Of a DNA stretch of 30,134 nt, positions 1 through 30,134 are shown in pieces. The first letter of the stretch is position 1; each line of letters starts with the position of its first letter. Under the pieces are notes generated by a model. That model did not search any database. It saw only the letters and a program-made list of their open reading frames with translations, and had not been told where the DNA came from. Origin of the DNA: a virus (lineage: Duplodnaviria > Caudoviricetes); the IMG/VR virus record IMGVR_UViG_3300020045_002200, positions 1 to 30,134 of that record; one strand, given 5' to 3'. The position numbers were made by a program, and so were the translations under genes.

Positions 1-275
1 CCATCAATATGATTCACTTGTGGTTTATTTTCTGGATTTTTAATAAATGCTAAAGCGACTAATCTATGCACTCCAATTTGTAATCTTTTTTTATTTAAAC
101 TTAAAGAAACTCTTAAATAACATTTTCTGCATTTTTGTAACTTAAGAGTTCTTCCAGTTTGCTTTCCAGAACCTATTCTATTTTTTAAAAAGTGGTCTAT
201 GCTTTTTACACTTCCGCTTTCTGATACAAAATATATTCCATTATATCCAGATACTTCTTTCCAAATTTCTTCCAT
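1..275 (-). CDS. NUMOD4-HNH homing endonuclease (runs off the window edge)
   Basis: Manual translation from ATG at 275: [25 protein letters not shown]...YLRVSL...[24 protein letters not shown]. This is the NUMOD4 N-terminus plus the start of the HNH motif. Not in the ORF track. Confidence 0.9.
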
Positions 276-324
276 TTTTTTAGTAAAGATAGTGATTTAT
301 CCGTGTATAATATGATAAATTAAT

Positions 325-939
325 TTAAAATTGTTTATTATTATTAATTTTGTTTATATACTCTTTTTTAATTTCTTCTGATTCTATAATTCTATCCCAA
401 ATTAAATCACAAATAGATTCGTCACGGTTAATAATTATTTCATGCCAGTATTCTATACCCTCGAAAACAATATAATTGAAGAAATGTGCCTTAATTCTAT
501 TAGTAGCCATCATTTGCATTTGCATTTGATAATAGTATTTTTTATCGATTTCGCCATCAGCAACCAACTTAAAAAAAGTGTTTGGTCTTGGGCATTTAAT
601 TTCTAAAATAGCATTTTCGCCTACCAAACCGTCAGGACTTGCCCCTGCATTTTCTCCTAATTCAATAAATCCACACTTTGAAACTTCTATAAAATCTAAA
701 GATTTCAATTCTTTAAATTTATTGAATGCTAAAGGTTCTAATTCAATGCCTCTCTCCATGTCATAAGAAACAAAATTTTCTTCTAACGTTCCGAAAAGTT
801 CTTCAATAGCTTTTTCAAAGGCATAAGTTTTACCAGTCTCACCGAGTCCTTTAATACCCATTAATTTATAAATTTCCGAAGCTGTAAACTTACCTAAACG
901 CTCGTTATACCATTCGTCTATACGTTGTAATTGTTCCAT
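325..939 (-). CDS. YqaJ/lambda-exonuclease family PD-(D/E)xK nuclease
   Basis: W...RLGKFTASE, GIELEP, GASPDG, LEIKCP and YYYQMQMQM motifs. Confidence 0.92.
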   Translation of the reverse strand: MEQLQRIDEWYNERLGKFTASEIYKLMGIKGLGETGKTYAFEKAIEELFGTLEENFVSYDMERGIELEPLAFNKFKELKSLDFIEVSKCGFIELGENAGASPDGLVGENAILEIKCPRPNTFFKLVADGEIDKKYYYQMQMQMMATNRIKAHFFNYIVFEGIEYWHEIIINRDESICDLIWDRIIESEEIKKEYINKINNNKQF

Positions 940-1424
940 TTTGTTTTAATTTCTTCGGTTAGTATATAATTTTTTTCTATTTGTTCAATAGTTGCATTTG
1001 CTTTTTTTGCGCTTTCAAACTTATCTTCTGTAAAATTAGGTTTTACTTTTTCTTTTGGTCGTATTGGTTTTATTCTAATTCCGTCCGTTATAGCACCCAT
1101 CATTTTAACATTTCTATCAACATATAACTCTAACTTCATACCCGCCCAATTTTCTATCACATGGCATTCCTTACCTATCAATCCGTCTTGTTTAGCAAAA
1201 CCAGATAATATTTTATTATTAGTTGAATTTAACTTTAAAGGTTTAACCGCTTCAATAAAGTAACAAAATATGCCGTCTTGTTTAGTTCCTGAGACATCTA
1301 CACCTATTTCGTATTTCACGTTTTTAATCGTGAATATTAAAGGTAATCCATCCGTTTCCATTGCGTCTAAGTCAGCACTTGCAAGGTGTGTTGATTTTCT
1401 GTATTTTCTCCAGTCTGTTTTCAT
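918..1424 (-). CDS. Conserved phage protein, candidate ssDNA-binding/annealing partner of the exonuclease
   Basis: Overlaps the exonuclease start. KPLKLNSTN...IENWAG..LELY...GIRI pattern. Function inferred from position only. Confidence 0.45.
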   Translation of the reverse strand: MKTDWRKYRKSTHLASADLDAMETDGLPLIFTIKNVKYEIGVDVSGTKQDGIFCYFIEAVKPLKLNSTNNKILSGFAKQDGLIGKECHVIENWAGMKLELYVDRNVKMMGAITDGIRIKPIRPKEKVKPNFTEDKFESAKKANATIEQIEKNYILTEEIKTKWNNYNV

Positions 1425-1429
1425 AATTC

Positions 1430-1528
1430 TATTTCTTTTAATTTATTTAATAATAATGTGTTTTCGCCTTGCTCGGCTAATAAAATGCAATAAGCTAATA
1501 ATTCTTTATTTTTATCCTCTTTGCTCAT
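1430..1528 (-). CDS. Small hypothetical protein (32 aa)
   Basis: MSKEDKNKELLAYCILLAEQGENTLLLNKLKK fills the gap between the neighbouring genes. Confidence 0.45.
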
Positions 1529-1736
1529 CGTTTAATATTTTATAGATTTCTTCCTCGTAACTATGTAGTAATTCTTGAATATCAACTGGATTATCTTCTA
1601 ATGTTATTTTGTGTACTTCAACATCAGGGAATTCCTCTGGTTCGTATTGTGTCGCTGGGTAGTACTTACCGCTAACCGTATAATAAGCGGTTAAGCTTAT
1701 ACCTTGTAAATCAAATGTGTGTGCGTTTAGTTTCAT
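1512..1736 (-). CDS. Hypothetical phage protein
   Basis: 74-aa ORF with a GKYYPATQYEPEEFP motif; ATGA overlap with the upstream gene. Confidence 0.7.
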   Translation of the reverse strand: MKLNAHTFDLQGISLTAYYTVSGKYYPATQYEPEEFPDVEVHKITLEDNPVDIQELLHSYEEEIYKILNDEQRG

Positions 1737-2050
1737 AATTCACGTTGTTTTAGCATTGCATCGGCTATATTATAAGAAGATATCGCTACCGCATCATAAG
1801 CGCTTCCGTCTTTAATTTCTTTAACTGAAACAACTTCTAATAATTCTGGATTAGAAAAACTCGCCATCATTGCTGAATTAGCAAAATAATCTCTTAAAGT
1901 CATTCCTATGGCATTAGGAAATGATAATTTTTCGTTTTTATTTTCTTCCATTTTTTTTGTATTTTTAATAATTTCTTTTTTATGATTTCCGCCAAAACAT
2001 AATTGGGCTAAATCACCAAACTCTTTTGTGGTTAATTTTTTTACTTCCAT
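1733..2050 (-). CDS. Hypothetical protein of the widespread phage 'GMTLRDYFA' family
   Basis: GMTLRDYFA...AM...SYNIADAMLKQRE motif. Confidence 0.8.
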   Translation of the reverse strand: MEVKKLTTKEFGDLAQLCFGGNHKKEIIKNTKKMEENKNEKLSFPNAIGMTLRDYFANSAMMASFSNPELLEVVSVKEIKDGSAYDAVAISSYNIADAMLKQREL

Positions 2051-2054
2051 AATC

Positions 2055-2162
2055 TTAATTATTAGCTACTTTATGAAATGCACGTACCATACGGTCATTA
2101 TCATTTAAGTAAACGTTATTAATTCTTTTCATCCAGTTGTAAAATTTTTCTGTGTTGCTCAT
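2055..2162 (-). CDS. Small hypothetical protein (35 aa)
   Basis: MSNTEKFYNWMKRINNVYLNDNDRMVRAFHKVANN; ATGA overlap with the upstream stop. Confidence 0.55.
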   Translation of the reverse strand: MSNTEKFYNWMKRINNVYLNDNDRMVRAFHKVANN

Positions 2163-2350
2163 GGTTTATTTGTTAAATATTCAAATTGATTTAATTTTAA
2201 TAAAACCGCTGTTAAGGCAAATTTTAATTGACTTAATTTTAATTCTCTTTCAGTTTTAGCTTCAGGATATTTATTCAATTCCCATTCGTTTAAACATTTT
2301 TCTATTAGATAAATTTCTTTTTCTAATAATTCTATTGCATAATTTTTCAT
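2159..2350 (-). CDS. Hypothetical protein
   Basis: 63-aa ORF in the leftward operon. Confidence 0.65.
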   Translation of the reverse strand: MKNYAIELLEKEIYLIEKCLNEWELNKYPEAKTERELKLSQLKFALTAVLLKLNQFEYLTNKP

Positions 2351-2361
2351 GATATTTAATT

Positions 2362-2607
2362 TTAAATTTTACGTTTACAATCTCCCAACAAAATAGCATC
2401 CATTCCCCATCCCCATTTCAATTTATCTTCACCATATTGGTCAGTATAAAAATTTCCGCTAAAATCATTAACTACTTCCCACTTTCCCCATACTTTCCCA
2501 TAACCATTAAACACTATATTTCTGTGGTAGTATTTACCTTCTAAAATAGCCAATTCATAATTAACTCCGTAAGTGTCAGAACCAAAATATAATTTTACCG
2601 TTTTCAT
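2362..2607 (-). CDS. Hypothetical protein, first gene of the leftward operon
   Basis: 81-aa ORF starting 26 nt downstream of a TATATTTG element. Confidence 0.7.
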   Translation of the reverse strand: MKTVKLYFGSDTYGVNYELAILEGKYYHRNIVFNGYGKVWGKWEVVNDFSGNFYTDQYGEDKLKWGWGMDAILLGDCKRKI

Positions 2608-2632
2608 AATTTCTTTGTTTTAAATTGTTTGA

Positions 2633-2662
2633 CAAATATACAACTAAATTTGAATAATACAA
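2633..2662 (-). promoter_or_regulatory. Bacteroidetes housekeeping-type promoter (leftward)
   Basis: The - strand reads TTG-N19-TATATTTG, matching the -33/-7 consensus TTG...TAnnTTTG. Confidence 0.75.
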
Positions 2663-2674
2663 CATTTTGTTGAT

Positions 2675-2693
2675 ATTTATAATAATTCTAAAT
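2675..2693. promoter_or_regulatory. 19-bp palindromic operator, Fur-box-like
   Basis: ATTTATAATAATTCTAAAT is a 9-1-9 inverted repeat with one mismatch, and there is a near-identical copy at 26852. It resembles the Flavobacteriia Fur box as I recall it (ATTTAGAATTATTCTAAAT). Confidence 0.6.
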
Positions 2694-2701
2694 TAGCTTA
2701 G

Positions 2702-2735
2702 TTTGTGAATTATATACTTATATGTTGTATATTTG
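2702..2735 (+). promoter_or_regulatory. Bacteroidetes housekeeping-type promoter (rightward), driving the cassette/MTase operon
   Basis: TTTG at 2702-2705 and TATATTTG at 2728-2735. Confidence 0.7.
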
Positions 2736-2751
2736 TTGAAATTAAAATATG

Positions 2752-2845
2752 GTATAATGTTTTGCAGATATGTGATGGTTGCCTAAGATGAATTAAATTA
2801 TTAACCGAGAAGTTTTTTGTAACCATTACCTATGTGCTGTTGGGC
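2752..2845. repeat. attC-like site 1 (degenerate left core)
   Basis: GTATAAT, then arm 2764-2782 (GCAGATATGTGATGGTTGC), loop, arm 2819-2837 (GTAACCATTACCTATGTGC), T, then core GTTGGGC at 2839. Confidence 0.55.
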
Positions 2846-2872
2846 GCGGTGCTTCTCATAAACTCAAATAAA

Positions 2873-3076
2873 ATGACAAACAAACAAATTAGAGAACATT
2901 TATTAACATCTGGTGTAAAGAACTTAAAAGAGTTTGGTTATCCAGAAGTAACAACCGAAACAATATTGACAGATGAAGTTTACAAGATATTTTTTAAGTC
3001 AATGTTGGAAGATAATTTAGGAAACGGGAAGCAAGTTGATGAAGTTATTGACCAGATTTTGTCTGAGGTCGAATAG
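2873..3076 (+). CDS. Hypothetical protein in cassette 1 (67 aa, MTNKQIREHL...)
   Basis: ATG at 2873 follows an A-rich leader and is preferred to GTG 2834, which lies inside the hairpin. The stop falls inside the terminal inverted repeat. Confidence 0.75.
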   Translation: MTNKQIREHLLTSGVKNLKEFGYPEVTTETILTDEVYKIFFKSMLEDNLGNGKQVDEVIDQILSEVE

Positions 3077-3082
3077 CATTGT

Positions 3083-3161
3083 GCCTAACGCTTGCGGCTA
3101 CAGTTTCGGCAGCCTATGGACAAACAAAGTTTCGGCTGCTGAAATGTAACCGCTGTTACCA
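3083..3161. repeat. attC-like site 2 (79 bp)
   Basis: GCCTAAC-GCTT-arm 3094-3114 (GCGGCTACAGTTTCGGCAGCC)-loop-arm 3134-3153 (GGCTGCTGAAATGTAACCGC)-T-GTTACCA, with one extrahelical base. Confidence 0.7.
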
Positions 3162-3206
3162 GAAGTACGGCAACTAACAATAAATAATTTAAAAACAAAT
3201 ATAAAA

Positions 3207-3527
3207 ATGGAAAATCAAATTTACAGAATCAATTTAGAAAACAGTGTTGATTTAGAAATATTCGTGATAGGCTCAAACGAACTTAATCCTTATAGACCAA
3301 TAAGAGAAATGGCAGTTCAGATTATTATAGGTGAAAAGCAATTAGATGGAGGTCTTGATTTAAATGAATTAGATTCATTGATTAAATACCTAAATGATTG
3401 CAAAGAATACATAGTTAAATACAATGAATCGAGTGTTGCTGAAAATGAGTTTTGTGAATGTGACGCAAATAGAGAATTAGACACATCGACTTATTTAGTA
3501 TGCAAAGAATGCGATAAGAAACTATGA
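3207..3527 (+). CDS. Hypothetical protein in cassette 2, with C-terminal CxC...CxxC
   Basis: 106-aa ORF bounded by GTTACCAGAAGTAC (3155-3168) and GTATTTCTGGTAAC (3540-3553). Confidence 0.75.
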   Translation: MENQIYRINLENSVDLEIFVIGSNELNPYRPIREMAVQIIIGEKQLDGGLDLNELDSLIKYLNDCKEYIVKYNESSVAENEFCECDANRELDTSTYLVCKECDKKL

Positions 3528-3585
3528 GTATTTATCGTAGTATTTCTGGTAACTATATACTAACCGCTATAAATGTATTATAATT

Positions 3586-3699
3586 ATGAAAAAAGTAATT
3601 AAAACGCTTGAAAAGAGTATCGAACTCGCAAAAGAATTGAATGTCAATAGTTATACTATTGTAAAAGATGGATTTGTAATTAATGTAAAAATAAAATAG
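3586..3699 (+). CDS. Small hypothetical protein (37 aa)
   Basis: MKKVIKTLEKSIELAKELNVNSYTIVKDGFVINVKIK, manual translation. Confidence 0.55.
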   Translation: MKKVIKTLEKSIELAKELNVNSYTIVKDGFVINVKIK

Positions 3700-3704
3700 A
3701 AATT

Positions 3705-3872
3705 ATGGAAGGTAAAGTAATATTTAGCTTAATTATAGTAGGTTTTGTAATTATATTTTTAATAGCAATTATAGTAGAATTTATATATCATTTATTAAGA
3801 GGCGAGGTAAAAATAAATAAAGAAGCTCTTAAATGGAAAAATATGGTAAAAATATGGAACGAAATAAAGTAA
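3705..3872 (+). CDS. Small membrane protein (55 aa)
   Basis: MEGKVIFSLIIVGFVIIFLIAIIVEFIY..., one transmembrane stretch; overlaps the MTase start. Confidence 0.6.
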   Translation: MEGKVIFSLIIVGFVIIFLIAIIVEFIYHLLRGEVKINKEALKWKNMVKIWNEIK

Positions 3873-4634
3873 TTAAAGGAGATTGTCTTGAAATAATGAA
3901 AAATATTACAGATGGAAGTATTGACATGATACTTTGTGATTTACCCTACAATGTGACAGGTTTAAAATGGGATAGTATTATTCCTTTTAATGAGTTGTGG
4001 TCACAATACGAAAGGATTATAAAGCCAAATGGCGCAATCGTATTAACGGCTATGCAACCATTTACCACTGAGTTAATTTATAACAATAAGAAAATGTTTA
4101 AATACTCAGTTATTTGGAATAAAGTAAAGCCTGGTAATTTCTTAACTGCAAAATTAAAACCTATGCAATCTCATGAAGATGTTTTAATATTTTCAAAAGC
4201 AAATACAGCAAATGGAAGTAAAAATAATATGGCTTACTATCCAATATTAGAGAAAAGATTGAAAACAAGGTCTTATAAAAAAGAAAAAGACAGTGATATT
4301 TATGCGAGAAAAAATACACTTTCAATAAATTACGAAACAGACTTTAAATATCCAAAATCAATTATTGAATTTAGCAATGCGAATCAAAAGAATAAATTGC
4401 ATCCAACACAAAAACCTGTTACTTTATTTGAATACCTTATAAAAACTTACACAAAAAGAGGAAGAAACGGTTTTAGATAATTGTGCGGGAAGTGGCACAA
4501 CAGGAATTGCTTGCATAAATACAAACAGAAACTATATTTTGATTGAAAATGAGCAAAAGTACTTTGATATTATAAATGAAAGAATTGACAAATATAACAA
4601 ATTACGAGCTGGAGAAGTTCTTATAGATGAATAA
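3854..4634 (+). pseudogene. Beta-class N6A/N4C DNA methyltransferase split by a single-base frameshift
   Basis: GDC, CDLPY (motif IV) and HPTQKP lie in the first frame. TVLDNCAGSGTTGIAC...YILIE (SAM-binding motif I) continues in the +1 frame after the A5 run at 4453-4457, ending at TAA 4632-4634. Confidence 0.88.
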
Positions 4635-4635
4635 G

Positions 4636-5037
4636 TCATCTATGTGACCTAAACTTTGGCAAATAAAACCATAAAAACACAAATAAACACAATATAAAAA
4701 ACAGGCTTGTATAGTCTGTTTTTTTTGTTTCTTTACTCTTTGTTATCTCAATTGTTTTAGTGATTGTTTGCCTATTATAAATCGTTTTTTTTAGTATATT
4801 ATGTTTGCTTTTATCTTTTGTAATTATAACATTTTTATATTCTTTACCGTTTAGAAACATCGATTTGTTATTATCAAACGGTTTAATAGTGAATATATCA
4901 TTTAAGATAGTTTCTTGTTTTAATATCACATCGTTATTAGTAGTTATAGTTCCTGATTCAAATGTGCTTTTATTTAGCTTAACATCACGTGTTGTTGAGC
5001 ATGAAATGAATAATAGTATAATGATTAAGTATTTCAT
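4636..5037 (-). CDS. Putative unimolecular spanin (lipoprotein with C-terminal TM)
   Basis: MKYLIIILLFIS-C lipoprotein signal and C-terminal hydrophobic SLFFILCLFVFLWFYL, directly after the endolysin. Confidence 0.7.
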   Translation of the reverse strand: MKYLIIILLFISCSTTRDVKLNKSTFESGTITTNNDVILKQETILNDIFTIKPFDNNKSMFLNGKEYKNVIITKDKSKHNILKKTIYNRQTITKTIEITKSKETKKTDYTSLFFILCLFVFLWFYLPKFRSHR

Positions 5038-5579
5038 GAAAGATATTTTTTAAGTAATTCTTTTCGATGTTCAATACCATTTAAACCACCGTTAATTTTT
5101 TTAGTTATTCCTATAATATCATTTTTATCAGCTAATTTATTTAAGCCTTTTAAATTCCAAAACCATAAAGCACTAATTATTGCGTTTGCTTCTTCTAATA
5201 ATAAATCTGGATTATTTAAGCAATCTAAATCAGTATCATTTGCTAATCTGAAATAGTTTTCTTTACCTGTTATCTGAATAAATCCACGCCCTCTATATTT
5301 CCAACCGTCTCCGCTTATTTCGTCTCCGTTACCCATACGATTGGCGTAAACTCGATTTGCTATTTTTTCTGGCTGTCTTGCGTATATAAAAGCAATATCA
5401 GAAACAGGAAAATATTTTTCAAATATATCCATTAATCCGCTTGTTGAATAATTTAGATTCTCGCTAACTGGCTTTAATCCGCTTTCATGTTCAATTTGAG
5501 CCATAAAATGTGCGATTCTTAACCGAGTATTAAGTCCATATTTTTCAAATAAAGTTTTATATTTTGTTTGTAGTTTCAT
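5034..5579 (-). CDS. Endolysin, glycoside hydrolase family 19
   Basis: AHFMAQIEHES, ENLNYS, YRGRGFIQITGKENY and TKKINGGLNG motifs. Confidence 0.95.
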   Translation of the reverse strand: MKLQTKYKTLFEKYGLNTRLRIAHFMAQIEHESGLKPVSENLNYSTSGLMDIFEKYFPVSDIAFIYARQPEKIANRVYANRMGNGDEISGDGWKYRGRGFIQITGKENYFRLANDTDLDCLNNPDLLLEEANAIISALWFWNLKGLNKLADKNDIIGITKKINGGLNGIEHRKELLKKYLS

Positions 5580-5580
5580 T

Positions 5581-5880
5581 TTATTTACTTTGAAATAACC
5601 ATATAAAAAAGCCTATCACGGCAGTAATTACCCCTTTTGCAACAAACTTAACATTATTCATATTATCATCGATTAACATCTGTTTAGCTTCTAAATCATC
5701 AACTTTACTTTCAAGTCGTTCCAATAAGTGAACTACTCCTTTTTTACCTGTTAATTCAGTGCCAGTTAATAGATTTCTAATATCTCTTGTAACTTCCTTA
5801 ACGTCTGTCATGTCTGACTTATAAACTTTAAAGTGGCTTTCTAATCTATCGACTTTTTCTTCTAATATTTTGTTTGTCAT
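5581..5880 (-). CDS. Lysis-module coiled-coil protein with C-terminal TM (holin-like/accessory)
   Basis: Coiled-coil followed by one C-terminal TM segment, immediately upstream of the endolysin. Confidence 0.5.
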   Translation of the reverse strand: MTNKILEEKVDRLESHFKVYKSDMTDVKEVTRDIRNLLTGTELTGKKGVVHLLERLESKVDDLEAKQMLIDDNMNNVKFVAKGVITAVIGFFIWLFQSK

Positions 5881-5906
5881 AATAGGGGCAATTATGCGTA
5901 ATTATT

Positions 5907-6068
5907 CTATTTAACCTCTTTTTTACTGTCTTGACTAAATAAAGCGAATAACGCTGCGCATATTGCAGCTAAAGCAATAAAATAATCTTTATAAGGCGTT
6001 TCAATTGTTGCTAAAGTACCTGATATACTGGCTACTGTTCCGAATAATGATGTTTTCCAATTTTTCAT
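5907..6068 (-). CDS. Putative holin (53 aa, two TM segments)
   Basis: MKNWKTSLFGTVASISGTLAT...YFIALAAICAALFALFSQDSKKEVK. KNWKT start and charged tail. Not in the ORF track. Confidence 0.75.
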   Translation of the reverse strand: MKNWKTSLFGTVASISGTLATIETPYKDYFIALAAICAALFALFSQDSKKEVK

Positions 6069-6137
6069 ATTTAATTTATTTAAAGTTTATTATAAAATTC
6101 TTTTGTTTCAAAGTCGAAGTATGGATTATCAAATTTT

Positions 6138-6386
6138 TCATAATCTTTCTAATTTTAAATAATTTAACAATAAGTTTTCAATATATTCCATTTCTTCACC
6201 CCATAATGAAAATTCATCTTCTGTTAATTGATAATTCCCATTTACTAAAACATCTCCATCTTCACTTTGAACTTCATAATAAGTTGAGCAATTTTTTGAG
6301 TTTGTTTCAAAAGGCAGAATTCTTGCCAATAATTTAACACCATCTTTTTGAGGTAATCCTAATTTAATCGTTTTTATTTCTATCAT
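6138..6386 (-). CDS. Small protein downstream of the tail fibre (possible fibre chaperone)
   Basis: Position, and GNYQLTEDEFSLWG motif. Confidence 0.55.
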   Translation of the reverse strand: MIEIKTIKLGLPQKDGVKLLARILPFETNSKNCSTYYEVQSEDGDVLVNGNYQLTEDEFSLWGEEMEYIENLLLNYLKLERL

Positions 6387-6398
6387 ATTTTATTTAAT

Positions 6399-7901
6399 TT
6401 ACCAAGTTGTTAATGCTGTTCTAACCCATGTATTAGTCGCTGTACATACATATATATATGTAGCTGTTATTCTAACTTCTCCTAAAGTACCTGTAGCTGT
6501 TGCGCTTGTTGGTGCTGTATTTAAAGCAGAAAGTTTATATTGAGTAGATAATATATCCCCATTTACTTTTAACTTATTTCCAGAGTCAACCGTCGTTCCT
6601 ATCAATACGTTACCAGTATTTCTTACCTGCATAGCGGTATTTCCTCCTGTATCTCCGTTAGTAGTTACCGTCACAAAATTTATTTCTGTACATCCTAATT
6701 GAGTACTTCCATTTGTTCCTCCAAAATATATTTTTGAAGTAGAAATTTCATCAAAATCAGCAGCAAAAATTTGATGGTTTTTTGTAACATCCGAAAAAGA
6801 TGGGGTTGTTATCCTTGCTATCTTTCTTACAGCATTAGTTTTTATATTTGAATTAACGTCCGCTCCGATTAGAAGTGAACCGTTAGCATTCCCGTTTCTA
6901 ATTTCAAAAGAATTAACCGATCCAATATTTCCGACAAATGTACTTAATCCAGTAAATGTAGGAGAAGATGTATTTGCTTTCAAAGCTAAAGCATCAAAAA
7001 CAGCATCTTCACTCGGCGACTTATCAGTTACTCCGTTGGTTATTGTTTGGGTTACTAATTGAACAGCACTACCGTTAGCCATTAATGCTTGTGTAGAAGT
7101 GCCTCCTGTTTTTATGAATGCGCTACCAAAAAAAGTGCCTCCTTTATTAATCAATCCAGTAATAGAGTTATTATCTTTTATTTGTAAAGCATAACCAGTA
7201 GACGATGTATCTCCATTTATTATTACAGCGGATACTTCATTCCCTATTTCAAATGTTTTACTGCCATTAATTGTTTGGTCACCTGTTAAATTAACCGTTT
7301 CGTCCGTAGTAGCTAAAGTGTAAACTCCAGCTACTGTTTTTGCAGGAAAGTTTAGCGTTGAATTTAATGTAGGTGTTTCAAATTTAACTTTTGTATGAAG
7401 CGCAAAAGATATTTGCATAATTTCTGCAACTCCTGAGTTTACACTAAAATGGCCTGTTTTCTGAGAAACATAGTCGGCTTGCGACATCACGCAACTGTTG
7501 TTGTCTATAGCTAACATTCCGTTTCCGTTGTCTATCCAATCGGAAGAAAATGCAAAAGCCGTATTAGACAATTCTCCGTCGTTTAAAAAATAAATTTCTT
7601 GCGATTTTCCATCTACATTAAAAGAACCAAATCCACCTGTATCTATAACTTTCTGTAAATCAATTGCATTAACCGCATCAACTGTTGGGTACTTAGTACC
7701 AGTGCCATCAATAGCAAGTGAGTTTTGTTTATTTGAAACATCTTCTTTACCTGATATAATAGGCGTTATATTACTTTTACGTATCTTTTTGCTTGTACCT
7801 TGTGCGCTTTCAGTTGTATCAGAAATATCAATTATATACAAAAAGTCATTATCATCTGGAGTCGTTAACTCTGGTTTGTCTGTTAATCTTGCGTTTGCCA
7901 T
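6399..7901 (-). CDS. Tail fibre / receptor-binding protein
   Basis: G/T/S/N-rich; LTGDQTINGSKTF, PSEDAVFDALALKAN, GNVLIGTT and C-terminal YIYVCTATNTWVR motifs. Confidence 0.8.
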   Translation of the reverse strand: MANARLTDKPELTTPDDNDFLYIIDISDTTESAQGTSKKIRKSNITPIISGKEDVSNKQNSLAIDGTGTKYPTVDAVNAIDLQKVIDTGGFGSFNVDGKSQEIYFLNDGELSNTAFAFSSDWIDNGNGMLAIDNNSCVMSQADYVSQKTGHFSVNSGVAEIMQISFALHTKVKFETPTLNSTLNFPAKTVAGVYTLATTDETVNLTGDQTINGSKTFEIGNEVSAVIINGDTSSTGYALQIKDNNSITGLINKGGTFFGSAFIKTGGTSTQALMANGSAVQLVTQTITNGVTDKSPSEDAVFDALALKANTSSPTFTGLSTFVGNIGSVNSFEIRNGNANGSLLIGADVNSNIKTNAVRKIARITTPSFSDVTKNHQIFAADFDEISTSKIYFGGTNGSTQLGCTEINFVTVTTNGDTGGNTAMQVRNTGNVLIGTTVDSGNKLKVNGDILSTQYKLSALNTAPTSATATGTLGEVRITATYIYVCTATNTWVRTALTTW

Positions 7902-7908
7902 ATTTTTT

Positions 7909-8475
7909 TTAATTTAAAAAGAAAGTACCATCTTGAAATAAAATTCTGTCGCCATTTTGATATAAGAAAAAGAAAGGTTCTTCCGTTCCCATGTCTATAA
8001 ATCCTGCGCTATTTAAGTCGCTTATAAAATAAGCACTATTTTCTTCTTTACCTTGAAAATCTATTTTAATACCGTTTAAATCGCTTTTTCCTGAGCCTGT
8101 TGTATAAGTTACATTTCCAGAATTTAAACCATTATATAATCCGAAAATTCTATATTTACCGTTGTTATCTTTAAATAATAATCTGAACTCTAAAGAACTC
8201 AATTCGTTTATATCTTTTGTACTTGAAGTTGGAAAAGTCAAGGAAATACTTTGATTGTAAAATTTACCTCCCTCATTTATTTCCATTGTTTCCGTAGGTG
8301 TAGGGTTCTGAACGCTGTTAAATTCGTATATAAATGTTTCAGGAAAAGAAACTAAATAATTTCCATCCGTAACTATTTGACTTCTACTATATTTTTTGAA
8401 TTTTAATAGCCAAATATTACTAACACCTGAGCTTCCGTCCTTACATTTACGATTAAATCCGTTTACAATTTCCAT
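7909..8475 (-). CDS. Tail-tube-like minor structural protein (paralog of 11003-11512)
   Basis: Shares CKxGxxG, KDxNG, G..nG and TG..KxDLNG with the major tail protein, plus a C-terminal extension. Confidence 0.7.
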   Translation of the reverse strand: MEIVNGFNRKCKDGSSGVSNIWLLKFKKYSRSQIVTDGNYLVSFPETFIYEFNSVQNPTPTETMEINEGGKFYNQSISLTFPTSSTKDINELSSLEFRLLFKDNNGKYRIFGLYNGLNSGNVTYTTGSGKSDLNGIKIDFQGKEENSAYFISDLNSAGFIDMGTEEPFFFLYQNGDRILFQDGTFFLN

Positions 8476-8957
8476 CCTGCTGTCAAATTCATTCCTTTAA
8501 TAGCGTTAACTTCATCTTGATAGCATTTATATTCTGGTAAGTAATTTTTACAAATCCACTTATTAAATCTAATAACATACATTTGAGCCATGTTTTTATA
8601 CTTACCAGCTAAAAACTGTACTTCTTGTTTGTCTACAACCTCTATTTTATCACCTGTGTGTTTATAGATACCTGCGTTATCTACCATATAAGAGGCTATT
8701 TCTATATACTGAGCTACTGATTCATTTTTTGTTATTGGCTTTATAAAATCGTTGTATAATTCCAAATACAAACCACTTAACGTATTGGCTGTTTTATCAG
8801 CAATTATCTTATCATATAATTGACTTCCAAGCAACGGTTCAATAGTTGTTAACTGAACGTTTGCTATACAAAAAACAAATTTATCCGTGTCTGTATTTCC
8901 ACTCAATATTGTTGAGCTTGTCATTTCTTGTGGTGTGATAAATAATAATTCAGCCAT
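8463..8957 (-). CDS. Putative head-tail adaptor/neck protein
   Basis: Follows the portal gene; IEPLLGSQLYDKI motif; predicted helical. Confidence 0.6.
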   Translation of the reverse strand: MAELLFITPQEMTSSTILSGNTDTDKFVFCIANVQLTTIEPLLGSQLYDKIIADKTANTLSGLYLELYNDFIKPITKNESVAQYIEIASYMVDNAGIYKHTGDKIEVVDKQEVQFLAGKYKNMAQMYVIRFNKWICKNYLPEYKCYQDEVNAIKGMNLTAGWKL

Positions 8958-10633
8958 TATTGAAATCTTTTATTTGTTGGTAAAAATCCATTGTAAGGCA
9001 TATCTTTTGGCTCTTTATAAACTAAGCTATTATTTGCTTCTGGAATAAATTTATTTTCTTTTCTTGTTTGAGCAGGCGTAACTTCAACCGATAACGGACT
9101 GTTAACATCAGGATTTTTACTTCTGTCTTTTTTAGCATAAATTACTCTATACCATTTATGATGGCAATCACCACCGCCTTTGTATAACCAAATTGAATAT
9201 GTGCTTGCTCCTTCAGGACCCCATCCCGCATTTACCGATTTACTGCCCATTGCTATAATATCTTCTTTTCGATATATCTTTGATGCACTTATCATTTTTT
9301 GGCAAAATTCCCTTTGTGGGTTATTTGAACCTGTGTATTTATACCTTACTTTATATATGTCGCTATCTTGCGCACTTTTTGCGTTCGGGTTTGCAGTTCC
9401 TGTTGTGGCTAATTGCAAATCAATTTTTTCTTCCTCTTCATAGTCGACTTCCCTTTCATCTATAATATCCCATTCGTTTAAATCTTCATCTTCACCCATT
9501 CCTAAAAACTCATCTAAAGCACTCTTTTTTTTTTCGTCGTGTGAGTGCATTTGTACTGCTTTTTGTTCAGTTAACGGAACGAAATATAGGTCTAAATTAA
9601 TATTGTAAAACGTTAGGATTTCTTCTAATGCTTCGGTTATATATCTTTGTTTAGGCTGTATAACACGTTTCATTAATTGAGCCTCTGCCTCGTCTAATTC
9701 GTTTGCGTTATTGCCTAATCCGCCCTCTGACATAATACCAAATAATTTAGGACTTACAACTTTGTGACCTGTCATTATTTGCTGTCTGCTTTCGCCTGTT
9801 AAATACTCCCATTGTTTATGCTGAGCATCATTTACGGGAAAAGGTATTACGGTAATTTCAGCATCTCTCCCATTGAAACTAATCACAAAGTTCATAGCAT
9901 TTGGCGAGCCTGTTAATTTAGCTTTTATTTTATTTTCTAAATCGTCCTTTTCCTCAGGCGAATAAGTACCACCGTCAGGGATGTTTATAATATATCCAGC
10001 ACTTAAACCTTTTTTAATTGAATTAATATAAAAGTTAGCAAGTTCTTCCTCCATTTCGGCATAAGGCAAAGCACTTAAATAGTCAGGGTCAGAAAAATAG
10101 TTTTTACCAGCTTTATAAGGTTTTATACAATAAATTTCTATATCTTCTTTTGAAGTTCCAAAAGCAGGATAATAAGTTGGTGTGTATTTTTGCGGATTAC
10201 TCCAGTCTTTTGAATGCCAATAACCCTCGATTGCACCTTCTTCATTTTCTAAGCAAGGAACTATCTGTTGTTTTGGTATGTGATATATAGCGCCTAAACT
10301 TTTTTTATCTTTTGATTTAATTACCTGAATAGATGCCTCTCCAAACAACTCAAAGTCAGAAATAATTTTACGTAATTCTTTTGAACTAAAAAGAGAAACA
10401 AAATTAATCCAAGCACTTGTATTTACATTTTTTGAACGCAAACCGCTACCGTATATAAGATTACAATAAGAATCTATAATTGCCGAATTAGTAGGCGAAC
10501 CGTTAAACCTATCGATTACATATTGATAAAATGAATTTTGTTTACCATTTAAAACCCAATTTTTAGATTTATTTTCTTCTAATTTAGGTCTGACATAGTT
10601 GCTTAGTTGTAATAATCTTATATCGTTACTCAT
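8957..10633 (-). CDS. Portal protein with C-terminal extension domain
   Basis: SPTNSAII..CNLIYGSG, DFELFGEA, YFSDPDY, LTGSPNA, IMTGHKVVSPKLFGI and VIQPKQ motifs. Confidence 0.85.
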   Translation of the reverse strand: MSNDIRLLQLSNYVRPKLEENKSKNWVLNGKQNSFYQYVIDRFNGSPTNSAIIDSYCNLIYGSGLRSKNVNTSAWINFVSLFSSKELRKIISDFELFGEASIQVIKSKDKKSLGAIYHIPKQQIVPCLENEEGAIEGYWHSKDWSNPQKYTPTYYPAFGTSKEDIEIYCIKPYKAGKNYFSDPDYLSALPYAEMEEELANFYINSIKKGLSAGYIINIPDGGTYSPEEKDDLENKIKAKLTGSPNAMNFVISFNGRDAEITVIPFPVNDAQHKQWEYLTGESRQQIMTGHKVVSPKLFGIMSEGGLGNNANELDEAEAQLMKRVIQPKQRYITEALEEILTFYNINLDLYFVPLTEQKAVQMHSHDEKKKSALDEFLGMGEDEDLNEWDIIDEREVDYEEEEKIDLQLATTGTANPNAKSAQDSDIYKVRYKYTGSNNPQREFCQKMISASKIYRKEDIIAMGSKSVNAGWGPEGASTYSIWLYKGGGDCHHKWYRVIYAKKDRSKNPDVNSPLSVEVTPAQTRKENKFIPEANNSLVYKEPKDMPYNGFLPTNKRFQ

Positions 10634-10931
10634 AGAAATATAGGTCGTTTGTTGCTTTAAAATCTTGTGTTATCTGAGAAGTTGCAAAAATTTTATCTCT
10701 GTAAATTATACCGTTTGCATCTGTTATCTTAACCTGATATTTATCATTTTCTGAAAAATTAAAATCAAAAGTTAATGTCATTATACCGTTTTGCGTAACA
10801 TAAATAGGAGTTAATATAGTTTCTACTTGCGTTAATTCATTATACAAAAACAAATCAATTTCCCCATCAGCATAGTAACGAGGTATAATTGCGATTAAAT
10901 GTGTCGTATCGTTTGGGTCAACTTTCTTCAT
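10626..10931 (-). CDS. Small structural-region protein
   Basis: 101 aa with IIYRDKIFATSQ; overlaps the portal start. Confidence 0.65.
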   Translation of the reverse strand: MKKVDPNDTTHLIAIIPRYYADGEIDLFLYNELTQVETILTPIYVTQNGIMTLTFDFNFSENDKYQVKITDANGIIYRDKIFATSQITQDFKATNDLYFYE

Positions 10932-10938
10932 ATTATAA

Positions 10939-10963
10939 AAACAAAAAAACCGCTTTTTTGTTA
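10939..10963 (-). promoter_or_regulatory. Putative late (phage sigma) promoter
   Basis: TAAC-N17-GTTT, with the G 11 nt before ATG 10931. Confidence 0.6.
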
Positions 10964-10975
10964 CGAAAAGCGGTT
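10940..10975 (-). terminator. Rho-independent terminator after the major tail gene
   Basis: AACCGCTTTT-CGTAACAA-AAAAGCGGTT hairpin followed by TTTTTGTTTTT on the - strand. Confidence 0.8.
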
Positions 10976-11002
10976 AATTTAAAATAAAAAATAAAAAAAG
11001 AA

Positions 11003-11512
11003 TTAAACCAAAGCCAAAAATGCTGTTACGGTTGTAGCGTCTAATTTAGGAGAAAGCGAACCTGTCGTAGAAACGCCCGTAAGAGTGTAACCATTTAAGT
11101 CTGCCTTTGCTCCACCCGTTGATTGAGCAACTGTAAAATCTATACCGTCATCGATTCCAATAGCGTGAAATATTCCATTTCTATCTTTTACTACCGCCAT
11201 AGGGAAACCGTAAGCTAAAATATTCATTTGAGCTGAAGTAACCGCATCGATTTTTTTAAGTACAAAAGTACTTGTTTGTGTGTTAACTGTCGTGCCATTA
11301 TTTCTATCTGGCACTAAAGATTCAGCAACATTATTTCCATCCCCTTCAAGTTCATACTCAAAGACTGTTGTAAGGAGTGGATTAATTGCTGTTGCAACAC
11401 CTGCTAATACCGTGAAAGGATTTTCAACAAAGTTAAAAAGATATAGTTTCCCAATACCTCCTAAACCTTGCTTACAAGCCTTTTCTCTACCTGCTGTAAT
11501 ATCACAAGCCAT
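11003..11512 (-). CDS. Major tail (tube) protein
   Basis: MACDITAG...CKQGLGG...KDRNG...TGGAKADLNGYTLT pattern; follows the capsid gene and precedes a terminator. Confidence 0.75.
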   Translation of the reverse strand: MACDITAGREKACKQGLGGIGKLYLFNFVENPFTVLAGVATAINPLLTTVFEYELEGDGNNVAESLVPDRNNGTTVNTQTSTFVLKKIDAVTSAQMNILAYGFPMAVVKDRNGIFHAIGIDDGIDFTVAQSTGGAKADLNGYTLTGVSTTGSLSPKLDATTVTAFLALV

Positions 11513-11531
11513 ATGATTATTTGTTTAAATT

Positions 11532-11555
11532 AAGGGCGATAACTAAACCGCCCTT
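11532..11555 (-). terminator. Hairpin after the capsid gene (leaky terminator or mRNA stabiliser)
   Basis: AAGGGCGGT-TTAGTT-ATCGCCCTT with only a weak U tail. Confidence 0.6.
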
Positions 11556-11568
11556 GTTACTTATTTAA

Positions 11569-12477
11569 CTATGCGATAGGTCTTGCCCAAACAATCTCAG
11601 CACCGTTGTAGTAACCTACTCCAGCATTGTAAACCATAGTTCCAATAATTTTACCGTTAAGTAAAGTATCATCTTGGTCAATCATTCTAACCTCATTATG
11701 GTCAGCTAACAATCCAGTTGCAAAGATTAAGTTTTTAGGTTCAGCAATAACGATTGTGTTAGCTGGTAATCCGTTAACTTCTTCAATCATGTACTTACCA
11801 AACTTCAAAGTAGTATTTGCATCACCACCCAATCCATTAGAAATTCCTTTTGAAATTAACCAAAAATTATAGTATTGTGCGATGTCTGGAGAAACACCAA
11901 CTTTCAAACCTTTTCTTCTTGTATCGATAGGTACAGCGTTAATAGCAAGTTTAATCTGCGCTTCAACGTTAGCCTCAGTTACTGTATCTAAATCAACATC
12001 GATAACAGTTGCATCAGCTAAAAATTGTTTCAAGAAACCGTCAAATTCGTCTGCGTTTGTAGCGTCTCCATTCCAAATATTGTCGTCTAATTCCTCAGCA
12101 GTTTGAGCCAATTTTTCAACAAGAATTGCGTCCATTACATCTTTTGGTGCGCTGTCATTGTGAGCGCTTGCTCCCATAGAATCTTCACTCCATTGCGCTC
12201 TGAAATCTTCTTTACAAACTTCGAAATCGTCTTTGAATTTCTTAGGTTCCAAAACTTTTTCACTTAGTGTAATAGCTCCAGCAGGAACGTGTCCGCAAGT
12301 GTATTCTCTTTTACCACCTGTTAGGGCAATTTTTCTAAGATTAAGTTTGTAATTTACGTTTGGAAATACAGTTACAAATCCTTTTGCAATTGTATCCGCT
12401 TCTTTAAATGCTTGTCCTACTATCTCGCCCGCTTCTTTGCCTGCGTAGTTGGATGTTACTGTTGTAGTTGTAGCCAT
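11569..12477 (-). CDS. Major capsid protein
   Basis: 302 aa directly after the protease/scaffold gene; IWNGD...FDG and KNLIFATGL motifs; downstream hairpin. Confidence 0.85.
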   Translation of the reverse strand: MATTTTVTSNYAGKEAGEIVGQAFKEADTIAKGFVTVFPNVNYKLNLRKIALTGGKREYTCGHVPAGAITLSEKVLEPKKFKDDFEVCKEDFRAQWSEDSMGASAHNDSAPKDVMDAILVEKLAQTAEELDDNIWNGDATNADEFDGFLKQFLADATVIDVDLDTVTEANVEAQIKLAINAVPIDTRRKGLKVGVSPDIAQYYNFWLISKGISNGLGGDANTTLKFGKYMIEEVNGLPANTIVIAEPKNLIFATGLLADHNEVRMIDQDDTLLNGKIIGTMVYNAGVGYYNGAEIVWARPIA

Positions 12478-12480
12478 ATT

Positions 12481-13578
12481 TTAATTTTTGTTTTTATTGA
12501 TTGTATTAAAAATTCTCTCTTTTGCACTCATTTTAGAAAAGTCTACTTGTACAGGCGTTCCGTTTATTGGCTTACTTGCTGGTTGTTTTGACAATTCAGT
12601 TATTTGAGTTTGTAATGTTTCGATTTGTTTCGATTGTTCGCTGTATTTAATCAAAATAGATTTAATTGCGCTTTCGATTTCACTTGCGATTTTAGCATCG
12701 TTGGAAACTTTACCGTCTTCATTGCCTAAATCTTGTGCAGGTGCAGGCTCTCCAGCTGGCTCGCTTGCTGGTTTAATTTCTTCAACTATCCCCTCAGTTA
12801 CTACAACTAAGATAGTCCCATCTTCAAGAGGGTGTTCTCCTACTGGTACAGGAACTTTCGTACCGTCTTCAGCAGTTACCCAGCATGATTTTCCTGCTTC
12901 TAAAACGTCTCCCTCAAATTCAATTTTAACGCTTCCATCCATTAGCATAACTTCACCTAATTTTATTTCGGTTTTTGCAGGATTAAAAGCAAGTAAAATC
13001 TTTTCAAGTAAAGAGTTTGTTTTTGCTTGTTCACTCATATTTATATTTGTTTTTAAATTTACTTCTTCTAAACTAAGCATTGCGTCAATTGAAAATCCTT
13101 GCACTTTGCCTGTCTTTACATAATCATTCCAAACATCATCACTATCAACTTTCATAACAGCAACCCATGAACCCTTAGGATAACTAAAACCGAAATTATT
13201 ACTTTTGTCATTAGTAGGGTTTTCAACTATCCAGCTTTCTGTAAATGTAACACCTTGAATATTTTGTTTAACATCGTGTTCAATTGTGCTATTTGAATGG
13301 CTGTTATTTTTAAAGAAACCATAAGATAACTCCTTTATAGTTTCTTCATTAAAAACTATGTTAAATTCCTCACCATTTTGATTTCGATAAATTGGTTTGT
13401 TAGGCTCTAAAACTAAACCCATTAATATTTTTTGTTCCTCATCTACGGTCTTAAATTGTATCTTCTCGTCCTTAGATAAAGCAATAAATAAACCCTCCAT
13501 AGCTGGATTTTCAACTAAAGAAATACCATAAACTCCTTTATTTGTAAGTGGATTGTATTTAGCTTGGTAGGTTTTCAT
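12481..13578 (-). CDS. Prohead serine protease (XkdF-like) fused to an acidic scaffold region
   Basis: ISLVENPA, LMGLVLEPNKPIYR, TIEH, ESW, PKGSW and GKVQGFSID motifs; C-terminal PVGEHPLEDG. Confidence 0.85.
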   Translation of the reverse strand: MKTYQAKYNPLTNKGVYGISLVENPAMEGLFIALSKDEKIQFKTVDEEQKILMGLVLEPNKPIYRNQNGEEFNIVFNEETIKELSYGFFKNNSHSNSTIEHDVKQNIQGVTFTESWIVENPTNDKSNNFGFSYPKGSWVAVMKVDSDDVWNDYVKTGKVQGFSIDAMLSLEEVNLKTNINMSEQAKTNSLLEKILLAFNPAKTEIKLGEVMLMDGSVKIEFEGDVLEAGKSCWVTAEDGTKVPVPVGEHPLEDGTILVVVTEGIVEEIKPASEPAGEPAPAQDLGNEDGKVSNDAKIASEIESAIKSILIKYSEQSKQIETLQTQITELSKQPASKPINGTPVQVDFSKMSAKERIFNTINKNKN

Positions 13579-13579
13579 A

Positions 13580-13927
13580 TTATAATTTTGTTAATTCAGA
13601 AACAAAACCCTTAACTCTATAATAAGTTTTATCCAGTTCAACTAATCCTTTTACATTATTATGAGGTATTCCTAATTCTTTTGCTTTAACGTTTATATCA
13701 TTATATGCTTTTAAATATTCACCTTTTTCAATACTTCTAAATTTAGAATTAACAGCGTCTACTTTTTTATTATAAGTGTCTAAAGCTTTTATTAATAAAT
13801 CTTTTTCATCATATGCTTTTTGCAAATCAGACGATAAAAAATTCATTAATGAAGAAATAGCATTGTCACTTAATTGCGTGAATTGTACATTAGTTTCAAA
13901 CGCTAATTTTATTTCTTCTACTTTCAT
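13580..13927 (-). CDS. Hypothetical helical protein heading the capsid operon
   Basis: 115 aa with a KAKELGI motif. Confidence 0.7.
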   Translation of the reverse strand: MKVEEIKLAFETNVQFTQLSDNAISSLMNFLSSDLQKAYDEKDLLIKALDTYNKKVDAVNSKFRSIEKGEYLKAYNDINVKAKELGIPHNNVKGLVELDKTYYRVKGFVSELTKL

Positions 13928-13948
13928 ATTTTTTTGTTATTTATAATT

Positions 13949-13973
13949 AAACTAAATTATGTTACTATTGTTA
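13949..13973 (-). promoter_or_regulatory. Putative late (phage sigma) promoter
   Basis: TAAC-N17-GTTT in the gap between the tape measure gene and the head operon. Confidence 0.6.
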
Positions 13974-13981
13974 TATTTTTG

Positions 13982-15697
13982 CTAACCTAAAGACGCTTCA
14001 CTCACTATATTCCTGTCTAAACTTTGCGAAGTGCTTACATCTGAACTCACAACATACGCTTTAATCGGTGTGCCTTGTTGAGCTAATCCTTGCGCTATTT
14101 GATTTGTTCCTGTGCCTTGTACTAAATTGAAAGATGGTGCGCTAACCGATGGCGCACTTACTCCACTCGATTGACCACCTCCACCAGTTCCCGATTCGTT
14201 AGTGGCTAATATGTTCTTAACATTTGCAAATCCTGACGCTCCAATAACAGAAGCGTTTGCTATTCTTAAAGCCATTCCAAAAGGCTCTGGTACTGTTGAT
14301 GGTGCGCTAAATGCATTCGTAATACCTTGATAGGTTGACATGGTGGCTTGCGCTACCGCTACTCCTTTTGCTAACTTACTTCCTTTTTTAGCAAACGTTC
14401 CGATTAGCTCTAATGTTTGGTTTGCTATATCTAATTTTGCATCCTTAACCTGATTTTCTAAATTTATTTTTTCTTCTGCAAGCCTTTTTTCTTCATCACT
14501 TTCGTTTATTATCCTTGCTATTTTATTTGCTGATTCAGCATCTTCTCTCTCTGTTTTTTCTTCTGCTTTTTTAATACTAAATTCCTCAACATCTAACTGA
14601 GCCTGTTTTATTTCCTCGTCTAATGCAATAGCTTTTTCAGCATCAGATTTAATCTTTTCTTCTTTTCGTTTATCTTCGTCCTCTTGTGCTTTTTTTGCAT
14701 CCTCTTGTGCTTTTAATCTGTCCGCTTTTTGTTTTTCAGTTCTTGTTTTATTTGCCTCGTCCTCTTTATCTTGTGCTTCTTTTTTAGCTTTTGCTAAATC
14801 ATCATTATGCGCTTTATCAATAGCTAATAATTCACGATTTAAACGTTCAGCAAGTTTCTTTTGATTTGCTCCCTCCTCTTTTATAGCTTCATTATAAGCA
14901 TTCTTTGCGTCTATTTTAGCTTTTGTATATTTATTAACTAAGTCGCCATCCTCTGCCATGAACTTTTTATTCATAGCTAAAGATTTATCAGCTTGCTCTG
15001 TAAGTGATGCTATCGCCCTTTCTGCTTCACTTGTAACCCCTATAAAATCTGTAAAACCATTTACTAAATTTTCTACAAACTCGCCAACCTTTGCAAGTCC
15101 CGGAACAACATTTAAAACTACTTTTTTAACTTTGTCAAAGTTCGCAATTAGCAAACCTAAACCAACTACCAAAGCTCCTATCCCTGTTGCAACTAAAGCA
15201 ATTCTAAATAACTTCATTGCGCCTGTTGATGTACCTACAACCGTGCTATAAATAGCTTGTTGTATTGATGCTAACTTTTGACTTTTGGTAAACAAAACAG
15301 ACGCTTCAACAGCATCCTTTACAGTCATAGCAAGTCCGCCTGTTGCATCGTTAAGCAATCCCATTGCACCGCCATTCTCTAAGACAGCATTTGAACTTTC
15401 ACCCATAGATTTAACTACAGATTCATTAGTTTTATTTAGTTTTTTTACAGAACTTTCGGCATCATCAATTCCTTTTTTACCACTACCTAAGTTTAATAAT
15501 TTTTCTTTTAATTTATCGAAAAAATTACCCGCTTCTTGTGCGCCTTTTTTTATCTTATCAAAAAAACTTTCTCCTATTGGCTTGTCGCTATTAGATTTAA
15601 CTCCTTTTAATGAATTATCTAAATCATTGACTTTGTTTTGAACATTTTCAATTCCAGTTTCTTTAACAACGATGTTTATTTGTTTCTCGATAGCCAT
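13982..15697 (-). CDS. Tail tape measure protein
   Basis: 571 aa; A/K/E coiled-coil, ALVATGIGALVVGLG hydrophobic patch, C-terminal PIKAYVVSSDV. Confidence 0.85.
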   Translation of the reverse strand: MAIEKQINIVVKETGIENVQNKVNDLDNSLKGVKSNSDKPIGESFFDKIKKGAQEAGNFFDKLKEKLLNLGSGKKGIDDAESSVKKLNKTNESVVKSMGESSNAVLENGGAMGLLNDATGGLAMTVKDAVEASVLFTKSQKLASIQQAIYSTVVGTSTGAMKLFRIALVATGIGALVVGLGLLIANFDKVKKVVLNVVPGLAKVGEFVENLVNGFTDFIGVTSEAERAIASLTEQADKSLAMNKKFMAEDGDLVNKYTKAKIDAKNAYNEAIKEEGANQKKLAERLNRELLAIDKAHNDDLAKAKKEAQDKEDEANKTRTEKQKADRLKAQEDAKKAQEDEDKRKEEKIKSDAEKAIALDEEIKQAQLDVEEFSIKKAEEKTEREDAESANKIARIINESDEEKRLAEEKINLENQVKDAKLDIANQTLELIGTFAKKGSKLAKGVAVAQATMSTYQGITNAFSAPSTVPEPFGMALRIANASVIGASGFANVKNILATNESGTGGGGQSSGVSAPSVSAPSFNLVQGTGTNQIAQGLAQQGTPIKAYVVSSDVSTSQSLDRNIVSEASLG

Positions 15698-15816
15698 GTG
15701 CGTTTTATTTTTTTAAATGTATTATCCAAACTGTTTTTTCCTTTCGCTATCTCAGTATATTTACCCGCTCCATAAAATGGATTTGATTGTAGTAGTGTAA
15801 TTATATCAGCTATCAT
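15676..15816 (-). CDS. Small tail-region protein (46 aa)
   Basis: MIADIITLLQSNPFYGAGKYTEIAKGKNSL...; overlaps both neighbouring genes. Not in the ORF track. Confidence 0.65.
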   Translation of the reverse strand: MIADIITLLQSNPFYGAGKYTEIAKGKNSLDNTFKKIKRTWLSRNK

Positions 15817-16388
15817 TTTCCTTTATGCGTTCTAATTATTACTAAAACAATATCGTAAATGCTTATGTCACCATTAACAGGCTTAACTTCAATTGAACCT
15901 CCATTTGCAATAAAAGTTGTGCCTGTAAAATAACTCATATCAATATCAAACTTCTGCTCTACTCCAGAACCTTTTGAAAATAAAATAGTTTCATTTGAAA
16001 TTGCACCTAAAGAACCTCCGATATTAATATCAATATCAGCTAAGCCACTTGCTACATTCATTTTTGCTTTAAACCGTAAAGACAAAGTAAATGCATCACC
16101 ATTATTTACTGCTAATAATTTATCAGTTGTTTCATTCCAAAAAGTAGTAACTCCAGTAGGTAATTGAGTTTGAATCTTTGTAGTTGTTCCTGTTAATATT
16201 TTACCAGTAACCCCTGACAAAATAACTAATGGCGAACCACTTGTATATGTTGTATCGGTTATTTGTTCCCATCCTGTAAAACTATAAACCTCGTCGAAAT
16301 TGTCATTTGTTTTATCGAATGCAACTCTTAAAACGTCACCAGTTCCATCGCCTGCTGTTGTTCCTATTCCTATTGTTTGTTTAGCCAT
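15813..16388 (-). CDS. Baseplate/receptor-binding protein with T4 gp9/gp10-like N-terminus
   Basis: MAKQTIGIGTTAGDGTGDVLRVAFDKTNDNFDEVY followed by a beta-rich domain. Confidence 0.7.
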   Translation of the reverse strand: MAKQTIGIGTTAGDGTGDVLRVAFDKTNDNFDEVYSFTGWEQITDTTYTSGSPLVILSGVTGKILTGTTTKIQTQLPTGVTTFWNETTDKLLAVNNGDAFTLSLRFKAKMNVASGLADIDINIGGSLGAISNETILFSKGSGVEQKFDIDMSYFTGTTFIANGGSIEVKPVNGDISIYDIVLVIIRTHKGK

Positions 16389-18708
16389 TGTCTGCTGTTG
16401 TTATATTGTTATCCGCTGTTATTATATTATTGTCTGCTGTTACTATTCGTGGCGCTTGCTGGCAAAATATGTCTATTACTTGCAAAGTTGTTGTATTAGT
16501 AATTGAAACATTTGTCGAACGTGTTGCACCCGTGTTATTTTCCTCAAATGCAAAGTAAACATTGTCGCCTGAACTTGTAATTGATAGCCATGTTCCTGAC
16601 TCTATTATATAACTATATCCTGCAAGATTTGTTATTGTTACCGTTTGTGTTTGCGCTCTGTAATCCGCATATAGAACATTGACATCAGCGTTAAATCCAT
16701 TGATAGTATTATCAAAAGAGTTAATTAAATTAAGTGATACTTCACCGCTTAAAAGATTAATATTATAGTTATCAATTCTATAATAATCGTGTTTAATTTG
16801 TAAAACATCATTCAATTTTAATTGCGTTAATATTCGTAACGGTAAAATCGCTTTATATTTAAAGTTTCTACGCTTAATATTAAATACAGAATCTACATAG
16901 TCTTTATGATAGTTTTTATATAAGGTATTTTCGGACGCTACTCCGTTCCATTCGTTATTTTCTATACCAAAAACTAAGTTGTATTGTGGATTAATGAAGT
17001 CAATTGAGTGACTTGCTATGTTTACACTTCCATTAATCAACTCTTTACCTCCTATATCGTTAATAAAGCCTAAAGTTTTTGTCCCTACTGCTGTTGAAAC
17101 ATTATAAAATAAGTGTACTTTAGGATTTACAGGCGTAATTGTTTCGTCAAATATCCCTCCGTACATTATATTGGTATTGATATTATCTTTTAAGTCAATT
17201 AAACGTTCATAAACAATTTGTTCAAAGGGTAATTCATACGATAAACTTTCTCCATCTAAAGGTTTACCTGTTGCTGTACCGTCATCAGTTAATATTGTTT
17301 CTTCATCTCCATAAGATAAACCAGTATTTACTTTAAATTGTTTGTTTAATATAGTGATAGGCTCTTGAAACTTAAATTTAATTTCATTCAATAATGAACC
17401 CCTTTCAATATCTATTGAATTATCGTTTATGTATTTAGAAACATTCCAAATTGAACCTTTAGAATAAAAACTTTTTAAAGTATCAACGTAGATATTATCG
17501 TACTCATCAGCAATAACAACTAATTTAAACATCTTAAATAATCCATTTAAGAAGTCAATTATTTTTATCTTAGGTAAATTATTAATTACTTGCAACTGTC
17601 CTGTAATTGTTTGCTGTGGGAATGTAGCTGACATACGATAACTTTCATATCTAAACTCAATCGTTAACTTGCTTGTGAATTTAAACTCTTGGTTAGCTGA
17701 AATATACCACGAATGTTTTTGTCCTGTATTTCTTTCGATGTCAAAATAAAATACATCAGTCCCAGTACTTTGGCTAAAACCACCTGCTAAATTACCATCG
17801 ATTGTATGCTCAATATTATACTTTACACTTTCATATCCTGAAGCTGGTACTATGTCGATAAGAGAATAAATCCTTTTTCCACCTGCTACAAAAGTATCTT
17901 CTACAATATCAACGACACCGCCTCTGCCATCAATATCGCCAGTATTAGTGAAGTCCATTCTAACTTTATTATTTTGCGTATTAACCAAGTTAGAATCGTT
18001 ATTTAACCAAATAAACAACTCTGTAAAATCAGTACGTCCAAAAAAGTCACGTGAAAAAGTTATCCCGTATTTCGTTTCGATAGCTTCAATAATATTTAAG
18101 ACTCTTAACGCTGGTCTTAACTCATTCCAATTTAAACCTGTGTTTGCGCTTAAAGGTAAGTATGATATATTAGCTAACTTATCTGTATTCGTTCCCTCTT
18201 GCGATGAGTCGTAATACAATTGTTTTTTAACAAATAACGGATAAATTAAATTACCTGAAAACAAACTTGAAGTCAAACCTGTCTTTACATTTGCAGGATT
18301 GAAAGTGTGTTGGAATTCTGAAAAATCCAAAGAACTTAACTCATCATTTTTTAATGTGTCTTTTAATGAAACTAAGTTACCCCAAAAAGTAAGCGTATAG
18401 GCATATGGTCTCCCTTGCTTAACACTAACTTTGTCTAACCTAAATTTACCGTACTTAAAAGGTATGCCATCTAATTCTATGCGCCCATCTTGTTTAACCC
18501 TTGCGTCAAACGAATTATCTATATTGGCATCGTAATAATGTTTAAAAATACGATTGTTTTTATTAGTAGCAGGAACGGTAAACGAACGAGAATAGTCGGT
18601 TGTATTTTTAGTGATATCGTTAATATTAGCAATAGAACTATTAATCTCTATGCTTTCATCTTTGAACCTGTCTAAGTCCTCGTTACCTATGTATAATTTT
18701 ACAACCAT
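16381..18708 (-). CDS. Tail tip / baseplate hub protein
   Basis: 775 aa; LDRFKDESIEIN...DYSRSFTVPAT..NNRIFKHYY, YYRIDNY; Ig-like C-terminus ending in TAD repeats. Confidence 0.75.
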   Translation of the reverse strand: MVVKLYIGNEDLDRFKDESIEINSSIANINDITKNTTDYSRSFTVPATNKNNRIFKHYYDANIDNSFDARVKQDGRIELDGIPFKYGKFRLDKVSVKQGRPYAYTLTFWGNLVSLKDTLKNDELSSLDFSEFQHTFNPANVKTGLTSSLFSGNLIYPLFVKKQLYYDSSQEGTNTDKLANISYLPLSANTGLNWNELRPALRVLNIIEAIETKYGITFSRDFFGRTDFTELFIWLNNDSNLVNTQNNKVRMDFTNTGDIDGRGGVVDIVEDTFVAGGKRIYSLIDIVPASGYESVKYNIEHTIDGNLAGGFSQSTGTDVFYFDIERNTGQKHSWYISANQEFKFTSKLTIEFRYESYRMSATFPQQTITGQLQVINNLPKIKIIDFLNGLFKMFKLVVIADEYDNIYVDTLKSFYSKGSIWNVSKYINDNSIDIERGSLLNEIKFKFQEPITILNKQFKVNTGLSYGDEETILTDDGTATGKPLDGESLSYELPFEQIVYERLIDLKDNINTNIMYGGIFDETITPVNPKVHLFYNVSTAVGTKTLGFINDIGGKELINGSVNIASHSIDFINPQYNLVFGIENNEWNGVASENTLYKNYHKDYVDSVFNIKRRNFKYKAILPLRILTQLKLNDVLQIKHDYYRIDNYNINLLSGEVSLNLINSFDNTINGFNADVNVLYADYRAQTQTVTITNLAGYSYIIESGTWLSITSSGDNVYFAFEENNTGATRSTNVSITNTTTLQVIDIFCQQAPRIVTADNNIITADNNITTADNG
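16387..16446 (-). repeat. Approximately three 21-bp coding tandem repeats
   Basis: Encodes IVTADNN-IITADNN-ITTADN at the C-terminus of the hub protein. Confidence 0.8.
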
Positions 18709-19782
18709 TTATATATTGTTAACATCGTTAAAAGCATATTCAAACTCCATTTCATAATTTATTAAACGGTCTTTTTGTCGTGTTTTATATTCCAAAGATT
18801 TAGTTCCTAATTTCAAAGGGATGTAAGCAGTTCCATCGGTAACTTGCCAAACTCTCTCGGATAAAAGCAATTGTTTATAAGAATCATTTACCGATTCATT
18901 CACAAAGCCACTGTTAATTTTAAACTTAGATTTACCCTGAACGTTATACGTTACATATTGGTGATAACCTAAACTTGGCTGTCCTTTGTCATTTTCAAAT
19001 TCCTCACTTGTTGCATTTGTAGAGTCTGTTTTTGCCTTGAAAAATGTAAGCAATTGCAAAGCACCTTCTTTATTTTGAAAGGCTATGTCAATAGGTGTGT
19101 ATCTACATTCGTCCTGAACCAATAATGTACACGTATAGTCTAACTCTGATATAGTTATTTCAATAACATTGTCATCTAAAGTATCTATAACATTAACCCA
19201 TATGTTTTTTATTAATTGCGAACTGTTAGTAGTTGATGATATAGTTGTATTATAATCTAAAGTATTTATTGGATAAGATTTTACACTTAACGAATAAGAT
19301 AAACTTTCGCTAATCATTAAAGGCAAACAAAAGAAACCATTTCGATTTACTTTAAACTCATCACCTGACAAAAGTACACCACTCGATTGAGCATTCTCTC
19401 CATCTAATCCATAACCGTAACCACGTGTTAATAGTTGCACACTTTCTAATTGAACCACATCTAAATCTAATTCGTCAGCGGTCGTATAAATCACTTGTGT
19501 TTTAACCCATGCCTGATTATTCCCATTATAGACTCCTGTTACAGTCATTTCATTAGGCATGAAATCAATATAATCATTTACTAATCGTGCTATATTTACT
19601 TTATCATTACCGCCTGAACCAGTAGGGTTTTTCTTTGTAACCTGATAAACTGATTCTGCAGGAACAGACGCTTTCAATCCATCCCAAACGAATACTTGCA
19701 ACGTGTAAGAAGTACAAATAGCATCGGTTAACGGACTTGTAAACGGTATTTCTAAATAATAAGGTGATAAACTTTTTATCAT
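18709..19782 (-). CDS. Tail protein (distal tail/baseplate-like)
   Basis: FQNKEGA...NSGFV...QLLLSERVW...LINYEMEF pattern, upstream of the hub gene. Confidence 0.65.
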   Translation of the reverse strand: MIKSLSPYYLEIPFTSPLTDAICTSYTLQVFVWDGLKASVPAESVYQVTKKNPTGSGGNDKVNIARLVNDYIDFMPNEMTVTGVYNGNNQAWVKTQVIYTTADELDLDVVQLESVQLLTRGYGYGLDGENAQSSGVLLSGDEFKVNRNGFFCLPLMISESLSYSLSVKSYPINTLDYNTTISSTTNSSQLIKNIWVNVIDTLDDNVIEITISELDYTCTLLVQDECRYTPIDIAFQNKEGALQLLTFFKAKTDSTNATSEEFENDKGQPSLGYHQYVTYNVQGKSKFKINSGFVNESVNDSYKQLLLSERVWQVTDGTAYIPLKLGTKSLEYKTRQKDRLINYEMEFEYAFNDVNNI

Positions 19783-20312
19783 AATTTTAATGCTATTTTT
19801 AATTTCTCATCAACTTCTAAAGAGTAAGCCATGTATATATCATTAGGCAATCTTTGAAAGGCTTGTTCGTATGGCTTAGTAAAAAAATTTGTTGTTGCAA
19901 TTCCTTTATTCCAAATCGAACGCATTATCAAAAAGGCAGTTGATTTATAACTTAGAAACTTTCCTGTTTTTTTATCTTTAAATTGAATGCGTTTTCTTGA
20001 TACCCAACCGTTAATGCCATTCGTTAAACCTCCTTTTTTTCCCGTGCCGATTCCAAACTTAAACGGACTTAAAGGAGCTTTCGCTGAGCTACTTACTCCT
20101 TTTACCCCTTTATCTACAAACTCCCAGTAGTTCTCAGCGTTCCCGAACGTAAAAGATAAAGTGGTTATGTTGTCGTTGCTTTCAACTTTATAATTTACCC
20201 CATCATATAACGCACTTGTATCTTTCTTTTTTCTTTTAGATAAGTTTGATTTAGCTTGTTGTTTAACATACTTGCCGAACTTGTCTAACTCATTAGCTAT
20301 ACCACTTGACAT
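19779..20312 (-). CDS. Tail completion protein (HK97 gp10-like)
   Basis: Basic protein; YWEFVDKGVKG and RSIWNKGIATTNFFT motifs. Confidence 0.6.
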   Translation of the reverse strand: MSSGIANELDKFGKYVKQQAKSNLSKRKKKDTSALYDGVNYKVESNDNITTLSFTFGNAENYWEFVDKGVKGVSSSAKAPLSPFKFGIGTGKKGGLTNGINGWVSRKRIQFKDKKTGKFLSYKSTAFLIMRSIWNKGIATTNFFTKPYEQAFQRLPNDIYMAYSLEVDEKLKIALKL

Positions 20313-20758
20313 AATGATAACTCCGTGTTTGGAACTTCAACTTCAAAAGATAAACGAACTCCGTCCAATAATTTAGCACCCTCGAATGAACCTAATTCAA
20401 ACGATGGATTTTCGCTCGATGTGATATTATTATCTTCAAAATCAGCATACATCTTTAACCACATTCTGTTTAAAATTGCAATACATAAATTGTGATTATC
20501 TACTTCATTATCGTTTCCAAAAAAATTATCTTCATTAATTTCCTTATTAATATCTCTCTGATTAAAGCATGATAATTCTATATTAAAATTAACCGTTTGA
20601 CCGTTTGTAAATCCCCCCGAAACAATGTTAATATTAACTAATGGGTACATGATTTCTTTTTTTAAATCAATATCCTGAGCCTTCATAACAGAATTTACCG
20701 AACTATCCGATTCTGCTAATTGCTTAAGATATAAATATAATTGTGTTAACTGATTCAT
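20297..20758 (-). CDS. Putative tail terminator protein
   Basis: Acidic 153-aa protein with YPLVNI and LDGVRLSFEV. Confidence 0.55.
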   Translation of the reverse strand: MNQLTQLYLYLKQLAESDSSVNSVMKAQDIDLKKEIMYPLVNINIVSGGFTNGQTVNFNIELSCFNQRDINKEINEDNFFGNDNEVDNHNLCIAILNRMWLKMYADFEDNNITSSENPSFELGSFEGAKLLDGVRLSFEVEVPNTELSLCQVV

Positions 20759-21509
20759 TATAACTCTATTGTATTAGTATTATTATTCATAATCTTATGT
20801 TTTAATTTCTGCTTATCAATTTTGTGAGCTAAGAAAATATGCACCTCGTGAACATTCATTTTCAATATAGTATCTATTTTCCAAATCTTACCCTTTGCCA
20901 GTTCTTCTATTGTAGCATACCATCCCCACTTTTCGAAATAGTTTCCTGCGTTTCTTCCCTCGCTTGTCCCACCCTCATATATTTCTGGGTATAATTGATT
21001 AATTCGTTCGCTAAACTCGAAAAAAAAACCAATGAACCGTTAACAATAGATAAAGGCATATGTTTCATTATGTCAGAATACTGTTTAGTTCCTGTATAAT
21101 TTGTGATTTCATAATTACCTAAAATGTCTTTCTTTTTAATAGGTCTAAATAAAACAGCCATTAATTTATGTAAATTTTCAACGCTTGACCCATGTGTAGA
21201 TATATCCACAAACTCCCCTTGTGTAATCTTATCAAAGTCCGTTATAAATCCAAATTCAACATCTTTAATAAAAAAAGTAGGCTTAAACTCAACTGTTTGA
21301 TTTAATGCTGAATCTATTTGAGTCAACATCATCTTGTAATCAACTGAGCCTATTAAATCAATTCTATTACGCTCTATTCCTGTAAAGAGTTGAATCTTTC
21401 TTTTATTAAAATTATATTCGTCTAAATCTTCACGTTGCAATAAATCATCGTATTGCTGATATTGCAATAAGGTTATATCGTGAATTGATTCTGGAAGCGT
21501 TACTTTCAT
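20758..21509 (-). CDS. Tail assembly chaperone, long -1 frameshift form (about 250 aa)
   Basis: T9 slippery run at 21020-21028. The -1 frame is open to TAA 20758-20760 (FEFSERINQLYPEIY...KWGWYATIEELAKG...IEL) and abuts the next ATG. Confidence 0.7.
20907..21509 (-). CDS. Tail assembly chaperone, short form
   Basis: 200 aa; ITLLQYQ, ITQGEFVDI, HKLMAVLFRP and the LVFF slip site. Confidence 0.7.
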   Translation of the reverse strand: MKVTLPESIHDITLLQYQQYDDLLQREDLDEYNFNKRKIQLFTGIERNRIDLIGSVDYKMMLTQIDSALNQTVEFKPTFFIKDVEFGFITDFDKITQGEFVDISTHGSSVENLHKLMAVLFRPIKKKDILGNYEITNYTGTKQYSDIMKHMPLSIVNGSLVFFSSLANELINYTQKYMRVGQAREETQETISKSGDGMLQ

Positions 21510-21516
21510 ATCTTAT

Positions 21517-21541
21517 AAACTATTTATTTGCTTTTTTGTTA
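21517..21541 (-). promoter_or_regulatory. Putative late (phage sigma) promoter
   Basis: TAAC-N17-GTTT, with the G 11 nt before ATG 21509. Confidence 0.6.
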
Positions 21542-22768
21542 TCTTATTTCTATTTTATAACCCCCTGTTAAATTATAAGATACATTGTATCTAATCGCGT
21601 CAATTGCGTGATTCCAATTATCACAGAATAGTTTACTACCTTTATCCGTATAAACATAATTGTTTAATTCCTTACCTATGTTTTCACCCTCTACAACTAA
21701 TTTATAATCCTGCATCAAAGCAATACCAGCGCTAATACTTCCAGCGCCTTTGGTTGTCGGAACTACTCTACACCCTTGACTAACTAACTCGTCAATTAAT
21801 CGAGGTTCAGCACTATCAGCTATAATTAATTTATTCCCACAAATAGACTTATTTATATGCGCTATTTCGGTCGTGGTTAACTTTGGTTTATACAGATGCT
21901 CCTTTAAATAAATTATCTTTTTGCTTTTATCTATTGCCACTTCAATAAGGGTTGTCGGGTCAATACTAAATCCATAATCCTGACCAAATGAAGTTTGTAA
22001 ATTATTAGGATTGAATGTACCGAACTCCCAATTCGTAAAAACAACACCCTCCGCTTTATCCAACCAGCCACCAAGTACTACGTGATTATACTTTGATGGA
22101 TTTTTAACTTTCATATCCTCAAAATAATCTTGTATTTCTTTAGGAACAAATTCTAAACAGTCTAAATAAGTAGTATGAATATAACAAACATTGTCTTTTA
22201 TTCCGTTAAACCCCTCCTTTACTCCTTTACTTTCAAAATACTTTTTATAAATAAAATGTTCTTTGGTAGCTGGATTTAAAATTAATATTTTAATATTTGC
22301 GTTTGGGTTGTTTTTATCGTTACCTCTAATCGATAAAAATATTTTATCATAAATACTTTCGTCTGTGAGTTCTTCAGCCTCATCTAATATCCAGCAACTA
22401 AAATCTTTAAGTCCTTTTAAATTTGCAGTTTGTTGATTACTACCAGCTTTCAATCCCTTAAAAACTATCTTAGCATTATTAAACAAAGCGTCAATTCTAT
22501 TAACAGTTAAGTTAAAATAACTATTAACTTTTAACATATTTATTTTTTCTTCAACTTCCGCATAAATACTGTCTTTTAATGACGCATTAGTAAACCTTGA
22601 ATATAAAATTCTATGACCGTAATTTTTACAATTAGTTACGGAACTTGTTGAAACGGCAAATGATTTTTGAGAATATCGTCCACCTGTTAATATAAAAACA
22701 TCAACCCCTTTAGGAATATCAAAAAGGGGTTGGAATTTTTCACTTAATTTTATTTTATCACTACTCAT
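21539..22768 (-). CDS. terL: Terminase large subunit (PBSX/SPP1-like)
   Basis: GGRYSQKS Walker A, WILDEAEE Walker B, LNP, GQDYGFSIDP, ADSAEPRLI and NHAIDAIRY motifs. Confidence 0.95.
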   Translation of the reverse strand: MSSDKIKLSEKFQPLFDIPKGVDVFILTGGRYSQKSFAVSTSSVTNCKNYGHRILYSRFTNASLKDSIYAEVEEKINMLKVNSYFNLTVNRIDALFNNAKIVFKGLKAGSNQQTANLKGLKDFSCWILDEAEELTDESIYDKIFLSIRGNDKNNPNANIKILILNPATKEHFIYKKYFESKGVKEGFNGIKDNVCYIHTTYLDCLEFVPKEIQDYFEDMKVKNPSKYNHVVLGGWLDKAEGVVFTNWEFGTFNPNNLQTSFGQDYGFSIDPTTLIEVAIDKSKKIIYLKEHLYKPKLTTTEIAHINKSICGNKLIIADSAEPRLIDELVSQGCRVVPTTKGAGSISAGIALMQDYKLVVEGENIGKELNNYVYTDKGSKLFCDNWNHAIDAIRYNVSYNLTGGYKIEIR

Positions 22769-23027
22769 TTGGTTTAGTAAATACTATTGATACTGGAAAA
22801 CTATCAGATATTTCATGAGTATTTTTTTGGTTAATAGTCTGCTTAGGCATTCCGAAATTATACTGAAAAAATAATTTAACCGCCCAATCTTTCTTTTCAT
22901 TTAAAGCCTCTGTAAGCGCCTTAAAAGCTAATGGTTCTAATGGAGTAAGTTTTTCTATTAAACTTTGCTCCTCTGCCTTGCTTTTACGTCCTGCGCCATC
23001 TCTGGCTCCACCTCTTTTATCTTCCAT
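22761..23027 (-). CDS. terS: Putative terminase small subunit
   Basis: RGGARDGAGRK and AVKLFFQYNFGMPKQ motifs; overlaps the terL start. Confidence 0.65.
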   Translation of the reverse strand: MEDKRGGARDGAGRKSKAEEQSLIEKLTPLEPLAFKALTEALNEKKDWAVKLFFQYNFGMPKQTINQKNTHEISDSFPVSIVFTKPNE

Positions 23028-23041
23028 TTGAAAAAAATTGA

Positions 23042-23230
23042 TTATTCATTTTTAATTATTTCAAAACTTGTTTTATCAGTTTGATTTTCTTTAAATAAAA
23101 TAACAGTTATGTACTGTTTTTTAAATATATTCTTAAACGCATAAACTATTTTGTCTGTTTCTTCAGGAGTTAAACAATCATACGTTACTGCTGGTCTAAT
23201 AACTAATATATCTTTACTCATAACTGTCAA
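23042..23230 (-). CDS. Hypothetical protein
   Basis: Short ORF filling the gap in the operon. Confidence 0.55.
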   Translation of the reverse strand: MTVMSKDILVIRPAVTYDCLTPEETDKIVYAFKNIFKKQYITVILFKENQTDKTSFEIIKNE

Positions 23231-23576
23231 ACACTTTGTCTAATTTATCAATCATACTTATCAATGGTTTAGGACTACAACTTGCACACGGAAACCATAA
23301 CTGTCTATCGAATACACTTGCGTATAACTCACAAACATAGTCTACTTGTTCTTTACTTGTTGTAAGCGTTCGTACTGCTTTAAAATCTTTCCAGCTATTA
23401 TATTCCTGCTCGGTTAGACATCTCGCCTTAAATCGATAAGGAAATAGCTCGTTTAGCTTTTCTTTTCTTTTATCACATCCGCAATCTTTACCCTCTACAA
23501 ATATCTGCAATCCTGTTGCATGAATAATCTTTTCAACTGTATCTCCTAAACCTCTACTTCTTTTTACTTTTGCCAT
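23214..23576 (-). CDS. Cys-rich protein (probable metal binding)
   Basis: SRGLGDTVEK, DCGCDKRKEKLN and CASC motifs. Confidence 0.7.
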   Translation of the reverse strand: MAKVKRSRGLGDTVEKIIHATGLQIFVEGKDCGCDKRKEKLNELFPYRFKARCLTEQEYNSWKDFKAVRTLTTSKEQVDYVCELYASVFDRQLWFPCASCSPKPLISMIDKLDKVFDSYE

Positions 23577-24040
23577 TTCAATCTTTTATTTTTATATAAA
23601 TCGATATCATTACCTAAAATTTTCTTACGTGCTTTATCTAATTCACGATAAATCAAACCGTAATCGATAAACTTATATTTCTCTGCAATTTCTCTAATAC
23701 TCAAATCGTACGATTCACTAAGCAATCCGAGTTGTAAATAACTCAATTTACTACAATCTTCTAACAACCCTACTTCATAATCGTTTAACTCTAAAACCTC
23801 GTTATTATGTGCTAAATTAAAAAATAAGTCTAAAGATACTTTTTGTTTCTTAGCTTTCACATAGTCTAAAAAAAGATTTCTAATTACTATAATAACGTAA
23901 AAATCGTTTATTTGTTTCGTTGAATCATGCAATTTTAAATACATATCATTTACTAAGTCATCAGCAATCATCCTATCTTTAGATATATTCAAAGCTATTT
24001 TTCTCCAGTAACTATCTTTTTTTGCAAGTTCTTCTAACAT
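23564..24040 (-). CDS. ECF-type sigma-70 family factor (late transcription)
   Basis: ADDLVNDMYLKL and IRNLFLD (region 2); LSIREIAEK HTH (region 4). Confidence 0.8.
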   Translation of the reverse strand: MLEELAKKDSYWRKIALNISKDRMIADDLVNDMYLKLHDSTKQINDFYVIIVIRNLFLDYVKAKKQKVSLDLFFNLAHNNEVLELNDYEVGLLEDCSKLSYLQLGLLSESYDLSIREIAEKYKFIDYGLIYRELDKARKKILGNDIDLYKNKRLKWQK

Positions 24041-24060
24041 AAGTTATTGATTTATAATTA

Positions 24061-24068
24061 CAAATATA
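24061..24068 (-). promoter_or_regulatory. -7 element upstream of the sigma gene
   Basis: TATATTTG 21 nt before ATG 24040; the -33 element is not clear. Confidence 0.5.
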
Positions 24069-24075
24069 CAAAAAA

Positions 24076-24465
24076 TTACAATCCAATTAGTTTTTCTGCT
24101 GTTTTTGTTAGTTCTAAATTGTATTTTATCAAAGATTCTATATTACATATATCATTTAATAAAAAAATATTGTGTAAATCATTAAATTCATTTTTAAACA
24201 AACACCTTTCTTTTGCTTGTTGGTATTTTTTTAAATCCTCAAAAAAAGTACCTTGACAAGATTTTAAATAGTTTTCAATTTTAGGCTCTTCCAAAATATT
24301 CCCCTCCTCATCACAAGGCACAAACATCCATAGTTCTAATGGTTGTTTTAGGAAGTTAGCGTAATGTATAATTATTTCAAATAAAAACCCTTTATCATAG
24401 TTTATATATTTATTTAAAATTTTATTTTGCTTTAAAACAAAATCTGTCATTGATATAAGTCTCAT
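24076..24465 (-). CDS. Hypothetical phage protein
   Basis: LISMTDFVL...YANFLKQPLELWMFVPCDEEGN. Confidence 0.75.
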   Translation of the reverse strand: MRLISMTDFVLKQNKILNKYINYDKGFLFEIIIHYANFLKQPLELWMFVPCDEEGNILEEPKIENYLKSCQGTFFEDLKKYQQAKERCLFKNEFNDLHNIFLLNDICNIESLIKYNLELTKTAEKLIGL

Positions 24466-24872
24466 ATCTTCTCAAAATTAATTATACATTTCATACCGTT
24501 CTCTTTTGCTTTCAATTGCAATGCTTCTATTTCTTTTGTATAGTCTGGTTGTGGTTTGAGGCGAACTTCCCAGTCCTTATTAGCGTCTTTCCAATAGCCC
24601 TCACCCACTCTTCTTACTTCAAGTTCTTCGCCTTTCCAAATCTTCTCCTCCCCCCAACTATCGCATGCCTTTAAAAATATTTCAGCGTCGAATGTTTCGT
24701 AAATTTCACATTTAACTGGATACTTAGTATTTGTTACTATATCATCTTTATAAATAGTATTATTATTAGCTAAATAGGGATACTCGCTAAAACTTGCTAT
24801 ATCTCTACATTTTATCCTATCCTTAATACCATCAAACTGTTCCTGCGTGCATCTCATTGCTATTTTTCTCAT
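24462..24872 (-). CDS. Hypothetical phage protein
   Basis: 136-aa ORF with ATGA overlaps. Confidence 0.7.
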   Translation of the reverse strand: MRKIAMRCTQEQFDGIKDRIKCRDIASFSEYPYLANNNTIYKDDIVTNTKYPVKCEIYETFDAEIFLKACDSWGEEKIWKGEELEVRRVGEGYWKDANKDWEVRLKPQPDYTKEIEALQLKAKENGMKCIINFEKI

Positions 24873-25246
24873 GATATTGTATTTTTATTGATTGCAAGAT
24901 TATTTTCAATTAATCCATAAATGTCGAAGTGCCATTCAAAAAGTTTTTCAATTACATGATATTTGCATTCATAAATATCATTGCATAAAATCCATCTTAT
25001 ACATTCGCTTGAATGTAATTCCTCTATAATATCCTTAGGCACAAACTTTTCTCCATTTACTTCAATCTCTTTTGTAAGGTCTGAAAGTGGGCGAAGATAT
25101 AGTTTTATCGTATTCAAATATATTGCGTCACTTAAAACACCATCTATATTTAAAACGTCTAATTGAAAATCGGTTTCGTCAGCTAAATCTCTACACTCTA
25201 AAGCATAAGGTAAATAACTCGCTAAATGTTTTAATTCTAATTTCAT
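24869..25246 (-). CDS. Hypothetical phage protein
   Basis: YLPY...LRPLSDLTKEI...WHFDIYGLIE. Confidence 0.75.
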   Translation of the reverse strand: MKLELKHLASYLPYALECRDLADETDFQLDVLNIDGVLSDAIYLNTIKLYLRPLSDLTKEIEVNGEKFVPKDIIEELHSSECIRWILCNDIYECKYHVIEKLFEWHFDIYGLIENNLAINKNTIS

Positions 25247-25449
25247 AATTTATTCATTTTAGATTCGTAAATATAGTATGTTATTTCATTATTTTTTATT
25301 CTAATCTTATCCACTTGGAAATCATTGTAAAAAGCCAATTTTCCTATTTTTATTGGAATTTCTTTCATTGTATAAAATCTTTGGTAAACCTGTTTTTTAG
25401 TAAGATTTAATTCTAAAGATATTTCTTTAATATTATAAAGTTTTGTCAT
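25243..25449 (-). CDS. Small HTH DNA-binding protein
   Basis: LYNIKEISLELNLTKKQVYQR. Confidence 0.6.
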   Translation of the reverse strand: MTKLYNIKEISLELNLTKKQVYQRFYTMKEIPIKIGKLAFYNDFQVDKIRIKNNEITYYIYESKMNKL

Positions 25450-25831
25450 GTTTTATATTTTCAAGTTAGCGGTCAGCTGGGAATTGAGGACGAATATTTC
25501 CAGTAATTAAATGATGTTTAAATGCGTTTGTAACATCTTCAGAATTTTGTATAACTTGCTCAAACAAATCATAAATATCCATATCCCTAACTAAGCATTG
25601 CACCACTTTGTTAAAAACTGCTGATTCGTAGTAAAGTCTTTCTCCGTTTTTAAATCTTGAAATAACTTCTTTTGTTTTTTCGTGAAATTGAATATCTGTC
25701 ATAATAATTGGATTTTAAGTACCGAACCGCTAACAATGCATAACACTAATTACGGTTTCGGTCTTGAATTTATAGTTTAGTTTTGTATAAGTGATACAGT
25801 TTTTAATCTGAATGTTTTATATTTTCAAGTT
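25448..25831. mobile_element. Cassette-like insertion flanked by 20-bp direct repeats
   Basis: ATGTTTTATATTTTCAAGTT at 25448-25467 and 25812-25831. The ORF is bounded by GTTAGCGGT (25465) and ACCGCTAAC (25726-25734), followed by half an attC-like site. Confidence 0.7.
25466..25702 (-). CDS. Hypothetical protein in cassette 3
   Basis: 78 aa; its TAA is part of the terminal CGCTAAC core. Confidence 0.75.
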   Translation of the reverse strand: MTDIQFHEKTKEVISRFKNGERLYYESAVFNKVVQCLVRDMDIYDLFEQVIQNSEDVTNAFKHHLITGNIRPQFPADR

Positions 25832-25940
25832 CATCACTCAATTCCATACCTACCGAAATTGCTATATATAAAGCTATACAAAGCACAAAAACAATAAGTG
25901 ATAATATTAATACTCCGATTAATAAAAATTCGTTATTCAT
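25803..25940 (-). CDS. Small membrane protein (45 aa)
   Basis: MNNEFLLIGVLILSLIVFVLCIALYIAISVGMELSDELENIKHSD. Confidence 0.6.
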   Translation of the reverse strand: MNNEFLLIGVLILSLIVFVLCIALYIAISVGMELSDELENIKHSD

Positions 25941-26204
25941 GATGTTGCTTTTTTGATTAGTTGTTTTATTTCATCACATGAAAATTTAGCCGTAAGAACT
26001 CTTTCTAACATATCCAACATTTCAGGCGCACAAGCTATTAGTTTCGCGTTAGCAATTCCTATTGTTTCTGGTAATAATCGCCCTCTAACATCGTATTCAA
26101 ATGACATTAAGTTACAACCTCCTATTACTTTTTTATTTTTTTTCTGATATAATAACTAAATCGTTATTAAACCACTTTCCTTTTGTTCCTTTAAATTCGC
26201 TCAT
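25937..26204 (-). pseudogene. 'ANAKLIACAPE' family phage protein with a single-base frameshift
   Basis: MSEFKGTKGKW... stops after the A8 run (26136-26143). The next frame gives ...ANAKLIACAPEMLDML...IKQLIKKATS. The span is 268 nt = 3n+1. Confidence 0.75.
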
Positions 26205-26291
26205 AACTTTAATATTTAAATAAGTTTTTTTTATTCCCACATAATAATACGGATATATAATCCCAAAGTTTCTCTAATTTTTTCATGGTGT

Positions 26292-26546
26292 TTATTGTTT
26301 TAAAATTAATTTTGCTTTTGTTTGATAATTTTTCCAATCTAAACAAACTGGATAACTTGGATGTGCTTTTGCATTTATATCATAATGTTTAAAATATTCT
26401 TTTCTCCATTCTAACATCCAAATAAAATATCTCATTTCTTGAATTAAGTATTTTACTTTGTGAGTTTGATTTAGTAAGTTAATTAATTTTCTCCATTTCA
26501 AAACATATCTTCTGTGCCATTCTTTATAGTAATTATAATCTTCCAT
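26292..26546 (-). CDS. Hypothetical protein
   Basis: 84-aa ORF. Confidence 0.6.
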   Translation of the reverse strand: MEDYNYYKEWHRRYVLKWRKLINLLNQTHKVKYLIQEMRYFIWMLEWRKEYFKHYDINAKAHPSYPVCLDWKNYQTKAKLILKQ

Positions 26547-26588
26547 TGTTAATTATTTTTATTTGTTAATTGTCAATGAACGGTCTAA

Positions 26589-26753
26589 TTAAAGACTGTC
26601 ATTATAATCATCTGCAAAATCAGATGCTTTGTCTAAATTCATAGACTTAAAAACTACTTCAACATCTCTGTCTTTAGAAGTGATATTTAACATATCTTGC
26701 TCATCAACAACGTAAGCAGAAGAACCATCGAAAATAACATATTGTAAAACCAT
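26589..26753 (-). CDS. Hypothetical protein (54 aa, MVLQYVIFDG...)
   Basis: ATG 26753 is preferred because the TTG at 26801 lies inside the promoter. Confidence 0.65.
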   Translation of the reverse strand: MVLQYVIFDGSSAYVVDEQDMLNITSKDRDVEVVFKSMNLDKASDFADDYNDSL

Positions 26754-26798
26754 AATAAAAAAAATTAAGATAATAACTTTGTTGTTGTTATCTGAGTA

Positions 26799-26828
26799 CA
26801 AATATAAGACTTAATTTCACATATACAA
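26799..26828 (-). promoter_or_regulatory. Bacteroidetes housekeeping-type promoter
   Basis: TTG-N19-TATATTTG, the same spacing as at 2633-2662. Confidence 0.75.
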
Positions 26829-26851
26829 CAAAATGATATAAAATAAATGTT

Positions 26852-26870
26852 ATTTATAATTATTCTAAAT
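26852..26870. promoter_or_regulatory. 19-bp palindromic operator, Fur-box-like
   Basis: ATTTATAATTATTCTAAAT; 18/19 identical to 2675-2693. Confidence 0.6.
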
Positions 26871-26872
26871 AG

Positions 26873-27217
26873 TTAATATATTTTAAACTTAATATACTCG
26901 CTACCTTTTTTAACTATTTTCTTGAATACATGCATTTCATATATAAACCTGTCATCAACTCCGTACTTCTTAACTAAACAATCTATAAACGTTTTAATAC
27001 AATTGTCTATGTCGCTTGCTTTACTGCTAAAACCAAATTCTATAGCTATCTTTATATTTGTTTCGTCTGGAATAGATAGCGTTTTTGGCAATTGTAACAA
27101 ACAATTTTTAATAAAATAGTCGTACTTATCAGTCCTGTATTTTCGTCCTTTAAAAGCCTCATTTATTGATAGAGGCTTTATTTGTAAAAGATAATTCATT
27201 TTAATAAATTGTTTCAA
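26873..27217 (-). CDS. rusA: RusA-family Holliday junction resolvase
   Basis: KPLSIN, DIDNCIKTFIDCL and DDRFI motifs. Confidence 0.85.
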   Translation of the reverse strand: MKQFIKMNYLLQIKPLSINEAFKGRKYRTDKYDYFIKNCLLQLPKTLSIPDETNIKIAIEFGFSSKASDIDNCIKTFIDCLVKKYGVDDRFIYEMHVFKKIVKKGSEYIKFKIY

Positions 27218-28043
27218 TTAAATAAGGTAAACTATCTTTGTTAACATCAAAATCGAATGAATCAAAAGAAACACCCCTTGCATATGGGTTAGATACGTTT
27301 ATAGTTTTATCGTCGTTTACCTCTAATTCTATAACACTTTCAGCTTTTTTCAAAACATACGTTCCTAAATGTCCAAGAGGCTTTCCTGTGGTTCCTGATT
27401 TATGTATAACAGTGGTAACGTGTATATTATAATCATAAGTCCACTTCAATAGATAATCGCTGGCTTCTTTACTCATAACAATATCGTTAGTATTTTCAAC
27501 TAAGTCAGCTATACCATCAATTGAAACTAATTTAACAGGACTTTTATATAATTCCTTTTGATTTTTAAGGCAATAATCAATCAATAATAATCTTTGTGTA
27601 GAAGATAATTGTCGTGTTGTATAACATTTATAATTTTCATATTGTACAGTTGTTATATCCTGCACACGTCTAAAAGTCCTTTGAGCGTAATATTTACCCT
27701 GTTCCGTATCAAAGTCTAAAATGGTATAATCATTATCCCTATGCCCTTTAATATTACCGAATAATACATTAGAATTACCACCAATATAACAAGCTAAGAA
27801 AGCACTTTTTAAGAAAGATTTCTTAGCTTTTGAAACTGCAATAATTGCACTAAATTCTCCAGCAGTCATAACTGCAGTAGGGTATGTTTTATTCTTATAT
27901 TCATGCGTACCAATTGATAAAAGTATCTCAGGCGCAATCATTTCTTCCGATAAATCTACAAAGCATTCATTTTGTATAGTTAAAAAGTCTAAAACTACTT
28001 CGCTATCTGTTTTATTTTCTAAGTCGTCAAAATTTAAACTCAT
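27201..28043 (-). CDS. AAA_25/RecA-like ATPase, putative replicative helicase
   Basis: Deviant Walker A AVSKAKKS, FDTEQG, Walker B VSIDGIADL, VIH and GHLGT motifs. Confidence 0.75.
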   Translation of the reverse strand: MSLNFDDLENKTDSEVVLDFLTIQNECFVDLSEEMIAPEILLSIGTHEYKNKTYPTAVMTAGEFSAIIAVSKAKKSFLKSAFLACYIGGNSNVLFGNIKGHRDNDYTILDFDTEQGKYYAQRTFRRVQDITTVQYENYKCYTTRQLSSTQRLLLIDYCLKNQKELYKSPVKLVSIDGIADLVENTNDIVMSKEASDYLLKWTYDYNIHVTTVIHKSGTTGKPLGHLGTYVLKKAESVIELEVNDDKTINVSNPYARGVSFDSFDFDVNKDSLPYLIETIY

Positions 28044-28411
28044 AATTTTAAAGTTAGTTCTTTATTAGTTAATGCAAAAAATAAGTTTTGTAGTTGGTGA
28101 ACGCTTACAATGTGCCTCAACACTAAATGCTGATAAACAAAATAAACAGTTTCACCTTCGTTATATGTTGAAACTTCAAAACCGTTAAATACATACCATT
28201 CAACCTCTTTGCTTTCGTTTGTTTTCTCAAATCCAAACTTCAACAACCATTCTTCGGTTAGTGGAATTGGTTTAGTATTTTGATATTCTACAAAACGACA
28301 ATCAATATCATCATGTAAAAAATCCCATCCGTTAGAATATAAATTGTAAACTTTTTTATAATTACCATCTGCATTTACATAATTCCCTATTCTTAATTCG
28401 TTTGCTTTCAT
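28040..28411 (-). CDS. Hypothetical phage protein (YopX-like 'ELRIGN...PIPLTEEWL' family)
   Basis: ELRIGNYV, PIPLTEEWLLKFGF and VHQLQNLFFALT motifs. Confidence 0.75.
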   Translation of the reverse strand: MKANELRIGNYVNADGNYKKVYNLYSNGWDFLHDDIDCRFVEYQNTKPIPLTEEWLLKFGFEKTNESKEVEWYVFNGFEVSTYNEGETVYFVYQHLVLRHIVSVHQLQNLFFALTNKELTLKL

Positions 28412-28418
28412 AATTTAT

Positions 28419-28922
28419 TTATTTATAATTATCTATTTCTTTTAAAAATTCATTTGCGCTATTAAAAAAAGAATTACTTACACTTTCAAATGAAAAATCT
28501 TTTTTTATCAAATCTATTATTTCTTTTTCGTTTTCTTGTAATAAATTAATATTACCATTTTCTTTGTGATTAAAATGGTCTAATTCAAAACCTTTCGATA
28601 ATAAAAATTCTTCTATTTTTTTGCTATTAATATTTTTATGTAAATTTTGCAAATGAAACCCTAAAGGTTCTTTTAAAATATCAGAAGTACTTTTAATAGC
28701 TGTTTTAATATTTCCGTGATAGTGTAAATTTTGATTAAAAGTATAACATAATAGTTTTGCAAATAGTAAATTATCATTAACATACTTTATTTCGCTATTT
28801 TTAAGCTCGTCATTCAATTGTTTTAGTGCTTCTATATCTTCTTTATAGATTTTATCTTTTGAGCGTTTAAAGACGTTAAAAACTCTTTTTAGTGCATTTT
28901 CTGTTTTCCAACTCATAATCAA
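28419..28922 (-). CDS. Hypothetical protein
   Basis: 167-aa ORF in the replication module. Confidence 0.7.
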   Translation of the reverse strand: MIMSWKTENALKRVFNVFKRSKDKIYKEDIEALKQLNDELKNSEIKYVNDNLLFAKLLCYTFNQNLHYHGNIKTAIKSTSDILKEPLGFHLQNLHKNINSKKIEEFLLSKGFELDHFNHKENGNINLLQENEKEIIDLIKKDFSFESVSNSFFNSANEFLKEIDNYK

Positions 28923-29236
28923 AAATTTAACTTTGTTTTTTTTATCTCTAAATGTTTCCTAATCCAAATGCAAATCTCCTGTGTGTTTAGTCTATATGAT
29001 GTTCCGTATTCACCTAAAGAGCCTTTTCTTATCGCTTCTCTAATTTTAAATAAGCTAATATGTTTAAATTCTGCAAATATATCAATCGCTGTATTTTCAA
29101 TCGATGTTAAATTTAAATCAGTCCTTTCAATTGCCATGATTAAAGATTTTTTTATCTCATCTACGGATTCCATCTGATTTGATTGCATCGGTAATTTGTT
29201 TGAATTGTTCGTTGTCTGTAATTTTTGATTTTCCAT
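28919..29236 (-). CDS. Hypothetical protein, possible helicase loader
   Basis: Overlaps the initiator-like gene; EAIRKGSLGEYG motif. Confidence 0.5.
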   Translation of the reverse strand: MENQKLQTTNNSNKLPMQSNQMESVDEIKKSLIMAIERTDLNLTSIENTAIDIFAEFKHISLFKIREAIRKGSLGEYGTSYRLNTQEICIWIRKHLEIKKTKLNF

Positions 29237-29780
29237 TTAATTTGTTGTTAAAATTATTTTTACTCCAAGTTTCTAATCTTCTTTTTGTATCCCAGGTTTT
29301 TTGTAGTTCCTGCCTAAACTTTGAATTTGATTTATTAGGCTCTACCCAGTATTCATAAAATTCTCTAATTGTTTCTTTTGAATATGTTTCTAAAAACGGT
29401 TTGAGTGAGTGAGCAAATTTTAATTTGCGAGTATCTATATCTATTATTTCTTTTACTTTATCTTTTTCTTCTACTTCTACTTCTACTTGTACTTGTTCGG
29501 TAGGGGTAGTTCTACCCCCTATTGTACCCCCTACGGCAGGGGTTAAAATTAAACCTGTTTTATCTTCATAACCTTTGACTTGTGAGTCAATAGAATTAGT
29601 TTGACTTATGTATGCAAACTTAGCCATTCCTTTGAGTTCTAAAGGTTTAACTCCTAAAAATTGCCTATCTAATAAAGCCTCAATAAAAGCTACCTTATCT
29701 TCATTATTTTCTAATTCATTATAGACATCGTAGTATGAACGAAAAAAATTAAATCCTTTTCTTTTAGTTAGTTTAATCAT
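29157..29780 (-). CDS. Replication initiator-like protein (DUF6291-type N-terminus)
   Basis: FNFFRSYYDV N-domain, low-complexity linker, C-terminal FYEYW.E...W...RRL.TW domain. ATG at 29780 preferred. Confidence 0.65.
   Translation of the reverse strand: MIKLTKRKGFNFFRSYYDVYNELENNEDKVAFIEALLDRQFLGVKPLELKGMAKFAYISQTNSIDSQVKGYEDKTGLILTPAVGGTIGGRTTPTEQVQVEVEVEEKDKVKEIIDIDTRKLKFAHSLKPFLETYSKETIREFYEYWVEPNKSNSKFRQELQKTWDTKRRLETWSKNNFNNKLNGKSKITDNEQFKQITDAIKSDGIRR
29501..29544. repeat. Iteron-like repeats, candidate origin
   Basis: TAGGGGTA, TACCCCCT, TACCCCCT and CAGGGGTT at an exact 12-bp period. Confidence 0.5.
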
Positions 29781-29982
29781 TATTAACCTCACTTTCTGTT
29801 ATTTTATTAATCTCAGTACGAAGTGTTTTAGCAAATTTTATTGCGGTTGATTTATCTAAATCAATTTCAAAATATCTATCCCCATGCTTTCCATAAATTC
29901 CAATTATACCATCACAAACATCTACTCGTATATAGTCTTTTTGAACTTTACAATCTAAAAACTTTAATTCAAATTTTGCCAT
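29773..29982 (-). CDS. Hypothetical protein
   Basis: LDKSTAIKFAKTLRTEINK motif. Confidence 0.7.
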   Translation of the reverse strand: MAKFELKFLDCKVQKDYIRVDVCDGIIGIYGKHGDRYFEIDLDKSTAIKFAKTLRTEINKITESEVNND

Positions 29983-30022
29983 AATAATAACCGTTTTAAG
30001 ACACGGATAAACTATTTAGTTT

Positions 30023-30112
30023 AAAAAGTAAAATCCGATACAGTCAGCGTGATGTGAGATTTCGCTTTCCGTATCGGATTCTTATAATATTTTCGGTTGT
30101 AATAAATCTCAC
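30023..30112 (-). promoter_or_regulatory. Structured 5' leader with terminator hairpin
   Basis: Stem AATCCGATAC/GTATCGGATT (30032-30041 and 30071-30080) plus a U-rich tail; the loop is complementary to 30104-30112. Confidence 0.55.
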
Positions 30113-30125
30113 TAAATTACAAATA

Positions 30126-30133
30126 CAAATATA
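30126..30133 (-). promoter_or_regulatory. -7 promoter element upstream of the replication operon
   Basis: TATATTTG at the window edge; the -33 element would be outside the window. Confidence 0.5.
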
Positions 30134-30134
30134 A

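Follow-up and report, generated by a model that had tools for sequence, protein, structure and literature searches.

At positions 2755–3564, the 30,134-nt stretch of DNA analysed here (the window; a single linear virus record, about 91% complete) carries what is probably an array of two cassettes belonging to an integron-like system by which Bacteroidota phages exchange genes; the phage has no recombinase of its own. As reconstructed by comparison with related sequences, the array reads promoter, cassette 1, cassette 2, attI-like site, and its mobile unit consists of a hairpin, a leader, an ORF, and a trailer, bounded by TAAC on the coding strand. The enzyme that moves the cassettes appears to be borrowed from other phages or from the host.

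The record includes genes for a portal protein, terminase, tape measure protein, endolysin, and exonuclease (325–939), and is probably that of a small phage of a Flavobacterium-type bacterium. Relatives of linked genes point to a Bacteroidota host, as does the TTTG-type promoter motif of the window, which we take to match the Bacteroidota consensus. The array sits at the head of the only rightward transcription unit in the window, behind a putative promoter (2702–2735, + strand; TTTG, 22 nt, TATATTTG) that is kept in near-identical phages; a divergent TAnnTTTG motif outside the array (2633–2640, − strand) faces the leftward early genes. A sigma-70 scan of the window found 12 sites, with 16.2 expected, and BLAST of 2600–3720 against GenBank phages gave no match. 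Elsewhere in the window, a phrog_21613 protein (918–1424, − strand) is encoded directly upstream of the exonuclease, a position that suggests a single-strand annealing partner, and a weak match to the SAM-II riboswitch (29818–29889, − strand; 22.9 bits against a cut-off of 44, E = 3) is probably due to chance.

A preliminary description of this DNA had picked out two single-ORF units with mutually complementary ends, each preceded by an imperfect hairpin, and every string that it quoted is present in place. On the + strand, the ends of unit 1 (2839–2853 with 3075–3089) pair at 15 of 15 positions, 11 of them Watson-Crick and four G-T; those of unit 2 (3155–3168 with 3540–3553) form 13 Watson-Crick pairs and one G-T pair out of 14. 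Both hairpins have the layout TAAY-G-N4-arm...arm-T-GTTR. Hairpin site 1 (2755–2842, +, 88 nt) is ~87% identical to the hairpins preceding homologues of the first ORF at loci L001 and L005, but its core, TAAT/GTTG where these relatives have TAAC/GTTA, is degenerate, a point previously overlooked; both changes remain G-T pairs on the coding strand. Cassette 1 may therefore be partly locked in. Hairpin site 2 (3086–3158, +, 73 nt) does have the reported extrahelical base, an unpaired G at 3103, but this is not a family feature: two relatives have an A, and few bulges recur among 134 sites. The AAC/GTT of the classical core boxes is kept, but RRRY/RYYY is not conserved, and GTTRRRY fits unit 1 but not unit 2. 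A strict detector (YAAY-G, 4–5 nt, arm, loop, arm, T-GTTR), which took the place of a loose and noisy one (871 hits), finds exactly these two sites on both strands of the 30 kb and none in 60 dinucleotide shuffles. Because it selects complementary arms, arm pairing was not used as evidence of covariation.

Cassette 1 would run from 2758 to 3088 (+) and include hairpin 1, leader, ORF1, and trailer. The crossover point, between the A and the C or T of the AAY triplet, is placed by analogy with IntI, from which the AA/C position is borrowed (PMC5027507). Leader 1 (2843–2853, +) pairs with trailer 1 (3075–3085) and would lengthen the stem in the predicted circle. The stop codon of ORF1 (2873–3076, +; 67 aa) lies within the paired trailer, 9 nt ahead of the TAAC, the commonest class among a wider set of 234 units (78); in 51 of the 234 the stop codon is on the core TAA, and in 83 the ORF starts inside the hairpin. 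Cassette 2 (3089–3552, +; hairpin 2, leader, ORF2, and trailer) is recovered whole in a foreign context. ORF2 (3207–3527, +; 106 aa) has a Cys-rich C-terminal tail that is missing from shorter homologues at L014 and L015. Neither ORF has a family match: there is nothing above cut-off in PHROGs, Pfam, or NCBIfam, and leads from the Atlas are sub-threshold only. The Cys-rich tail (3440–3527) is also found outside the cassette in contig X2-11, and behind a different ORF front within the cassette-2 frame in X4-28, which suggests mosaic ORFs.

That these are mobile, attC-type single-gene cassettes, as had been proposed, is borne out by a unit in a foreign context and by turnover among near-identical phages. 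In the first case, a 1,258-nt contig (run X1, record 2) matches window positions 3085–3553 with one difference; the sequence upstream of the match is foreign, and the contig runs on into another hairpin. Three more records, from runs X2, X3, and X4, likewise end at 3553–3554 (all four runs compared were of contigs). In the second, a scan with the gene at 918–1424 as anchor gathered eight loci at 98–99% identity. Five of them (L019, L021, L023, L024, and L025) span the array region in the same order and have the promoter and downstream genes in common with the window, but no cassette: the hairpins and ORFs are different in each. Cassette content turns over between phages that are otherwise nearly the same. 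Units in L021 and L023 are damaged; of the remaining three loci, L022 has undergone rearrangement, and L018 and L020 stop short of spanning the array. Homologues of ORF1 (85–91%, eight loci, with L002–L004 counting as one context) and of ORF2 (73–80%, three loci) occur with differing neighbours.

The position of the breaks is not as first supposed. Gain and loss had been expected at G/TT on the coding strand; instead, breaks fall at the TAAC ahead of each hairpin, so that each hairpin goes with the gene downstream, in mirror image to a classical cassette. Nine pairs have a stretch in common that ends close to the unit, and in eight of them identity ends 3–6 nt past the start of the downstream TAAC. 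The left edge is at the upstream TAAC in two pairs and within the hairpin in two; when L002 is compared with L001 and L005, it lies at the GTT end. Among 19 pairs with ORFs at least 85% identical, the upstream hairpin alone is common to seven, both hairpins to two, neither to ten, and the downstream hairpin alone to none, although these are not independent, since ten of the 19 are ORF1 pairs. Mobility and hairpin-first polarity are, on these sequence comparisons, well supported. The ten close pairs without a common hairpin, together with the L001/L002 break at the GTT end, indicate that there is a second shuffling process as well. Upstream hairpins are lacking for the ORF1 homologues at 50–63% identity (five of 13 loci), for L006, and for the ORF2 homologue in L016 (by eye), and genes of these types therefore also live outside cassettes. 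The ends of the L007 unit mispair at two of the first five positions (by eye). L002 has a short hairpin after ORF1 (3214–3265), with a more classical look: a symmetric spacer and an unpaired T on the 3′ arm (by eye).

Cassette frames are also reused. Among the 234 units, 118 pairs have the 11-nt leader in common around unrelated ORFs (permutation mean 16, maximum 35), and 19% of these pairs also have common hairpin arms, against a background of 0.6%. Identity of the trailers is partly by construction, because the 234 units were chosen for paired ends, and the exact common leader has a median length of only 14 nt. L059 has a different ORF set in the frame of cassette 2, with its hairpin, leader, and trailer. 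Short-homology swapping as the route of ORFs into frames is a guess.

The anatomy of the sites was surveyed in 134 distinct hairpins from loci L001–L140 and the window. On the coding strand these contain 238 G-T and 132 C-A oppositions, 83 of the latter at one position favouring the other strand; the coding strand folds better at 100 sites and the template strand at 33. In 65 of 81 units, which were delimited by neighbouring sites and not through pairing, the five bases that follow GTTR are fully Watson-Crick complementary to the five that precede the next TAAC; the same holds for none of 79 comparisons between the flanks of a single hairpin and for 1.9% of random pairs. The paired 5-mers next to the core come in 45 different sequences among the 81 units, and compensatory changes are present in ORF1's own ends; position 7 of the end pairing is almost never Watson-Crick, being mostly G-T. 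The ORF is on the strand of its hairpin in 80 of the 81. Since a unit's own ends pair and the flanks of a hairpin do not, the long stem would exist only in an excised circle: predicted junctions are −12.9 and −26.2 kcal/mol in the circles, against −7.0 and −18.0 in the array.

At its promoter-distal end, the array is closed by a site without a hairpin, TAAC-N7-TAAC (3550–3564, +), which the preliminary description had overlooked. It is read here as attI-like and would serve as the site of insertion. It shares its geometry with the site that immediately precedes the recombinase gene in phages Freya_10 and Ingeline_1; here, however, it ends in TAAC after the N7, whereas most recombinase-linked sites end in TRTA. 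A pattern scan for the motif gave 45 viral loci, which, apart from duplicates, diverge upstream at the TAAC, where they end in cassette trailers; their conservation downstream is by construction of the scan. The motif ends 27 of the 81 units, and L134 has one extra unit where L109 has the attI-like site. Scans of genome_contigs with the hairpin-1 arm and with the attI-like motif gave no matches. The site also bears on the earlier suggestion of a Pc-like promoter: a promoter-like motif does precede the cassettes, but its position is not Pc-like, since the whole array separates it from the attI-like site.

Behind the attI-like site, an ORF of 37 aa (3586–3699, +) is kept in close relatives; its place is taken in other phages by a recombinase or by a small RelB/DUF6290-like protein (weak, sub-cut-off matches). 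The latter, of ~60 aa, is found in most of the recombinase-less phages among L098–L140, preceded by a near-palindrome, AATGTATTACAATT, which may be an operator. In the window, a second variable region (3700–4660) follows, without hairpins and with different content in every close relative, and stops at a conserved CTAA-C-TTAGGC-like junction near 4648. More copies of the attI-like motif are found in the matching region of L019. The DNA methyltransferase gene at 3833–4631 is apparently frameshifted near 4450–4480, its C-terminal part running on in another frame.

The reported absence of an integrase holds for the whole record, in which no PF00589 match was found at E ≤ 10, and supply of the recombinase in trans, as also proposed, agrees with this for a genome about 91% complete. 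Of 25 related records, one has a recombinase; among the ten that are at least 90% complete, none has a PF00589 protein of any kind. L015 has, in succession, a homologue of ORF2, an attI-like site, and a tyrosine recombinase of 267 aa. Aligned with the IntI4 structure 2a3v, recombinases of this type show the catalytic motifs, with an unaligned stretch of 36 aa compared with 84 aa. The preliminary description had looked towards IntI, but the enzyme linked to the sites in related phages scores 148 bits against a cut-off of 265 for TIGR02249 and has ~48 residues fewer at the IntI insertion. At 35 of its 63 viral loci, the ~267-aa recombinase has a same-strand site in the 1.5 kb upstream (a full 1.5 kb is present at only 35 of the 63), and at none does it have one downstream.

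The idea of a phage-specific system is not supported by comparison with bacterial genomes: the same detector finds sites of classical polarity on Bacteroidota chromosomes, behind a related recombinase. Of 80 bacterial-genome loci, seven close ones resemble the viral arrangement (L141 is surrounded by phage-like genes); in 15 that are more distant, the sites lie within 1.5 kb downstream, on the opposite strand and with classical polarity. The chromosomal-type relatives are ~40% identical to the phage-type recombinase; the ORF before the site is forward in 29 of 33 cases, and a YAAC-N7-TAT-like site lies behind the recombinase gene (by eye). A quick tree separates the two types; it has no IntI or Xer rows and leaves out loci without a detected site.

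Several recombinase-bearing phage arrays are linked to the window. The hairpin-2 family is found in L142, L234, and L249, and the ORF1 frame in L230; G001, which has an early module in common with the window, carries 14 hairpins, the short recombinase, and a separate 384-aa integrase. Its array (G001:C1, 20834–30673) ends in the short recombinase, convergent with the phage integrase, and the contig has only part of the window's genes in common. The cultured phages Freya and Ingeline have a recombinase homologue (35–37%) behind the same type of site. In Freya_10 (L304, 3790–4146) and Ingeline_1 (L305, 5930–6000), a cassette or cassette end, TAAC-N7-TAAC, and the homologous recombinase are seen. 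Freya isolates vary in length, from 43,978 to 48,920 nt. The available part of the published account (PMC8776804) annotates the recombinase of both phages just as “integrase,” taken as a sign of temperate life.

The proposed mechanism is as follows. The coding strand would fold at each site when single-stranded, and a tyrosine recombinase would cut within the AAC of the 5′ arm. Recombination of successive sites would release the cassette as a circle, with its own trailer and leader lengthening the stem by 11 bp, and such circles would insert at the attI-like site, so that the newest cassette would be the one furthest from the promoter. The enzyme might be the ~267-aa recombinase without the IntI insertion, from a prophage or co-infecting phage; this is the least certain step. 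Against it, resolution of folded sites would not be expected of an enzyme that lacks the I2 insertion (PMC4792948, PMC8138268). What is said here of enzyme, strand use, and circles we infer from the patterns above.

The donor could instead be the host: with the same cassette mechanics, a chromosomal recombinase (the longer, rAID-like relative) would be at work, and since it would see the folded strand only, it could act on the phage sites whichever way the ORF faces. It would be available in every infection, most related phages being without a recombinase, and chromosomal relatives at ~40% identity do have detector-positive sites downstream on the opposite strand, at 15 of the 80 bacterial-genome loci. 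By BLAST, however, neither window hairpin matched the chromosomal-type loci (L148–L220), whereas hairpin 2 matched phage-type arrays; the separation of the two enzymes in the quick tree also speaks against this possible but unlikely reading. With the hairpin-2 family and the ORF1 frame in phage recombinase arrays, and G001, a phage-borne donor is the better guess. It is improbable that the sites are merely relics of a lost recombinase system, turned over by homologous or microhomologous recombination at shared motifs by the phage exonuclease (325–939) and its neighbour. The exonuclease gene is 1.8 kb from the array, the core of site 1 is degenerate, cassettes are broken in L021, L023, and L006, and hairpins and ORFs have been swapped inside frames (including X4 record 28), all of which would fit. 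Single whole units are gained, however, with breaks at a motif of 4–5 nt, shorter than homologous and microhomologous recombination systems usually need, and a relic would lose both the end pairing kept in 65 of 81 units and the compensatory changes in the ORF1 ends.

An ordinary CALIN, with classical attC cassettes and a classical IntI, was the leaning of the preliminary description. Such clusters have been reported in virulent phages, including a Polaribacter phage, in the available text of PMC9892861, and the minus strand of the window does read in the classical order: attI, G/TT, cargo, AAC-hairpin. In 80 of 81 units, however, the ORF runs antisense to that order; besides the unconserved RRRY/RYYY, the arm opposite AAC lacks a conserved extrahelical base (a rule taken from PMC5027507), the linked enzyme fails the IntI profile, and P12002L_attC1, a site of the present layout, was the sole one of six not integrated by IntI1 as far as the same account of phage CALINs goes (PMC9892861). 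This makes a CALIN of the usual kind very improbable. At the RNA level, the hairpins could conceivably act as translation switches, terminators, or processing sites, and pairing of the ends could be a matter of mRNA structure, with no site-specific recombination. The better-folding coding strand is the mRNA sense, and ORFs that start within the hairpin (83 of 234 units) would suit such elements; but the TAAC breaks, the terminal non-hairpin site, and the adjacent recombinase in other phages would be left unexplained, an Rfam scan of the window gave no match at either hairpin site, and the array contains no terminator-like hit, so that as a full explanation this is extremely improbable. A role as RNA alongside recombination is possible.

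The integron-like exchange system preferred here resembles classical integrons, as portrayed in the available parts of the literature (PMC5027507, PMC4889954, PMC4792948), in its single-ORF cassettes, hairpin sites conserved in shape and free in sequence, AAC core, non-hairpin terminal site, pairing cassette ends, and one strand that folds better, with more G-T pairs. It differs from those descriptions in that the hairpin precedes the gene and recombination is predicted to act on the coding strand; the array has its promoter at one end and its attI-like site at the other, with no Pc next to attI; the outer stem extends 11 bp beyond the core with free 5-mers, in place of RYYY/RRRY; there is a 4-nt bulge rather than conserved extrahelical bases; and the phage-linked enzyme is without the IntI insertion. 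Among the classical features looked for in the window, the terminal non-hairpin attI-like site (3550–3564) was found; an IntI gene, a Pc by attI, an attC after the ORF with the non-coding strand as substrate, RYYYAAC/GTTRRRY boxes, and extrahelical bases opposite AAC were not.

A literature search that covered few subscription papers found neither the hairpin-first layout nor the phage recombinase described. The nearest published accounts are those of phage CALINs (Qi et al., 2023) and of rAID-1 (Ross et al., 2019), and the available text of neither describes this layout. Polaribacter phage P12002L likewise has integrase-less attC-like clusters, with DNA methyltransferase cargo (PMC9892861); a relaxed detector finds eight sites in it, seven of them on the strand of the surrounding genes, and it therefore probably belongs to the same class as the window array. 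In the portion of Qi et al. available, however, the sites are ordinary attC sites for IntI1, and neither hairpin-first polarity, an attI-like site, turnover, nor a dedicated phage recombinase is described. The rAID-1 arrays of Bacteroidales (Ross et al., 10.1101/471110) are the nearest bacterial description in what is accessible of that report, with a XerD-family recombinase, a variable-gene array, and integron-like intergenic repeats; the chromosomal loci found here are likened to them by arrangement only. In rAID-1, as at those loci, the genes follow the recombinase, whereas in the phages the array is upstream and the polarity inverted. Of the marks of a rAID-1 array (a XerD-like recombinase 5′ of co-directional low-GC genes, and interbacterial immunity cargo), the window has no recombinase, its phage relatives have theirs 3′ of the array, and the cargo is without a family match.

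Phage accessory-gene turnover would thereby gain a site-specific mechanism, with boundaries placed to the base for one of this phage's own cassettes. The array also bears on the origin of folded-site recombination before the I2 domain and on the making of cassettes, both called open in the available part of Escudero et al. (PMC4792948); the occurrence of the same frames around unrelated ORFs bears on the latter. It is quite conceivable, if somewhat short of probable, that Bacteroidota phages draw on a common pool of mirror-image cassettes, which a tyrosine recombinase carried by phages moves by acting on folded single strands although it lacks the IntI insertion, that small phages keep the landing site and use the enzyme of others, and that new cassettes are unrelated genes fitted into a reusable frame of hairpin, leader, and complementary trailer, the last often supplying the stop codon. 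Because Freya and Ingeline are in culture, with a recombinase homologue behind the same type of site, the system is testable now. If there is such a common pool, and a phage recombinase without the insertion, they would together be a living example of an I2-less integron-like system and of cassette genesis.
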